DNA of 64,000 nt, from NCBI RefSeq assembly GCF_046292425.1, contig NZ_JBKBQV010000001.1:52175-116174 (forward strand). Reading direction: 5' to 3'. Below the pieces are notes generated by a model. It saw nothing but the letters and a program-made list of their open reading frames with translations. It searched no databases and was not told the DNA's origin. The position numbers and the translations under genes are program-made. Below, piece after piece: positions 1 to 64,000 of the stretch. The DNA is from Sphingorhabdus sp. Its GTDB lineage: Bacteria > Pseudomonadota > Alphaproteobacteria > Sphingomonadales > Sphingomonadaceae. The number at the start of each line of letters is the position of its first letter. Positions within the stretch are counted from its first letter, which is position 1.

Positions 1-186
1 CCGCTTGTAATTGTCGAGCGTGCCAGAGATAACAATATCGGCTGGGCCAGCATTTTGTCCAAAGCTGTATAGCCACACGATGGCCATGGGCGCGATGAAG
101 AACAGGGCTAGCCAGAACACCGGTGCCGTTGCGACGGCCGCAAAAGGCTTCTTCTGGGCTTTCCAGTCCTGCAACGGCCCTGACAT
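1..186 (-). CDS. ABC transporter permease, N-terminal part (PotB/PotH-like), runs off the window edge
   Basis: Not in the ORF track because it is open at the edge. My minus-strand translation from the ATG at 186 is MSGPLQDWKAQKKPFAAVATAPVFWLALFFIAPMAIVWLYSFGQNAGPADIVISGTLDNYKR, with no stops. The hydrophobic first TM is typical of polyamine ABC permeases. It starts 3 nt after the stop of the binding-protein gene. Confidence 0.6.
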   Translation of the reverse strand, partial: MSGPLQDWKAQKKPFAAVATAPVFWLALFFIAPMAIVWLYSFGQNAGPADIVISGTLDNYKR

Positions 187-189
187 CAA

Positions 190-1299
190 TTAAGCCGCCC
201 GAACGCCGGTAAACGCCTCCTCATATTTCGGCTGAAGCTCTGCATCGAACTTGGCATATTCACATTTTGCCAAAATCGCGGCTGGCGGGAAAATGACTTG
301 GTTGTCCTTATAGTCATCCGGCATCAGCGCTTTTGCCGCCGCGTTCGGCGTGGGGTAAAGGATCGTCTCGGTAATCTTCTTGCCCGCTTCGGCATCCAAC
401 AAATAGTTGATGAATGCATGCGCGTTCTTTGGATGCGGCGCACCTTTCGGAATGCACAGATTGTCGGAGTTTAACTGACTGCCCTCCTTCGGGATGACAA
501 ATCCGATGTCGGGGTCTTCAACCATCGCCTGCGCAATGTCGCCATTATATTCAAGGACGACATCAACTTCGCCCTTAAGCAGCAAGTCCTGACCATTATC
601 TTCATGGAAGGATTTGATGTTCGGCTTTTGCTTGATCATCATCGCTTCGATCATTTTAAGGTCAGCGTCGGTCAGGCCATTGACCGATTTACCCATATAT
701 TTGCCGTAAAGGCGGAACATGTCCCCGGCCTCGGACAGCACCGCAATCCGGCCCTTATATTCATCGCTGTCGAAGAGGACCTTCCAGCTGTCCGGCACGG
801 ATTTCACTTTTGATTTGCGATAGCCGATGCCCAGCGCCAACCACGTATACGGCATGGAATATTTGCGCGCCGGATCATAAGGCACGTCTTGATAATCCGG
901 GGCAACATTTTTGAAGTTGGGGATTTGCGTCTTGTCTAGCTCAACCAACATATCGGCAGCAGCCATGCGCTCGACAAAATCGTTGGATGGCACAATGACG
1001 TCATAGCCTTGGTTGCCCGCGCGCAGCTTGGCAAACAGTTCGTCGTTGCTGGCGAACAAGGTCATATTTACGTCAACGCCCGCGCTATCCTTGTAATCTT
1101 CTAACGTGGTCTCGCCGATATAGGTGTCCCAATTGTAGAAGTTGAGCTTGGCCTCTTCACCATTGGCGAGCTTTGCCGCCTCTTTCTCGCCGCATCCGGC
1201 CAGCGTACCCGTCAGCGAAAACCCGACGGCCGCAACGCCCATGCCCTTGAGCATTGCCCGACGATTACTGCCTGCGCGCAAAAACGTCTTAAAATCCAT
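190..1299 (-). CDS. Polyamine (spermidine/putrescine) ABC transporter substrate-binding protein, PotD/PotF family
   Basis: 369-aa ORF. It has a signal/lipobox-like N-terminus (RRAMLKGMGVAAVGFSLTGTLAGC) and a PotD/PotF-like body (FYNWDTYIGE, YDVIVPSND, YTWLALGIGYRK). Confidence 0.9.
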   Translation of the reverse strand: MDFKTFLRAGSNRRAMLKGMGVAAVGFSLTGTLAGCGEKEAAKLANGEEAKLNFYNWDTYIGETTLEDYKDSAGVDVNMTLFASNDELFAKLRAGNQGYDVIVPSNDFVERMAAADMLVELDKTQIPNFKNVAPDYQDVPYDPARKYSMPYTWLALGIGYRKSKVKSVPDSWKVLFDSDEYKGRIAVLSEAGDMFRLYGKYMGKSVNGLTDADLKMIEAMMIKQKPNIKSFHEDNGQDLLLKGEVDVVLEYNGDIAQAMVEDPDIGFVIPKEGSQLNSDNLCIPKGAPHPKNAHAFINYLLDAEAGKKITETILYPTPNAAAKALMPDDYKDNQVIFPPAAILAKCEYAKFDAELQPKYEEAFTGVRAA

Positions 1300-1437
1300 A
1301 GCAAATCTCCCGCTGAAAGACGAAACGTGTCAAACCCATGCTGGACTAATATCAAGACTTAGAAAAGCCCCTTTTTTCCACGCGTTGCGGCGCAATTTAA
1401 TTGCTACTTTACGTAATTTTTGTGCACCGCAGCATAG

Positions 1438-2640
1438 CTATCTGGAGGCGGTATTTGTCTCCGCATCTACTGCCGCCTGAACCGCCTTATAAAACGCCTC
1501 GCGCTGCGCACCCACCGTATTAGGATCCGTCGCCCTGGGCCAATTGCTGTTCGATGCAATGACCAAATTGCGCTTGGGGTCGATGAAGATGCCCTGCCCG
1601 AAAATGCCTTGGGCGGCGTAACTGCCGTCATCATAAGTCCACCATTGGTACCCATAGCCTTTGCCCGGTATGCCGATGTCGGCTTGCTTGCTGGTTGCGG
1701 GCGCGATCCAATCATCGGGCAAGATGCCCACGCCATCGACTTTCGCACCGGCAAGCATGAATAAACCAAACCGCGCATAATCGCGGGTCGACGCCTGAAT
1801 GCAACAACCACTGATCTCATGTCCAGTGGCGCCCAGGAGCCAGCTTGCATTCTGTTCCATGCCAAAGGGTGCCCAAAGTTTCTCGGACAGATATTCTGAC
1901 AAGGTCTTATTGGTAGCCGAACTCACCAACACGCCAATCAAATTGGTTTCGCCGGTTTTGTAAACCCATTTGGAACCTGCAGGCGCTTCACGGGGCAGGT
2001 TGCGCATATAGCTGACCGTTACGTCCATGCCATTTTCGGCCTTGTGCTTGTTAAACAAGGCTACATCGGACTTGGGATCCTCATAATCCTCATTCCATTT
2101 GACGCCAGAGGTCATCGTCAACAACTGTTTGATGGTTACATCGTCATAAACCGAGCCTTTGAGATCAGGGATATAGGCCGACACCTTGTCATCGATGCTC
2201 TTGATGTAGCCATCCTTTATGGCTGCCCCGACCAGAGTGGACGTGAAGGATTTGGCAACCGAGAAACTCGTCCATTTGCCCTCGGCACTAAAATCTAGGC
2301 CGTATTTTTCCATCCGCACCTTGCCATCCTGAACTATGACAAGACCCGCGGTACGTTGAGTCTTCATGTAGGCGTCGACGTCAGTCCCGATCGTCAGCGG
2401 ATTGCCCTTGGGTAAAGGATAAACCCTGTCACCAGTTGCTATGATGTTGGCTTTGGCAAGAATGGGAATACGGTCCATCGTGCGAAACGCAGCGTCGCGT
2501 TGCTCTACGCTCCAGAAAAGCACGTTAGCGTCCGTCGGCAGATGGGAAATGAGCGCTTTCATGTCCTTGTCCGCGCTGACCCAAAAACCGCCTGCTGCCG
2601 CCGCAACGACAATCAACAACCCCAATATCCATTTTATCAT
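1438..2640 (-). CDS. Serine hydrolase of the beta-lactamase / PBP-like family
   Basis: Track ORF 1438..2742 trimmed to the ATG at 2640 (MIKWILGLLIVVAAAAGG membrane anchor), because the long form would overlap cfa. It has an SxxK motif (SVAKS) and the family-typical YGYQWW and GIFGQGIFIDP. Confidence 0.85.
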   Translation of the reverse strand: MIKWILGLLIVVAAAAGGFWVSADKDMKALISHLPTDANVLFWSVEQRDAAFRTMDRIPILAKANIIATGDRVYPLPKGNPLTIGTDVDAYMKTQRTAGLVIVQDGKVRMEKYGLDFSAEGKWTSFSVAKSFTSTLVGAAIKDGYIKSIDDKVSAYIPDLKGSVYDDVTIKQLLTMTSGVKWNEDYEDPKSDVALFNKHKAENGMDVTVSYMRNLPREAPAGSKWVYKTGETNLIGVLVSSATNKTLSEYLSEKLWAPFGMEQNASWLLGATGHEISGCCIQASTRDYARFGLFMLAGAKVDGVGILPDDWIAPATSKQADIGIPGKGYGYQWWTYDDGSYAAQGIFGQGIFIDPKRNLVIASNSNWPRATDPNTVGAQREAFYKAVQAAVDAETNTASR

Positions 2641-2657
2641 CCTGCTCCCCCAAAAGA

Positions 2658-3911
2658 TTATTGTTTCGCCAAAGTGACCTGCGCAACATTGATGCCGCCG
2701 CCTCGGAATCCGCCTTCGCAATACATCAGATAATAACGCCAAAGCGAAATGAATTTATCGTCGAAACCGCCAGGCAAAGTCCCGCCCGCAACCGCGGCAT
2801 CAAACCGCACCCGCCATTGCCGAAGCGTTTCTGCGTAATGCAGGCCAAAGTCATACTGGTTTTCCCAAGACAGTCCGCATTCACCCGCAATTGCCCGGAA
2901 GCGACTTTCGGACAGCAACATGCCACCGGGAAAGATGTAGTGTTGAATGAAGTCAGTGCCGCGCGCGTAGGATTCGAAGACATCGTCTTCGATCCGGATA
3001 TACTGGATCGCCGCACGGCCCCCGGGCTTTAGGCACCGGGCGATAGATTTAAGATAAGCGGGCCAATATTGCTGGCCAACTGCCTCCACCATCTCAACGC
3101 TTGCGATCGCGTCATACTGGCCAGCCACGTCGCGATAATCAGTGAGGCTGACCTGTGCGTCGCCCAAACCTGAAAGACGCGCGTCCGCATATGCTTTTTG
3201 TGCAGGCGACAAAGTTATGCCGTGGTAATGGATATAGTTCGCCCGAAGTGCCGCTTCAGCCAGTCCGCCCCAACCGCAACCTATTTCCAGCAATTTGTCA
3301 CCGTCAGATAGATGCAACCGCTTTAGCAGGCTTTGAATCTTGCGTTGTTGCGCGGTTTCCAATGCCTCATCTGCTAACATGGGCTCAGCGAACAAGGCGC
3401 TGGAATAAGTCATGCTCTCGTCAAGCCAGGCCCGATAGAAATCATTACCGAGATCATAATGGAACTCGATATTCCTGCGCGCGCCACTCCGGCTGTTGCG
3501 GCGCAAACTGTGCATTGCCAAGCCCGCAACCTTCGCTATCCCCGAAGACCGCGCAACTGTGCCAAGCGGCAATCGGTTACGCATGAACAGGTCGAATATC
3601 TGCACCGGGTTCGGGCTGCTCCACTCACCCGCCGCCCATGCTTCATACCAGCCGACTGACCCGCCGCGCACCAACCGGAGCAGCGCCTTCCAACTATGCA
3701 GGGTTACAACAGCCGTTGGCCCTGCCCCCCTGCCGCCGAGCAGCCGAGCCGACCCGTCGGGCAATATGCCCTCAATCGTCCCAAATTCCAGGCCATGATC
3801 GATCCGGTCGACGATACGTTCAAAGCCGCGCAAAAATAGCCCACCCGTAAAAGCACGCAACCCCGTAACGTGCGTGAAATGGCGGCCTCGATTCAAGTCG
3901 GCAGAATTCAT
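2658..3911 (-). CDS. cfa: Cyclopropane-fatty-acyl-phospholipid synthase (SAM-dependent methyltransferase)
   Basis: 417 aa. It has the SAM-binding motif LLEIGCGWGGLAE, and a CMAS-family C-terminus (YDFGLHYAETLRQW, WRYYLMYCEGGF). Confidence 0.9.
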   Translation of the reverse strand: MNSADLNRGRHFTHVTGLRAFTGGLFLRGFERIVDRIDHGLEFGTIEGILPDGSARLLGGRGAGPTAVVTLHSWKALLRLVRGGSVGWYEAWAAGEWSSPNPVQIFDLFMRNRLPLGTVARSSGIAKVAGLAMHSLRRNSRSGARRNIEFHYDLGNDFYRAWLDESMTYSSALFAEPMLADEALETAQQRKIQSLLKRLHLSDGDKLLEIGCGWGGLAEAALRANYIHYHGITLSPAQKAYADARLSGLGDAQVSLTDYRDVAGQYDAIASVEMVEAVGQQYWPAYLKSIARCLKPGGRAAIQYIRIEDDVFESYARGTDFIQHYIFPGGMLLSESRFRAIAGECGLSWENQYDFGLHYAETLRQWRVRFDAAVAGGTLPGGFDDKFISLWRYYLMYCEGGFRGGGINVAQVTLAKQ

Positions 3912-3952
3912 GCAGCGCCTATGCTCCAGACATCACGGCATTGCAATTGGCG

Positions 3953-4363
3953 TTATTTCTTGCGCAACTCGTCGCGGATTTCGGCGAGCAGATCGACCTG
4001 CGACGGCCCCGCCGCGGTAGGCGGAGAGACGCGGTTTGCGGCGCGTACAATCATAAAAATAACGAACGCAAGGATCAGGAAATTGATTGTCGCCGTGATG
4101 AAGCTTCCCCACCCCAGAACATTCGCGCCCGCGACCTTGGCCGCAACCAATGACATGCCAGAGGTCACTTTTGCGCCGCCACTGAGCACGATATATTTGC
4201 TGCTGAAATCTACGCCACCGCCAGTCATTAGCGTAATTAACGGCATGATGACGTCGTCTGTCAACGACGCAATGATTTTCCCAAAAGCGGCGCCAATCAG
4301 AACGCCGACAGCCAAATCCAGCACGTTGCCGCGCATGATGAATGTTTTGAATTCCCACAACAT
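3953..4363 (-). CDS. mscL: Large-conductance mechanosensitive channel
   Basis: Track ORF 3953..4432 trimmed to an internal ATG that gives MLWEFKTFIMRGNVLDLAVGVLIGAAFGKII, the canonical MscL N-terminus. About 136 aa. Confidence 0.9.
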   Translation of the reverse strand: MLWEFKTFIMRGNVLDLAVGVLIGAAFGKIIASLTDDVIMPLITLMTGGGVDFSSKYIVLSGGAKVTSGMSLVAAKVAGANVLGWGSFITATINFLILAFVIFMIVRAANRVSPPTAAGPSQVDLLAEIRDELRKK

Positions 4364-4523
4364 TATGACGATCTCCCAAATGTGAAATATTGCAAAACAT
4401 GCCATACAGGCCGCGCAAACGATAGCAGTCATTGCGAAAGCACTTCACGCGCCTTATGTATGTAACACACGCCCGTTAAAAGGCTGGATTTCTAGGCAAT
4501 TGCCCAGTGGAGGAACTCGTTAA

Positions 4524-5132
4524 ATGGTCAATAACTTTATGAAACTTCTTTTGGTACCCGTTGCAGCGGCGTCTTTGGCCGGATGCGGGATCAACAGCGT
4601 GCCAACGGCAGAGGAAAATGCTAAGGCGAAGTGGGCAGATGTGCAGGCCGCGTTTCAAGAACGGGCCAACCTGGTCCCCAATTTGGCCAATATTGTCAAA
4701 GGCGCAGCGGCGCAGGAAAACAAAACCCTTACTGAAGTTATTGAGGCACGCGCCCGCGCGACGTCGCCCAATATCCAAGTCAATCCGGACGATTTGAGCG
4801 ACCCTGCCAAGATGGCTGCGTTTCAGGCGGCACAGAACCAGCTGTCGGGCAGCCTTTCACGGCTGCTGGTGTCGGTTGAACAATATCCGCAGCTGAAAAG
4901 CCAAGAAGGCTATCTGAAGCTGCAGGATCAATTGGAAGGTCAGGAAAATCGCGTCCGCATTACGCTGCGCGATTATAACGAAGCGGTCCGTGGGTATAAC
5001 ACCACCATTCGCACATTTCCGGACATTATTGGCGCAAAGGTCATTCACGGTGCAAAGCCGATGATCCCCTATCAAGCAACCACGCCGGGAGCAGAGACAG
5101 CCCCGAAATTGGATATGGCGCCAGCGGCTTAA
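4524..5132 (+). CDS. lemA: LemA family protein
   Basis: 202 aa. GGAGGA lies 10 nt upstream of the ATG. It has a lipoprotein-like signal (LAGC) and the LemA core KWADVQAAFQERANLVPNL ... YNEAVRGYNTTIRTFP. Confidence 0.9.
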   Translation: MVNNFMKLLLVPVAAASLAGCGINSVPTAEENAKAKWADVQAAFQERANLVPNLANIVKGAAAQENKTLTEVIEARARATSPNIQVNPDDLSDPAKMAAFQAAQNQLSGSLSRLLVSVEQYPQLKSQEGYLKLQDQLEGQENRVRITLRDYNEAVRGYNTTIRTFPDIIGAKVIHGAKPMIPYQATTPGAETAPKLDMAPAA

Positions 5133-5152
5133 GGCCTATTGGGGAATTGAAC

Positions 5153-5956
5153 ATGAATAAGGCCCTTGGCCTGCTGACTGCACTGCTGCTGGCCTTTACC
5201 GGCCAAGCAGCAGTTGCGCAGAATTTTCCGAAGCTGACTGGCCGGGTGGTTGATCAGGCCAACTTGCTTGACCCGCAACAGGAGGCTGCGCTGACAGCCA
5301 AGTTGGAAGGGCTGGAAACCCGCACTAAGCGCCAATTAGTGGTGGCAACACTTAATAGCCTCGAAGGCTATGAAATCTCGGATTATGGTTATAGGCTTGG
5401 TCGGACTTGGGCGATTGGGCAGGACGGCAAAGGCGAGACCGAGAAGGATAATGGCGCGATCCTGATCGTTGCCCCGAATGAACGCAAGATGCGGATTGAG
5501 GTGGGCTATGGCCTAGAGCCAGTACTTACCGATGGCCTGTCGTCAACAATCATCCGCAACGACATTACGCCGCGCTTTAAGGATGGCGATTTTGTAGGCG
5601 GGATCAACGCAGGCGTTGACCGAATAGTCACGCAACTTGAATTGCCCGACGACGAAGCCGCCAAGATTGCAAGCGCAGCGCAACAACCTCGCGTACGCGA
5701 TGAAGGAATTCCGTTTGGTGCCATCATTTTCGTGCTGTTTCTAGTTTTCTTCGTGTTTCTGCCAATGATCCGGTCGATGAATGGCGGAGGGCGTAAACAT
5801 CGACGCGGCGGCATGGGGCCAGTGATTATTTGGGGCGGGGGCAGCGGCTTTGGTGGCAGAGGTAGCGGATTTGGCGGTGGCGGCTTTGGTGGTGGCGGCG
5901 GCTTTGGCGGCGGTGGCGGCAGCTTCGGTGGCGGCGGCGCATCGGGTGGCTGGTAG
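5153..5956 (+). CDS. TPM domain-containing protein (YgcG-like) with a Gly-rich C-terminal tail
   Basis: The track ORF starts at TTG 5147, and I prefer ATG 5153 (MNKALGLLTALLLAFTGQAAVAQ signal). It has a TPM core (GRVVDQANLL, LVVATLNSLEGYEI, GAILIVAPNERKMRIEVGYGLE), a TM segment, and a GGFGG-repeat tail. It sits in the usual position after lemA. Confidence 0.85.
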   Translation: MNKALGLLTALLLAFTGQAAVAQNFPKLTGRVVDQANLLDPQQEAALTAKLEGLETRTKRQLVVATLNSLEGYEISDYGYRLGRTWAIGQDGKGETEKDNGAILIVAPNERKMRIEVGYGLEPVLTDGLSSTIIRNDITPRFKDGDFVGGINAGVDRIVTQLELPDDEAAKIASAAQQPRVRDEGIPFGAIIFVLFLVFFVFLPMIRSMNGGGRKHRRGGMGPVIIWGGGSGFGGRGSGFGGGGFGGGGGFGGGGGSFGGGGASGGW

Positions 5957-5967
5957 GATGATTTGAT

Positions 5968-6657
5968 ATGGCCATACGTAAAATCAGTCAGATGACGGAA
6001 GCCGACCATGTGTTGGTTACCGCAGCAGTTGCCGATGCAGAACGGCATACCAGCGGGGAGATTGTCACGATTGTCACAGATTTGTCAGACCATTATGAAG
6101 ATATCGCCATGGCTTGGGCAAGCGCAGTCGCGTTCATTGCCCTTGCAACTTATGCTACATTTCCTGACTTTTATATCGGCTTGATTAACGGTTTGTCGGG
6201 TGGGTGGGGCCATGAATACACGACGGGCGAGTACGTGGCTCTGTTGCTGACCGCCGTTGCGCTGAAATGGATAGGAACTTGGTTCATCCTTAAATGGATG
6301 CCTCTGCGCCTTGCGCTCACGCCAAAGTCGACGAAGCTGGCTCGCGTACGCAACCGCGCGATCAGCCTGTTCAAGGTCGGTACGGAGGCCAAAACCGTGG
6401 GCCGGACCGGCGTACTATTATATCTTTCGATGAAAGAGCACCGCGCGGAAATCGTGACTGATGAAGCCATCGCATCTAAGGTTGCTCCAGAAGTGTGGGG
6501 TGACGCAATGGTTGCCCTGCTAGATCAGGTGAAGGCCGGGAATCCGGGGACTGGCGTCGCCGCTGCTGTGCGGCAGATGGGCGTTGTGCTCGCTGAACAT
6601 TTTCCCAAGGGCAGCGAAAATCCTAATGAAATCCCGGACAGGCTCATTGAAATATGA
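5968..6657 (+). CDS. TPM domain-containing membrane protein
   Basis: 229 aa. The motif AERHTSGEIVTIV and the later GVLLYLSMKEHRAEIVTD are typical of the third gene of lemA-TPM-TPM operons. Confidence 0.8.
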   Translation: MAIRKISQMTEADHVLVTAAVADAERHTSGEIVTIVTDLSDHYEDIAMAWASAVAFIALATYATFPDFYIGLINGLSGGWGHEYTTGEYVALLLTAVALKWIGTWFILKWMPLRLALTPKSTKLARVRNRAISLFKVGTEAKTVGRTGVLLYLSMKEHRAEIVTDEAIASKVAPEVWGDAMVALLDQVKAGNPGTGVAAAVRQMGVVLAEHFPKGSENPNEIPDRLIEI

Positions 6658-7172
6658 GTGGGCAGGACCAAGCGGAAACCATAGTGTGGCAAGGCCGCTT
6701 CATCACGGCGAAGACTCGCGGGCAATGGGAATATGTGAGCCGCGCGCGCGGCATCAAGGCGGCGGTCATCCTGGCACTTGAGGATGATCATGTCCTGCTC
6801 GTCGAACAATTTCGCGTTCCTCTGGGTGCGAATTGCATTGAATTACCCGCTGGCCTCATCGGGGACCATGAGGAGGGCGAAGACACACTTGAGTCCGCTG
6901 CCCGAGAATTGGAAGAAGAAACTGGCTATCGCGCGGAAAAATTGGAAATCGTCGGCCAGTTTTACTCGTCTCCCGGCATGTTAAGCGAGAGCTTCTCGCT
7001 CGTCCGTGCACGTGGCCTGACCAAGGTCAGTGAAGGCGGCGGGGTTGATGGCGAGAACATCACCGTCCACCGTGTTTCCTTGTCCGAATTGTCTCAATTT
7101 ATTCAAGGAAAGCGTAGCGAAGGCTGCGTCGTTGACGTCAAGTTGCTGATGCTCCCCGGGATGATCGCTTAG
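6654..7172 (+). CDS. NUDIX hydrolase (ADP-ribose pyrophosphatase-like)
   Basis: 172 aa with the Nudix box LPAGLIGDHEEGEDTLESAARELEEETGY. It has a 4-nt start/stop overlap with the upstream gene. Confidence 0.9.
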   Translation: MSGQDQAETIVWQGRFITAKTRGQWEYVSRARGIKAAVILALEDDHVLLVEQFRVPLGANCIELPAGLIGDHEEGEDTLESAARELEEETGYRAEKLEIVGQFYSSPGMLSESFSLVRARGLTKVSEGGGVDGENITVHRVSLSELSQFIQGKRSEGCVVDVKLLMLPGMIA

Positions 7173-7447
7173 CGAAAATTATCCGCATATGCCTGAAGCT
7201 TAAGTGTCTTGGGTGGCGTCGGAATATAGGTCGCGGCAATTCCCTTCTTCTCGGCATAGGCACGTGCCGCGTCAAGGCTGGGGAACGTCAATTGCACCTG
7301 GGCTTGCGTGTCGCCTGAGCCAGCCCAGCCCATCAACGGATCGGCCTTGCGTGGCTCTGCTGGCACATATTCAAGCACCCATTCGTCACGGCGTCCGCGG
7401 CCAGACTGCATGGCATTTTTGGGGCGCTGAAAGATACGGGCGGACAT
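7169..7447 (-). CDS. ETC complex I subunit conserved-region protein (NDUFS4-like)
   Basis: Track ORF trimmed to MSARIFQRPKNAMQSGRGRRDEWVLEY...PLMGWAGSGDTQAQVQLTF, the characteristic alphaproteobacterial NDUFS4-homolog sequence. About 92 aa. Confidence 0.8.
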   Translation of the reverse strand: MSARIFQRPKNAMQSGRGRRDEWVLEYVPAEPRKADPLMGWAGSGDTQAQVQLTFPSLDAARAYAEKKGIAATYIPTPPKTLKLQAYADNFR

Positions 7448-7503
7448 GGCATTTTCCTGATGATTAAACCTGATGCCGCCTTGCCCGAACACCATCTGAG
7501 TCG

Positions 7504-9972
7504 TCAAGCGTTGCGGGCTTGTGCCTTTTTCGTTTTAAGGCTGGCTACGCTTTCCCAAGGCGCTTCTGGCCAGTTGTGCTTGGGATAACGTCCACGCATC
7601 TCCTTCGCGACGTCACGCCAGCTTCCGCGCCAGAATTCAGGCAAATTGCGGGTTGTCTGGATCGGGCGACCAGCGGGCGATGTCAGGCTTAGGACAAGTG
7701 GTATGCGGTCCACGCCAACCACAGGGTGGCTATCAAGACCGAACAATGCCTGCACGCGCAATTCGACCGTTGGGCCTGCTTCTGCTGCATAGTCGATATC
7801 GTGGGTAGTTCCGGCAGGGCTTTTAAACGACGCTGGCGCAATTTGGTCGATGCGGATGCGCATGTCCCGACCGAGCATATACTCGAGTGCATTTGCCAAA
7901 TCCGATGACGTCACGTCGCGCAGGCGATTGACCTTGCCGAGCAGCGGCATAAGCCATTGCTCTGCATTCTCCAGCAATTCATTGTCGCTAAGCGAAGCCA
8001 TTCCGGCAAACTGCGCCCGCTCGCGAAGTGCACGCGACGAAGCTGTCCATGGCAGTGCATCTATCCCGATGTCGCGCACTGCCGCCAACAGAGCGCTTGC
8101 AACAGCCTGCGGGTTGGGCTTTTCCAACTTCCCCTCGCTCAACACTATTGCACCGAGACGCCGCTGAACGCGCGCATCGACCCGGTCGGCGCTTTTGTCA
8201 TAGGACAGGATTTCCTGACTGGCGACGCGGTGGGCAAATCGGTCCAAAATTTCAGCCTCGTTCAATGCCGCCGCCGTCAGTATCCGCGCACCAGACGCGG
8301 CGCCTTGCACATCCGCCACGGCGAGCCATTCCTCACGCGCCAGCGGCGAGGCGGTGTCCAATAGCAGGCCGCGGCCCATGGCGCTGATCCATTTTTCGCC
8401 CTTGGCATCCCGGCGCTTGGCGATGCGGTCGGGAAATGCCGTTGCGACGAGTTCGCCGATGCTACGAGGTTCTGCGTCACCGCTTGTCCCACATAAACGC
8501 GCAATGCGCTGCGCCAGCTTTCGAGCGGCCTCTGCTTTTGAACCCTTTTCACGGACAAAACGCTTGAAGCGGGCCTCGATATCTTCCCCCTGCCCGCCAA
8601 GACCCCGTTCTTGCAAAAGGACGGCCAACATGGCCGCGTCTGAAGCTTGTCCACCCTCCGCTGCAGCGACGACCATATGCGCGAGATTCGGAGGCAAGGG
8701 CAGGTTGGCAAGTTTGTTGCCATGCGGCGTAATACGGCCACTCTCGTCAAGCGCATCTACCGAAACCAGCAGCTTGCGCGCTTGTTTTAGCGCAGGTTCA
8801 GGCGGAAGATCAAGCCAACGCAATTTGGCAGGGTCGCTTTCGCCCCAACGCGCGCAATCCAGCAACACAGGCGCAAGGTCGCTCTCAAGTATCTCAGGGG
8901 GGTCGAAAGGAGGTAAGCCTCCATTTCCTGCTTCCTCCCACAACCGGTAGGCTACTCCCGCTTGTTGCCTCGCAGCGCGCCCGGCCCGCTGGGTGACGGC
9001 AGACAGGCTCGCGCGTTCGGTGACGAGCCGAGTGACCCCCGCCGCTTTGTCAAATCGTGCGCGCCTTGCAAGGCCGCTGTCGACCACCACCCGCACGCCA
9101 TCAATGGTTAAGCTGGTCTCCGCGATATTCGTGGCGAATATAATCTTGCGCCGGCCTTGCGGGTCACGCCGGACGGCAAGGCGCTGGGCAGCAGGGTCTA
9201 TTTGACCGTGCAGCTTGTGCACGACAGTATCGTCGCCACAAACTCCCAAGGCGTCAAATGCCCGGTCAATTTCTCGCACGCCGGGCAGAAATACCAATAG
9301 GTCGCCCTGCTGCTCCGAAAGGGCTTGGCGAACGCTTCGCACAACGTCGGTTTCAATGGGCAGTTCGGTGCGGCGCCCAACATAATGATATTCCAAAGGC
9401 CATCTTTTGCCTCCGCTTTCCAGCACTGGTGCATCGTCCATAAGCTGCGAAAAACGCCCGCCATCCAGCGTCGCCGACATCGCCAGCAAACGCAAGTCCG
9501 GACGAAACGCAGCCTGCGCCTCCAGTGCCAAGGCGAGGCCGAAATCACTGTCGGTGCTGCGTTCATGCACCTCGTCAAACAACACGGCAGAGATGCCGGA
9601 CAGCTCGGGGTCGCTGATAACCCGGTTCCGAAATATACCTTCAGTCATGACCAATATCCGGGTGTCGTGACCATGTTTGCTGTCCAGTCGGGTCGCATAG
9701 CCAACCCGTTGGCCTACTGCTTCGCCAAGATTTGCGGCTATGCGTTCTGCCGCCATGCGCGCTGCCAAACGGCGCGGGGACAGCAGGAGGATCTGTCCGG
9801 CGCAATAGGGCTGCGCTAACAACGCAGGTGCCACCATGGTGGTCTTGCCAGCACCCGGGGGCGCAATAAGCACTGCGTTCGGACTGTGACGCAACGAAGC
9901 CAGAAGGTCGGGCAGAACTGCCATGATGGGCAGTGCATCAGTTGGAGCGGACGACACCGCTTCGCCCGTCAA
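7504..9972 (-). CDS. hrpB: ATP-dependent RNA helicase HrpB
   Basis: 822 aa with Walker A PPGAGKTT, a DEVH box (LFDEVHERS), and an HrpB-type C-terminal domain. TTG start. The N-terminus LPIMAVLPDLL aligns with the E. coli HrpB N-terminus. Confidence 0.9.
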   Translation of the reverse strand: MTGEAVSSAPTDALPIMAVLPDLLASLRHSPNAVLIAPPGAGKTTMVAPALLAQPYCAGQILLLSPRRLAARMAAERIAANLGEAVGQRVGYATRLDSKHGHDTRILVMTEGIFRNRVISDPELSGISAVLFDEVHERSTDSDFGLALALEAQAAFRPDLRLLAMSATLDGGRFSQLMDDAPVLESGGKRWPLEYHYVGRRTELPIETDVVRSVRQALSEQQGDLLVFLPGVREIDRAFDALGVCGDDTVVHKLHGQIDPAAQRLAVRRDPQGRRKIIFATNIAETSLTIDGVRVVVDSGLARRARFDKAAGVTRLVTERASLSAVTQRAGRAARQQAGVAYRLWEEAGNGGLPPFDPPEILESDLAPVLLDCARWGESDPAKLRWLDLPPEPALKQARKLLVSVDALDESGRITPHGNKLANLPLPPNLAHMVVAAAEGGQASDAAMLAVLLQERGLGGQGEDIEARFKRFVREKGSKAEAARKLAQRIARLCGTSGDAEPRSIGELVATAFPDRIAKRRDAKGEKWISAMGRGLLLDTASPLAREEWLAVADVQGAASGARILTAAALNEAEILDRFAHRVASQEILSYDKSADRVDARVQRRLGAIVLSEGKLEKPNPQAVASALLAAVRDIGIDALPWTASSRALRERAQFAGMASLSDNELLENAEQWLMPLLGKVNRLRDVTSSDLANALEYMLGRDMRIRIDQIAPASFKSPAGTTHDIDYAAEAGPTVELRVQALFGLDSHPVVGVDRIPLVLSLTSPAGRPIQTTRNLPEFWRGSWRDVAKEMRGRYPKHNWPEAPWESVASLKTKKAQARNA

Positions 9973-10982
9973 TATGCGCGGGCTATCGCGAATTCTACTG
10001 CCTCAGTCAGCGCAGATTTGGCTTCGCCCGCCGGAAAATGCGCAATCGCGTCGATTGCGCGTTGGCCATAATGTCGGGCGCGGTCGAGTGTATCGTCAAT
10101 CGCCCTATGCGCGCGCAGCAAGTTACAAGCATGTGTAAGGTCGTCGCTGGACACGCGGTTGCCCAGCATCGCGTCGCGCCAGAACTTCTGCTCTTCGGCG
10201 TTTCCACGGCAGTGCGCGAGAATCACCGGTAGCGTGACTTTACCGTCGCGGAAATCATCGCCGCTGTCCTTGCCCATGGTTGCACCGTCAGAGACATAAT
10301 CAATGGCATCATCAACCAGTTGGAACGCAATGCCAAGGTTGCGGCCAAATGAATCAAGCGCCATTTCCTGCGCCTCGCCGCTTTCGGCCACGACGGCCGA
10401 TATCCGGCACGCGGCTGCAAACAGAGCTGCGGTTTTAGAACCAATGATTTCGAGATATTTTTCCTCAGTGGTCGAAATTTGCCGTTGAGCGGTCAATTGG
10501 TTGACCTCTCCTTCAGCGATAACCGCAGATGCATTCGATAATATTTTTAGAACTTTAAGCGACCCATCCTCAACCATCAGTTCAAATGATCGGCTGAAAA
10601 GAAAGTCGCCAACCAAAACTGCTGCAGGGTTGCCAAAAATCAAGTTGGCGGCAGTCTTGCCGCGGCGCATGTCGCTTCCGTCAACTACGTCATCATGAAG
10701 CAGGGTCGCCGTGTGAATGAATTCTACGGCGGCTGCCAGCTTATGGTGACGTTCGCCAGGGTAATCCAGCAACTGCGCACAGGCCAAAGTCAGCATTGGC
10801 CGCATTCGTTTGCCGCCGCCAGCGATCAAATGCCCTGCAAGTTCTGGGATTAGCGGGATTTCCGACTGCATGCGATCAAGGATGACTGCGTTGACCTTAT
10901 TCATCCCCGGCGCCACCAATTTGAGGATCGGGTCTAGCGATGGCGATTGATGTCCGCCGATTTTATGGATTGTTGCAGTCAT
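9969..10982 (-). CDS. ispB: Polyprenyl (octaprenyl-type) diphosphate synthase
   Basis: 337 aa with two Asp-rich motifs, LLHDDVVDGSDMRRG and FQLVDDAIDY. Confidence 0.9.
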   Translation of the reverse strand: MTATIHKIGGHQSPSLDPILKLVAPGMNKVNAVILDRMQSEIPLIPELAGHLIAGGGKRMRPMLTLACAQLLDYPGERHHKLAAAVEFIHTATLLHDDVVDGSDMRRGKTAANLIFGNPAAVLVGDFLFSRSFELMVEDGSLKVLKILSNASAVIAEGEVNQLTAQRQISTTEEKYLEIIGSKTAALFAAACRISAVVAESGEAQEMALDSFGRNLGIAFQLVDDAIDYVSDGATMGKDSGDDFRDGKVTLPVILAHCRGNAEEQKFWRDAMLGNRVSSDDLTHACNLLRAHRAIDDTLDRARHYGQRAIDAIAHFPAGEAKSALTEAVEFAIARAY

Positions 10983-11069
10983 AATGCTCCTGCTCTGACG
11001 ACAGCCGCGCTGATAGGCAAGTGCAAATGGTGTATTTCCCCTTGTCCCTTTCGATCAATATCGGCACAG

Positions 11070-11366
11070 ATGAGCAAGATGAACGACAGTGAAACCCTAT
11101 CTCGATTTCGCGACAGCATCGACAATATCGATGCCGCCTTGGTTTTCATGCTCGCCGAGCGGTTCAAGATAACGCAGGCTGTGGGGGAGTTTAAAGCGAA
11201 ATCGTCGCTCCCGCCCGCTGATCCGGCGCGCGAGGAAAAACAGATTGAGCGGCTTCGTCAACTGGCCCGTGACGCTAAACTAGATCCTGACTTTACGGAA
11301 AAATTCCTTCGCTTCATTATTGACGAGGTCATCCGCCACCATCAGCAGATTCGCGACGGCAGCTAG
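11070..11366 (+). CDS. Chorismate mutase (AroQ class)
   Basis: Track ORF 10947..11366 trimmed to the ATG at 11070. RFRDSIDNIDAALVFMLAERFKITQAVGEFK and REEKQIERL are typical of monofunctional CM type 2. Confidence 0.8.
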   Translation: MSKMNDSETLSRFRDSIDNIDAALVFMLAERFKITQAVGEFKAKSSLPPADPAREEKQIERLRQLARDAKLDPDFTEKFLRFIIDEVIRHHQQIRDGS

Positions 11367-12752
11367 TCAGCTTATCGCTTTCGGCAGCCTCAGCCGCGCC
11401 AACAGTCCACCGAGATCCTCGCTTTCCTCCAGCGCGACTGTCCCGCCGTAAATTTCCACGACGTCACGAACAATGGCAAGGCCAAGGCCGGTGCCGGGCT
11501 TGCCGGTATCTAGCCGTGCTCCGCGGTCAAACAAGCGCTCGCGTTCACTTTCCGGAATGCCGTTGCCGTCATCTTCAACGATAATTTCCACAAAATCGCC
11601 AACATCTTCAACGGTCACGAAAACACTGCCCCCACCATATTTGGCAGCATTTTCGATCAAATTTCCCAGCATTTCATCCAGATCCTGCCGCTCCACCCGC
11701 GCCGCAACTTCTTTATCACCGGCCATATCCAAGCGGACATGGGCATACAGGCGGCCGACGGCGCGTTCTACCGACTCCAGGCTGCCCCAAACCTGTGCGC
11801 GGCTATGGCTGTGGCCCCGCCGGCCCACCGCGCGGGCACGGGCCAAATGATGATCCACCTGCCGTCGCATTGTCGTAGCTTCGCGAATAACGGTTTCTGC
11901 TAGATCGGGGGCCTGCGCTGTCGCGCTGTTCATAATAACCGTCAGCGGCGTCTTTAATGCGTGCGCCAGATTGCCAGCATGTCGGCGCGACTCTTCTGCC
12001 TGTTTTTCATTATGGTCGAGTAAGGCGTTCAACTCATTCACCATCGGCATCACCTCGTCGGGCAAAGCATCGGTGACACGGCTTTCTTTTCCACTTCGCA
12101 TCTGGGCGATAGCCATTCGTACCGCGCGCAATGGCCAAAGACCATAAAAGGTCTGCAAAGCTGCCAAAATGATCAGACCGAGCGCCAGCAAGAAAAAGCT
12201 GATTACCAATACAGACCGCAGTTCCTGAATTTGCGCATCAAGACTATCCCGACTCTGCGCCACCATAAAAGTCCAGGCAATGTCCGAATCCGGAAGCTTG
12301 ATAGCACGCTCTGCGATACGCAGGGGCTCTTCAGCAAATTCGCTGCTATCGCGAAAATGAACAAACTGGTCATTATGGTCGGCGGGTGGACTTAGCGTGC
12401 GATCCCACAACGACCGTGAGGGAAAGGGCATCGCGCCTTTTCCGGTAATTTGCCAGTAAAGCCCGCTGTTCGGCTCAAGAAAACGTTGATCCCCCAGCGG
12501 GCGGTTCATCCGGATTTCACCGTCCGGGCCAATTTCGGCGGACGCAATCATCGCGGTCAGCACATACTCCAGCTGATTGTCGAAATTTTGCTCGACCGAA
12601 TTGGTCAGTACGCGGTCAAGCGCAGCCCCGCCCCCGATCAACAATATCGTAATCCACGCCGCCGCTGTCAGAATCATCCGGCGGGTGAGCGATCCAGTAC
12701 TTTGGAACTGACTGCGCCAGGTCGGCGGCTTTGGTACAGAGTTATTGACCAC
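11367..12752 (-). CDS. Two-component sensor histidine kinase
   Basis: 461 aa, GTG start. It has two TM segments flanking a periplasmic domain, an H-box AGNLAHALKTPL, and ATPase N/G boxes LIENAAKYG, DDGNGIP and GTGLGLAIV. Confidence 0.9.
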   Translation of the reverse strand: MVNNSVPKPPTWRSQFQSTGSLTRRMILTAAAWITILLIGGGAALDRVLTNSVEQNFDNQLEYVLTAMIASAEIGPDGEIRMNRPLGDQRFLEPNSGLYWQITGKGAMPFPSRSLWDRTLSPPADHNDQFVHFRDSSEFAEEPLRIAERAIKLPDSDIAWTFMVAQSRDSLDAQIQELRSVLVISFFLLALGLIILAALQTFYGLWPLRAVRMAIAQMRSGKESRVTDALPDEVMPMVNELNALLDHNEKQAEESRRHAGNLAHALKTPLTVIMNSATAQAPDLAETVIREATTMRRQVDHHLARARAVGRRGHSHSRAQVWGSLESVERAVGRLYAHVRLDMAGDKEVAARVERQDLDEMLGNLIENAAKYGGGSVFVTVEDVGDFVEIIVEDDGNGIPESERERLFDRGARLDTGKPGTGLGLAIVRDVVEIYGGTVALEESEDLGGLLARLRLPKAIS

Positions 12753-12760
12753 CGGCGTTT

Positions 12761-13426
12761 TCAGCTGACAGGTTCCTCAAGACTGTAGCCAAGGCCCCTG
12801 ATCGTAGAAATGACGTCCTGCCCCAATTTCTTCCGAATGCGGGTGACGAACACTTCGATTGTGTTGGAATCGCGGTCAAAATCCTGATCATAAATATGCT
12901 CGATCAATTCGGTCCGCGACACGACCTTGCCCTTGTGGTGCATAAGGTAGGACAGCAATTTATATTCCTGCGCCGTCAGTTTGACAGGTTGTCCGTCAAG
13001 TGTCACGCGACCGGAGCGAGTATCTAGCCGGACAGCGCCGACATTAAGCTCGCTAGAAGCGTTGCCCGATGCACGGCGTATGAGCGCGCGCAGGCGAGCA
13101 ATCAGTTCTTCTGTCTGGAAAGGCTTTGCCAGATAGTCGTCGGCGCCCGCATCAAGGCCAGCAACCTTGTCCGACCAGCTATCGCGCGCAGTCAGGACCA
13201 GTACAGGGAATTTCCGACCTTCTTTGCGCCAGCGGTCAAGTACCGTCAGCCCGTCAATCTCGGGCAAGCCAAGGTCAAGAATGACAGCATCGTAATTTTC
13301 GGTCGAACCCATATAGTGGCCGTCCTCTCCGTCGACAGAGAGGTCAACGGCATAACCTGCACCCTCAAGCGTCGATTTGAGCTGCTTGCCTAAGGTGGGT
13401 TCGTCTTCCACGATCAAGATGCGCAT
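12761..13426 (-). CDS. OmpR/PhoB-family response regulator
   Basis: 221 aa with a receiver domain (MRILIVEDE, ILDLGLPEIDG, TARD) and a winged-helix output domain (TIEVFVTRIRKKL, RGLGYSL). Confidence 0.95.
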   Translation of the reverse strand: MRILIVEDEPTLGKQLKSTLEGAGYAVDLSVDGEDGHYMGSTENYDAVILDLGLPEIDGLTVLDRWRKEGRKFPVLVLTARDSWSDKVAGLDAGADDYLAKPFQTEELIARLRALIRRASGNASSELNVGAVRLDTRSGRVTLDGQPVKLTAQEYKLLSYLMHHKGKVVSRTELIEHIYDQDFDRDSNTIEVFVTRIRKKLGQDVISTIRGLGYSLEEPVS

Positions 13427-13499
13427 GCTGTCCCCTTATAGTTGTCAATAATGTTATCGGAATATGGCTAGCAGATTCGCGTGCTGCTACAAAATCCTA

Positions 13500-13799
13500 T
13501 CAGCGTTGCCGCAGCACGCCCCCTGTCCGCCCGTCAACGTCCACGAAAATCACACGGTCGCGATTGATAAATTTCAGGCGGTATACCTGTGCGCTGGGGT
13601 CATATTCAGGGCCCAAATACTGCATTCCACGCATCCGTGGCACAATATTTGCCTCAATCTCACGCAAGGATTTGACCTTTCCGGCCCTCATATCCTGACG
13701 CGCTTCATTCTGTTCCCCACGCGCGGGATCAGCCATCGCAGGGGAGAAACATACAATGCTTGCGAGCATGGAAGCGAGAATAATTCTGTTGAACATCAA
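13500..13799 (-). CDS. PepSY domain-containing periplasmic protein
   Basis: 99 aa with a signal peptide and a PepSY-like C-terminus (YRLKFINRDRVIFVDVDGRTGGV). This is the usual partner upstream of such two-component pairs. Confidence 0.75.
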   Translation of the reverse strand: MMFNRIILASMLASIVCFSPAMADPARGEQNEARQDMRAGKVKSLREIEANIVPRMRGMQYLGPEYDPSAQVYRLKFINRDRVIFVDVDGRTGGVLRQR

Positions 13800-13874
13800 T
13801 TTCCCCTAATCCTGCAGCATTGAACACAAAGTGAATGGGGCGCCTGCATTATGGACCGCATGACGCCCGCATAG

Positions 13875-14588
13875 TTATTTCACCATTTCGAATGTGAAGG
13901 ACATTGTCGCCCCGACACTCAATTCGCCGGGCGAAATGGGTGTGGATTTTTCAGAAGCGTCCATTGCTCGAATGGCCATTGGCATTGGAGAGTATCCCCG
14001 GCCCTGATCGCTTTCTTCAACACGCAAAACTCTCACATCAGCATAGCCTGCCTTGCGCGCCACTTCGCGGGCGCGTTTCATGGCTGACGCCCAGACTTTG
14101 TCACGGGCAGCATCCTGAAACTTGCTGTCATCATCGATGCCGAACGTTGGTCCATTGAAGTTTGTCGCGCCATCGACGGCCAGCGCATCCAAAAAGGCGC
14201 CAAGCTTCTTTAGGTCGCGCAATTTTGCGTTGACCATGTTCGACGCCTGATAGCCTTTGAAAACTTGTTGCCCATCGCGATAGTCAAATTGCTGATTCAA
14301 ATTGATTTGTGTGGTCTGAATATCGCGATCTGCAATGCCCAGTTTCTTCAGGCGCGCGACCACAGACGCCATTTGCACATTATTTGCGCGCACTGCCTCG
14401 CTGGCCGTTGGTGCCATAGTTTGAACGCCAGTTGAAAAAGTAGCGATGTCAGGGCGGGCTTCCACGGTATCAGAAATTGTCAGATCAATTACCGGATTGG
14501 CAGTGGTGATATTCACCTGAGTCGCCATTGCGCCACTGGCAATCATGCCGCTGGTCGCTAGCAAAGCTGCTATAATCATTTTACGCAT
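13875..14588 (-). CDS. SIMPL (DUF541) domain-containing periplasmic protein
   Basis: 237 aa with a signal peptide. SIMPL-like pattern (EARPDIATFSTGVQTMAPTASEA, DIQTTQINLNQQFDY, ISPGELSVGATMSFTFEM). Confidence 0.8.
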   Translation of the reverse strand: MRKMIIAALLATSGMIASGAMATQVNITTANPVIDLTISDTVEARPDIATFSTGVQTMAPTASEAVRANNVQMASVVARLKKLGIADRDIQTTQINLNQQFDYRDGQQVFKGYQASNMVNAKLRDLKKLGAFLDALAVDGATNFNGPTFGIDDDSKFQDAARDKVWASAMKRAREVARKAGYADVRVLRVEESDQGRGYSPMPMAIRAMDASEKSTPISPGELSVGATMSFTFEMVK

Positions 14589-14615
14589 ATTGAACTCCCG
14601 TTTGATGCCAACGGC

Positions 14616-15464
14616 TTAAATGGCCGTCCGGCGTGCGCAATCAATATATGCTTGGCGAAGCTGAATGGTTGCAGAACCGGGTTTGCCATCGCCTATCGCA
14701 CACCCGTTTATGTTTACCACCGGCATCACAAAGCCTGAGGCCGAAGAAACGAAAGCCTCTGCCGCTTGTTCCGCTTCGCCGACCGAAAATGGCCGCTCTT
14801 CAATGCGTTGTGCAACAAGCGGCAGTACTGCCGCCCTAGTGATCCCGTGCAAAATATCCCGATTCAGCGGATGCGTAACCAATACGCCTTCGCGCGTAAT
14901 AATGTGCGCATTTTGCGCGCTGCCTTCCGTAATCCAGCCATCACGCTCCATCCACGCGTCATCGGCACCGCGCGCTATTGCCTCATTCTTCATCAGCGAA
15001 GCGTAGAGCAACTGCGTCGTTTTGATATCCGCCCTGCCCCATCGTAAGTCAGGCACGGTCACAACATGCAAGCCGCGTCGGGCCAAAGGGTTGTCCACAA
15101 GCTCCCGCGATTGAGTGAATGCAAGAACGGTGGGCGGCGTGTTTCTCGACGGAAAGACGAAGTCTCGGTCGGCGGGCGCTCCGCGTGTGACTTGCCAATA
15201 GATCATGCCTTCTTCGACATTGTTACGGGCCACCAACTCGCGACATATGGTCAGCCAGTTTTCTGTACCCGGCGTACCGGATATGCCGATCTCCTTAAGC
15301 GAACGGGCGAGGCGTTGCACATGACCATTAAAATCCACGAGCTTGCCGTCCAAAACCGACACAACCTCATAAACTGCATCCGCAAACAGAAAACCGCGGT
15401 CGAACACCGAAATCTTGCCTTCATTTTCGGGAATATAATTGCCGTTTAGATGGATTATACGCAT
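14616..15464 (-). CDS. D-amino-acid / class IV aminotransferase
   Basis: 282 aa with fold-type IV PLP motifs (RGFLFADAVYEV, IKTTQLLYASLMK, EGSAQNAHIIT). Confidence 0.85.
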   Translation of the reverse strand: MRIIHLNGNYIPENEGKISVFDRGFLFADAVYEVVSVLDGKLVDFNGHVQRLARSLKEIGISGTPGTENWLTICRELVARNNVEEGMIYWQVTRGAPADRDFVFPSRNTPPTVLAFTQSRELVDNPLARRGLHVVTVPDLRWGRADIKTTQLLYASLMKNEAIARGADDAWMERDGWITEGSAQNAHIITREGVLVTHPLNRDILHGITRAAVLPLVAQRIEERPFSVGEAEQAAEAFVSSASGFVMPVVNINGCAIGDGKPGSATIQLRQAYIDCARRTAI

Positions 15465-15640
15465 TTTCTGATACCTTGCCCGAGCGCCTCAGTTTAATTC
15501 GGCGCGATCCTTTGTCACCCGATGCCCGAAGTAAGAGGCTGAAACAAGTTCAGCATGACAGAGTGAACGACGAACAACTGTGCCCGCATCGCACAGTGAC
15601 GGTTGCATTGCTGGCGCCCTCGCCCTATCCGCCCTTGACC

Positions 15641-17443
15641 ATGTCAGCACCCCCTATTTTTGCCTTCGAAGGTCTCGCGCTACAGCAAGGCGGCGGATGG
15701 CTGTTTCAGGATATCGACCTGTTTATCGGTGCGCGTGACCGCTTGGCGTTGATTGGCCGCAACGGTGCTGGCAAAACAACCTTGATGAAGCTGGTGGCTG
15801 GAACGGTCGAGGCAGACAAAGGCAACCGCGTCGTCGTGCCCGGCACGAATATCGTTATGCTGGAGCAAGACCCGGACGTCACATCATTTAACCGGCTGGT
15901 CGATTTTGCCGTTTATGGCGAAAAAGGACCGCCCGAATATGCCGTGCGCGCTATCGCTGACCAACTGGGTATTAATTTGGACCGAGAGGCAAAGACCGCA
16001 AGCGGCGGGGAAAAGCGCCGCGCTGCGATTTGCAGAGCGCTCGCGAGTGAACCCGACTTGCTCCTTCTTGACGAGCCGACCAATCACCTTGATCTTGCTG
16101 CAATCGAATGGCTCGAAGAATGGCTGACGCGCTATCGCGGTGCCTTCATGGTGATCAGCCACGACAGGACATTCTTGACGCGATTGACACGGCAAACCTT
16201 TTGGCTCGACCGTGGGCTGCTGCGCCGCAACGAGATAGGCTTTGGCGGTTATGAAGCATGGACGGAACGAGTCTTTGCCGAGGACGCGCGGAACGCAGAC
16301 CGTCTGGATGCCAAGCTAAAGATTGAGGCACATTGGCTTGAACGTGGCGTGACTGCGCGGCGCAAGCGTAATCAGGGCCGATTGGCGAAATTGTGGGAGA
16401 TGCGCGCGGCGCGTGCGGCGATGATTGGACCGCAAGGCACAGCCAAGCTCGCCGCGTCGAGCGATGACAGCAAAACGAAAACTGTCATCAGCGCCCAGCA
16501 TGTTTGCAAAAGTTTCGGTGAACGGACAATCATCAAGGATTTCACGCTGCGCATCCAGCGCGGTGACCGCATAGGCATTGTGGGTGCAAATGGCACAGGC
16601 AAGACGACTCTCATTCGCCTCCTGACCGGAGAGACGGAACCTGACACGGGCAGCATTACACTTTCGCCTACGCTGACCGGCATCGTCATCGACCAGCAGC
16701 GCAAGTTGCTGACGCCGGAAAAGCGCGTGCGCGATGTCTTGGCCGATGGCGGCGACTGGATCGATGTGCGCGGCGTGCGCAAGCATGTGCAGGGCTATCT
16801 TAAAGAATTTCTTTTTGACCCGGCGCTAATCGAAGCACGGATTGGGTCTCTTTCCGGTGGCGAGCAGTCGCGCATACTGCTTGCCCGCGAGTTTGCGCGT
16901 GAAGCCAATCTGCTGGTGCTGGATGAGCCGACCAACGACCTTGATCTGGAAACGCTCGATCTGCTTCAAGAGGTTATTGCGGATTATGACGGCACAGTGT
17001 TGATCGTTAGCCATGACCGTGACTTCCTTGACCGAACCGTGACATTGACGCTTGGTCTGGACGGTTCGGGCCATGTCGATATTATTGCCGGCGGATATGC
17101 GGACTGGGAAGACAAACGCGACAAGCGGGCCAAGTCGAACCCAAAAAAGGCAGACAAGACGTCGTCGTCCGTGCCTGCGGCCGCCGGACAAACTGCCGCG
17201 AAACGGGTAAAGCTTACTTACAAAGACCAGCGCGATTATGATCTTCTGCCTCAGCGCATCGCGGAAATCGATGCGGAGATCGCGGCAGCAGAGTTAGAAA
17301 TGGCCGACCCCGCTTTATACACGCGAAAACCTGAGCGGTTTGCAGAATTAACCGCCAAGACGGAGAACCTGCGCGCCGAAAAAGACACAGCTGAAGATCG
17401 CTGGCTCGAGCTGGCTTTAATCGTCGAAGAGTCCGCCTTTTAA
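15641..17443 (+). CDS. ABC-F family ATPase (Uup-like)
   Basis: Track ORF 15476..17443 trimmed to the ATG at 15641 (MSAPPIFAFEGL). It has two ABC cassettes (GRNGAGKTT with LSGGEKRR/LLLDEPTNHLD, and GANGTGKTT with LSGGEQSR/LVLDEPTNDLD), no TM domain, and a charged C-terminal coil. Confidence 0.9.
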   Translation: MSAPPIFAFEGLALQQGGGWLFQDIDLFIGARDRLALIGRNGAGKTTLMKLVAGTVEADKGNRVVVPGTNIVMLEQDPDVTSFNRLVDFAVYGEKGPPEYAVRAIADQLGINLDREAKTASGGEKRRAAICRALASEPDLLLLDEPTNHLDLAAIEWLEEWLTRYRGAFMVISHDRTFLTRLTRQTFWLDRGLLRRNEIGFGGYEAWTERVFAEDARNADRLDAKLKIEAHWLERGVTARRKRNQGRLAKLWEMRAARAAMIGPQGTAKLAASSDDSKTKTVISAQHVCKSFGERTIIKDFTLRIQRGDRIGIVGANGTGKTTLIRLLTGETEPDTGSITLSPTLTGIVIDQQRKLLTPEKRVRDVLADGGDWIDVRGVRKHVQGYLKEFLFDPALIEARIGSLSGGEQSRILLAREFAREANLLVLDEPTNDLDLETLDLLQEVIADYDGTVLIVSHDRDFLDRTVTLTLGLDGSGHVDIIAGGYADWEDKRDKRAKSNPKKADKTSSSVPAAAGQTAAKRVKLTYKDQRDYDLLPQRIAEIDAEIAAAELEMADPALYTRKPERFAELTAKTENLRAEKDTAEDRWLELALIVEESAF

Positions 17444-17955
17444 CCAGAAATTCTGTAAAAACACGCCAGCCGGTCCAACGCAATTTTCAGGACCAGCTTC
17501 CCCGACCGCACTGGCCATGACATTTCGCGTTCGGCGACTGGCACGCTTTCACCCACGCAAATGACCCGCCATGCGATGTCCGACAAATCAGGACCAAGCG
17601 CTGTCAAGGCTTGGTCAAAGCGAGCTTTTGCACTAATCGTCCGCTCGGTGGAATTTAACCCGGATGGGGCCGCACGTTTTCTCCGGCTGCGCGGAATATT
17701 CTCCCAAGACATGGTTATCTGCGGCCCAAACGCCGCCGTTTCATAATCACGGCGCAAGTTTTCACCGGCCAACATTTGGCGATCGGTTAAGTGACCATGA
17801 GCATGCAACCAAGATAACGGGGATTCAGATAGGTTTACCGTAACGGTACGTTCACCGGCTCTTACAGCGGAGCGTACTCCATTTTGGTTCAATCCTTTCT
17901 CGACAAGAGTTCGCGGATCATGAAGTTTGTGGTTAGAAAATAACTTAGCGGGCAT
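17440..17955 (-). CDS. Conserved hypothetical protein, DUF6456-like (by-eye assignment)
   Basis: Track ORF starts at TTG 17958, and the ATG at 17955 gives MPAKLFSNHK. About 171 aa. The core ESPLSWLHAHGHLTDRQMLAGENLRRDYE and C-terminal SGKLVLKIALDRLACFY resemble the alphaproteobacterial DUF6456 family from memory. This was not verified by HMM. Confidence 0.55.
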   Translation of the reverse strand: MPAKLFSNHKLHDPRTLVEKGLNQNGVRSAVRAGERTVTVNLSESPLSWLHAHGHLTDRQMLAGENLRRDYETAAFGPQITMSWENIPRSRRKRAAPSGLNSTERTISAKARFDQALTALGPDLSDIAWRVICVGESVPVAEREMSWPVRSGKLVLKIALDRLACFYRISG

Positions 17956-17991
17956 CAATAGTCTCCAACGGTGGGCCGAATCATCATTGCC

Positions 17992-18032
17992 ATTTGGTGA
18001 ATATTGTAGGAAAGAAAAAACCTATTTGGTGA
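17992..18032. promoter_or_regulatory. Composite operator-like element W1-W2-W1 in the divergent control region
   Basis: ATTTGGTGA (17992-18000) is followed by ata, then TTGTAGGAAAG (18004-18014), then aaaaaacct, then ATTTGGTGA (18024-18032). The direct repeats are 32 bp apart. The element lies between the ATG at 17955 (minus) and the ATG at 18044 (plus), and its words recur at 23090-23132. Confidence 0.55.
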
Positions 18033-18043
18033 CGGAGGGATGC

Positions 18044-18607
18044 ATGCAAAGTCGAATTCGCGATGTTCGCAAGGCAAAAGGACTTACCCTTGCGGAGGTG
18101 GCAGAACGCTGCAAACCACCTACAACGGCGCAAACAATTGGACGTCTCGAAACAGGCACCCGCGTGCTATCGCTGATATGGATTAACCGGATTGCGGAGG
18201 CTTTGAAGGTCGACTCCAGTGACCTCATCGCGTTGCCTGATCAACAATATCTACCCGTGGCCGCCATATTACACGACGACGGTACGTTTGCCCCGAGACA
18301 AACAGAGCGCATCATGGTCCCAAACACGGGTGATGCGATGATAGGTATGCGTATTGCCGCATCCACCGGTCAATATCGGCGTGGCGATCAATTATGGCTG
18401 CAACAATTGCAGCCCAACCAGTTTTCCTCCGCGTTGAATCTCGATGTTCTTGTACCTCGACCCGGCGGTCGCTTTATCTTTGGCCGGCTTTTGGGGCACG
18501 AGGCTGGAAAGCTGCACATCCTGCCAATCGAGACAGGCGCTCGCCAACAGATCGTCGCTGATCCAGCATGGATTGCAAAAGCTGTCCGTTTGGTCCGCCA
18601 GCTTTAA
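18044..18607 (+). CDS. XRE-family HTH regulator with a C-terminal LexA/CI (S24)-like domain
   Basis: Track ORF 17927..18607 trimmed to the ATG at 18044 (GGAGGG lies 6 nt upstream). It has an HTH (RKAKGLTLAEVAERCKPPTTAQTIGRLETG) and an S24-like fold (GDAMIG...RRGDQLWL...FIFGRLL...LHILPIE). Confidence 0.8.
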   Translation: MQSRIRDVRKAKGLTLAEVAERCKPPTTAQTIGRLETGTRVLSLIWINRIAEALKVDSSDLIALPDQQYLPVAAILHDDGTFAPRQTERIMVPNTGDAMIGMRIAASTGQYRRGDQLWLQQLQPNQFSSALNLDVLVPRPGGRFIFGRLLGHEAGKLHILPIETGARQQIVADPAWIAKAVRLVRQL

Positions 18608-18617
18608 GGGGGAAGCC

Positions 18618-19784
18618 TTGCGCATATTGACCCTTTCTACGTTGTTCCCGACGGTGCATCGACCCAATTTCGGGGTTTTCGTGGAATGTCAGACCCGCGC
18701 ATTGGCCGAAGTTCGAGATTTCGCCGTGACGGTGGTCAACCCAATCGGCACCGCGCCATGGCCGCTAAGTTTGTGGGCAGGACAATCAGACCTAAGGTCC
18801 CTTCGCGACGAAAGCTGGTGTGGGCTAGAGGTTTTCCGCCCGCCATTTACCGCTATTCCGGTGTTGGGTGGTGCACGCAATCCCGCCGCAATTTTCCGTG
18901 CGACTTTGCCGTTGGTGGAACAGCTTCACCGTGAAACACCCTTTGACCTTATCGACGCCGAGTTTTTCTTCCCGGACGGGCCAGCGGCAATGAGGCTGTC
19001 ACATGCATTGGACATTCCCTTTACAATTAAGGCGCGAGGTGCCGATATCCATCATTGGGGGCAACAACGTGCCTGCGCCAGCCAAATCCTTATGGCAGCT
19101 GACAAAGCAGCCGGGCTATTGGCAGTGTCCGAAGCGCTGAAGACCGATATGATCGCGATGGGGATCGATGCTGCCAAAATTCAGGTGCATTATACCGGGC
19201 TAGACCAAAATCGTTTTGTACCTGCTGACCGTGCCGCAGCAAAGGCGCGCCTGGGACTGGTGGGCCCAGTCCTGTTATCCGTTGGCGCGCTCATCCCCCG
19301 GAAGGGGCAGACTATGCTGCTACAGGCCCTGCTAGCCATTCCGGACGCAACACTCTTGCTGGTGGGGGTCGGGCCAGATGAAGCAACTTTGCGCGCCCAA
19401 GCGACTGCGCTGGGCGTCGGTGACCGAGTTAAGTTTCTTGGTGCCATTCCACATGATGATTTGCCAAACCTTTACCAAGCAGCTGATATCATGGCACTTG
19501 CATCATCAAGCGAAGGCCTTGCGAATGCCTGGGTAGAAGCGCTGGCCTGTGGAACGCCTGTCATTGCCAGCGATGTCGGTGGAATTAGGGAGCTACTGAA
19601 AAACGACACGGCGGGCCGTATTGTCGCACGCACGCCAAAAGCGATAGCCGAGGCAGCGCGCGACATTTTGGCCAACCCGCCTACCCAAGCAGATGTGGCG
19701 GAAAATGTGCAGACATTATCCTGGGGCGAAAATGCAGGGCAACTTGCCGAATTTTTTCGGTCGGTGGCAGGGCGTCAAGGCTGA
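18618..19784 (+). CDS. Glycosyltransferase family 4 (GT-B, group 1)
   Basis: The track ORF begins far upstream, inside the regulator gene. A TTG at 18618, preceded by GGGGGAAG, gives (M)RILTLSTLFPTVHRPNFGVFVE, a typical GT4 N-terminus. The C-terminal EGLANAWVEALACGTPVIASDVGG matches the GT1/GT4 E-x7-E region. Confidence 0.8.
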   Translation: MRILTLSTLFPTVHRPNFGVFVECQTRALAEVRDFAVTVVNPIGTAPWPLSLWAGQSDLRSLRDESWCGLEVFRPPFTAIPVLGGARNPAAIFRATLPLVEQLHRETPFDLIDAEFFFPDGPAAMRLSHALDIPFTIKARGADIHHWGQQRACASQILMAADKAAGLLAVSEALKTDMIAMGIDAAKIQVHYTGLDQNRFVPADRAAAKARLGLVGPVLLSVGALIPRKGQTMLLQALLAIPDATLLLVGVGPDEATLRAQATALGVGDRVKFLGAIPHDDLPNLYQAADIMALASSSEGLANAWVEALACGTPVIASDVGGIRELLKNDTAGRIVARTPKAIAEAARDILANPPTQADVAENVQTLSWGENAGQLAEFFRSVAGRQG

Positions 19785-20761
19785 GCGCCAAAACCTTCGC
19801 TAATCCGCTCAGCTTTTGAACCGACTTCGTCAGTCGGCACGAAACTATGTGAGCCAACCTTGAGCCAGATAAGGATTGGAGCAGCCTGATAGATCGACGA
19901 GTAGGTTCCAACCACAATACCGAAGGCCATAGCCGCACTGAAGCCAAAGATGACATCAGGACCGAAGAGCACCAAGACGATCAATGGCAATGAAATCGAT
20001 ACGCTGGTCATCACCGTACGGGACAAAGTCTCGTTAACGGAAAGGTTCAGAAGCGACGCCATTTCCATTTTGCGAAACTTCATCAGGTTTTCGCGAATAC
20101 GGTCATAGATCACGACAGTGTCGTTTAGCGAATAGCCAATGATGGTCAGCAGCGCAGCGATGATATTCAGGTCGAACTCCCATCCTGTCAGCGAAAACAG
20201 CCCAAAAGTGAGGGTCACATCGTGGACCAGCGACCAGATTGCGCCGACGCCAAACTGCCATTCGAACCGGAACCAGATATAGATTGAAACACCAGCCATC
20301 GCGGCGAGCAATGCAAGTATACCCTTGCCGAATAACTCCTCAGATACTTTGCCGGATACCGAATCCACCCCGTCGATCCGCACATCAGGGTGACCGGCTT
20401 TAAGTGTGTTCGTAATTTTCACTGCCATGGCGTTGGCCAATTCGGGGTTCTTATCCGCGCCCTCCGGCAGTTTCATGCGGATAGAAACCTGATTTTCAGC
20501 GCCAAATCGCTGGATCGTCGGGTCGCCATAACCAAGGCGCCCTACTGTTTCACGAAGCTCAGCAACCGGTGCCGTTGGGCTTTGCGTAAAGGTTGCCCGG
20601 ATCATTTGACCACCGATGAAATCCACACCGAAATTGAGTCCCTTGGTCGCAACCAACCCAACCGATGCAGCCATCAGAACAAGACTGATCGCAAAGGCCC
20701 ATACGCGCCATCTTAGAAAATCAACATTGGTATCATCACGAACGAGTTTGAGCAGTTTCAT
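19775..20761 (-). CDS. secF: Protein translocase subunit SecF
   Basis: 328 aa with canonical SecF motifs (GLNFGVDFIGG, NDTVVIYDRIREN). Confidence 0.95.
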   Translation of the reverse strand: MKLLKLVRDDTNVDFLRWRVWAFAISLVLMAASVGLVATKGLNFGVDFIGGQMIRATFTQSPTAPVAELRETVGRLGYGDPTIQRFGAENQVSIRMKLPEGADKNPELANAMAVKITNTLKAGHPDVRIDGVDSVSGKVSEELFGKGILALLAAMAGVSIYIWFRFEWQFGVGAIWSLVHDVTLTFGLFSLTGWEFDLNIIAALLTIIGYSLNDTVVIYDRIRENLMKFRKMEMASLLNLSVNETLSRTVMTSVSISLPLIVLVLFGPDVIFGFSAAMAFGIVVGTYSSIYQAAPILIWLKVGSHSFVPTDEVGSKAERISEGFGAQP

Positions 20762-20771
20762 AAATATATCC

Positions 20772-22370
20772 TCAAATCGTCAAATCGGTGGGACGGGCGC
20801 GTTTGACCCATTGTGATACCCACATGCGGGTAATGGTCACTGCAGTGAACACCGATGTAACGATACCGATCATCAGCACGACTGCGAAACCGCGTATCGG
20901 TCCCGACCCGAAGATGAAGAGCAGCACCGCCGCGATAACGTTGGTGCTGTTAGCGTCGAAAATCGCGCGACTAGCCTCTTTATATCCGAATTCGATAGCC
21001 TGAACCACCCGTCGGCCCCGTTTAAGTTCCTCACGGATGCGTTCGTTAATCAACACGTTCGCATCAACGGCCGCGCCGATGGTCAATACAAAGCCGGCAA
21101 TGCCCGGTAATGTCAGCGTTGCATTAGCAAACGACATTACGCCCAAGATCATCAACACGTTGATGACTAAGGCTATATTGGCATACATGCCAAACCGACC
21201 ATAGACGAGAAACATGAGGACTAGAATGGCCGTCGTGCCAATCACCGCTGCAAGCACGCCGCGGCGGATAGAATCGGCACCAAGGTCTGGCCCAACCGAG
21301 CGCTCCTCGACGATCGTGAGGTCAACTGGCAAGGCGCCAGATCGGAGCGAGATGGCCAGCGCATTGGCGCTTTCAGTTGTGAAGCTGCCGGAGATTTGCG
21401 ATATCCCCCCGAAGATGGGTTCGCGGATTTGTGGTGCGGATATAACCTGGCCATCCAGAATGATCGCAAACAGTTTGTTCACATTCTGCTGAGTCATCCG
21501 CGCGAATCTCTGGCCGCCTTCGGAGTCGAATTGGATTGTGACCGCAGGCTCGTTGGTTTGCTGGTCAAATGTTGGATCAGCCTTTACCAGCTTGTCACCA
21601 GAAATGCCGCCAAGACGACGCACAGCGATGTAGGGCAGGCCCGAGGGATTGTCAGGATATGGCAGCACTTGGCTGCCAACGCGTGCCTTGCCTTGTGCTG
21701 TCTGGTCAGGGTCGGCCTGTTCATCAACCAGTTTAAATTCAAGCTTGGCGGTTTTACCAATCAACGCCTTTAAGGCGGCTGGATCATCCAATCCAGGCAC
21801 CTGCACGACGATCCGGTTATCGCCTTGACGGATAATGGTCGGCTCCAGCGTGCCGAGCGCGTTAATACGTCGGTCGATGACGTCTTTGGCTGTGTCCATC
21901 GCCTGATCGATTGCGGTCTCATTCCCGGAACTTACGGGAGTCAGGATCATACGATTGCCGTTGTTGACACCGATATTCCAGTCACGGCCGCCAATCGTGT
22001 TGCTCGTCAGCGGGATTAACGCTTCACGTGCAGCGTCAACCTTGGATACGTCAGCCACGTTAAAGCTTAATTCGCCATTGCTGCGTGAGACATCAGAGAT
22101 GGCAATTTGCGGATCCGCCCGGCGCATGGCAGTCCGGACACTGTCTTCCAACGATTCCAGACGGGTTTCCGCCAACTGCGAGGTGTCTGCCTCAAGCAGA
22201 ATATGGCTACCGCCGGCGAGATCGAGACCAAGGTTTATCGTCGGCGTTGGCACAAACTGCGCAAGCTGAGCGCGGATGTGCGTCGGCAACAGGCTTGGAA
22301 TAGCAAAAGCCACACCCAGTATAATCAGGGTGTTGAGCATCCATACGCGCCAACGAGGGAAATCTAGCAT
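20772..22370 (-). CDS. secD: Protein translocase subunit SecD
   Basis: Track ORF (TTG 22400) trimmed to the ATG at 22370 (MLDFPRWRVWML). It has SecD motifs (LGLDLAGGSHILLEAD, VDANVLINERIREE). Confidence 0.95.
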   Translation of the reverse strand: MLDFPRWRVWMLNTLIILGVAFAIPSLLPTHIRAQLAQFVPTPTINLGLDLAGGSHILLEADTSQLAETRLESLEDSVRTAMRRADPQIAISDVSRSNGELSFNVADVSKVDAAREALIPLTSNTIGGRDWNIGVNNGNRMILTPVSSGNETAIDQAMDTAKDVIDRRINALGTLEPTIIRQGDNRIVVQVPGLDDPAALKALIGKTAKLEFKLVDEQADPDQTAQGKARVGSQVLPYPDNPSGLPYIAVRRLGGISGDKLVKADPTFDQQTNEPAVTIQFDSEGGQRFARMTQQNVNKLFAIILDGQVISAPQIREPIFGGISQISGSFTTESANALAISLRSGALPVDLTIVEERSVGPDLGADSIRRGVLAAVIGTTAILVLMFLVYGRFGMYANIALVINVLMILGVMSFANATLTLPGIAGFVLTIGAAVDANVLINERIREELKRGRRVVQAIEFGYKEASRAIFDANSTNVIAAVLLFIFGSGPIRGFAVVLMIGIVTSVFTAVTITRMWVSQWVKRARPTDLTI

Positions 22371-22438
22371 AGGCTGGGTCCGAACGAACTGAGGAAGCAA
22401 TATTTGGGGCCGACCGTTAAGTCATTCAACCCCGACGA

Positions 22439-22765
22439 TTAATCATTCGCGGCTTTGGTGTTGCGCGACTGGACATTGGCGATCGTGGATTTTACCGCCT
22501 TCACCCTCACATTCGGCGCAATTTCGACTTCGATATAATCATCGGCAACCTTGGTCACTTTGCCCATCAGGCCGCCAGCCGTCACTACTTCGTCATTTTT
22601 CTGCACTGCATCGATTTTTGCTGCATGCTCCTTCGCGCGCTTTTGCTGCGGACGGATGAGGAACAAGTAAAAAACCACAAAGATCAGCAGGAGCGGAAAG
22701 ATCTGCACAAAAAATGCCGAACCACCAGCACCACCTGCGGCAGCGCTCAAGATAACAAACTCCAT
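22439..22765 (-). CDS. yajC: Preprotein translocase subunit YajC
   Basis: Trimmed to MEFVILSAAAGG. The YajC core is FYLFLIRPQQKRAKEH...GGLMGKVTKV. It sits immediately upstream of secDF. Confidence 0.9.
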   Translation of the reverse strand: MEFVILSAAAGGAGGSAFFVQIFPLLLIFVVFYLFLIRPQQKRAKEHAAKIDAVQKNDEVVTAGGLMGKVTKVADDYIEVEIAPNVRVKAVKSTIANVQSRNTKAAND

Positions 22766-22879
22766 CGAAGACCTCACAATAATGAAAATTAGCGCCAACT
22801 GGCGTCACTGCCCGAAGACAATCGGGCGCGATTATCACCTGCACCCAGTTGACGCAACGTCAAAGCGTCGAGAGCGCGC

Positions 22880-22908
22880 TTGCTTTTCAAAAACCAGCGC
22901 CATATAGG
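22880..22908 (+). promoter_or_regulatory. Possible sigma-70-type promoter for tRNA-Pro
   Basis: TTGCTT (22880-22885), then a 17-nt spacer, then TATAGG (22903-22908), about 37 nt before the tRNA 5' end. Pattern match only. Confidence 0.3.
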
Positions 22909-22944
22909 CGCGCTTCCACTGGCCTCGGCGAGGTCATTGGCGGT

Positions 22945-23021
22945 CGGGACGTAGCGCAGCCTGGTAGCGCATCACACTGGGGGTGTGGGGGTCGCAGGTT
23001 CGAATCCTGTCGTCCCGACCA
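22945..23021 (+). tRNA. tRNA-Pro (anticodon GGG)
   Basis: I folded it by hand. Acceptor stem CGGGACG/CGTCCCG, D stem GCGC/GCGC, anticodon stem TCACA/TGTGG with loop CTGGGGG, T arm GCAGG-TTCGAAT-CCTGT, and an encoded CCA. Confidence 0.95.
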
Positions 23022-23089
23022 ATTTTTCAATCAAAATTTAACGTCAATTCGACGCGCAACCCAGATGGGATGCCGCGCTTCACATTTTA

Positions 23090-23132
23090 CTTTCCTACAA
23101 GAAACCTATTTGGTTAGTATTGTAGTCGAAAG
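23090..23132 (+). promoter_or_regulatory. Composite operator/promoter-like element upstream of the lysis cassette, sharing words with 17992-18032
   Basis: CTTTCCTACAA (23090-23100) is followed by g, then AAACCTATTTGGTTA (23102-23116), then gta, then TTGTAG-tc-GAAAG (23120-23132). This forms an imperfect palindrome CTTTCCTACAA...TTGTAGtcGAAAG, ending 15 nt before the ATG at 23147. Confidence 0.55.
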
Positions 23133-23146
23133 TGAGGTGTCACGCG

Positions 23147-23689
23147 ATGGATCATGTTGACCATTTGATTGAAGAGGTAATTGCACGTGAGGGCGGTTTC
23201 GTGGATCATCCCAACGACAAAGGTGGCCCCACCCGTTGGGGAATCACGCAGAAGGTTGCGCGGCGCCACGGCTATATGGGCGATATGGACGAACTGCCTC
23301 GCAGCATCGCCGCCGCCATCTACAAACGGTCCTATTGGCACGCGCCGGAATTTGACCAAGTCGAGCGCACCGCGCCAAAACTGGCTGCCGAGCTTTTCGA
23401 TACGGGGGTGAACATGGGCACTGACGCGGCGATCGCTTTTCTACAACGCGCACTGAACGCGCTGAACCGCAACGGCCGCGACTTCGACGACATTGCCGTC
23501 GACCGAAAGATTGGGCCAGCTACGTTGCGCGCTCTGGAGGCATTTGTCCGACGTCGAGGAAGTTTGGCAGAAGACGTGCTGATCAAAGCAATCGATGCGC
23601 TTCAGGGTGCACATTATGTTCGTCTTGCCGAATCACGGCCCACACAAGAAGCATTTTTGTACGGGTGGCTTACGAACCGTATAGGTTAG
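23147..23689 (+). CDS. Phage/GTA-type endolysin: GH108 N-acetylmuramidase with a PG_binding_3 domain
   Basis: Track ORF trimmed to the ATG at 23147 (GAGG upstream). The N-terminal EGGFVDHPNDKGGPTRWGIT is the GH108 signature with the catalytic Glu. The C-terminal VDRKIGPATLRAL is a PG_binding_3-type motif. Confidence 0.85.
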   Translation: MDHVDHLIEEVIAREGGFVDHPNDKGGPTRWGITQKVARRHGYMGDMDELPRSIAAAIYKRSYWHAPEFDQVERTAPKLAAELFDTGVNMGTDAAIAFLQRALNALNRNGRDFDDIAVDRKIGPATLRALEAFVRRRGSLAEDVLIKAIDALQGAHYVRLAESRPTQEAFLYGWLTNRIG

Positions 23690-23711
23690 TTTTTGAAGAG
23701 AAGGTGTCGCT

Positions 23712-24125
23712 ATGTCAATTATTGAAGGTATGTTAGGTCCAATTGCGGGCATAATCGACAAGATCATCCCTGATCCTAAAGCCCGCGACGCTGCGAAACT
23801 GCAGCTAATCAAGCTGCAAGGCAGTCAGGACATGGAAATTCTGCGTACGCAGTTATCCGCGATCCTTGCCGAAGCGCAATCTGCCGATCCATGGACCAGC
23901 CGCGCGCGTCCAAGTTTCTCATACGTTATGTACGCGATGCTGTTGTGGGCAATTCCAATGGGGTTGATTGCAGCACTGCGGCCAGAGGCCGCAGCGAATA
24001 TTGCGGCCGGCATGAATGCCTATCTTAACGGCCTGCCCGAGCCGTTATACGCGCTTTTTGGGACTGGATATGTTGGTTACACGGTGGCCCGCCAATGGGG
24101 TATCTCGCGCGGGATCGAAAAATAG
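23712..24125 (+). CDS. Three-TM holin (family named for gene-transfer-agent release)
   Basis: 137 aa, starting 22 nt after the endolysin stop with its own GAAGG SD. The N-terminal IDKIIPDPKARDAAKLQLIKLQ...ILAEAQSADPWTSRARP followed by hydrophobic segments matches my memory of the 3-TM holin family. HMM check needed. Confidence 0.75.
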   Translation: MSIIEGMLGPIAGIIDKIIPDPKARDAAKLQLIKLQGSQDMEILRTQLSAILAEAQSADPWTSRARPSFSYVMYAMLLWAIPMGLIAALRPEAAANIAAGMNAYLNGLPEPLYALFGTGYVGYTVARQWGISRGIEK

Positions 24126-24198
24126 TTGCGTAAAACCGCTTTTTTCCGTTACGCGTTCTTACCCAGCTAGGGTTTATATGGGACTCAGGAGAATCAAG

Positions 24199-24462
24199 AT
24201 GAAGAAATTAGTCGCAACCGTTGCTGCTCTCGCATTTGCTGCATCGCTTACCGCATGTGGCGAAGCAGGCGACAAGGCAGCCGAAGAAACCGCTGAAGCA
24301 GCCGATGCAACTGGCGAAGCTGTCGAAGCTGGTGCAGAGAATGCAATGACCGCCGCTGAAGGCACTGCCGACGCAACAGCAGAAGCTGCTGCAGACGCTA
24401 CTGCAGAAACCGGTGCTGCTGTTGAAGAAGTCGGTAAGGACATGCAGAACGCTGCCAGCTAA
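24199..24462 (+). CDS. Small acidic Ala/Glu/Thr-rich lipoprotein
   Basis: Track ORF 24016..24462 trimmed to the ATG at 24199 (AGGAGAA lies 7 nt upstream). It has the lipobox LTAC in MKKLVATVAALAFAASLTACGE, and the mature part is low complexity (AEETAEAADATGEAVEAGAEN...). Confidence 0.7.
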   Translation: MKKLVATVAALAFAASLTACGEAGDKAAEETAEAADATGEAVEAGAENAMTAAEGTADATAEAAADATAETGAAVEEVGKDMQNAAS

Positions 24463-24486
24463 TCTGTTTAACCATCAAATATTAGA

Positions 24487-24519
24487 GCCCGCCCTGCCCA
24501 GCGCAGCGGCGGGCTTTTT
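24487..24519 (+). terminator. Rho-independent terminator
   Basis: GCCCGCCCTGC - loop - GCAGCGGCGGGC followed by TTTTT, 25 nt after the lipoprotein stop. Confidence 0.7.
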
Positions 24520-24570
24520 CATGCTGGAGGCACACGCCGTCCGAAATTGCCGGGGGCGCGATACCAACTG

Positions 24571-25395
24571 CTAGCTTTGCGTACGAACGACGAGAGTATC
24601 GACAGGTAATATTTGCAGCAGCTCTTCTGCCATACTCCCGACGACCGACCGGACGAACCCGCTTCGGCCGTGCGTTCCAAGTACGACAAGGTCAACTCCG
24701 ATTTCACTGACTGCGCGGATAATAACTGACGGCGTTTCGCCATAACCAAGGTGCGCGGATATCCGTCCACTTATATCTTCTGAATTATCGAGCGATGCGA
24801 TAAAACTGTCGAGTTGCTGTTTTGCCCCGTCGGCCACCTCATCCTTAACTTGTTGGGAACTTAGCCAACCTTCATAGGGAACATGATAAGCATGAATCAC
24901 GTGGATTTCTGCGTTCGGGAATAAATTGACAGCGGCAGTTAATGCCGCACGCGAGCAATTCGAATAGTCTGTGGCGATCAGCACTTTGGCGTAAGGCTTA
25001 CGCGGGCGGTTCTTTACGATCAACACAGGTACCGTTGCATGCCGAACCACGTGGTCAACGGCGGTTCCAATAAAATAATCACCCACATTATTAAACCGCG
25101 CGACGCCGGTCACGATTAATGAACATGCAGCGGATGTGGCAGCATCCACAATGACTGAGGGCGCAGCGCCGACAGCAGGGAGAATACTCACATCGGCGTC
25201 AGGATCTCGCAGGGTCGCCCGAATGGAACGTTCAGCAGCTTCAAGTTTGCCTTCAAGATATGACCCTGCTTCCAATGCGTGAAGGACAATCAATTGAACG
25301 CCCCATTGCTCTGCTAGCATTAACGCCCGGTCCACTGCGCGATCTGACCGTGCGCTGAGGTCTGTAGCCACCAATACGGGTTGGCCGTTGGTCAT
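24571..25395 (-). CDS. Universal stress protein (tandem UspA domains)
   Basis: 274 aa with two Usp repeats (PVLVATDLS... and KVLIATDYS...) and the ATP-binding motif GTHGRSGFVRSVVGS. Confidence 0.9.
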   Translation of the reverse strand: MTNGQPVLVATDLSARSDRAVDRALMLAEQWGVQLIVLHALEAGSYLEGKLEAAERSIRATLRDPDADVSILPAVGAAPSVIVDAATSAACSLIVTGVARFNNVGDYFIGTAVDHVVRHATVPVLIVKNRPRKPYAKVLIATDYSNCSRAALTAAVNLFPNAEIHVIHAYHVPYEGWLSSQQVKDEVADGAKQQLDSFIASLDNSEDISGRISAHLGYGETPSVIIRAVSEIGVDLVVLGTHGRSGFVRSVVGSMAEELLQILPVDTLVVRTQS

Positions 25396-25468
25396 AATGG
25401 GCTCCTCCTAAATTTTGTGACGGACATCCACAGACTTTGTTGTAACCTATAAAAGATCATCAACAATA

Positions 25469-27196
25469 TCAACCAATCTCGGCCAAACGCTGTTCCGTAA
25501 TACGTCGCTCGACAATTTCGGTATTTACTCCAATATTTAACAGGACACGACCGGCTAACTGGAGACTCGCCTCAACTGTTTCGGGTGTACAGTAAGTTGC
25601 ACCTAGTTCTTTTAGGCGATGTGCGTGCTCGCTGTCCCTTGCTCGTGCATGGATAGGAATCGTCGGCCATCGACTGTGAATCTCGGAAACTATCCGACTT
25701 ACTGCTGCAGGATCATTCATAGTGACCGCCACGGCCGCAGCATGATCAATTCCGGCTTTTACAAGTATCTCGACCCTGGAAGCATCTCCGTAAAAGACTT
25801 GCCGGCCCATTTTCCGGAACGTTGTTATCAAAGCAGCATCTGCATCTAGTGCTACATAATCAACGCCTTCCGCGTCGAGTATGCGCGAAAGCATTTGGCC
25901 TACCCGGCCATAGCCTGCGATGACGATATGGTCCGAACTTTGATGAAAATGATCGTCGGTACGTGCAGAAGCGGCAGAAGCCTCATGCCCGGCAGCAATT
26001 CGCGACATAAGATGTGCGAACTGCGCAACGAGCGGAGTCAATAGCATGCTCAATCCCGCGACTATCAAGACAAACTGTTCCAGCTCGGCACCGATCAAGC
26101 CGGCGCTTACCGCAGCAGCCATGATAATGAACGCGAATTCACCACTTTGCCCAAGTAGTATACCGGTCTCGATTGCTACGCTCCGCGGTCTTCCAAAAAG
26201 CATGGCTAAACCTGAAATGATAATAGCCTTTAGAAGCCACAGCCCCACTACCGCTCCGGCTATCTGTAGGGGTTCGAGAAACACGTTCCGCCAATCAATT
26301 CCCATGCCCACAGACATGAAGAATAGACCAAGGAGCAGACCTTTAAACGGATCAATATCGACCTCTATCTGGTGTCGATATTCTGTCTCCGCAAGCAGTA
26401 GGCCAGCAAGCAGTGCGCCAAGCGCCATGGACAGCCCGAAATAGGCAGTTAGTGCGGATACGCCGATAGCGGCAAGTAACACTGCCGCCGTAAACATTTC
26501 GGGGATGCGTGCTTGCGCAACTTGCCGAAGAAGCGGACGCAACAACAACCTTCCAGCAAAATAAATCAGCGTGACCGCGAGAAATGCTTTGCCAAGTGCA
26601 ATAGACAAGCCTTCGGCGAGGCCCTGATCGCCAGGAGTGGCAAGCACCCCGACCATAAAAAGAATGGGTACCACCGCCAGATCCTGCATCAACAATATCG
26701 AGAAGCCAGTCTTGCCAACGGGTGTAGATAACCGGCGCCCATGCATAAGTATCTGCATGACGATCGCAGTTGAGGACAGAGACAGAGCAGCGCCCACAAT
26801 AAGCGCTCCAGTCAACGACAAGCCCAGTTCCAATGAGACAAAAGTAATAATGGCTGCCGAAATAACCACCTGCAACGACCCCATCCCGAAGACGAGAAAT
26901 CTGGAGGACCAAAGTCGGTCAAGTGAAAGCTCCAACCCTATCATGAACATCAGAAAAATAACGCCAACTTCCGCTAGCGCCCTGACGCCTTCCACTTCGG
27001 AAATGACAAATTGCGACAGAACAGGGTAATTCATTGCCAACAGCCCGACGCCAAATGGGCCGATTATCCCACCGATAAGCAAGTAACCTAATACAGGGCT
27101 GATTTTGAGTCTGCTAAGCAGCGGTACGGCTATACCAGCGGCTGCCAAGAATATGAGCAGCTCGCGCAGATAGGGTATGGCCGAGTGTGTTTCCAT
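25469..27196 (-). CDS. CPA2-family cation:proton antiporter with a TrkA-N/KTN domain (KefB/KefC-like), copy 1
   Basis: 575 aa with about 12 TM segments followed by a Rossmann motif (HIVIAGYGRVGQ). Its ATG shares one nucleotide with the stop of the upstream DUF2062 gene (TGATG). Confidence 0.9.
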   Translation of the reverse strand: METHSAIPYLRELLIFLAAAGIAVPLLSRLKISPVLGYLLIGGIIGPFGVGLLAMNYPVLSQFVISEVEGVRALAEVGVIFLMFMIGLELSLDRLWSSRFLVFGMGSLQVVISAAIITFVSLELGLSLTGALIVGAALSLSSTAIVMQILMHGRRLSTPVGKTGFSILLMQDLAVVPILFMVGVLATPGDQGLAEGLSIALGKAFLAVTLIYFAGRLLLRPLLRQVAQARIPEMFTAAVLLAAIGVSALTAYFGLSMALGALLAGLLLAETEYRHQIEVDIDPFKGLLLGLFFMSVGMGIDWRNVFLEPLQIAGAVVGLWLLKAIIISGLAMLFGRPRSVAIETGILLGQSGEFAFIIMAAAVSAGLIGAELEQFVLIVAGLSMLLTPLVAQFAHLMSRIAAGHEASAASARTDDHFHQSSDHIVIAGYGRVGQMLSRILDAEGVDYVALDADAALITTFRKMGRQVFYGDASRVEILVKAGIDHAAAVAVTMNDPAAVSRIVSEIHSRWPTIPIHARARDSEHAHRLKELGATYCTPETVEASLQLAGRVLLNIGVNTEIVERRITEQRLAEIG

Positions 27197-27738
27197 CAGC
27201 TTACGCCATCTGCGCTTTCACTCGAATGCCGCCTGCGCCGCCATTGTCGACGTATTGAAAACCGCCAAGCAACGTGCACAGCGCCAAATCCCGCCGCAGC
27301 AGACACCAAGGCAAACAGCACAAGACCGAACAGCGTCGGTACCGATGCGCCTGATATCATCTCAACTATCGACGTAATATGCACTTGATCGACCGATGCA
27401 GAATTTGCTCCTCCTGAATTCGTTTTCAAAAGGAATGAGCCCGTACGGAAGGCCGCATAATAAATCGGTGGAAATGTAAAAGGATTTGTCACAAGTGTGG
27501 CCGCAGCCGCTATCAACAAGTTACCACGCGCGGTTGCCGCGAGTAACGCAGCCAACACGATTTGACCAACTGGCACAATAAATCCTACAAAAAGACCCAG
27601 TGCTACCCCACGCGCCACGTTCCGGCGATTGAAATGCCAAATTTCAGGGTGCGCTAAACGATGCGCAAAAGGGCGTATCCAGCGGTTTGCTAAGACACTT
27701 TCCGGCCTCGGAGATATTTGTTTGAACCATTTTCTCAA
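27196..27738 (-). CDS. DUF2062 domain-containing membrane protein
   Basis: 180 aa, TTG start. NRRNVARGVALGLFVGFIVPVGQ and TNPFTFPPIYYAAF are typical of DUF2062. Confidence 0.8.
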   Translation of the reverse strand: MRKWFKQISPRPESVLANRWIRPFAHRLAHPEIWHFNRRNVARGVALGLFVGFIVPVGQIVLAALLAATARGNLLIAAAATLVTNPFTFPPIYYAAFRTGSFLLKTNSGGANSASVDQVHITSIVEMISGASVPTLFGLVLFALVSAAAGFGAVHVAWRFSIRRQWRRRRHSSESADGVS

Positions 27739-27929
27739 AATCTTACCCCAGTACAGCCGATATAACTCGTAGAAACATCAAACAGACCGTTTTCGACATC
27801 CTGCCTGATCTGCTCATTGAAAGTGAACACCACTCGGTCATCGCTCGCATGCTGGAACCGATGTCTGCAAATCAACCCGTTCTCTGTAGCATTCAACATG
27901 AACTCTGGCAAAATGTGCAGAGGTTCCAT
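27735..27929 (-). CDS. Hypothetical small protein (64 aa), uncertain
   Basis: The only support is an ORF whose stop overlaps the TTG start of the DUF2062 gene by 4 nt (TTGA). It has no clear SD and no recognisable motif. Confidence 0.3.
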   Translation of the reverse strand: MEPLHILPEFMLNATENGLICRHRFQHASDDRVVFTFNEQIRQDVENGLFDVSTSYIGCTGVRF

Positions 27930-28144
27930 CTGTCATTTCGCGAGAACACTAGATGGTAACATGGTCGCAAGAGATTAGACTTCAACCGGGTGCCGAAATA
28001 TATCGACACAACCGGTCGCGGTGATCGGCGCCAGATATTATCGATAGATTGGTTCCCATTCTAAGCCAATTCTTGTTGCATGGACGTGCGGAAACTGACC
28101 GACAGTCATCACAAAAACCAAAGCCCTGAAGTTTATAGCATGAT

Positions 28145-28221
28145 TGGTGCACCCAACTGGATTCGAACCAGTGGCCCCCAGATTAGGAATCTGATGCTCT
28201 ATCCTGCTGAGCTATGGGTGC
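28145..28221 (-). tRNA. tRNA-Arg (anticodon CCT)
   Basis: The reverse complement folds. Acceptor stem GCACCCA/TGGGTGC, D stem GCTC/GAGC, anticodon stem TCAGA/TCTGG with loop TTCCTAA, T arm ACTGG-TTCGAAT-CCAGT, and an encoded CCA. Confidence 0.95.
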
Positions 28222-28255
28222 CTTGTTGGGGCCATAGCTGGCTGCAATCTGCGGG

Positions 28256-28744
28256 TCAATTTTTAGCATTGGGCGGCACGACTGAAAATAGCAGCGGGGT
28301 AATAGGGATGCCTTCTTCAAGGAGCTCCTTCGTCTCGTGAGCGCTTGTTTCGCCATGAATGAGGCGATCCGGCTCTTCCCCATAATGGATAGCTCTAGCG
28401 GTCTCGGCAAAATTGCCGCCGACCCATTGGGACTTTTCCAGCATTTCTGTTTGTGCCTGTGCCAGCTTTTGCACCAGCTCGACCATCGCCGGAGGCACCG
28501 GCTCGGTCGCTGCTGCCTCACCCCGTACTTCAACGGCAGGGCTGGATGAAGACGGCGTGGTGACCGCCCGTTGATTGCTTTTCCGTGCAACATTCGGGAC
28601 TGAAAGTGCCTTTTGGACCGTCACATCATCGCAAAGTGGACAAGCCAGGATCCCGTTCGCTTTTTGTGAATCAAATTCAGCGGATGACGTGAACCAGCCT
28701 TCGAACTGATGTCCGTTGCTACAATTCAGATCGAATGCGATCAT
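28256..28744 (-). CDS. DUF1178 family protein
   Basis: 162 aa. The N-terminal zinc-ribbon-like MIAFDLNCSNGHQFEGWF...CPLCDD is characteristic of DUF1178. Its start overlaps the grxC stop. Confidence 0.8.
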   Translation of the reverse strand: MIAFDLNCSNGHQFEGWFTSSAEFDSQKANGILACPLCDDVTVQKALSVPNVARKSNQRAVTTPSSSSPAVEVRGEAAATEPVPPAMVELVQKLAQAQTEMLEKSQWVGGNFAETARAIHYGEEPDRLIHGETSAHETKELLEEGIPITPLLFSVVPPNAKN

Positions 28745-29013
28745 TATGCGCCGCCAACTCCAAGTAACTTGTCCAGCTTTCCCTGGCTATCGAGTGCTCG
28801 CAAGTCGTCGGATCCCCCAATCGCCAAGTCGTTGATAAAAATTTGCGGAACGGTCCGTGCACCAGGCGCTCGCCTGACCATTTCTGCGCGCTTTTCACCG
28901 CCCATGGTCACATCATACTCAATGTAAGTCACGCCTTTGCTGTCCAACAAGTGCTTTGCCCGCACGCAATATGGGCATGCGAATTTGGTGTAGATTTCAA
29001 CAGTTGCAGTCAT
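28744..29013 (-). CDS. grxC: Glutaredoxin 3
   Basis: Track ORF trimmed to the ATG at 29013 (MTATVEIYTKFACPYCVRAK). It has the CPYC active site, and TVPQIF and GG motifs. Confidence 0.9.
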   Translation of the reverse strand: MTATVEIYTKFACPYCVRAKHLLDSKGVTYIEYDVTMGGEKRAEMVRRAPGARTVPQIFINDLAIGGSDDLRALDSQGKLDKLLGVGGA

Positions 29014-29044
29014 GGATAAGAAATGGTGTCCTAATGTGTGCAAG

Positions 29045-29809
29045 TCAAGCTTCGAGCGCCCCGTAATCGTGATCCTGCGTCCTCCCGCGCAATGCGCGCG
29101 CCCAGCAGAAAATCTGTACCCAGCCTGCCCCATTTCGTTTCAGCACTGAGACGCAACCGTCACTGGTCGCCCCTGTCGTCAGGACGTCATCGATAAGAAT
29201 GATCTTGCGCCCCCGTAGAAAGCCTTTCCATTTCGGATGAATTGCAAAAGCGCTTCCGACGGCTTTCCTGCGGCGAGTCACGTCAAGACCGCGCATGCTG
29301 GGCGTTCTTTTACGCCGAACCAGTATATCGGGCACGAAAGTCATGTTGCTTAACGCCGCCAATTCCCTGCCGATAAGCGCGGACTGGTTGAAGGTGCGAG
29401 ACCATAGACGAGTCCAGTGCAAAGGGACTGGGGTGATCAGGATATCGTCTCGATCCTTGGGCAGGTGCCGAAGAAGCTGCTGCGCGATGATGCGAGCCAA
29501 GCCTATTTTTCCGCCATATTTCAATCGTAGAGCCACCTGAGATGACAAATCATCATATTTCACTGCCGCCCGGATGCCGTCATGTTTGGGCGGGGCTTGG
29601 AGGCATGACCCACAATATGCGTCGTCCCCGCGGTCAAATTCAAATGGAATTGCGCACCCCCGGCACCAGGGGGGGGCAAGAAAATCGAGTTTCTGCCAAC
29701 AAGTTGCGCAGAACAGGCCGCCTGAAGAGGTAATCGTCCCGCAACAGGGGCAACGTTCAGGCAGCGCCCAATTCAGTGCTATGTGGAAAATGTGGCTGCC
29801 CCTTGCCAT
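29045..29809 (-). CDS. ComF family protein (phosphoribosyltransferase domain)
   Basis: Track ORF (TTG 29851) trimmed to the ATG at 29809. It has an N-terminal Cys-rich finger (CPCCG...CATCW) and the C-terminal PRTase motif KIILIDDVLTTGAT. Confidence 0.8.
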   Translation of the reverse strand: MARGSHIFHIALNWALPERCPCCGTITSSGGLFCATCWQKLDFLAPPWCRGCAIPFEFDRGDDAYCGSCLQAPPKHDGIRAAVKYDDLSSQVALRLKYGGKIGLARIIAQQLLRHLPKDRDDILITPVPLHWTRLWSRTFNQSALIGRELAALSNMTFVPDILVRRKRTPSMRGLDVTRRRKAVGSAFAIHPKWKGFLRGRKIILIDDVLTTGATSDGCVSVLKRNGAGWVQIFCWARALRGRTQDHDYGALEA

Positions 29810-29851
29810 ATTGGACTTGTCGGACAAACGAAGGGTCTGCACAAGGCACAA

Positions 29852-30712
29852 ATGAGCAACGATCTGAATCCACCCGAAATTTTTGACCGTGGCCGTCGCC
29901 GTGCAATGCGCGATAAGGCCGCGGGGCGCACTGGCGATATGTTTTTATGGAACCATATTGCCCAGGATCTTGCTGAACGCCTGTCGGCGGTTACGCGACC
30001 CTTTGAAAATGCGATGGTCTTAGGGCCAATCGGGCGCTGGCATGAGCATATCCTACCGCCAAATGTTCGGTGCCAGGTCATTACCTTAAGCCAGACGGAG
30101 ACAGACAGCGCCGGTCTGAACGCTTTGGAGGAAGACAGGCTGCCATTTACCCCTGGCAGTTTTGATCTCGTGATATCAGCTGGCACACTGGATAGCGTGA
30201 ATGACCTTCCAGGTGCGCTCATTCAAATTCGCCGCATTTTGAAACCGGACGGATTATTCCTTGGCCATTTGTTTGGCGCTGGTACCTTGGCCACACTGAA
30301 ATCTATGTTTCTGGAAACAGAAGCTGATCGAGCAACGGCACATATTCATCCCCAGATTGATTTACGCAGCGCCGCTGACTTGCTGGTACGCGCCGGATTC
30401 AATTTGCCCGTAGCTGATCAGGATATGACCTTTATCCGATATGGTGACTGGCGCTCGCTCATATCGGACATACGCGACGCTGGAATTGGCAATGCTCTCG
30501 CTGGGCCACGGCCATATCTAGGGAAAGATATTTCAAATCGACTGGATAATCTGTTTGCGGCACGCGCTGATGAAGAAGGGAAGGTCACCGAATGCTTTAC
30601 ACATTTGCATCTGAGTGGTTGGGCGCCGTCGGAATCGCAGCGCCGCCCGGCTAAAAGAGGAAGCGCACAAGTTTCGCTCGCTGAGGTCCTGTCAAAGCAC
30701 CGAGCAGATTAA
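29852..30712 (+). CDS. Class I SAM-dependent methyltransferase (Methyltransf_11-like)
   Basis: Trimmed to the ATG at 29852 (MSNDLNPPEIFDR). It has FDLVISAGTLDSVNDLPG and ILKPDGLF motifs, and is divergent from comF as is common in alphaproteobacteria. Confidence 0.8.
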   Translation: MSNDLNPPEIFDRGRRRAMRDKAAGRTGDMFLWNHIAQDLAERLSAVTRPFENAMVLGPIGRWHEHILPPNVRCQVITLSQTETDSAGLNALEEDRLPFTPGSFDLVISAGTLDSVNDLPGALIQIRRILKPDGLFLGHLFGAGTLATLKSMFLETEADRATAHIHPQIDLRSAADLLVRAGFNLPVADQDMTFIRYGDWRSLISDIRDAGIGNALAGPRPYLGKDISNRLDNLFAARADEEGKVTECFTHLHLSGWAPSESQRRPAKRGSAQVSLAEVLSKHRAD

Positions 30713-31116
30713 ATTTGTTGGAGCTTCTTGACCAAGGGATAATCCGCGGGTGGCATCGGCAGGTAAGACATGTCTTTTGGCAAAGCCCAATATATCTCGT
30801 CTGCAAATAAGGCCGCCGGCGTGCCCGTCCAACGATTACAGCGATACAGCAGAAGCAGCAGATTTCGCTCACCCAAGGGTTCACTCGCGAACGTCTCTGG
30901 CACGAGGTCTCGAGCATCTACGATGATACCAAGTTCCTCCTCCAGTTCGCGCACAAGGGCATTTTCAGGGGATTCGTCGTGATCCACCTTGCCGCCCGGG
31001 AACTCCCACAACCCCCCCATCTGCGCATCCATGGGACGTTTTTGTAGCAGAATTTCACCCTTGTCGTTGGTTAACGCAGCGGCAACCACGAATAATAATG
31101 TCGGACTTCTTTCCAT
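30709..31116 (-). CDS. MutT-like (deoxy)nucleoside triphosphate pyrophosphohydrolase (NUDIX)
   Basis: Trimmed to the ATG at 31116 (MERSPTLLFVVAAAL). Nudix box GGKVDHDESPENALVRELEEELG. Confidence 0.85.
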   Translation of the reverse strand: MERSPTLLFVVAAALTNDKGEILLQKRPMDAQMGGLWEFPGGKVDHDESPENALVRELEEELGIIVDARDLVPETFASEPLGERNLLLLLYRCNRWTGTPAALFADEIYWALPKDMSYLPMPPADYPLVKKLQQI

Positions 31117-31200
31117 ATTCTCATCACGTAACAAGGTTTTGTTAACTTCTGTGTGGGATTTTAATGCTGCTCGCAACCAGGGAATGAAGTGGGACCAGAC

Positions 31201-31377
31201 ATGTTGGAACTAATTCGTCGTATTGTAAAATGCGACCGGGGCGCGACAGCCGTAGAATATGGTTTGATAATATCCTTGATCGTTATTGCGATGATTGCAT
31301 CACTAGGCAATTTTGCAGGAAGCACCCAGTCAATGTGGAACCAGGTGTCGAATAAAATAACTTCAAGCACACAATGA
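31201..31377 (+). CDS. Flp family type IVb pilin (divergent paralog)
   Basis: Trimmed to MLELIRRIVKCDRGATAVEYGLIISLIVIAMIA. It has the Flp processing motif G/ATAVEYGLI followed by a hydrophobic helix. 58 aa. Confidence 0.75.
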   Translation: MLELIRRIVKCDRGATAVEYGLIISLIVIAMIASLGNFAGSTQSMWNQVSNKITSSTQ

Positions 31378-31383
31378 TTTAAT

Positions 31384-31394
31384 TGTTAACGAAA
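31384..31394 (+). promoter_or_regulatory. Conserved upstream word TGTTAACGAAA (copy 1) 97 nt before the flp paralog 2 ATG
   Basis: An exact 11-mer is also present at 31834-31844, 101 nt before the paralog 3 ATG. It contains a TTAAC half-site. Confidence 0.4.
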
Positions 31395-31480
31395 TCGTAA
31401 ATATTGAAACCTTATCCATCATTTGACGATTTTTCGGAAAGATCGCCCGGGTGTATGAACGTAAAGACAGGAGACCAAAA

Positions 31481-31645
31481 ATGAAAACTCTTAAGAAAAT
31501 CTTCAAGAACGAAGATGGCGCAACTGCAATTGAATATGGCTTGATTGCTGCTTTGATCGCTGTTGCAGCAATCACTGCAATGACCAGCCTCGGAACTAAT
31601 TTGTCCGGTACCTTTAACAAGGTTGGAAATAGCTTGCAGTCGTAA
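31481..31645 (+). CDS. Flp family type IVb pilin (paralog 2)
   Basis: Trimmed to the ATG at 31481 (AGGAG lies 8 nt upstream). Sequence MKTLKKIFKNEDGATAIEYGLIAALIAVAAITAM..., 54 aa. Confidence 0.9.
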   Translation: MKTLKKIFKNEDGATAIEYGLIAALIAVAAITAMTSLGTNLSGTFNKVGNSLQS

Positions 31646-31698
31646 GACCAAGCAGATTAAGAAAGCTGTTAAACGGTTAAATCGGTTTGGCAGTCCAA

Positions 31699-31731
31699 GG
31701 GCGGAGATCATTTGGTCTCCGCCCTTTTTTA
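31699..31731 (+). terminator. Rho-independent terminator after flp paralog 2
   Basis: GGGCGGAGA - loop - TCTCCGCCC followed by TTTTTTATTT. Confidence 0.7.
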
Positions 31732-31833
31732 TTTCCTTCAATAGATAATGAATTCTCGGAGCCAAAGTCTGTATTTGAAGACAACTTCCGTGGAGCATTC
31801 GCGCGCCTGATCAGCGCCTGTAGCGAAACTGCG

Positions 31834-31844
31834 TGTTAACGAAA
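31834..31844 (+). promoter_or_regulatory. Conserved upstream word TGTTAACGAAA (copy 2)
   Basis: See 31384-31394. Same word at the same relative position upstream of flp paralog 3. Confidence 0.4.
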
Positions 31845-31934
31845 AATATACCAGTTGAAGATAGAAAATATGGTCAGTTACCTCGCTTTACAAGAACGGT
31901 TCAGGTGAGTCGGGCGGGTGACAGGAGACCAAAC

Positions 31935-32099
31935 ATGAAAACTATCAAAAAAATCTTCAAGAACGAAGACGGCGCAACTGCAATTGAATATGGCTTAATT
32001 GCAGCGCTAATCGCAGTTGCGGCGATCACCGCTATGACTAGCCTCGGCACCAACCTGTCTGGCACCTTTAACAAGGTCGGCAACAGCTTGTCATCTTAA
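31935..32099 (+). CDS. Flp family type IVb pilin (paralog 3)
   Basis: Trimmed to the ATG at 31935 (AGGAG upstream). Sequence MKTIKKIFKNEDGATAIEYGLIAALIAVAAITAM..., with 52 of 54 residues identical to paralog 2. Confidence 0.9.
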   Translation: MKTIKKIFKNEDGATAIEYGLIAALIAVAAITAMTSLGTNLSGTFNKVGNSLSS

Positions 32100-32151
32100 T
32101 AGGCGACCAAAGACAACTGCTATTGATCATAAGGTCGCATCGGCAGTTAAA

Positions 32152-32186
32152 GGGCGGAGACCAGTTGGTCGCCGCCCTTTTGTTTT
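32152..32186 (+). terminator. Rho-independent terminator after flp paralog 3 (touches the convergent M48 gene end)
   Basis: GGGCGGAGACC - agtt - GGTCGCCGCCC (one mismatch) followed by TTTTGTTTT. The stem sequence is related to the terminator at 31699. Confidence 0.65.
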
Positions 32187-33684
32187 AATAGGTTACAATT
32201 TTAAGCTTTTGTCCCGACCGGACGGCAGTGTTGGATCTAAGGCCATTCAGCGCCAAAAATCTTTCGGTCTGTAACGTCGGGTAAGCCATGCGACCGGCAA
32301 GCGAAGCTATGGTGTCTCTCGGACCGACGGTGACAACCCGCAGTTTACGTGGTTTCACGGCCGCCGCTTCTGCATTGGTCAGTCGCGCCATGCTTGAAAA
32401 CATCCGGTCAAATGGATTGCTATTGGAGGCGGCAATGGTCACGAAATGATAGGCTGTGCCCTGTGCCCATTCATAGGCAAATACAGTAACGACGCGCTGT
32501 CCCTGCTGTGTATTGACTACAGCGCTGCTGTAAAAAGCGGGGATATTGTTTACCGTCGTCCGTCGTATTTCACCAACCGGAATAGCGGCATTTTCGCCTG
32601 ATACCGCCTTCAGCGCATTTGCAATATAAGTATTGCGGTTGCCGTCAAAGGCTGCCGCCGTAAAAATCGCCTTTCCGCTGTTCCCGTTGATTGCGATAGC
32701 ATTTGTTCCATTTTGAATCCCGAAGCCATTAGGCGCCGTGAATTTCATTCTGAGTTCCGGATGCAGGAACTCTTGTCCTTCAATCACACCTTGCGCTGGG
32801 TCATCTCCGTATAGCATGCCGTCAATCGCTGCCAAATGCGCATCTGCATTACGGAACGTGCTGGCAGGATACGATTTTGCGCGTGTGGAGGCGCGAGCAA
32901 CGCGCCTCGCAGGATCTGGATGGGTACTTGCCCATTCCGGCACGCGACCGTCGGTCAAACCAGCGACTCGCGTGTCTACGCTTGTCTGCATCGCAAGCGA
33001 ATTAAGCATGGAAGATAAAGCGCTTGGATCATACCCCGCGCCGCTGAGATACCGAATTCCGTAATCATCAGCCTCTTCTTCCTGCGACCGCGAATATTTG
33101 AGACTGAAAACCTGCGCCAATGGGCCAGCATATTCTTTCAACCCCCCACCAAGCGCACCAAGCAAACCGCCTGAATTACCCAAAACGGATCCCAATATAC
33201 TGCCGCCCATGCCCAGCAGGCCGGCAAGGGTAGCATTGCTCTTGCGCTTTTCGCTATGGCGCGCCGCTGTATGCCCCACTTCATGGCCAAGAACGCCCGC
33301 CATTTCGGCTTCGCTGTTGGTTAAGGCAACCAGTTGGCGCGTAATATATACGTAGCCGCCGGGTAGCGCAAAAGCGTTGTTTACGGATGAATTGAGCAGG
33401 GTAACGTTAAAATCGCTCTGCGCATTTCCTAGTCCCGACTGCATGGCAATATTTTTGCCTACGCGCACGACATAAGCGGTCTGCGGACTTTGCATGGGTC
33501 CGCCAAATTCTTTCAATATCTCGTTATGGTATTTTGCGCCTTCGGACTTTTCCTTCGCTGTAAACGCCTTAGGCGCCGCCACAGCCTTGGTTCGAGATTG
33601 CGCCTCAACAGGCATGCTGCTGCTTGCGGTGGTCACTGCAAAAATTGCGGTGCCTGTAATCAGGACCGTTTTCGAAAAACGCAT
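32185..33684 (-). CDS. M48 family zinc metallopeptidase with a C-terminal LysM domain
   Basis: 499 aa with a signal peptide, the HEVGH zinc motif (GVLGHEVGHTAARH), and a C-terminal LysM-like segment VVTVGPRDTIASLAGRM...FLALNGL...GQKLKIV. Confidence 0.9.
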   Translation of the reverse strand: MRFSKTVLITGTAIFAVTTASSSMPVEAQSRTKAVAAPKAFTAKEKSEGAKYHNEILKEFGGPMQSPQTAYVVRVGKNIAMQSGLGNAQSDFNVTLLNSSVNNAFALPGGYVYITRQLVALTNSEAEMAGVLGHEVGHTAARHSEKRKSNATLAGLLGMGGSILGSVLGNSGGLLGALGGGLKEYAGPLAQVFSLKYSRSQEEEADDYGIRYLSGAGYDPSALSSMLNSLAMQTSVDTRVAGLTDGRVPEWASTHPDPARRVARASTRAKSYPASTFRNADAHLAAIDGMLYGDDPAQGVIEGQEFLHPELRMKFTAPNGFGIQNGTNAIAINGNSGKAIFTAAAFDGNRNTYIANALKAVSGENAAIPVGEIRRTTVNNIPAFYSSAVVNTQQGQRVVTVFAYEWAQGTAYHFVTIAASNSNPFDRMFSSMARLTNAEAAAVKPRKLRVVTVGPRDTIASLAGRMAYPTLQTERFLALNGLRSNTAVRSGQKLKIVTY

Positions 33685-33780
33685 ATCTATGCTCCCTAAA
33701 TAAGGAAAACGGAGTTTAGCGCATTAAGTTTCAATTCTGCAAAAAAACCGGCGTTTTTGCACGAGATACCTTCGTTAAGG

Positions 33781-34725
33781 TCAGGCACCCATCGCTAGGA
33801 ATTTCGCACGGCGCTGCTGCAGCAATTCTTTGGAGGAGAATGCCGACAACGCCTCAAGTTCCTCATATATGGCATGGGCCAGTGACGCCCCTGCCATCGC
33901 ATGGTCGCGGTGCGCGCCGCCAACTGGTTCGTCCACTATACGGTCAATAATGCGCAACGATTTAAGATCATCAGCGGTCATCTTCATCGCTTGGGCAGCA
34001 TCAGCCGCTTTGTCGCCCGTGCGCCAGAGGATAGAAGCGCATCCTTCGGGTGAGATAACTGAATACACGGCATACTGAAACATGAGAACCCGGTCAGCAG
34101 CCGCCAGCGCCACCGCGCCGCCAGAGCCGCCCTCGCCTACAATACACGCGATCATGGGCACGCCAAGCGCGAGACATTTTTCGGTGGAACGGGCGATCGC
34201 TTCGGCCTGGCCCCGCTCTTCAGCCTGGATACCCGGAAAAGCACCCGAAGTATCGACCAGGCTGACCACCGCGATGCCGAAACGATCAGCCAGCTCCATC
34301 AATCTTATGGCCTTGCGATAGCCTTCTGGTTTACCCATTCCGAAATTATGGCGAAGGCGGCTTTGGGTGTCGTCCCCCTTCTCATGGCCGATAACCATCA
34401 CGCGACGACCATTTAGTCGTGCTAGTCCGCCAATAATGGCTTGATCGTCGCCAAAGGCCCGGTCGCCCGCCAGAGGCATGAAATCTTCGAACATTGTTTC
34501 AATATAGTGTTTGAAGTGGGGCCGTTCGGGATGACGCGCGACCTGAGTCTTTTGCCACGCCGTCAAGTTAGCGTATGTATCCCTAAGTTGCTTGTCAGCC
34601 TTGTCGCGCAGCTTTGCGATTTCGGCAGTAGCATCAATGTCGCTTTCACGCGCAGCATCTTGCAGTTCAATGATGCGCGCTTCAAGCGCGGCAATCGGCT
34701 TTTCAAAATCAAGATATACCATCAT
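33781..34725 (-). CDS. accA: Acetyl-CoA carboxylase carboxyltransferase subunit alpha
   Basis: 314 aa with canonical AccA sequence (LDFEKPIAALEARI, RHPERPHF, GEGGSGGALA-like GEGGSGGAVALA). Confidence 0.95.
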   Translation of the reverse strand: MMVYLDFEKPIAALEARIIELQDAARESDIDATAEIAKLRDKADKQLRDTYANLTAWQKTQVARHPERPHFKHYIETMFEDFMPLAGDRAFGDDQAIIGGLARLNGRRVMVIGHEKGDDTQSRLRHNFGMGKPEGYRKAIRLMELADRFGIAVVSLVDTSGAFPGIQAEERGQAEAIARSTEKCLALGVPMIACIVGEGGSGGAVALAAADRVLMFQYAVYSVISPEGCASILWRTGDKAADAAQAMKMTADDLKSLRIIDRIVDEPVGGAHRDHAMAGASLAHAIYEELEALSAFSSKELLQQRRAKFLAMGA

Positions 34726-35663
34726 GTCTGCCGGTTAGTGCCTGCGGTGCGGCGGGTCAATGTGCGCGTTGCTAATGGGTGTCGTCGATTGACCAATTCA
34801 ACCAGCCGGCTGGAGTCAACATGCGTGTAGATCTGCGTCGTGGCGATGTCCGCATGCCCCAGCATGGACTGAAGAGCCCTTAGATTTGCGCCCCCCGCCA
34901 ACAGATGCGTGGCAAAGGCATGGCGCAATACATGCGGGCTCACCTTGAGCGGGTCCAAGCCGGATTGCGCGGCCAATTGCTTGATAATCTGGAACAGGCG
35001 AATGCGGCTGATATGGCTGGCCCGCGATGGGAAAAGGAAACGCGATTTTTCTGGCACAAAGGCCAGCCAAGCGTCGACGGCATCCCGGGCGCGGCTTGAT
35101 ATGGGAACAAGGCGTTCCTTGTTCCCCTTACCTTTGACAATAATGAACGGCTTGCCGGATACGACCGAGTTTCGGGGCAAGGCGACCAGTTCGCTCGCCC
35201 GCAGGCCGGAACCATAAAGCAGTTCAATGAGAGCCGACAGCCGGTAGTCCACTGACGCGGGAGTAGGCCGTGCGAGTTTTGCTTCAATGGCGTTGAACAA
35301 GACGTCAATTTCATCTTTATCAAGAATTTTGGGCAGGCTGCGGGCCTGTGTAGGTTTTGGAAGAGCAGACGACGGATTGTCTGCACGAAATCCCTCTTCC
35401 TGCAGAAAACCGAAGAACCGCCTTAGCACTGACGCCTTTCGTGCAACCGAGCTGTTGGCAAGGCCTCGCCAATCACGTGCCAGACTTGTCAGCGCATCAG
35501 GGTCAGCGCTGGTCAGACGCCCTTTTGCAAGGTTGGACGCAGCCACTAGGTCACTTCGATAAGCAGAAATGGTGTTGGCCGCAGCCCCCTGCTCGGCCGC
35601 CAACATCTCCAAAAAACGTGCAATCAGTTCCCGGTCGGGCAGATTGCTATCCGGCGAGCTCAT
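34722..35663 (-). CDS. xerD: Site-specific tyrosine recombinase XerD
   Basis: 313 aa with catalytic-region motifs LLYGSGLRASE, HVLRHAFATHLL and LGHADIATTQIYTH. Its stop overlaps the accA start. Confidence 0.9.
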   Translation of the reverse strand: MSSPDSNLPDRELIARFLEMLAAEQGAAANTISAYRSDLVAASNLAKGRLTSADPDALTSLARDWRGLANSSVARKASVLRRFFGFLQEEGFRADNPSSALPKPTQARSLPKILDKDEIDVLFNAIEAKLARPTPASVDYRLSALIELLYGSGLRASELVALPRNSVVSGKPFIIVKGKGNKERLVPISSRARDAVDAWLAFVPEKSRFLFPSRASHISRIRLFQIIKQLAAQSGLDPLKVSPHVLRHAFATHLLAGGANLRALQSMLGHADIATTQIYTHVDSSRLVELVNRRHPLATRTLTRRTAGTNRQT

Positions 35664-35690
35664 GACTGGCCGACCATCATCGACCTTTGG

Positions 35691-36038
35691 TTACCCAAAG
35701 GTAACGGCTTCAGCGGCAATCATCCGAGCCTCGGACTCCAGCCCCACCTGACGCAGCGAACGGACAATGTGGTAGAGGTGGCTGGCGGGCACCAACGACC
35801 ATGAAGGGGCCTGCATGCCAGCAATTGCCATCAATGCAACAGTGCCCTGCTCGCCCCTCTCTGCTGCGGCAGTGATGGCCCTCGACCATGCTGACTGCTG
35901 CAGAATATTGATTTTGAGGTCACCAGCAAATTCCGTTCGTGCGTCGCCCTCAACCCGGCCAAGTCCTGACAGGCCAGCTAAAAGGAGCGCAGATTTATGA
36001 CCTTTTGAACTGCTGTCGCTTTTGTAGAAGTCGTCCAA
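35691..36038 (-). CDS. C-terminal segment of the upstream secreted-protein gene, separated from it by an in-frame TAG
   Basis: 115-aa ORF in the same frame as 36045..37499. Only TAG (36045-36047) plus two codons separate them, and the putative start is TTG. Confidence 0.5.
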   Translation of the reverse strand: MDDFYKSDSSSKGHKSALLLAGLSGLGRVEGDARTEFAGDLKINILQQSAWSRAITAAAERGEQGTVALMAIAGMQAPSWSLVPASHLYHIVRSLRQVGLESEARMIAAEAVTFG

Positions 36039-36044
36039 GCTGCC

Positions 36045-37499
36045 CTAGTCAGCGGCGGCCACGCGTCCGGGAGCAGCCAGAGTAACGAGCGCCCAGCCAA
36101 GCGAGCCCTCGGGCACAACGCCAATCCACCGCGCAGCGGAGCGGTCAAGACCTGCTGTGACCATTGAGGCAATGAGCCCGTCAGCCGCTGCCTCATGGTC
36201 TGCGCTTGGACTTATTAACGCAGCGGCGCGCGCTGTCATAACGAGCGCCGCATGATAATCGGCCCCGGCGGCGGCGGCCGACCATAAGGATGTCATCGCC
36301 GCAACCTTGGCATTCGCGCCAGACGCGGTGTACGCGTTGCCAAGTCTTTCGGCTTGCGACCGCAAGGCATCAGGTGCTTCTGTGTCGTCAAGCACCTGCG
36401 CATATAGATCAACCATGTCCCGGTTCGACAATATTCCAAGTGCAGCAGCGCCCGGTGCGTATTTGGCGCGAACCGCAGGAGTGAACATAGGCAATTGTAC
36501 ACGCCACCCGTCGACCTGACGGCCCGTATCATCAAAAAGGCGTTCCGGTGGTTCAAGTCCGACGGCGGCGGAAAGACCAAATCGCCAAGGGTTCATGCCT
36601 TTGACGTTTTCCCATTCAATCTTGACCGAGCGTCGCCCGTTAATGCCAGCGCCTACGGCTTTTTCTGCTAGCAGATAGTCAACACCGCGGACCCATCCCT
36701 GATATCGGCCCTGATTTATAAATGCGGTTGCGCTGCCCTGTTCACCCGCCAACGATGCGCAGATAGCGCGTGACATTTTCCAACGGCCGCTATTGACGAG
36801 GCGCACGCCGCTTTCACTGATAGGACACAAGCCCGCGAGGTCACCATTGGCAAGATAGGCTTGCATCGCAACTTCATGAAGCCGCTTGGTGTAGTCAGCG
36901 CCATCGACCTTTTGCACAAGGTTACGCGCCACAACTGAATCGCCCATGCGCAGAAGCAGCCAGGCGCGCTCAGCCGTCCAGTCCGCGCCGTTTACCCCGT
37001 CCGGCGTGTTGGTGCGACTGGCCAGTAACCGCCGCGCCATAATAGTGCCCCAGCGTGATGCAATTGGCCCAGATATGCGTTCGACGACTTGATTCAAGAA
37101 CGCGCCATCCAGCGATCCAAAGGCGTCTGCTGGAAATCCGCCGGATTCCGGAGAAATAATCCCGACGGCGTTGAGGGAGCGGCGCGCGGCCGGTGGCACA
37201 TCAAAGCGGATGACCATTTCCGGCTCTTCAGCTTCTTCTTCCTCTTCGTCATCTTCGGTCGCCACGGTAGCCGTCGCGACACCGGTTCCAGGTGTGAAGA
37301 TTGGCGACGTCGCTCCTGCCGGCGTTCCCGGCACCGTGGGCGCTGGCCTGGCTGGGGTCGGGGCTGGCGGAGGCGGGGGATCACCAAAACCTTCAGGAAG
37401 CAGGGATTCAGGGCCTTGCTGACCAAGCGCTGGCAGGGAGAACACCAAGATCAGGGCGCTCGCAACCATTAGGCCGCTTTTTGTTATCTTGTCAGTCAA
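36045..37499 (-). CDS. Hypothetical secreted protein with Pro-rich and poly-acidic N-terminal regions
   Basis: 484 aa with a signal peptide (MVASALILVFSLPALGQQ), PPPPPAPTPARPAP, and DDEEEEEAEEPE. I recognise no domain. It ends at a TAG that is in frame with the next ORF. Confidence 0.7.
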   Translation of the reverse strand: MTDKITKSGLMVASALILVFSLPALGQQGPESLLPEGFGDPPPPPAPTPARPAPTVPGTPAGATSPIFTPGTGVATATVATEDDEEEEEAEEPEMVIRFDVPPAARRSLNAVGIISPESGGFPADAFGSLDGAFLNQVVERISGPIASRWGTIMARRLLASRTNTPDGVNGADWTAERAWLLLRMGDSVVARNLVQKVDGADYTKRLHEVAMQAYLANGDLAGLCPISESGVRLVNSGRWKMSRAICASLAGEQGSATAFINQGRYQGWVRGVDYLLAEKAVGAGINGRRSVKIEWENVKGMNPWRFGLSAAVGLEPPERLFDDTGRQVDGWRVQLPMFTPAVRAKYAPGAAALGILSNRDMVDLYAQVLDDTEAPDALRSQAERLGNAYTASGANAKVAAMTSLWSAAAAGADYHAALVMTARAAALISPSADHEAAADGLIASMVTAGLDRSAARWIGVVPEGSLGWALVTLAAPGRVAAAD

Positions 37500-37750
37500 T
37501 GTTGCAAACCTGTTCCCATAAATGCGCGCTACGATGCAGTTAGTTGCCGTATCATTGGCTGCGAATGCTGCAGCGATGTTCTATGAATAGCAATCCTATG
37601 ACGTCCGCGGCAACAGATAGAAACTGCAAAAACCTTATTTCGCATGTTTCGACATTTGTCATAGTCCAAACCGGCTGCTGTTACAGCGCAAATTTATAAC
37701 GCAGCAAACTGCTTTCGGCTTAAGCTAAGCCGATATATAGCTACGGCACA

Positions 37751-38314
37751 ATGGCGCTACATCAAGAACCACAAAACCAAAAGCAGGACAAACAACTCGA
37801 CTTAGTCATCACGCAGCCGGTTGTGCTTGTCGGCATGATGGGTGTTGGCAAAACCAGCATCGGCAAACGCCTTGCGACCCGACTCGGTACAGCATTTGTC
37901 GACGCGGATGACGAAATTGAAAAGGCAGCAGGGCTATCGATTGCTGAGATATTCGATAAATTTGGCGAGGAATATTTTCGTGATGGGGAACGGAGGGTTA
38001 TTGCAAGACTCATCGACGGCGAACCCAAAGTCATTGCGACAGGCGGGGGTGCATTCGTCAACCCGGTAACGCGCGCGCTGATATTGGAACGGGCAACGTC
38101 CATCTGGCTTGATGCGGATGTGCATGTGCTGGCGGACCGTGTATCCCGGCGAAACCATCGCCCGTTGTTGAAAGGCAAAGACCCGGTCGAAGTTCTGACC
38201 GAACTTGGCAAGATCCGAAACCCGCTTTATGCCGCCGCGAACTTCCATGTCCGCAGCGATACGTCGCCGCATGTCCGGACCGTCGAAAACATCTTAAAGG
38301 CCCTCGCCGCATGA
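37751..38314 (+). CDS. aroK: Shikimate kinase
   Basis: 187 aa with P-loop GMMGVGKTSIGKRLA and an FRDGERRV motif. A 4-nt overlap links it to aroB. Confidence 0.9.
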   Translation: MALHQEPQNQKQDKQLDLVITQPVVLVGMMGVGKTSIGKRLATRLGTAFVDADDEIEKAAGLSIAEIFDKFGEEYFRDGERRVIARLIDGEPKVIATGGGAFVNPVTRALILERATSIWLDADVHVLADRVSRRNHRPLLKGKDPVEVLTELGKIRNPLYAAANFHVRSDTSPHVRTVENILKALAA

Positions 38315-39417
38315 CCGTGATATCTGTTGAACTGTCCAACACGCCCTATGAAATTCACGTACAAGCTGGCTTGCTGAACAACGTCGGCAATATTCTTCCA
38401 TCTTATGCTCGTGACGGTCGACTGCTGGTTGTGACCGACAAAAATGTCGCTGCCGCCGTTCTGCCAAAGTTTGAAGCTGCACTGCGCATGGCGGGCGTTT
38501 CATGTGCCACCTTCACACTGCCAGCGGGCGAAGCTGGTAAAAGTTGGATGCAATTGGAACAGCTCACAGATTGGCTGCTTGCACATCATGTTGAGCGCAG
38601 CGACCATATAATCGCGCTTGGCGGCGGCGTGGTGGGCGACATCACAGGCTTCGCTGCCCATATAATCAAGCGCGGATGTGCCTTTGTGCAAATTCCGACG
38701 ACTTTGCTTGCTCAAGTGGACAGCAGTGTAGGTGGCAAGACTGCCATCAACAGTGCGGCTGGCAAAAATCTGGTCGGTGCTTTCCATCAACCGGCGTTGG
38801 TGCTTATCGATCCTGACCTGTTACAGACATTACCCACCCGCCAGCTCGCGGCCGGTTTTGCAGAAGTGGTGAAATATGGCCTTATCGACGACGCCGATTT
38901 CTTTAATTACTGCGACGACAATCTCGACAGCTTTTTTGCGGGTGACCCTGTTGTGCGCGCGCAAGCGATCATCCGGTCTGTGCAATCCAAGGCGCGGGTG
39001 GTCGCAGCCGACGAGACCGAGCGAAACGGTACGCGTGCCTTGCTTAATTTGGGGCACACTTTCGGCCATGCTTTGGAGGCGGACACTGGATTTTCGGATC
39101 GACTATTTCATGGCGAGGCAGTTGCCGCAGGGATGGCGCTGGCGTTTCGGTATTCGGTCCGTCTAGGCCTTTGTCCCACGGGCGACGCCATTCGGGTCGA
39201 GGCGCTGTTGCGGCGCGCTGGTCTGCCAACGACGCTATCGGATGCCGGCGTTTCCGCCAACGGCGCCACTTTGGTTAATCATATGCGACATGATAAAAAA
39301 ATGAGCGGAGGCACGCTTCCCTTCCTGCTGGCAAAGGGTATTGGCCAGACATTCTTGTCAAAGAATGTACTACTCGAGGATGTCGCCGCATTCCTCGATA
39401 GCGAAGCTCAATCCTGA
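38311..39417 (+). CDS. aroB: 3-dehydroquinate synthase
   Basis: 368 aa with motifs GGGVVGDITGFAA, DSSVGGKTAIN and LNLGHTFGHALE. Confidence 0.95.
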   Translation: MTVISVELSNTPYEIHVQAGLLNNVGNILPSYARDGRLLVVTDKNVAAAVLPKFEAALRMAGVSCATFTLPAGEAGKSWMQLEQLTDWLLAHHVERSDHIIALGGGVVGDITGFAAHIIKRGCAFVQIPTTLLAQVDSSVGGKTAINSAAGKNLVGAFHQPALVLIDPDLLQTLPTRQLAAGFAEVVKYGLIDDADFFNYCDDNLDSFFAGDPVVRAQAIIRSVQSKARVVAADETERNGTRALLNLGHTFGHALEADTGFSDRLFHGEAVAAGMALAFRYSVRLGLCPTGDAIRVEALLRRAGLPTTLSDAGVSANGATLVNHMRHDKKMSGGTLPFLLAKGIGQTFLSKNVLLEDVAAFLDSEAQS

Positions 39418-41195
39418 GCAATTAGGAAGTCATCCGAATCATCGCCGCCAAAACTGTGCCGTGTTCCGGCGTGCATATCGCCACTCGCGAATTGCGCTTT
39501 CAGCCGATCGCGGTCACGCCGCCGGAATTCCTCTATGATGTTATGAATGGCTTCCCGTTCGGTGCCGAAATATTTGAGCGCATCGGCGGACATGCGGATG
39601 GAGGATTCAAACACTTCCCGCATGATGCTAATGCCGTCGTCTGTCATCAGCAAAAGAGCCTGCTGCCGGTCGAATGCACGCACAAACAGCTTAGTGCGCG
39701 GAAATGTCTGGCGTACAGGCATCAGTGATTCTGCGGTCATATACCTGTCATCAATGCAGAAGAAGATTGCCTGAGCGTCTTCCCCCCCTGCGCGCTTCAG
39801 CAAGTCAACGCGCGTGCCGTCGCCGTAAAATACCTTGAAGCCAAAGTCGCCACTGCGATCGATGGTCTGCGGGTTGATGTCAATCAACGTCACTGAAAGC
39901 CCGGCGGCTTGCATGATTTGTGATACCTGCTGCCCGAAACGACCATGCCCGACGATGATGACATTGGCTTGAGATGCCAGCTCAGGGTCATCAAGCTGCA
40001 CATCCTCCCGGCCCTTCCGCGCGGCAAGCTTGCCCGCGATGATCATGAGGAATGGCGTTGTCGCCATCGACAACGTTACAACCGCACCGAACAGGCTTGC
40101 GGCCTCAGGCTCAATCAACAACGCCTGCTGCGCCGCTGCGAACAATACGAACGCAAATTCGCCTCCTTGGCTTAAGAGCATAGCCATGATGATAGATTGT
40201 TTGCTTTGGAGACCAAAGAACCGGCCAAGCGCGAAGATGACGACAGTCTTTACGGCGACCAGCGCCACTGCAAGTCCCGCCACGAAAAAGGGTTGGGACA
40301 AAATGACATCAACATCGAGCAACATGCCCACGGCAAGGAAAAATAACCCAAGCAGTATCGAACGGAACGGATCAATGTCCGCCTCCAACTCGTGTCGGTA
40401 AGGCGATTCTGCCAGCATGACCCCTGCGACGAAGGCACCTAGCGCCGGCGACACGCCAATCGCCTGCATCACTGCGGCGCTAACGCAAACGGTAAATAGT
40501 CCAGTGACAATAAACAATTCCCGTTCCGAAATTTTGCCGACCAGCCGCAACAATGGCGACAGCAGATAGCGGCCGGCCAACACCAGCCCGGCTATCGCCA
40601 CTGCAGCGTAAAGAACAAGATACCATCCTTCTATCGCGCCTTCTTCGGCAGGTGCGCGCGACAGGGCAGCAACGATAGTCAGCAAAGGAACTATGGAAAT
40701 GTCCTGAAACAGCAGGATGGAGAAGCTTTTCTCGCCATAATCTGTTTTCATCCGGCCGCGAGATTGGAGCAGAGGGAGCACCTGTGCCGTCGACGACAAT
40801 GCCAGGGGCAGGCCAAGGACTAACGCGGCCTGCCAGCTAAAGCTCGGCATGGCGAAATGGACCACAGCAAACATGCCAAGCCCGCACAAGATAACCTGTA
40901 ACGGCCCAAAAAGCAGGATATCACGCCGCAACAGCCACAGCCTGCCGGGCGACAGTTCAAGCCCGACAAGGAACAGAAGCAGGATGATGCCGATCTCGGA
41001 ATAGGCCAATATCGTCTGAGGCGCATCAATCAGAGCCAGGCCATCAGGACCAATGGCAATACCGGCGACCAGGTAACCAAGGACAGCGCCAAGCCCCAGA
41101 CGCCGGAAAATCAGCACCGCGACGAGCGCAGCACCAAGCAGCACCACCCCGCCCAACATTACATCAGCGACCAAATGGTGCGATGCTTCCTCCAT
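39408..41195 (-). CDS. CPA2-family cation:proton antiporter with a TrkA-N/KTN domain (KefB/KefC-like), copy 2
   Basis: 595 aa with a TM domain and a Rossmann motif (NVIIVGHGRFGQ). Its ATG shares one nucleotide with the stop of the upstream IscU-like gene. Confidence 0.9.
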   Translation of the reverse strand: MEEASHHLVADVMLGGVVLLGAALVAVLIFRRLGLGAVLGYLVAGIAIGPDGLALIDAPQTILAYSEIGIILLLFLVGLELSPGRLWLLRRDILLFGPLQVILCGLGMFAVVHFAMPSFSWQAALVLGLPLALSSTAQVLPLLQSRGRMKTDYGEKSFSILLFQDISIVPLLTIVAALSRAPAEEGAIEGWYLVLYAAVAIAGLVLAGRYLLSPLLRLVGKISERELFIVTGLFTVCVSAAVMQAIGVSPALGAFVAGVMLAESPYRHELEADIDPFRSILLGLFFLAVGMLLDVDVILSQPFFVAGLAVALVAVKTVVIFALGRFFGLQSKQSIIMAMLLSQGGEFAFVLFAAAQQALLIEPEAASLFGAVVTLSMATTPFLMIIAGKLAARKGREDVQLDDPELASQANVIIVGHGRFGQQVSQIMQAAGLSVTLIDINPQTIDRSGDFGFKVFYGDGTRVDLLKRAGGEDAQAIFFCIDDRYMTAESLMPVRQTFPRTKLFVRAFDRQQALLLMTDDGISIMREVFESSIRMSADALKYFGTEREAIHNIIEEFRRRDRDRLKAQFASGDMHAGTRHSFGGDDSDDFLIAQD

Positions 41196-41629
41196 CAGGT
41201 TATTTCGTTGGCGCGCTCGGCCGCCGCAAGAACTGCGTCATAAGGCAACAATATCGCGGCATGGCGAGACGGAAAATCGCAGGCAGCTGCCAACAGGGCA
41301 AGCTCCGGCCAACATGACGGCATGTCGCCCGCACGCTTTAACGCAGATGCAACACCATCGCGCAATTCTGCAACCTCTGAAACACCCAGACCCACCGCAT
41401 TGTTCATCAAAATAGCGGCGGAGGCTTGACCGAGCGCGCATGCATTGGCGCGCAGTGCAAGCTGAGAAATGAGACCATTGGCATCAGTCACGATATCCGC
41501 CGCAATCCGGCTACCACACAATGGCGACCGCACTTCGGCGGTGCCATCTGGAATTTCAATACGGTGATCCGCCACGAGCGATGTCGCCAACCGCAATATG
41601 TCCCGGTTGTAAAGTGTGGAATCCATCAA
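41195..41629 (-). CDS. Iron-sulfur cluster assembly scaffold-like protein (NifU/IscU N-terminal family)
   Basis: 144 aa. YNRDILRLAT...SPLCGSRI...ANACALGQASAAIL resembles the short alphaproteobacterial IscU/SufU-like proteins. By-eye assignment. Confidence 0.65.
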   Translation of the reverse strand: MMDSTLYNRDILRLATSLVADHRIEIPDGTAEVRSPLCGSRIAADIVTDANGLISQLALRANACALGQASAAILMNNAVGLGVSEVAELRDGVASALKRAGDMPSCWPELALLAAACDFPSRHAAILLPYDAVLAAAERANEIT

Positions 41630-42150
41630 TCTGCCGTTTCGAGCAAAGGATCGTCAGCAAGAGGTTGTTCGCGTACGAATTCGGACATAGCATCACCACT
41701 AGCGTTCAGCAGCGGATATGTCCGCGAACTTGTCATCCACAAAGGCCGAACTTCATCCGCGCCGTAAACCACATCATATCCCATCACAAACAACAGGAAT
41801 AACAAAGTTGCCATAATAAGGCCCTTGAGCATGCCGAAACCAAAACCAAGTACGCGGTCAATGGGGCCAAGGACGGACTTGCGCGACTTGGCTCCGACTG
41901 ATTTCGAAATCCATTTGCCCAGCGCGTAAATGACGATGACGATCGCCAAAAAGGCCAGCACCGCTGCCCCGGAGTCAGAGCCGACTGCTTCTGCCAATGC
42001 AGCCGTTGCGGGGGCATGGAGCATACGGACAGCGACGATAATCAGCACCCAGGCGATCATCGACAGAGCTTCTTGTACAAAACCGCGCAAAAATCCGAAC
42101 ACGGCGCCGCTGCCGAGGAAAAACAGGACGATAATATCGAGTGCGGTCAT
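41626..42150 (-). CDS. cvpA: CvpA family membrane protein
   Basis: Track ORF (TTG 42168) trimmed to the ATG at 42150 (AGGA upstream). Sequence MTALDIIVLFFLGSGAVFGFLRGFVQEAL. This is the usual position after radA. Confidence 0.85.
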   Translation of the reverse strand: MTALDIIVLFFLGSGAVFGFLRGFVQEALSMIAWVLIIVAVRMLHAPATAALAEAVGSDSGAAVLAFLAIVIVIYALGKWISKSVGAKSRKSVLGPIDRVLGFGFGMLKGLIMATLLFLLFVMGYDVVYGADEVRPLWMTSSRTYPLLNASGDAMSEFVREQPLADDPLLETAD

Positions 42151-42240
42151 CTGTTCCTGTTGCCCCAATTTCCAAACGCGTCGCTAGTAACCGGCGTGGA
42201 ACGTCTAATGCCGATGCCCTTGCGACCGTGCGGAGTGGAT

Positions 42241-43605
42241 TTAGTGGCGTCCCAGCATATGGTCAACGAGATTGGCAAGCGTGCGGAACTCTTGCGTTGA
42301 AATACCGGCCTGCCCTTTCACCGACGGTGGAACCAAAGCGCGGCTGAATCCCAGCTTCGCAGATTCCTTCAGCCGAAGTGCGCCATGTGCTACGGGACGG
42401 ATTTCGCCGGATAACGCCACCTCGCCAAATAACACAGCATCGGACGGCAACGGCCGTTCCGCCAAAGCCGAAACCAGTGCGGCTGCCACTGCAAGATCCG
42501 CGGCGGGGTCCGATATACGATATCCGCCCGCAATGTTGAGATACACTTCTGCCGTTGAGAAACTCAATCCGCAACGGGCTTCAAGCACCGCCAATATCAT
42601 AGCCAGCCTTCCACTGTCCCAGCCCACAACCGCTCGGCGAGGTGTAGCGCCGCTAGATAGCCGGACAGTCAGCGCCTGGATCTCAACGAGTACCGGGCGG
42701 GTACCTTCCAACGCCGGGAACACTGTCGCGCCCGTCACTTGCTCAGCCCGATCTGTCAGGAACAATGCGCTGGGGTTACCAACCTCGGTCAACCCTTCTT
42801 CGACCATGGCAAAAACGCCGATTTCATCGGTCCCGCCAAACCGGTTCTTGGACGCCCGCAATATCCGGTATTGATGACTGCGTTCGCCTTCAAAAGACAA
42901 TACCGTGTCGACCATGTGTTCAAGAACGCGCGGTCCGGCAATCGTTCCGTCTTTCGTCACATGACCAACCAGCATCAAAGCAGTACCGCGTTCTTTGGCG
43001 AAGCGAATAAGCTCTTGCGCCGACGCGCGCACCTGACTGACGGTGCCGGGTGCGCCTTCAATCAGGTCGCTGTGCATCGTTTGAATGGAATCAATTACCA
43101 ACAACGCCGGCGGGGCGCCTTGTGCCATAGTTGTCAAAATATCGCGCACTGAGGTGGCAGCCGCGAGTTGCACGGGTGCATCGCCAAGCCCGAGCCGACG
43201 TGCGCGCAGCCGTACCTGGTCAACCGCTTCTTCACCCGAAATATAGGCAACGGCGAGACCGCGCCGCGCGAGATTAGCGGCAGCTTGCAACAACAATGTG
43301 GATTTGCCAATTCCAGGATCTCCGCCCAGCAAGGTCGCCGACCCCGGCACAAGCCCGCCACCCAGCGCGCGGTCAAATTCGGAAATGCCGGTGGATGCGC
43401 GTTCGGGGAGTTTGATGTCTGTATTGAGTCCCGACAGCTCAACCGCACGGCCACCCGAATGCAAATGATGCTTTAACTCGAATACTGTTGCACTCGCCTC
43501 CTCAGCCAATGTGTTCCATTCGCCACAGTCATCGCACTGTCCCTGCCATCGGTTCGATTCGGAACCGCATGCCTGACATATATATCTGCGCTTTGCCTTT
43601 GCCAT
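42241..43605 (-). CDS. radA: DNA repair protein RadA
   Basis: 454 aa with a zinc finger (CQACGSESNRWQGQCDDCGEWNT), Walker A GDPGIGKST, a KNRFG motif, and a Lon-protease-like C-terminal domain. Confidence 0.95.
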   Translation of the reverse strand: MAKAKRRYICQACGSESNRWQGQCDDCGEWNTLAEEASATVFELKHHLHSGGRAVELSGLNTDIKLPERASTGISEFDRALGGGLVPGSATLLGGDPGIGKSTLLLQAAANLARRGLAVAYISGEEAVDQVRLRARRLGLGDAPVQLAAATSVRDILTTMAQGAPPALLVIDSIQTMHSDLIEGAPGTVSQVRASAQELIRFAKERGTALMLVGHVTKDGTIAGPRVLEHMVDTVLSFEGERSHQYRILRASKNRFGGTDEIGVFAMVEEGLTEVGNPSALFLTDRAEQVTGATVFPALEGTRPVLVEIQALTVRLSSGATPRRAVVGWDSGRLAMILAVLEARCGLSFSTAEVYLNIAGGYRISDPAADLAVAAALVSALAERPLPSDAVLFGEVALSGEIRPVAHGALRLKESAKLGFSRALVPPSVKGQAGISTQEFRTLANLVDHMLGRH

Positions 43606-43620
43606 TGGCGACGACTATCA

Positions 43621-43635
43621 GAACAAATCAAGAAC
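43621..43635. promoter_or_regulatory. Alphaproteobacterial LexA (SOS) box candidate GAAC-N7-GAAC
   Basis: GAACaaatcaaGAAC lies in the 93-bp radA/patatin divergent intergenic region. It ends 16 nt upstream of the radA ATG and 64 nt upstream of the patatin-like ATG. Confidence 0.45.
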
Positions 43636-43698
43636 TCAAGAAATAATAGCAAAGTTTCGGCGCTTGCGCAGGGCGTTCCCTGATGCCACACCCTTATC

Positions 43699-46038
43699 AT
43701 GCGCGAAAAAGAACTCAGACTGGCGCTTATTTGCTATGGCGGGGTTAGCCTTGCCATCTATATGCACGGCGTCACCCGTGAAATTTGGCATATGGTTCGT
43801 GCCAGCCGCGCATATCACGACGGTCTGCCTCCATTGAGACGCAGCGAGATCGTCTATCACGATCTGCTTTCAGAAATGTCCCGTGTGAGCGGTGTGAAAC
43901 TGCGGGTATTGACTGACATCATCGCCGGATCAAGCGCGGGCGGAATCAACGGAATTTTCCTGTCGCAGGCAATCGTTACGGGGCAATCGCTTGAGCCATT
44001 GACCGATATGTGGCTTGAAATGGCGGACGTTGATGTCCTGCTCGATCCGGATGCCAGGCCGCTGTCCCGCTTTACCAAATTCTGGGCGGCGCCGATTGCG
44101 TGGATGATATTGCGGCGACGCGGCGGGGCAGTTGAACGGACGGTGGCAAAGGAAGCGCAAGAGGAAGTCGCGGCAAAGCTGTCGCGCTTTGTGCGGGCCC
44201 GATGGTTCGCCCCGCCCTTCGGCGGCAACGTGTTCTCCAAATTACTACTGGATGCGCTCAACGCGATGGCGGCCAGCACCAAGGGGCCGCTGCTTTTGCC
44301 TTCAAACCAGCCTTTGGATTTGTTTGTCACGGTTACGGATTTCAACGGACATGATCAGGTCCTGCGTCTGAACAGCCCGGAAATAGTGACTGAGTCAGAA
44401 CACCGAATCACAGTAGATTTTTCGACGCGGGGCCGGACAGGACTTGCGGACATTCCAGAACTCATATTTGCAGCGCGGGCAACAGCGAGCTTTCCCGGTG
44501 CGTTTCCGCCCTTTTCCGTGCGCGAACTTGACCGTTTGCTTGCACGCGAAAACGTATCGTGGTCTGGCCGCAGTGCCTTTTTAAAACGCATATTGCCGCA
44601 GCAATTCGCCGCCAACGCAGCAGAGGACACGATGTTGATCGACGGCTCTGTTTTGGCCAATGCGCCCTTTAACCAGGCGATTGCAGCATTGCGTAACCGC
44701 CCGGCAAGGCGCGAAGTAGACCGGCGCTTCGTATATATCGATCCGAAGCCCGGCCGCCCCAGTTTCCGCTTCGGCCGTCGCAATGCTGATGGCAGCGCCG
44801 ATACTCCGCGAAAGCCCCCTGGGTTTTTCGCCACGATATTGGGTGCGACTTCAAACATACCACGCGAGCAGCCTATCCGTGACAGTCTGGAAAAAATCAC
44901 CGGCCGTTCCGAACGGATTGAACGAATGCAGCGGGTCATCGATAGCTTGCGTAATGAAGTTGAAAGCACCGTTGAGACATTGCTTGGCAAGACTTGGTTT
45001 TTAACCCAGCCAACAGCCGCTCGCATGCAAAAATGGCGGCAATCCGCACAGGAGAAAGCAATTATCGCAGCGGGTTTCAGTTACCGTGCGTATAGCCATC
45101 TGAAAATTGCAGGCGTCGTTGATGACATAATCGCAACCGCGCGTCGCAGCATGCCCGATGCATCAAGCGAATTTTTCCGCCATCTCCGCAATGCGCTGTG
45201 GGCCGAAATCAGGGTTCGCGGCCTGGATAATCTGCCACATGACAGCGGGAAGCAGACAACGCGAAAGGCCATCGCCTTTTTCCGGGCTCATGACCTGCGG
45301 TTCCGTATAAGACGCCTTCGCTTTCTTGCCAGACATCTGACCGAGGAGGTGGAGCATGTCATTGATGTGCCCGGCGAAGACATCGCCAAAATGCGCGATG
45401 CAATTTACCGCTGCCTTGCTTTATTCCTTGATCTGGAAACCGCTGAATTTCTGGGCATCGACTTTGCCTTGGCCGCACAAACAGGAGTTACCAATCCAGC
45501 CGGTTTAATGGACCATTTGGCCCTGCAACGTGATCTTGTCCGCACGGACGCACGGGTTGATAAAATCCTGTGCGAGGCTTTGCTCACGCTTCCCGTCGAG
45601 GCGCGCCGGATCATGCTGCTCGGATATCTGGGGTATGCACTTTATGATATCGCGACCCTTCCTTTGTTGCAGGACGAGGGCTTCGACGAATTCGACCCGG
45701 TCAAGGTAGACCGCATTTCACCGGAGGATTGCACCTCTATCCGTAAAGGTGGCGCAACAGCGACCCTAAAGGGTATAGAGTTCAACAATTTCGGGGCGTT
45801 TTTTAGCCGATCCTATAGGGAGAATGACTATTTATGGGGACGCTTGCACGGGGCGGAGCGGCTCATCGACATTTTGGTATCATCATTGCCGTCTGGGCAT
45901 GCGTTCGACTCAAGCAGGGTGCAGACATATAAGCGGCTCGTTTTCCATGCCATTCTGGATGAGGAGCAGGACAGGCTTTCACACATCCAACCCCTCATAA
46001 ACTCCTTACGAACCGAGGTGGATCAGATCGACATCTGA
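43699..46038 (+). CDS. Patatin-like phospholipase family protein, large form with an extended C-terminal domain (DUF3376-like)
   Basis: 779 aa with the oxyanion region ICYGGVSLAIYMHG, the nucleophile elbow GSSAG (IIAGSSAGGING), and the catalytic Asp motif IDGSVLANAP. The C-terminal half ends in YRENDYLWGRLHG. Confidence 0.85.
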   Translation: MREKELRLALICYGGVSLAIYMHGVTREIWHMVRASRAYHDGLPPLRRSEIVYHDLLSEMSRVSGVKLRVLTDIIAGSSAGGINGIFLSQAIVTGQSLEPLTDMWLEMADVDVLLDPDARPLSRFTKFWAAPIAWMILRRRGGAVERTVAKEAQEEVAAKLSRFVRARWFAPPFGGNVFSKLLLDALNAMAASTKGPLLLPSNQPLDLFVTVTDFNGHDQVLRLNSPEIVTESEHRITVDFSTRGRTGLADIPELIFAARATASFPGAFPPFSVRELDRLLARENVSWSGRSAFLKRILPQQFAANAAEDTMLIDGSVLANAPFNQAIAALRNRPARREVDRRFVYIDPKPGRPSFRFGRRNADGSADTPRKPPGFFATILGATSNIPREQPIRDSLEKITGRSERIERMQRVIDSLRNEVESTVETLLGKTWFLTQPTAARMQKWRQSAQEKAIIAAGFSYRAYSHLKIAGVVDDIIATARRSMPDASSEFFRHLRNALWAEIRVRGLDNLPHDSGKQTTRKAIAFFRAHDLRFRIRRLRFLARHLTEEVEHVIDVPGEDIAKMRDAIYRCLALFLDLETAEFLGIDFALAAQTGVTNPAGLMDHLALQRDLVRTDARVDKILCEALLTLPVEARRIMLLGYLGYALYDIATLPLLQDEGFDEFDPVKVDRISPEDCTSIRKGGATATLKGIEFNNFGAFFSRSYRENDYLWGRLHGAERLIDILVSSLPSGHAFDSSRVQTYKRLVFHAILDEEQDRLSHIQPLINSLRTEVDQIDI

Positions 46039-46042
46039 CCGG

Positions 46043-46909
46043 TTACTTCACCATATTATAAACGGTTTCAACAAAGCGGTCGGCGGTGATGAAACCGTCT
46101 GCTTTCACGCCATAGCCGTCGGCTGGCCGCTCAGCTTTTACCTGCTCAAGCGTTTTGCCTGCCTTGATACTGGCTTCAACCTTGGCAACAATCTGTGCAA
46201 TCATATCCCGATATTGCTGCAAGTCCGCTTTCGTTGCGACTTCGCCATGACCGGGGATAATCGTCGTCTGGTCATCGGCAATCGCAAGCGCTTTATCGGC
46301 TGCGGAGATGACGCCGCGCACATGGCCGCCGCTGCTCGCGTCCACAAATGGGAAGCTCATCCGCAAGAAGAAAAGGTCCCCCATGTGGATAACATTTGAT
46401 TTGGTCCAATGGACAATCGAGTCGCCATCGGTGTGTCCTGCTGGCATGTGAATGACACGTACCTCTTCGCCATTCAGATGCAGTTTTAGACCATCAGCAT
46501 AAGTGACCACCGGCAACGCGGCCTTCGCACTTGGTTTCTGGTTCCCTTGACCAGCCGCCATACGGACGCGGACATTGTCGTGCGCCATAATTACGGCGCC
46601 CGCTTTACCCAAGTTTTCGTTCCCGCCCGTATGGTCATAATGCCAATGGGTGTTGACCAGAAACTTCACCGGTTGTGCGCCAAGCGCCGCAACAGCCGCC
46701 TGAATTTTGCCCGTCAGTGGCGCAAATTGGTCGTCAATCAGGACTGTACCGTCTTCACCATAAGACACGCCAATATTTCCACCAGCGCCGAACAAGACCG
46801 CAACGCCTGGTGCGATCTGCTCAGCCTTGATTTCCACTTTGGATAGATCCTGCTGGGCCAAAACGGGAGCGGAAATAATGAGAGCAGCTGAAGCCAATAA
46901 ATAACGCAT
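46043..46909 (-). CDS. MBL-fold metallo-hydrolase, secreted
   Basis: Track ORF trimmed to the ATG at 46909 (GGAG upstream). It has the signal MRYLLASAALIISAPVLAQ and the HxHxDH motif HWHYDHTGG. Confidence 0.85.
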   Translation of the reverse strand: MRYLLASAALIISAPVLAQQDLSKVEIKAEQIAPGVAVLFGAGGNIGVSYGEDGTVLIDDQFAPLTGKIQAAVAALGAQPVKFLVNTHWHYDHTGGNENLGKAGAVIMAHDNVRVRMAAGQGNQKPSAKAALPVVTYADGLKLHLNGEEVRVIHMPAGHTDGDSIVHWTKSNVIHMGDLFFLRMSFPFVDASSGGHVRGVISAADKALAIADDQTTIIPGHGEVATKADLQQYRDMIAQIVAKVEASIKAGKTLEQVKAERPADGYGVKADGFITADRFVETVYNMVK

Positions 46910-46968
46910 GAGGAAACTCCTTCTGACAGCGTTATTAAATGTAAATTCTTGCTTGGCAAGCGACCCGT

Positions 46969-48093
46969 TCAGGGGGTTATGCCGTCCCAGATCCCCTTCA
47001 GCTTGTCGAAAAAGCCAGTTGATTGCGGGCATTCCTCCCCGGTTTCGGTTTCGCGGAACTCACGCAGGATTTCCTTTTGCCGCGCAGACAGCCTCGAAGG
47101 GGTTTCCACGTCAATCTGGATAACCATATCGCCGCGTCCTCGCCCTTGAAGCACGGGCATGCCAGCGCCGCGTTGGCGAAGCTGTTTGCCCGATTGTATG
47201 CCCTCTGGAACAATGATGATATGTTCCGCGCCATCAAGGCCCGGAATGCGGATTTCGCCGCCCAGCGCCGCTGTGGTGAAACTTACGGGCACACGGCAGA
47301 ACAATGTGGTGCCGTCACGTTCGAACACCTTATGCCGCGAAAGATGGATGAAGATATAAAGGTCTCCAGCCGCTGCGCCATATGGCCCGGCTTCACCTTT
47401 GCCCGCGACACGAATGCGCGTGCCTTCGTCGACGCCGGGTGGAATATTTACCGCGATAGTTTTGCGTTCATCGACCCGGCCTTCGCCTCCGCAAACACGG
47501 CATGGGTCTTCAATCACCTCACCGCGACCATGACAGGTGGGGCAAGTGCGTTCGACCACAAAGAAGCCCTGCTGCGCGCGTACTTTTCCGTGGCCAGCGC
47601 ACAGGTTGCAACGGCGTTTGCCGGAGCCGGGCGTAGCGCCCGTACCTTCGCACGTGCCACACGCCGTAGCGACGTCAATCGTGATTTCGGCGTCCTTGCC
47701 GTGGAAAGCCTCATCAAGCGAAATTTCGAGGTCATAGCGCAGGTCGGCACCACGCGCGGGACCTCTTTGGCGTCCGCCAAAGGCATCGCCAAAAAAGCTT
47801 TCGAATATGTCGGAAAAGTCGCCAAAGCCTGCGCCGCCCTGTCCGCCGCCACCCATGCCGCCATTTTCAAATGCAGCCTTCCCAAAACGGTCATAGGCCG
47901 CACGCTTTTGCGGATCTTTCAGAACGTCGTAGGCCTGACTAATCGCCTTGAACTTGGCTTCGGATTTATCGCAGCCGGGGTTGCGGTCGGGATGGCATTC
48001 CATCGCGATCCGTCGATAAGCGGATTTCAGCGTTTTGTCATCCGCTGTCCGCTCGACTTCTAACAATTCATAATAATCAATGTCGAGATTCAT
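46969..48093 (-). CDS. dnaJ: Molecular chaperone DnaJ
   Basis: 374 aa with a J domain carrying HPD, a G/F-rich region, and four CxxCxGxG repeats (CGTCEGTG, CNLCAGHG, CPTCHGRG, CRVCGGEG). Confidence 0.95.
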   Translation of the reverse strand: MNLDIDYYELLEVERTADDKTLKSAYRRIAMECHPDRNPGCDKSEAKFKAISQAYDVLKDPQKRAAYDRFGKAAFENGGMGGGGQGGAGFGDFSDIFESFFGDAFGGRQRGPARGADLRYDLEISLDEAFHGKDAEITIDVATACGTCEGTGATPGSGKRRCNLCAGHGKVRAQQGFFVVERTCPTCHGRGEVIEDPCRVCGGEGRVDERKTIAVNIPPGVDEGTRIRVAGKGEAGPYGAAAGDLYIFIHLSRHKVFERDGTTLFCRVPVSFTTAALGGEIRIPGLDGAEHIIIVPEGIQSGKQLRQRGAGMPVLQGRGRGDMVIQIDVETPSRLSARQKEILREFRETETGEECPQSTGFFDKLKGIWDGITP

Positions 48094-48115
48094 GACTGAC
48101 TAATCCTCGGTCTTC

Positions 48116-48149
48116 CCGACCGTCGCTGCGTTTCGGTGGCGACGGTCGG
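48116..48149 (-). other. Perfect 11-bp-stem hairpin in the dnaK-dnaJ intercistronic spacer
   Basis: CCGACCGTCGC (48116-48126), a 12-nt loop, then GCGACGGTCGG (48139-48149). No U-run follows, so it is more likely a processing, stability or attenuation structure than a full terminator. Confidence 0.5.
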
Positions 48150-48161
48150 AAATATTCAACA

Positions 48162-50069
48162 TCAGTCTTTCTTGTCGTCTTCGACTTCGGAAAATTCGGC
48201 ATCAACGACATTGTCATCTGCTGGTGCCTCTTCCGATGCGGCACCTGCCGAAGCTCCGGCGGCTTGCTCTTCCTTATAGATTGCTTCGCCAAGCTTCATG
48301 GCGACCTGGGCCAAGGCAGTTGCCTTTTCCTTCATCGCTTCTGAATCGCCACCTTCGATGGCAGTCTTCGTTTCAGCCACAGCCGCCTCGATTTCGACCT
48401 TCAAGGCTGCATCAATTTTGCTGCCATGCTCTTCAAGCTGCTTCTCTGTGGTATGGACAAGACTTTCCGCATTGTTTTTTGCCTCAGCCGCTTCACGCCG
48501 CTTCTTGTCTTCCTCGGCAAACGCCTCGGCATCGCGGACCATCTGGTCAATATCTGCATCGGACAAACCGCCCGATGCCTGAATCTTGATCTGCTGTTCC
48601 TTGCCCGTGCCCTTGTCCTTCGCGGTCACGCTGACAAGGCCATTGGCATCGATGTCGAACGTCACTTCAACCTGCGGCACACCGCGCGGCGCTGGCGGGA
48701 TGCCCACAAGATCAAAATTGCCGAGCAACTTATTGTCTGCAGCCATTTCACGTTCGCCTTGGAACACGCGAATGGTAACGGCGTTCTGGTTGTCTTCGGC
48801 GGTCGAATAGACCTGACTCTTCTTCGTCGGGATCGTCGTGTTACGGTCGATCATGCGTGTGAACACACCACCGAGCGTCTCGATACCGAGCGAGAGCGGT
48901 GTCACGTCGAGCAACAGCACATCCTTAACGTCGCCTTGCAATACGCCAGCCTGAATAGCTGCACCCATCGCAACAACTTCGTCCGGGTTCACGCCGGTAT
49001 GCGGTTCCTTGCCAAAGAAGGTTTTAACAACTTCGCGCACCTTTGGCATACGGGTCATACCGCCGACCATCACGACTTCGTCAATCGCGTCGGCTTTAAT
49101 ACCCGCATCGGCAATCGCCTTTTTGCATGGCTCAAGCGTGCGCTTGATAAGGTCTTCGACCAGCTTCTCAAGGTCTGCACGCGTAATTGTTTTCACCAAA
49201 TGCTTGGGACCATTTTGGTCAGCCGTGATGAACGGCAGGTTGACTTCGGTCGTCTGCGCCGAGGACAATTCAATCTTTGCCTTTTCGGCTGATTCTTTCA
49301 GACGCTGAAGTGCAAGCTTGTCCTTGGTGAGGTCAATGCCTTCGGCCTTCTGGAAGTCCGCCGCGAGATACTCCACCAGCTTGCTATCGAAATCTTCGCC
49401 GCCAAGGAATGTGTCGCCATTGGTCGATTTCACTTCGAAAACGCCGTCGCCGACCTCAAGAATCGAGATATCGAACGTACCGCCACCAAGGTCATAGACC
49501 GCGATGGTTTTGTTTTCGTCCTTGTCCAGGCCATAAGCCAAAGCCGCAGCAGTCGGCTCGTTAATGATACGCAGCACTTCCAGACCGGCAATCTGGCCGG
49601 CGTCTTTCGTTGCCTGACGTTGCGCGTCGTTGAAATACGCAGGCACGGTGATAACCGCCTGGGTTACCGTCTCGCCAAGATAGGCCTCAGCCGTTTCCTT
49701 CATCTTCTGAAGAATAAATGCCGAAATCTGCGACGGCGAATAATCTTCGCCACCGGCCTTAACCCAAGCATCGCCATTCTTGCCCTTGACGATGTCATAA
49801 GGAACAAGTTCGGTATCCTTCTTGGTGATCGGATCATCGAAGCGGCGGCCAATAAGGCGCTTCACCGCGAAGATCGTGCTTTCTGGATTGGTGACAGCCT
49901 GACGCTTTGCAGGTTGTCCGATCAGCCGCTCGCCGTCTTTGGCAAATGCCACGATCGAGGGCGTTGTACGCGCGCCTTCCGCATTTTCGATGACCTTGGG
50001 CTTGCCGCCGTCCATTACCGCAACGCAGCTGTTTGTCGTGCCCAAGTCGATACCAATAACTTTAGCCAT
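48162..50069 (-). CDS. dnaK: Molecular chaperone DnaK (Hsp70)
   Basis: 635 aa with unmistakable Hsp70 sequence ([27 protein letters not shown]). Confidence 0.98.
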
Positions 50070-50170
50070 AAAAACTTACCCCGAAATTTTAAAATTGAAC
50101 TTCACCCTGTCTCATTACGTACCAGCCCTATCAGGCACTGGTGTCTCCGCAACGTGACGTTGTAGCGGCG

Positions 50171-50198
50171 ATATAGGTGCCAATTCTCTTGGCACAAG
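50171..50198 (-). promoter_or_regulatory. Sigma-32 (RpoH)-type promoter upstream of dnaK
   Basis: The minus strand reads CTTG-tgccaagagaattggca-CCTATAT, which matches the alphaproteobacterial heat-shock consensus CTTG-N17-CYTAT-N-T exactly. It lies about 100 nt upstream of the dnaK ATG. Confidence 0.6.
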
Positions 50199-50291
50199 AC
50201 TTCGGCACATCTAGATAGGCAAAAAGTAAGTAGAAATTCTGTATAGGACAGTCCCGATGCTGGACAAACCTGACAACAAGATGAGGGCAAT

Positions 50292-50765
50292 ATGAACCGA
50301 CGGATATTCACATTATGCGCCACCGCGACAGCCTTGTTGCTGGGTTCATGCGGTCCAACCCCGCAGTTAAAAGTAAAGGAGGCCGTGCTTACATTGTCGC
50401 CAGTCGACAGCAATCCGTCGGCCTTTCATTTCAACGTATATGGCGGGCCAGAAGATGTATATTTGCTTCGTGTAAGTTCGCCGTCTGCAGTCCGCACGGA
50501 AATGCATGACGTAACGGTTGACGAAAAGACTGGCGCGGTGACCATGGCACCGATGGGTCGCGTGCTCATCCCATCCGGCGAAACAGTTGCCTTCAAAAAA
50601 GGCGGTAAGCATGTCATGATGTGGGGCGTAAACCTCATTCCACGCAGATTGGGCGAAATTGAAACCGAGTTTCTGTTTTCAAACAATGTCCGCATTCTCG
50701 TGAAAGCGCGTGTTCAGGAAGTCGACGGCAGCGATCCCGACGAGAAAAAGGCAATTGATGGGTAA
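50292..50765 (+). CDS. Copper chaperone PCu(A)C (DUF461)
   Basis: 157 aa with a lipoprotein signal (LLLGSC). The H...M...HxM pattern (EMHD, TMAPM, GGKHVMMWG) is typical of PCuAC. Confidence 0.75.
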   Translation: MNRRIFTLCATATALLLGSCGPTPQLKVKEAVLTLSPVDSNPSAFHFNVYGGPEDVYLLRVSSPSAVRTEMHDVTVDEKTGAVTMAPMGRVLIPSGETVAFKKGGKHVMMWGVNLIPRRLGEIETEFLFSNNVRILVKARVQEVDGSDPDEKKAIDG

Positions 50766-50888
50766 CAGATGCTTCGCAATATTTCCGTTACGATGTTCCA
50801 CCACTTTCCGTTATCCCCGACATTGGGCATGCAGAGTACAAATTGTTTCAGGATGACCAACGACGACATAAGCAAGTGGGGCACATGA

Positions 50889-51353
50889 ATGTTCGGCCCA
50901 CATAAATCCGGCAGGCCTTTAACAGTGCGCGAACGGGCATTGGCAGAGTCGGTCTTTGGATCGGCGCTCGATTACCACAGTATCCGGATACATAACCGTA
51001 AATATTGGTGGCTTCAGCCGCGCCGCGTCACAATGGCACCCAATGGCCATTTGTGGTTTCACCCCAAAGGCAATCTGTTCTGCGATGACTTCTGCGATCG
51101 TGACCTGAAATTACAAGGCCTGTTCATCCATGAACTCGTGCATGTGTGGCAGCACCAAAAGGGCATTTTCCTGCCACTGCGTCGGCACCCGTTTTGCCGA
51201 TATGACTACAGCCTGAAACCCGGATGGAAACTCGACCAATACGGGCTTGAGCAGCAAGCCGAGATCGTTCGCCATATCTTCCTTTTGCGTAACGGGGCGA
51301 AAGTCGCAGGCGCGCCGCCGCTTTCGCAATATGACGGCGTTTTACCTTTCTAA
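50889..51353 (+). CDS. Hypothetical HExxH zinc-metalloprotease-like protein (annotated in relatives as vgr-related, from memory)
   Basis: 154 aa with no signal peptide and the motif FIHELVHVWQHQ. Its 3' end overlaps the convergent MATE gene by 12 nt. Confidence 0.6.
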   Translation: MFGPHKSGRPLTVRERALAESVFGSALDYHSIRIHNRKYWWLQPRRVTMAPNGHLWFHPKGNLFCDDFCDRDLKLQGLFIHELVHVWQHQKGIFLPLRRHPFCRYDYSLKPGWKLDQYGLEQQAEIVRHIFLLRNGAKVAGAPPLSQYDGVLPF

Positions 51354-52739
51354 TGGCAGCAGGCCAAGACGAGCCCGCATTGACCAGCGCACCAGCATCA
51401 GGACGGCAACAATGCCAAGCCCGGTCGCCAGGCCAACCCAAATGCCTACACCGTTCCACCCCTGCCAAAAGGCTAGCCACGCCCCAACGCCAATGCCTAC
51501 CACCCAATAACCAAAGGCGGCGAACAGCATGGGCATAGTCGTGTCGTGCAATCCGCGCAGCATTCCAGCGCCGACGACTTGCGCTCCATCGACAATCTGG
51601 AATAGCGCGGCAATCGCAAGGAAGCTGATAGCAAGCTGAACAACTTCAGCGTTAATTGAAGCGTCCCTGTCAATGAACATTGAAATCAGCCATTCCGGCG
51701 AAGTCCACATCACCACGGCCATGGTCGCCATGAACCCGGTGCCCATGACAAAGCTGGTCCAACCCGCACGCCGGATCATCTGCAAATCACGCCTGCCGTA
51801 ACCTATCCCAACGCGAACGGTAGCTGCCTGCGCGAGGCCAAGTGGGACCATGAAGGTAACGCTCGCAACTTGGAGCGCAATTGCATGCGCCGCGACCGAG
51901 GCGGTATCAATCAGGCCCATCAGCATGACCGCAACGCCAAAGACTCCGCCTTCAAGGCCCATCGTTACGCCAATTGGCAGGCCAAGTTTCCATAACGCTC
52001 GAAAACGAGGCCAGTCGCTGCGCCACCAGCGCCCAAATAGATGATAGCGCCGGAACTTGGGATGATAAGTGATTACCGCCACCATGCCCAAAAACATGAA
52101 ACTATTGGCGAGAATGCTGCCAATGCCTGCGCCCACCAGCCCCAATGCCGGCACGCCAAGCTTGCCGAAAATGAGGACATAGTTAAACGCGGCGTTGGCG
52201 AAGACACCCAGTATTCCAATGACCAGAGACCACATGGGTTGCTCGAGAGCAGACAGAAAATTCCGCGCGATAATTAACCACAGAAAAGGCAGAATCGACC
52301 ACATATAGGCCCGAACGTAGCTTTCTGCCTTGGACGCAAGCTCGGCTTGCTGGCCAAGTGCGAGCAGGACAGCTTCGGTTTGCCACAGGACCAGCCAGAT
52401 CGGGATCATGATCGCGACCGCCACCCAAAGCCCCTGCCGGAATGTGCGGCGGATATCGCGCACCGAATGCGCCTTAGCACCGCGCTCGCTCGCCATCATC
52501 GGCGCAGTCGCGGTCACCAAACCCATGCAGAAAATCGCCGCGGTCATACACAGGTTAAACCCAAGCGATGCCGCGGCCAACTCCGTTGGCCCAAGCCAAC
52601 CCACCATCACCACATCCGTCGCGCCAATCAATGACATCGACAGGTTGGTCAGAATCAGCGGCCACGCAAGCGATAAGGTTGCACGAAGCTCGTCGCGCCA
52701 AGGGGACTGACGGTCCATCGGGATTGCCGCTGTGGTCAT
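51342..52739 (-). CDS. MATE family efflux transporter
   Basis: 465 aa with 12 predicted TM segments and a NorM-like N-terminus (LSLAWPLILTNLSMSLIGATDVVMVG). Confidence 0.9.
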   Translation of the reverse strand: MTTAAIPMDRQSPWRDELRATLSLAWPLILTNLSMSLIGATDVVMVGWLGPTELAAASLGFNLCMTAAIFCMGLVTATAPMMASERGAKAHSVRDIRRTFRQGLWVAVAIMIPIWLVLWQTEAVLLALGQQAELASKAESYVRAYMWSILPFLWLIIARNFLSALEQPMWSLVIGILGVFANAAFNYVLIFGKLGVPALGLVGAGIGSILANSFMFLGMVAVITYHPKFRRYHLFGRWWRSDWPRFRALWKLGLPIGVTMGLEGGVFGVAVMLMGLIDTASVAAHAIALQVASVTFMVPLGLAQAATVRVGIGYGRRDLQMIRRAGWTSFVMGTGFMATMAVVMWTSPEWLISMFIDRDASINAEVVQLAISFLAIAALFQIVDGAQVVGAGMLRGLHDTTMPMLFAAFGYWVVGIGVGAWLAFWQGWNGVGIWVGLATGLGIVAVLMLVRWSMRARLGLLPLER

Positions 52740-52837
52740 GGGTGGCGCTGGATAGCGGAGACGCGCCGTCGAAACTACCCCCGAACTTTATCATTCCACC
52801 TGCGCGGGAATGACGGCTATGTTAGAGTGCGCGCAGG

Positions 52838-53413
52838 TTACTCCGCTGCCTTCGCCACCCCAACCAAAGCAGGCCGCAAAAGCCGGTCCTTGATCATGTA
52901 CCCGGCCTGCATTTCGGCGATGATTGTGCCAGGTTCGGCATCGGTGCTTGGAATTTCGACCATCGCCTGATGCTGGTTTGGATCAAGCGGCATGCCCATG
53001 GCGGCGATGCGGGTAATGCCGTTTTTCGCAAACACGCTTTCCAACTCCCTGCCAGTGGCTTCCAAACCAATGACCAGCGGCTTCATCGCTTCGCTCTCAC
53101 GCATTTCGGCCGGGATTGCTTCCAGCGCGCGTGACAGATTGTCGGACACCGACAACACATCGCGGGCAAAGCCTGTTGCGGCATAAGCTCGTGCGTCCTG
53201 CGCTTCTTTCTCCATACGGCGGCGCACATTTTGCGTTTCGGCCTGCGCGTACAAAACTTCCTGCTTGGCAGCGGCAAGTTCTTCTTCAAGCGCCGCAAGC
53301 TTGGCGTCGGCAGCGTCGGTCGCCTCTGGCGTATCATCCATCATATGCTCTGGCACGCCTTCAAGTTCCTGTTCTACTGCGGTATCGGAAGCCGATGATT
53401 TCTTGTCTGTCAT
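52838..53413 (-). CDS. grpE: Nucleotide exchange factor GrpE
   Basis: 191 aa with an acidic N-terminus, a coiled coil, and the GrpE core (RRRMEKEAQDARAYA, GYMIKDRLLRPALVGV). Confidence 0.95.
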   Translation of the reverse strand: MTDKKSSASDTAVEQELEGVPEHMMDDTPEATDAADAKLAALEEELAAAKQEVLYAQAETQNVRRRMEKEAQDARAYAATGFARDVLSVSDNLSRALEAIPAEMRESEAMKPLVIGLEATGRELESVFAKNGITRIAAMGMPLDPNQHQAMVEIPSTDAEPGTIIAEMQAGYMIKDRLLRPALVGVAKAAE

Positions 53414-53467
53414 AAACCTGATTAACCCATTTACGTTGCGACACTGAGGTCGTTTGTTGCTGACCGC

Positions 53468-53495
53468 ATATAGAAAGCAATTCTATTTCATCAAG
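53468..53495 (-). promoter_or_regulatory. Sigma-32 (RpoH)-type promoter upstream of grpE
   Basis: The minus strand reads CTTG-atgaaatagaattgctt-TCTATAT, with a 17-nt spacer and one mismatch in the -10 element. It shares AGAATTG in the spacer with the dnaK promoter. Confidence 0.5.
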
Positions 53496-53502
53496 CGGCC
53501 AG

Positions 53503-54546
53503 TCACTTAATTAAACGGCTGAGCGCTTGCGCGGTAAAGTCCACCATAGGAACAATACGCGCGTAATTCAGCCGTGTCGGACCAATCACGCCAACAACGC
53601 CGACCACCTTACCACCCGCCTCACGATAAGGGGCGGCGATGACAGATGATCCAGATAATGAGAAAAGATTATTTTCCGAACCAATGAATATACGCGTCGA
53701 TTGCGCCTCCCGCGCACTGTCGACCAGCCTTGCAATTTCCTCTTTGCTTTCCAGTTCATCCAGCAGTTGCCGCACGCGGTCAAGGTCTGCAGCTGCCGCA
53801 TCGTCAATCAGGTTCGACTGTCCGCGCACGATGAGCACTGGCCTGTCATTCGCATCCAGCGACCAAATTGCGAGGCCATCCCGAACGAGCTTCTGGCTTG
53901 CGGCATCAAGCTCTGCTTTCTCGGCACGAATCTCGTGGTCGAGCCGCACCAGAGCTTCAGACAGGGTCAGCCCCGATAGCCGGAACGAGATGTAATTCGC
54001 TGCCTCTACGAGCATGGACTCGCTGATAGCCGGGTCAATCGAAACAAGCCGGTTTTCCACGCTGTTATCCGAACCCACCATGATCGCGAGCACTTGTGTC
54101 GACGAAAGGCGTGCAAAGCTGAATGCCTTCAGGACGGCGTCACGCTTTGGCACCAGGACGATACCGGCGCAGGCAGATAGCCCTGATAGAACGGATGTCG
54201 CTGCCGCCAGCGCCTCTTCAATTGGGCCATCGCCACTGATCTGTGATTCAATCGCGCGCTGTTCTTCGGCGGAGGGTTCTGCTGATTGCATCATGCCGTC
54301 AACAAACAGGCGCAGACCGCTCTCAGTCGGCACGCGGCCAGCGCTGGTGTGCGGTGAGGCGAGATATCCCGCCTCCTCCAAATCCTGCATAACATTGCGG
54401 ATCGAGGCAGGCGAAAGGTTCAGGCCGGCAAATTTAGAGATTGTCCGCGAACCCACAGGCGCGCCATTGTCCAGATAGCTTTCAACTACCATCCGGAAAA
54501 TGATCCGCGTGCGATCGTTCAGTTCATTGATGGGGGTCTGGCTCAC
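53503..54546 (-). CDS. hrcA: Heat-inducible transcription repressor HrcA
   Basis: Track ORF 53503..54609 trimmed to the GTG at 54546, giving (M)SQTPINELNDRTRIIFRMVVESYLDNGAPVGSRTISK, the canonical HrcA N-terminus. The start choice is uncertain. Confidence 0.9.
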   Translation of the reverse strand: MSQTPINELNDRTRIIFRMVVESYLDNGAPVGSRTISKFAGLNLSPASIRNVMQDLEEAGYLASPHTSAGRVPTESGLRLFVDGMMQSAEPSAEEQRAIESQISGDGPIEEALAAATSVLSGLSACAGIVLVPKRDAVLKAFSFARLSSTQVLAIMVGSDNSVENRLVSIDPAISESMLVEAANYISFRLSGLTLSEALVRLDHEIRAEKAELDAASQKLVRDGLAIWSLDANDRPVLIVRGQSNLIDDAAAADLDRVRQLLDELESKEEIARLVDSAREAQSTRIFIGSENNLFSLSGSSVIAAPYREAGGKVVGVVGVIGPTRLNYARIVPMVDFTAQALSRLIK

Positions 54547-54629
54547 AAGTCGCAATGTAGCGCACCGCGCGCTTGCAAAGCAAGCGGGGCAGGCTATTGC
54601 AGCGATCAACCCGTTATCAGGAGAACATC

Positions 54630-55343
54630 ATGCGTCCATCCGGCCGTGCGCCAGACGAAATGCGCGCCATTTCGATAGAAACCCATTTCACTAAACATGC
54701 CGAAGGCAGTTGCCTCATCGGTTTCGGTGATACTCGCGTGCTGGTGACCGCCAGCATCGAAGACCGCCTTCCACCTTGGTTGCGCGGCAAGGGTGAAGGC
54801 TGGGTCACGGCAGAATATTCGATGCTGCCCCGCGCTACCCACACCCGCAGCCAACGCGAAGCGGCAAAAGGCAAGCAGTCCGGACGGACTCAGGAAATTC
54901 AAAGACTAATTGGCCGTTCCTTACGCTCCATAGTTGATCTCAAGAAACTTGGCGAACATCAGATCACCGTCGACTGCGACGTCTTGCAGGCCGATGGCGG
55001 CACCCGCACAGCTGCGATTTCCGGCGCTTGGGTAGCGTTGCGCCTTGCGGTTGATGGCCTGCTTGCGTCTGGCGCAATCAAGGAAGACCCGATTAGCGGT
55101 CGTGTTGCTGCCGTGAGCTGCGGAATCTTCAAGGGCACACCCGTTCTCGACCTTGATTATATCGAAGATTCCGATGCCGATGCCGATGCAAATTTTGTTT
55201 TGACGGAAGGCGGCCAGATCGCCGAAGTTCAAGCTACGGCTGAAGGCGCAACATATGATGAGGAAGGTTTGCTGCGTCTGCTTCGGTTGGCACGCATGGG
55301 AACCGACCGGATTTTCGCGGTTCAGGCTGAAGCGGTTAGGTAA
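54630..55343 (+). CDS. rph: Ribonuclease PH
   Basis: Trimmed to the ATG at 54630 (AGGAGAA upstream). Sequence [17 protein letters not shown]...[13 protein letters not shown]...TAEYSMLP. Confidence 0.95.
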
Positions 55344-55353
55344 GTAGACGTTT

Positions 55354-55983
55354 ATGACTCACCGTAAACTCGAACCGGGTAAGTTGGTGATCGCCAGCCA
55401 TAACGCAGGCAAGGTGCGCGAAATTCGCGCCTTGCTTGCACCTTTTGGCATCGAACCCGTGTCCGCTGGCGAACTGGGTCTGCCTGAGCCTGAAGAAACC
55501 GGCACCAGCTTTGCCGAGAACGCATTGCTTAAGGCTCATGCCTCCGCGCAAGGGGCGGGCCTCCCCGCGTTGGCTGACGACAGCGGCCTGTGTGTTAAGG
55601 TCTTGGGTGGCGCGCCAGGGGTCTACACGGCCGATTGGGCGGAAACGCAGCCGTTCGAAGGCGGGCCAGGTCGCGACTGGTACATGGCGATGGGCAAGGT
55701 TGAGGGTAAGCTGGCCGAGCTTGGTCCCGGCACTGACCGAAGCGCGTTTTTCATTTGTACGCTCGCGGTTGCATGGCCTGATGGACATCATGAGGTCTTC
55801 GAAGGCCGCGTGCAAGGCAGCCTTACCTGGCCGCCACGCGGGACGCTGGGCTTTGGCTATGACCCTGTGTTCGTGCCTGAGGGACGAAGCGAAACGTTTG
55901 CCGAGCTTAATCCCGAAGAGAAACATGCCATGAGCCACCGGGCCGACGCGTTCCGCAAGTTGGTGGCGGCAGTATTCTCTTGA
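55354..55983 (+). CDS. rdgB: dITP/XTP pyrophosphatase (RdgB/HAM1 family)
   Basis: 209 aa with motifs [28 protein letters not shown] and SHRA. Confidence 0.9.
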
Positions 55984-57173
55984 TCGCGGGCAGGTCAGGA
56001 AATCTGTTGCCCAGCCCCCTTGCCCTTTACATCCACTGGCCATTTTGCGTTTCGAAATGCCCATATTGTGATTTCAACAGCCATGTCCGCGAAACGGTAG
56101 ACCAAGCCTCCTGGTGCGCGGCGTTGCTGGCGGATATGGCGTATGAGGCAGCGCTGACGCCGGGCCGTAAGCTGACGTCGATCTTTTTTGGCGGTGGCAC
56201 GCCGTCGCTTATGCCACCGTCCACGGTTGCTGCACTGATTGAAGCCGCCGAACAATATTGGGGCTTTGCCAACGATATCGAAATCACCTTGGAGGCAAAC
56301 CCCTCCTCGGTCGAGGCCGCGCGCTTCGCAGACCTTGCAGCGGCGGGCGTCAACCGCGTGTCGCTTGGGCTTCAGTCCTTGGATGATGACGCTCTTGGAT
56401 TTCTTGGGCGCGCGCATTCGGTGGTTGAAAGCCTTAATGCCCTCACAATTGCCCAACGGCATTTCGGCAGGGTCAACATCGACCTGATTTACGCACGACC
56501 TGATCAGACGGCCAACCAATGGGAGGCCGAGCTCCAACGCGCCCTATCATTTGGCACAGACCATATGTCGCTATATCAGCTTACTATTGAGGCAGGTACG
56601 AGGTTCGAGACTTTAGTGCGCACTGGTCAGTTCGTTCCCGCCGATAATGATGATGCCGCGACTCTGTATGAATTGACCGGACACATAACGTTCGCCGCTG
56701 GTATCCCGGCCTATGAAATCAGCAACCATGCGCGCTCTGGCAGCGAAAGCCGCCACAATCTAAGCTATTGGCGTTATGATGATTATATCGGCATTGGTCC
56801 CGGCGCTCATGGACGTCGTCTCAACATCGCAACGCAACGTCATAAAAAGCCAGAGAATTTTCTGTCAGCCGTGGCGCGTAACGCGCATGGCATGGCTAGC
56901 GAGGACCAACTCGATGCCGCAAGTCGGGCCACCGAGAGCCTGTTAATGGGACTTCGCCTCGCCGAGGGTATAAGCCTAGTCCGATTATCGGAGCGGACAG
57001 CAATCGCCGCGAAGGACCTGCTTGACATCACCGCTGTCGAAAAGATTGCGCAGCTTGGACTGATCACCCTTGATGCCGATGGCGACCATGTAACGATAAC
57101 GCCACAGGGCATGCCGTTGCTGGACGCCATCTTGCCGCAGATAGTAAATATTGAGGCGGATGCCATCTCCTGA
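55980..57173 (+). CDS. hemW: Radical SAM family heme chaperone HemW (HemN-like)
   Basis: 397 aa, with a TTG start overlapping the rdgB stop. It has the radical SAM motif [16 protein letters not shown] and conserved hrcA-rph-rdgB-hemW synteny. Confidence 0.9.
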
Positions 57174-57194
57174 TAGATAAGGTCGCGAACCCAC

Positions 57195-58082
57195 ATGCCG
57201 TCCTTGCTTGCCGAATATCTAGCGTTCCTGACCGACAACCGCCGGATGTCGAAGCATAGCGTGCGCGCATATCACGCAACGGCGGATCGGTTAGCCGGAT
57301 TTCTTGGTTCCCATTGGGGCACGGAGGTCGACCGCGAAACGCTGCGCAAGATTACGTCTGGAGATATGCGGGCGTTCCTGGCCGACCGGCGCGGTGATGG
57401 CCTCACCAACCGATCCACCGCGCGCGAGTTGTCCGCCACGCGACACTTCCTGCGCTTTGCTTTGGGTGACGATGTTACCCTGCCGGTCATGAAGGGCCCG
57501 CGCGTGCAGCGCAGCCTGCCGCGCCCTGTTAACCCTGATGATGTTCTGGCACTCGCGGATGACGTGTCGGACAATGCTAAAGACGGCTGGGTCGGTGCGC
57601 GCGACTGGGCGTTGCTGCTGTTGCTCTATGGTAGCGGCTTGCGCGTGAGCGAAGCGACTGGCCTAATGGGCGACATCTTGCCGCTTGGCAGCACGTTGCG
57701 GGTGACCGGCAAGCGCAACAAGACGCGCATCGTGCCGTTACTAGAGCAAGTCCGGACCGCCATTCAGGAATATCTGGCATTGTGCCCTTACGCTGTCAGC
57801 ACGGACCAGCCGCTCTTTCGCGGCGCAAGAGGCGGACCATTGTCGCCTGCACTCGTGCGCCGCGCGGTTCAGGGCGCGCGCACGCGATTGGGTTTGTCAG
57901 ACAGTACCACCCCCCACGCCCTGCGCCACAGCTTTGCCACGCACTTGCTAGCGGGCGGAGCGGACTTGCGCAGCCTTCAAGAGTTATTGGGCCACGCGAG
58001 CCTGTCGTCGACTCAGGTCTACACCGCTGTCGACACCGCTATGCTTCTGGATGAGTATCAGAACGCACATCCAAGGGCTTAG
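57195..58082 (+). CDS. xerC: Site-specific tyrosine recombinase XerC
   Basis: 295 aa with motifs LLYGSGLRVSE, HALRHSFATHLL and LGHASLSSTQVYT. Confidence 0.9.
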   Translation: MPSLLAEYLAFLTDNRRMSKHSVRAYHATADRLAGFLGSHWGTEVDRETLRKITSGDMRAFLADRRGDGLTNRSTARELSATRHFLRFALGDDVTLPVMKGPRVQRSLPRPVNPDDVLALADDVSDNAKDGWVGARDWALLLLLYGSGLRVSEATGLMGDILPLGSTLRVTGKRNKTRIVPLLEQVRTAIQEYLALCPYAVSTDQPLFRGARGGPLSPALVRRAVQGARTRLGLSDSTTPHALRHSFATHLLAGGADLRSLQELLGHASLSSTQVYTAVDTAMLLDEYQNAHPRA

Positions 58083-58686
58083 ATGCAGGCTTAGCCTTCC
58101 ATCTCACGAGCCGCCAAACATATGTCACGACGATAGCAGCGATGACCAGAGTCGATACAGGCCCGAGCCATTTTTCGACGTCGTCGAACTGCGACCCTAA
58201 AAAATACCCGGCGCAGGCCAATGCAGCCGTCCACCCGGCGGTTCCAATCGTCGAAAATATTACAAAGCGCCGAAATGTCATACCAAACAAACCAGCCGGT
58301 ATCGAAATCAGCGACCGCAATGTGGGCAACATGCGCGCAACCAAGACGATGATGGAGCCATGCTTGCGAAACAGGCTCTGGCCGCGTTCAACCTCGTCCC
58401 AATCCAGTGTCAACCAACGGCTGTAGCGGTCGATGAAGATATGCATTCGCGCCTCACCGAATTTGGTGGCGACCCAATACCAAACCCAATTGCCAAGCAT
58501 CGCGCCTGCTGTACCTGCCGCAATAGTCCCTGCAAGGTTCATGTTCCCCCGCGCGGAAGAGACACCAGCCACGGTCATGATGATTTCAGACGGTATTGGC
58601 GGGAAGATTGTTTCCAGCAGCATCAGCAACGCGACGCCCCAATAATGGCCCCATTCGACAAAGCGGATAATCCAGTCTTCCATCAA
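58039..58686 (-). CDS. DedA family membrane protein
   Basis: 215 aa with the motif ETIFPPIPSEIIMTVAG. It overlaps the convergent xerC 3' end by 44 nt. Confidence 0.85.
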   Translation of the reverse strand: MMEDWIIRFVEWGHYWGVALLMLLETIFPPIPSEIIMTVAGVSSARGNMNLAGTIAAGTAGAMLGNWVWYWVATKFGEARMHIFIDRYSRWLTLDWDEVERGQSLFRKHGSIIVLVARMLPTLRSLISIPAGLFGMTFRRFVIFSTIGTAGWTAALACAGYFLGSQFDDVEKWLGPVSTLVIAAIVVTYVWRLVRWKAKPASKPLDVRSDTHPEA

Positions 58687-59645
58687 TAATCCTCTGATAA
58701 TCTGCGTTGGATCGCGTCGAGAATGCGCGATGGGGTGTCTGTGCCGTTGAACCGGTCGATTGCGACAATTCCCGTTGGCGACGTCACGTTAATTTCGGTC
58801 AGCCATTGACCGCCAATGACGTCGATGCCGACGAATATCAGGCCAAGCTCTTTGAGCCGTGGACCCATTGCGGCGCAGATTTCCAGTTCGCGTGGCGTCA
58901 GCTCTGTGGACTCTGCGCTGCCACCTACCGCGAGGTTGGACCGGAACTCGCCTTCGCCTGGACGGCGGTTGATTGCGCCGGTGACTTCACCATCGATCAT
59001 GACGATACGTTTGTCGCCCTTGGCGACGTCTGGGAGGAAAGGCTGCACCATATGCGGTTCGGGCCAGGTGTTGTTGAACACCTCAAACAATGCACCTAGA
59101 TTGCTGCCGTCTGCCTCAATACGGAAAATGGCTTTACCGCCATTGCCGTGTAATGGCTTTACGACCACTGCGCCATGCTGTTTCTGAAAATCGCGTACTT
59201 CGTCGGCGGAGCGCGTGATGATCGTCGGCGGCATATATTGCCTGTAATCGAGGACCATTACCTTTTCCGGCGCATTGCGGACGCTGGCAGGGTTGTTGAC
59301 CACCAATGTTTCATGCTCAATACGTTCAAGCAGGTGCGTCGCCGTGGTATAGCCGACATGAAAGGGCGGGTCTTGGCGCATCAGCACTACGTCGATGTCA
59401 GAGCCCAAGTCTATCTTATTAAGTTCGCCAAAACGATAATGTGCGCCTTCAACGCGCTGCACATCATGGACCGGGTGCGCCCAGGCCGTCAGCCGGTCAT
59501 TGGCGTCAAGCGTCAGCGAGCCAACATCATAGTGCCAGATGTCATAACCCCGGGCCTGCCCGGCAAGCATCAGCGCAAAGCTGGAATCGCCGTTGATGTT
59601 GATGCCGTCCATCGGGTCCATCTGGACCGCCATTTTGATTGCCAT
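58683..59645 (-). CDS. gshB: Glutathione synthetase
   Basis: Track ORF trimmed to the ATG at 59645 (MAIKMAVQMDPMDGINI). ATP-grasp motifs (VVKPLHGNGGKAIF, GEFRSNLAVGG). Confidence 0.9.
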   Translation of the reverse strand: MAIKMAVQMDPMDGININGDSSFALMLAGQARGYDIWHYDVGSLTLDANDRLTAWAHPVHDVQRVEGAHYRFGELNKIDLGSDIDVVLMRQDPPFHVGYTTATHLLERIEHETLVVNNPASVRNAPEKVMVLDYRQYMPPTIITRSADEVRDFQKQHGAVVVKPLHGNGGKAIFRIEADGSNLGALFEVFNNTWPEPHMVQPFLPDVAKGDKRIVMIDGEVTGAINRRPGEGEFRSNLAVGGSAESTELTPRELEICAAMGPRLKELGLIFVGIDVIGGQWLTEINVTSPTGIVAIDRFNGTDTPSRILDAIQRRLSEDY

Positions 59646-59655
59646 TCGCGAGTTC

Positions 59656-60006
59656 CTATCCGTGCCAGACATTTGGCAAATGATTGGGCCAGCGCCATGG
59701 CGCAACCATAATCACGTCAATCTGCATATTTTCACACTCTTTGCCATATTTGGGCAGCAGAATTTCTGCCGCGGCTGCCACGCGGCGTAACCGTGTCGCA
59801 TCAATTGCGGTGGCAAGGTCAACGGTCTTCGTCCGCGCCTTTACTTCTACAAAAGCGATGCTTTTGCCTCGCCGAGCGATCAGGTCGACTTCGCCACGCG
59901 GCGTTTTCACGCGTTCACCGACGATGCGCCATCCTTTGAGGCGCAGGAACCATGCCGCAATCGCCTCACCGCGCCGTCCGCGCTTTTCGGCGGCAAGACG
60001 GCTCAT
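59656..60006 (-). CDS. yraN: YraN family (UPF0102) endonuclease-like protein
   Basis: 116 aa. GEAIAAWFLRLKGWRIV...GEVDLIARRGKSIAFVEVKAR is canonical for the family. A 4-nt overlap links it to rsmI. Confidence 0.85.
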   Translation of the reverse strand: MSRLAAEKRGRRGEAIAAWFLRLKGWRIVGERVKTPRGEVDLIARRGKSIAFVEVKARTKTVDLATAIDATRLRRVAAAAEILLPKYGKECENMQIDVIMVAPWRWPNHLPNVWHG

Positions 60007-60833
60007 TTTGTCTTCAATTCCGTAGCGCGCGCATAAACTTCGCCACGTTCGAGGCCAAAGCGCTTGGCAATCGCGCCTGCTGCCTTCGCTGCCGACATGG
60101 TCTCCAGCGCCTCCTTAAGGGCCGCATCCACGTCGCCCGTTTCAGTGGCAACTTCACCCGCAGGCGGACCGACAATCAACACGATCTCACCCTTTGGTTC
60201 ATGCTCCGCATAACGCGCCGCCAGTTCCGCCGCAGTCCCTGTCACGACCTCTTCAAACTTTTTGGTCAGCTCACGCGCTACGGCGACTTCGCGGTCTCCA
60301 TAGGTGTCAGCGATAGCGGCCAAACTTGCCGCCAAGCGCGGGCCAGCTTCATAAAACACCAAGGTGGCCTTAACCTGCCCCAGCTCCATTAGGGTTGCCG
60401 TGCGTGCCTTAGCTTTATTGGGCAAAAATCCAGCAAAAAGAAATCGGTCCGTTGGAAGCCCACAGATAGACAATGCGGCGGTGACGGCACTTGCTCCGGG
60501 TATTGTGAACACCGGCACGCCAGCCTCACGTGCGGAGCGTACCAGCTTGTATCCGGGGTCGGAAATCAAAGGCGTTCCGGCATCTGACACCAATGCGACC
60601 ACAGCACTGCGTGCTGTCGCTACCAAGGACTCTCGATCTCCCTCATTACTATGGTCGTTGTAGCGACGCATTTTCTTTTTGATGCCAAGGTGATGCAGCA
60701 ACTTGCCTGTCACGCGGCTATCCTCAACAGCCACAATTTCTGCGGCTTTCAAGAGGTCGATTGCCCTTTGTGACATATCTGCAAGGTTGCCGATTGGGGT
60801 CGCAACGACATATAAGCCCGACTCGAACATCAT
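60003..60833 (-). CDS. rsmI: 16S rRNA (cytidine1402-2'-O)-methyltransferase
   Basis: Trimmed to the ATG at 60833 (MMFESGLYVVATPIGNLADMSQRA). It has the tetrapyrrole-methylase fold motif SDAGTPLISDPG. Confidence 0.9.
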   Translation of the reverse strand: MMFESGLYVVATPIGNLADMSQRAIDLLKAAEIVAVEDSRVTGKLLHHLGIKKKMRRYNDHSNEGDRESLVATARSAVVALVSDAGTPLISDPGYKLVRSAREAGVPVFTIPGASAVTAALSICGLPTDRFLFAGFLPNKAKARTATLMELGQVKATLVFYEAGPRLAASLAAIADTYGDREVAVARELTKKFEEVVTGTAAELAARYAEHEPKGEIVLIVGPPAGEVATETGDVDAALKEALETMSAAKAAGAIAKRFGLERGEVYARATELKTK

Positions 60834-60866
60834 AGGATGTATATGCTTCTTCCCAAGGAACCCAGT

Positions 60867-62033
60867 ATGAGCGCAACCATTGCCGCAACCAGCGAGCGGC
60901 CGCAAGCATTAGCAAGCCAGATCAAAAAGCTGTTCATTTTGGCAACAGTGATAATGCTGTCTGCCTGTAGCACGATACCACGCGGCAAGGGGCCGCCACC
61001 TGTAGTGACAGCCGACCCATCCGATGGAATGCACCGTGTCGCCTTGTTGCTGCCGATCACCGGGCCAGATGCAGACGTCGGCCAGTCCATCGCGAATGCG
61101 ACCGCCTTGGCGTTGACTGACACCAAAGCCACCAATATCCGCATGATCACTTATGATACAGGTCCCGGCGTTGCAGCGGCAACAAAGCGTGCCATTTCTG
61201 ATGGAAACAAGGTCATATTGGGACCATTGCGCGGCGACCATGTCGTCGAGGTGGCCGCTCTGGCTCGACCGGCGGGCGTTCCCATAATCAGTTTCTCGAA
61301 CGATGTGGGTGTTGCCGGACAAAATGTTTTTCTGCTCGGCCACTTGCCAAACCAGTCCATCGAGCGGGTGGTGCGTTACGCCAAATCGCAAGGGCACAAC
61401 CGTTTTGCAGGAATCGTTTCTGCCAATGTCTATGGCCAACGCGCGCAATCAAGCCTTAGTGCTGCGGTGCGCAGTGCTGGTGGCAGTCTGGTCGCCGTTC
61501 AGGAATCCAACGGTACCACAGCCTCGGCAGACGCAGCCGCCCGCCGGTTGGCCCAATTAGGTGACATCGACGCCGTGCTGATTGCCGACAGTGGTCGGGC
61601 TGCGATTGCAACTGTTCCGGCGCTGCGCCGCAATGGCTTGCGCACCGCGAAAATTCTCGGCACTGATTTGTGGAATATCGACGGCACGCTTGCGGGCAGT
61701 TCGCCCATGTATGGCGCATGGTTCGCCAGCGTATCGGACACTTTGTACACCCAATATGCGACGAAATATCGCGCGCGCTTTAGCAAGGCGCCCTTGCGGC
61801 TATCCAGCCTCGGTTATGACTCAGTCCTGTTGGTAGCGCGCATCGCCCGTGACTGGCGGCCCGGCACCAGGTTTCCTGTGGGCCAGTTGACTGATCCTCA
61901 AGGCTTCATTGGCGTTGATGGCGCTTTCCGTTTCAATGCGAACGGACTCACGGACCGGATGCTGGAGGTTCAGGAAATTCAGGCTGGCAAGTTCGTGACC
62001 GTAAGCCCCGCACCTAGCCAGTTTGCGAAATAA
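60867..62033 (+). CDS. Periplasmic-binding-fold lipoprotein, penicillin-binding-protein activator (LpoA/LppC-like)
   Basis: Trimmed to the ATG at 60867 (AAGGAA upstream). It has the lipobox MLSAC and a type-I periplasmic binding fold (RVALLLPITGP...). Its position divergent from rsmI-yraN matches the E. coli lpoA locus. Confidence 0.65.
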   Translation: MSATIAATSERPQALASQIKKLFILATVIMLSACSTIPRGKGPPPVVTADPSDGMHRVALLLPITGPDADVGQSIANATALALTDTKATNIRMITYDTGPGVAAATKRAISDGNKVILGPLRGDHVVEVAALARPAGVPIISFSNDVGVAGQNVFLLGHLPNQSIERVVRYAKSQGHNRFAGIVSANVYGQRAQSSLSAAVRSAGGSLVAVQESNGTTASADAAARRLAQLGDIDAVLIADSGRAAIATVPALRRNGLRTAKILGTDLWNIDGTLAGSSPMYGAWFASVSDTLYTQYATKYRARFSKAPLRLSSLGYDSVLLVARIARDWRPGTRFPVGQLTDPQGFIGVDGAFRFNANGLTDRMLEVQEIQAGKFVTVSPAPSQFAK

Positions 62034-62045
62034 GCTAAAGATATA

Positions 62046-62070
62046 GGGACCCCGCCATGTGCGGGGTTCC
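62046..62070. terminator. Hairpin between convergent lpoA-like and def genes (possible bidirectional terminator)
   Basis: GGGACCCCGC - catgt - GCGGGGTTCC (10-bp stem with one G-U pair). On the minus strand it is followed by a T-containing tract, CTATATCTTT. Confidence 0.5.
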
Positions 62071-62082
62071 AGCCACCACTAC

Positions 62083-62640
62083 TTAGTGGCGGCAATGTTC
62101 GCCGTGGACATGTCCGCCGCCCATCTTGCGGGCCTTTTCAATTTTCTTCAACACCATCTGACGCTTCAGGCGCGATAGATGATCGATAAACAATATACCC
62201 TCCAGATGGTCCATCTCGTGTTGTAAGCACGTCGCCATAAGGCCAGTCATGGTCTCTTCGTGCACTTTGCCGTCCAAATCCTGCCAACGTGCACGAATTT
62301 GCGCAGGCCGCTCAACCTCGGCATATTGGTCAGGCACCGACAGACAGCCTTCGTTATACAGACTATGCTCGTCCGACGGATCCAGGATTTCAGGATTAAC
62401 AAAAACGCGCGGCTTGCGAACGGGCTCTTCGCCTTCCCTCTCGTCTTCCTGCAGGTCGATAACCAGCAAACGCTTTGGCACACCCACTTGAATCGCCGCC
62501 AAGCCAATGCCCGGAGCAGCGTACATGGTTTCGATCATGTCATCGACGAGCGTCTTTAGATCATCGCCAAAGCTCTCGACGGGTTTAGAGATCGTTTTCA
62601 GCCGCGGATCGGGCACTTCAAGAATAGGTAAAATAGCCAT
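62083..62640 (-). CDS. def: Peptide deformylase
   Basis: Trimmed to the ATG at 62640 (MAILPILEVPDPRLK). It has motifs GIGLAAIQ, EGCLSVP and HEMDHL. Confidence 0.95.
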   Translation of the reverse strand: MAILPILEVPDPRLKTISKPVESFGDDLKTLVDDMIETMYAAPGIGLAAIQVGVPKRLLVIDLQEDEREGEEPVRKPRVFVNPEILDPSDEHSLYNEGCLSVPDQYAEVERPAQIRARWQDLDGKVHEETMTGLMATCLQHEMDHLEGILFIDHLSRLKRQMVLKKIEKARKMGGGHVHGEHCRH

Positions 62641-62671
62641 GGGTCGCAGATAGGGACGGTCTTTGGAGAAA

Positions 62672-63268
62672 TCAACCGACAGGACGTCGCGCGCGCAACG
62701 CTTGCGCCAAAGTGCCGTCGTCAAGATAATCCAGTTCCCCGCCCACAGGAACGCCATGCGCCAATTGCGTCAAGCGGATAGGAAATTGCTCAAGCCGTTC
62801 CGCCAGATAATGTGCGGTTGTCTGTCCCTCAAGCGTAGCGTTCATGGCAAGCACCACCTCATCAATACCGCCAGCAGCGATCCGGCTGACGAGTCCGTCA
62901 ATGTTCAAATCCTCTGGCCGCACGCCATCGAGAGCTGACAAGCGGCCACCCAGTACGTGATACTTCCCTGGAAAAAGCCGCGATCTATCCAGTGCCCATA
63001 GGTCGGACACATCCTCTACGACGCAGATCGAACGGATATCGCGGCGCGGATCAACGCAGATCCCGCAGGGGTTTCCGGTGTCGATATTGCCGCAAATGCT
63101 GCAAACAACAAGCCGCTGTTCCACATGCTCCAACGCGCGCAAAAGGGGCTGCAGTACGCTTTCACGCTTTTTCATCAGGTGCAGCACCACGCGCCGTGCC
63201 GACCGGGGGCCAAGCCCTGGCAATTTCGACAATGCCTGTGCCAATGCGTCTATTTCTTGCGATGCCAT
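62672..63268 (-). CDS. recR: Recombination protein RecR
   Basis: Trimmed to the ATG at 63268 ([26 protein letters not shown]). It has a Cys4 finger ([16 protein letters not shown]) and a Toprim domain. Confidence 0.95.
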
Positions 63269-63309
63269 GCGCTGGGTCTTAGGGGGCTTTCGAACAAAGG
63301 AAAAGTGAC

Positions 63310-64000
63310 GATGCGTCTTGCCTTCATGGGAACACCCGAATTTGCCGTGCCAACGCTCGATGCGCTGATTGCAGCCGGGCATGAGGTGGTCGCAGTTTAC
63401 ACGCAGCCACCCCGCCCCGCCAATCGCGGCAAGAAACTCACACCATCGGCTGTGCAGCAACGCGCCGATGAAATTGGTCTGCCTGTGCGATCTCCTCTGT
63501 CACTCCGTCAAGAGGACGCACAGGCCGATTTCGCTGCGCTGAACCTCGATGCAGCCATCGTTGCCGCTTATGGTCTCATACTGCCCCCGGCGGTCTTGCA
63601 GGCACCAAAGCATGGTTGTCTCAATGTCCATGGATCATTGTTGCCACGTTGGCGCGGCGCAGCTCCAGTGCAGCGCGCCATCTTGGCGGGCGATGCTACC
63701 ACTGGCGTGATGGTGATGCAGATGGAGGCTGGGCTCGATACCGGTCCTATCCGCGCTACGACTGAAATTGAGATCGCGCATAAAACAACCGGCATGCTCA
63801 CCATGGAACTGGCAGAGCTCGGCGCGGAACTGATGGCCAGAGTACTGGCCGATTTGGATGCGTTTCCCTGCGTGATTCAGCCGGACGCGGGCGTGACGTA
63901 TGCTGCAAAAATCGACAAGGCAGAAACGAAGTTGGATTTTACGCAACCTGCCGAAGCCGTCGAACGCCAAATCCGCGCTTTCAACCCAGCACCCGGCGCA
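63310..64000 (+). CDS. fmt: Methionyl-tRNA formyltransferase, N-terminal 230 codons (runs off the window)
   Basis: Not in the track because it is open-ended. My translation from the ATG at 63310 is [42 protein letters not shown]...[20 protein letters not shown]..., with no stops to the window end. Confidence 0.9.

Follow-up and report, generated by a model that had tools for sequence, protein, structure and literature searches.

Two intergenic regions, 5 kb apart in a 64-kb stretch of Sphingorhabdus sp. DNA (hereafter the window, meaning the whole stretch that was analysed), have an oriented box and a palindrome in common, and their sequences indicate that they are promoters under common regulation in a lysis programme of phage origin, the counterpart of the known RogA/GafA–GafZ circuit. 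One region separates divergent gafZ-like and rogA-like genes, and the other precedes an endolysin–holin cassette. It is rather probable that both are promoters of one regulon of the gene-transfer-agent (GTA) type, in which the RogA-like protein acts on the palindromes and the box is GafZ-dependent. Starting from the observed elements, their conservation, their locus specificity and the identities of the genes, we infer which protein binds which element and in which direction it regulates. What is new here is a sharply defined cis-code, the divergent coupling of rogA and gafZ, and an operator-like palindrome on the lysis promoter; the system as such is of a known kind, and what they add to it is a control sequence that is clear and open to testing.

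A cell that produces GTAs dies in doing so, and the coupling of lysis to the activator is therefore central to GTA biology. The Sphingomonadales have been singled out for strong selection on their GTA genes (PMC9765227), and GTA regulation in this order has not been studied so far. Kept in dozens of relatives (more than 80 species), at two classes of target and perhaps at a third (the metagenome contig L423), the oriented box of 11 bp and the palindrome of 15 bp are sharp, mutable targets for studying this control, and they allow one to ask if a repressor of the RogA type acts on late (lysis) genes without an intermediary. The features concerned are the following:

17440–17955, − strand: gafZ-like gene, DUF6456, 171 aa (Pfam PF20057, E = 4e-39)
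17985–18000, − strand: O2-like element ACCA-N2-TGGCAA(G/T), downstream of the box of the gafZ promoter, PgafZ (34-relative alignment)
18004–18020, − strand: oriented box of PgafZ, TTTTTT-CTTTCCTACAA, ending 48 nt before the ATG (window and 34-relative alignment)
18019–18031, no strand: O1 palindrome, CACC-AAATA-GGTT on the gafZ strand (window copy and alignment)
18044–18607, + strand: rogA-like gene, 187 aa, XRE-type HTH and LexA/cI-like C-terminal beta domain (HTH_3/HTH_31, AlphaFold2, Foldseek)
22945–23021, + strand: tRNA-Pro(GGG), immediately preceding the lysis promoter, Plysis (ARAGORN, Rfam)
23085–23100, + strand: oriented box of Plysis, TTTT-A-CTTTCCTACAA, ending 46 nt before the endolysin ATG (window and relatives)
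23102–23116, no strand: palindrome of Plysis, AAACC-TATTT-GGTTA, with the relatives' consensus TAACC-N5-GGTTA (alignment)
23128–23137, + strand: conserved block GAAAGTGAGG, which holds the ribosome-binding site and is complementary to the box TTTTACTTTC (alignment)
23147–23689, + strand: endolysin, GH108 and PG_binding_3 (Pfam, E = 7e-27 and 3e-18)
23712–24125, + strand: holin, GTA type, PF11351 'Holin of 3TMs, for gene-transfer release' (Pfam, E = 2e-31)

A word search of the window located the 13-mer AAACCTATTTGGT as exact copies at 18018–18030 and 23102–23114, both on the + strand, and no further copy at 0–1 mismatch exists in the whole 64 kb. The 11-mer TTGTAGGAAAG lies at 18004–18014 on the + strand and its reverse complement at 23090–23100, the sole extra match in the window carrying 1 mismatch and falling within the endolysin ORF, while the two-part unit ATTTGGTKANNNTTGTAG has two sites only, 17992–18009 and 23108–23125. 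When the window was shuffled, at least 2 matches to ATTTGGTKANNNTTGTAG appeared in 0 of 100 shuffles, and the observed word counts were seldom matched. A position-weight scan of the window yielded no additional credible box site. The first-pass annotation, which had reported these words and had seen none of them in the other intergenic regions, was accurate on both counts: the 13-mer and the 11-mer with its reverse complement lie where it placed them, the 13-mer is unique, and the words are absent elsewhere in the window.

Several details of that reading need revision in the light of the alignments. The 13-mer identity is real, but it is partly spacer luck: only the arms AACC/GGTT are fixed in relatives, and the exact identity reflects a spacer that the two sites have in common in the source lineage only. 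The two-part unit is likewise present at both sites, but its right half TTGTAG is not kept; the copy at 23120–23125 is peculiar to the source genome, and relatives have TTGTTG, TTGAT, CTGT and other sequences there. Counted on the gene strand, the end of CTTTCCTACAA is 48 nt from the DUF6456 ATG (17955) and 46 nt from the endolysin ATG (23147), so the matching spacing holds, whereas the TACAAT/TACAAG proposed as a −10 hexamer is not conserved, because its final base varies among relatives at both promoters (TACAAA, TACATA, TACAAC). The similarity between the two regions resolves into two separate elements, the oriented box and the palindrome, and two factors are likelier than one. The shared, conserved and locus-specific cis-elements are what the proposed co-regulation predicts, and the single DNA-binding factor that was to exert it more probably gives way to two.

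The rogA-like and gafZ-like genes diverge from a spacer of 86 bp. Read in gafZ orientation, this region consists of the rogA start, [A]ACC-N5-GGTT (O1), a T-run, CTTTCCTACAA, 5 nt, ACCA-N2-TGGCAAG (O2-like), GATTCG, the ribosome-binding site and the ATG. O1 adjoins the box on its upstream side, 13 nt ahead of the rogA ATG, and the centre of O2 is about 31.5 bp, or about three helical turns, from that of O1. Among 34 aligned relatives, two of them at GC 0.69–0.70, the invariant blocks are ACC...GG-TT (O1), T-TCCTACA and TGGCAA; the distance between TGGCAA and the box is constant in 34/34, and mean column identity is 43%, the flanking intergenic bases being unconserved. The Caulobacter RogA repeat GGAA-N4-TTCC is absent from 17959–18043, and AACC-N5-GGTT flanks the box instead. 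No conserved RNA structure was found in the gafZ region, where the box has no pairing partner. A sigma-54 reading of TGGCAAG...GATTCG was rejected, as it has no GC at the −12 element and its spacing ranges from 5 to 16 nt among relatives.

The lysis promoter is built from the same parts in the order T-run, CTTTCCTACAA, 2 nt, (T)AACC-N5-GGTTA, 10–16 variable nt, GAAAGTGAGG and ATG, its T-run lying 64 nt from the end of the tRNA-Pro gene. The box is kept in 28 further sequences (27 genome relatives and the metagenome contig L465), and the invariant blocks of the alignment include TTT, C-T..TC-T-CA (most of the box), CC, T-GGTTA and GAAA; mean column identity is 60%, again with unconserved flanking intergenic bases. 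In the palindrome, CC...T.GGTTA is invariant and the spacer is ATATT, TATTT, ATATC or AAATA; ATAACCAT of some relatives is part of this palindrome. Fixed arms around a free spacer are what a dimer's recognition site is expected to show, which makes the palindrome a putative operator. Only one copy is present, centred about 20 bp downstream of the start of the box, and the offset of the palindrome from the box is +20 at Plysis and +21.5 for O2 at PgafZ. No consensus sigma-70 promoter (TTGACA-16..18-TATAAT, at least 9/12) occurs on the gene strands of either region, which fits activator dependence, and the CtrA sites TTAA-N7-TTAA or TTAACCAT are absent from 17959–18043 and 23022–23146. CtrA, SOS-box and IHF readings were ruled out by inspection of both regions and of the alignments. 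The PF11351 3-TM holin directly follows the endolysin, and the cassette stands apart from structural genes. The sole Rfam match is the tRNA, with no known cis-regulatory RNA. The tRNA-Pro gene is a possible source of read-through transcription into the lysis cassette, and in some relatives other DNA is inserted beside it.

The relatives used for comparison are 80 loci from a scan with the DUF6456 protein, one genome per species and with 58–77% protein identity; they belong to Sphingorhabdus and allied Sphingomonadales, the source species itself not being among them. The divergent rogA–gafZ pair is present in 78/80, and the contigs of the other two end before the rogA-like gene. In 27/80 the lysis cassette lies within 5 kb of rogA–gafZ, and there the endolysin–holin genes adjoin yajC and tRNA-Pro. 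The 10-mer CT[T/G]TCCTACA has 100 copies in the 1.33 Mb made up of these loci and the window, against a chance expectation of about 5, and they are placed at gafZ promoters (73), at lysis promoters (25) and elsewhere (2), the last two both within an ABC-F coding sequence. Position-weight scans gave nothing credible beyond these sites. A REP-like or otherwise common repeat, which would have undone the regulatory reading, is not what these words are, because 98/100 copies are at two promoter classes, with 2 in the window, and are not dispersed. The annotation had judged the likeness not to be due to chance and had suggested that co-conservation in related genomes be checked; both boxes are indeed kept at both loci in relatives with the surrounding intergenic bases scrambled, and it is mainly on this ground that chance is excluded. 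The sole distant-clade genome with both loci (L068) has the CTGTCC variant at both, so that co-variation of the box between the loci was seen in one lineage only. A pattern scan of metagenomes added two rogA–gafZ intergenic regions on contigs of GC 0.69–0.70 with the same layout of O1, T-run, box and TGGCAAG; in these high-GC relatives O1 is a perfect TAACC-N5-GGTTA, and their proteins are 48–54% identical to those of the window.

The genes on either side of these promoters are known GTA players, namely a DUF6456 regulator of the GafZ/GafA type, a RogA-like regulator with a LexA/cI fold, and the PF11351 'GTA holin'. PF20057 covers residues 40–169 of 172 in the gafZ-like product (E = 4e-39). 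GafA homologues carry the annotation DUF6456 (PMC9638019, PMC9765227), and the DUF6456 protein corresponds to Caulobacter GafZ, the C-terminal part of GafA (PMC9638019, PMC9632790, PMC9765227). The dispersed lysis regulon that had been proposed for this DNA is better described as the Sphingomonadales version of a published GTA circuit than as a kind discovered here. In the RogA-like protein, Pfam identifies an N-terminal HTH (HTH_31, E = 2e-9; HTH_3, E = 2e-8), and sequence searches detect this HTH alone, the C-terminal domain going unseen. Its AlphaFold2 model is of moderate confidence (pLDDT 70 overall, 66–89 in the C-terminal domain), and Foldseek matches it best to LexA, to the C-terminal domain of LexA and to lambda repressors, the LexA C-terminal domain superposing with an rmsd of about 3.2 Å over 93 aa (probability 1.0). 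On this model, the cI-like protein with its predicted LexA/cI fold resembles Caulobacter RogA. Its invariant Gly147 aligns with LexA Lys156 in a weak hhalign match (E = 0.2), and GDAM/GGxM stands where LexA has GMSM, as judged by eye only; it is suggested, but not established, that the repressor has no Ser/Lys at the expected positions and probably cannot self-cleave.

The HTH stretch TTAQT[I/L]GRLETG is kept in 5/5 RogA-like proteins, even at 48–53% overall identity, with a single Ile-to-Leu change in L058, and the HTH of the GafZ-like protein is likewise conserved across deep relatives. The homologues listed for the RogA-like protein (120) are all close relatives. The 86-bp spacer to rogA leaves no room for a gene upstream of the gafZ-like gene; an adjacent GafY is in any case absent for 265/759 GafZ homologues (PMC9632790). 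With no GafY-like gene adjoining gafZ, a GafY-type partner would be encoded elsewhere. A tblastn search of the window and the 80 loci with E. coli DnaA domain IV, which is a weak test, gave no match below E = 0.2. The DUF6456 protein was found in Logan on a single 3-kb contig.

In the mechanism that we favour, the RogA-like LexA/cI-fold repressor would bind the palindromes and so shut off gafZ as well as its own gene, and would also act directly on the lysis promoter to silence it. The oriented box would be a non-consensus promoter element in need of a GafZ-type activator, and it is read in this way because its distance and orientation to the genes are fixed. At gafZ, the operators O1 and degenerate O2 would flank the box and extend as far as 13 nt from the start codon of rogA; the lysis promoter would have one operator, just after the box. 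Once repression is relieved, GafZ would amplify its own synthesis and then switch lysis on. A tentative extension, which we regard as possible but would not count on, is a double lock, in which the repressor sits directly on the lysis promoter and the box also serves in the transcript as an anti-ribosome-binding-site arm that blocks translation of tRNA-Pro read-through. If the double lock were true, repressor loss and activator build-up would both be required before lysis, and if the arm were real, endolysin would be made only from transcripts started at the dedicated promoter; such a lock has not been described for any GTA.

In the GafA circuit of R. capsulatus (Fogg 2019, PMC6363796; Sherlock & Fogg 2022, PMC9638019), as here, there is a DUF6456-type activator, a PF11351-type holin comes after the endolysin at a site separate from the structural genes, and the promoters have no good consensus. 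GafA binds its own promoter, in positive autoregulation, as well as the lysis promoter (PMC6363796), and GafA-C is a dimer that binds a gafA promoter fragment holding the −35 (PMC9638019); in the window, the conserved elements that the two promoters share would be the counterpart of such binding. Unlike in R. capsulatus, the activator gene here corresponds to the C-terminal (GafZ-like) part only, a LexA/cI-like repressor gene is divergently coupled to it, and a CtrA box is found in neither region, whereas lysis gene expression in R. capsulatus needs CtrA (PMC6363796). The box and palindrome here are sharp, and no published GafA consensus was found in the literature consulted; in both studied systems, a consensus site for GafA or GafYZ was not derivable by the authors (PMC9632790, PMC11150451).

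The RogA–GafYZ–IHF system of Caulobacter crescentus (Gozzi 2022, PMC9632790; Tran & Le 2024, PMC11150451) is similar to the window in having an HTH + S24-like repressor, a GafZ protein, two inverted repeats that span the core promoter of the activator gene, and non-consensus, activator-dependent target promoters, the dependence being presumed here. RogA is a 213-aa HTH + LexA/cI-like protein without cleavage residues, a loss that is suggested rather than established for the protein here, and represses the activator genes via a pair of inverted repeats that overlie the core promoter of gafYZ (PMC9632790). The −35 of GTA promoters is degenerate, and these promoters depend on activators; the GafZ-binding element of Caulobacter is a palindrome between −35 and −10, and GafY + IHF, rather than GafZ, are on about 20 promoters (PMC11150451). 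In contrast to the window, rogA is unlinked to gafYZ there and not adjacent and divergent, gafY adjoins gafZ, and there are no holin/endolysin homologues. The RogA site is GGAA-N4-TTCC there and AACC-N5-GGTT here, and this unlikeness counts against the RogA assignment (PMC9632790). Caulobacter RogA, moreover, is on the gafYZ promoter and one unrelated promoter only and on no late promoters, whereas the palindrome here is also on the lysis promoter; its absence from late genes counts against a RogA-like protein on the lysis promoter. The arrangement is also reminiscent of lambda cI/LexA-type control, with an HTH repressor that has an S24-like C-terminal domain and is dimeric (putatively so here), palindromic operators with fixed arms (again putative here), two sites whole helical turns apart over divergent promoters, and probable autoregulation. 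It differs from lambda and LexA in that the repressor here probably does not cleave itself, as far as the by-eye comparison and the weak alignment go, and from lambda in that the repressor there is not directly on lysis genes.

The same regulon with the opposite assignment is possible but doubtful. The palindrome would then be a GafZ-type dimer site for autoactivation and lysis activation, and the oriented box would be no more than a basal promoter, or else be bound by RogA or a different factor. As the Caulobacter GafZ element is a palindrome inside the core promoter (PMC11150451) and GafA-C is dimeric (PMC9638019), the palindrome could be GafZ's and not RogA's; dimeric GafA-C binds the gafA −35 fragment and GafA the lysis promoter (PMC9638019, PMC6363796), the near-equal offsets of palindrome and box (Plysis +20, O2 +21.5) fit a position-dependent activator, and the GafZ-like HTH, too, is kept in deep relatives. 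The layout of the gafZ promoter points the other way, since its best palindrome (O1) lies at the opposite flank of the box, by the rogA start, and two sites three helical turns apart around a core promoter are a classic repressor layout, as in RogA (PMC9632790). Caulobacter GafZ has a single target, which also speaks against the exchange of roles. XRE/cI-type dimers typically read a 15-bp palindrome whose half-site centres are 10 bp apart, and the 15-bp geometry seen here, being typical of them, favours the RogA-like protein on the palindromes. It is improbable that some regulator from another locus, such as a partner of the GafY type, CtrA, IHF, LexA or a factor not yet known, binds the shared elements instead and that the neighbouring regulators are uninvolved. 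The precedents for it are GafY + IHF, rather than GafZ, at about 20 Caulobacter promoters (PMC11150451) and the need for CtrA of the R. capsulatus lysis genes (PMC6363796), and in the window no GafY-like gene lies beside gafZ, although this is a weak test. Against it, no TTAA-N7-TTAA, alphaproteobacterial SOS box or WATCAA-N4-TTR falls at conserved columns, and in 78/80 relatives the elements lie in the 86-bp region common to both regulator genes, a pattern typical of autoregulation.

A reading of the lysis locus as an RNA element, in which the T-run and CTTTC pair with GAAAGTGAGG and hide the ribosome-binding site in transcripts started upstream, is very unlikely as the explanation of the shared sequences. 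A 10-bp TTTTACTTTC–GAAAGTGAGG helix can form in 27–29 of 29 relatives, the fold computed for the window's own sequence has −17 kcal/mol (z = −2.3; L005, z = −3.6), the arm-to-arm length of 10–16 nt is tolerable for a loop, and the GAAAG upstream of GAGG is conserved beyond what a ribosome-binding site needs. However, the covariation term is about 0, with one alignment cell changed on both sides, three sequences (L068, L075 and L003) fold otherwise, Rfam gives no match, and the box is kept without a partner in L423 and in the gafZ region, where there is no conserved structure either. The hairpin may, at best, be an extra safeguard against tRNA-Pro read-through, and it cannot account for the words common to both loci. 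Chance likeness, or a REP-like or mobile repeat without regulatory meaning, has a probability close to nil: the words are short and AT-rich, and the cassette is beside a tRNA gene that has insertions in some relatives, but window shuffles seldom reach the observed counts, both loci are conserved across 58–77% protein identity and in relatives of GC 0.7, and the only two of 100 copies elsewhere in 1.33 Mb are both coding. The assignment of the palindromes to the RogA-like repressor and of the box to GafZ-dependent activation remains the one we prefer.

Further targets and a structural gene cluster were also sought. The third-best box-like site of the window lies at 31725 and belongs, as a T-run, to the terminator of a pilin gene, and a palindrome at 23675–23687 is explained by the coding sequence NRIG-stop; both were rejected. 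With a consensus-like GTA capsid query, which was validated against the RcGTA capsid 6tb9 (E = 2e-118), no capsid homologue was found in the window or the 80 loci, and the 64-kb ORF list contains no long co-directional gene array of head-tail type; it is a possibility that the rogA/gafZ/lysis module is a programmed-lysis switch even without a head-tail cluster. The box occurs in 0/145 GTA head-tail loci from IMG/VR, none of which is assignable to Sphingomonadales, so that this count is uninformative for the clade; tetranucleotide similarity was uninformative for their placement, the low-GC candidate L276 is related to Parvularculaceae, and L223 and L245 have promoters of a different appearance. 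In PLSDB, no replicon from Sphingomonadales carries the GTA capsid or gafZ. In viral contigs, the at least 120 matches to TTTNNCTTTCCTACAA included, among those listed, only AT-rich phage noise, and the lysis-type composite pattern had 0 matches.

A scan of metagenome contigs with TTTTNCTTTCCTACAA likewise returned at least 120 matches, mostly noise, and among the matches listed, L370, L449, L465 and L423 alone looked real. The last of these, a contig of 1.5 kb, carries a T-run, CTTTCCTACAA and TAACCAAATAGGCTA after a terminator, with the box about 270 nt before an unknown 88-aa ORF, and may represent a third target class of the box.

The site downstream of tRNA-Pro(GGG) (window 22945-23146) is variable in content across relatives, and in about 12 of them other DNA occupies it in place of the lysis cassette found in the window. 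Corresponding variable sites were recorded in relatives L009, L018, L021, L036, L046, L048, L051, L053, L058, L066, and L079; in L036 and L066, the DNA at this site includes an ORF of about 720 aa, which may be an integrase, as judged from its N-terminal sequence only. The site resembles a hot spot for insertion, and therefore the relatives that carry other DNA there may have lost the lysis cassette or had it displaced.

Within the lysis promoter (window 23085-23137), the T-run and the first bases of the promoter box (TTTTACTTTC) are complementary to the conserved GAAAGTGAGG, which includes the ribosome-binding site. Such pairing could silence the translation of read-through transcripts; no covariation support was found for it. 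Two further features lie at the end of the endolysin gene and beyond the holin gene:

23675-23687, operator-like palindrome AACCGTATAGGTT at the endolysin ORF's 3' end, with the holin ATG following 25 nt later
24211-24462, same strand as the holin and after it, an Ala/Glu-rich ORF of 83 aa

The palindrome, which reads AACCGTATTGGATAA or AGCCGTATTGGTTAA in relatives, was considered as an operator, and it is mostly accounted for by the endolysin coding sequence NRIG-stop. The 83-aa ORF, also present downstream of the holin in about 13 relatives, has a lipoprotein-like signal (…LTAC) and matches no Pfam family; its product may assist lysis in the manner of a spanin, or may be unrelated.

Candidate promoter elements were also found at loci outside the window, as follows:

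L423:890-960, minus strand, a third copy of the composite element, reading TTTTTT-CTTTCCTACAA-T-AACCAAATAGGCTA, on metagenome contig Ga0075418_10381637 (GC 0.66)
L223:1640-1845, box CATCTCCAGAAAT present twice, upstream of the GTA cluster's first gene in an IMG/VR head-tail locus

The L423 element is immediately preceded by a terminator hairpin and followed, about 270 nt downstream, by an 88-aa ORF whose acidic product has no Pfam family; it may be one more site on which these regulators act, here in a relative of high GC. The box repeated at L223 is that locus's own word, and other lineages may have GTA promoter words of their own.

The sole other box-like score within the window comes from a T-run at 31725, in the region of the following ORFs:

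31189-32180, three small tandem ORFs resembling Flp-type pilins (…GATAIEYGLIAALIAV…)

A hairpin and T-run come after at least two of these, the second and the third. At the regulator locus, the 3' end of the gafZ-like gene meets that of an ABC-F ATPase gene:

17440-17443, 4-nt overlap of the 3' ends of the convergent gafZ-like and ABC-F ATPase (15476-17443) genes

This convergent arrangement is conserved among relatives.
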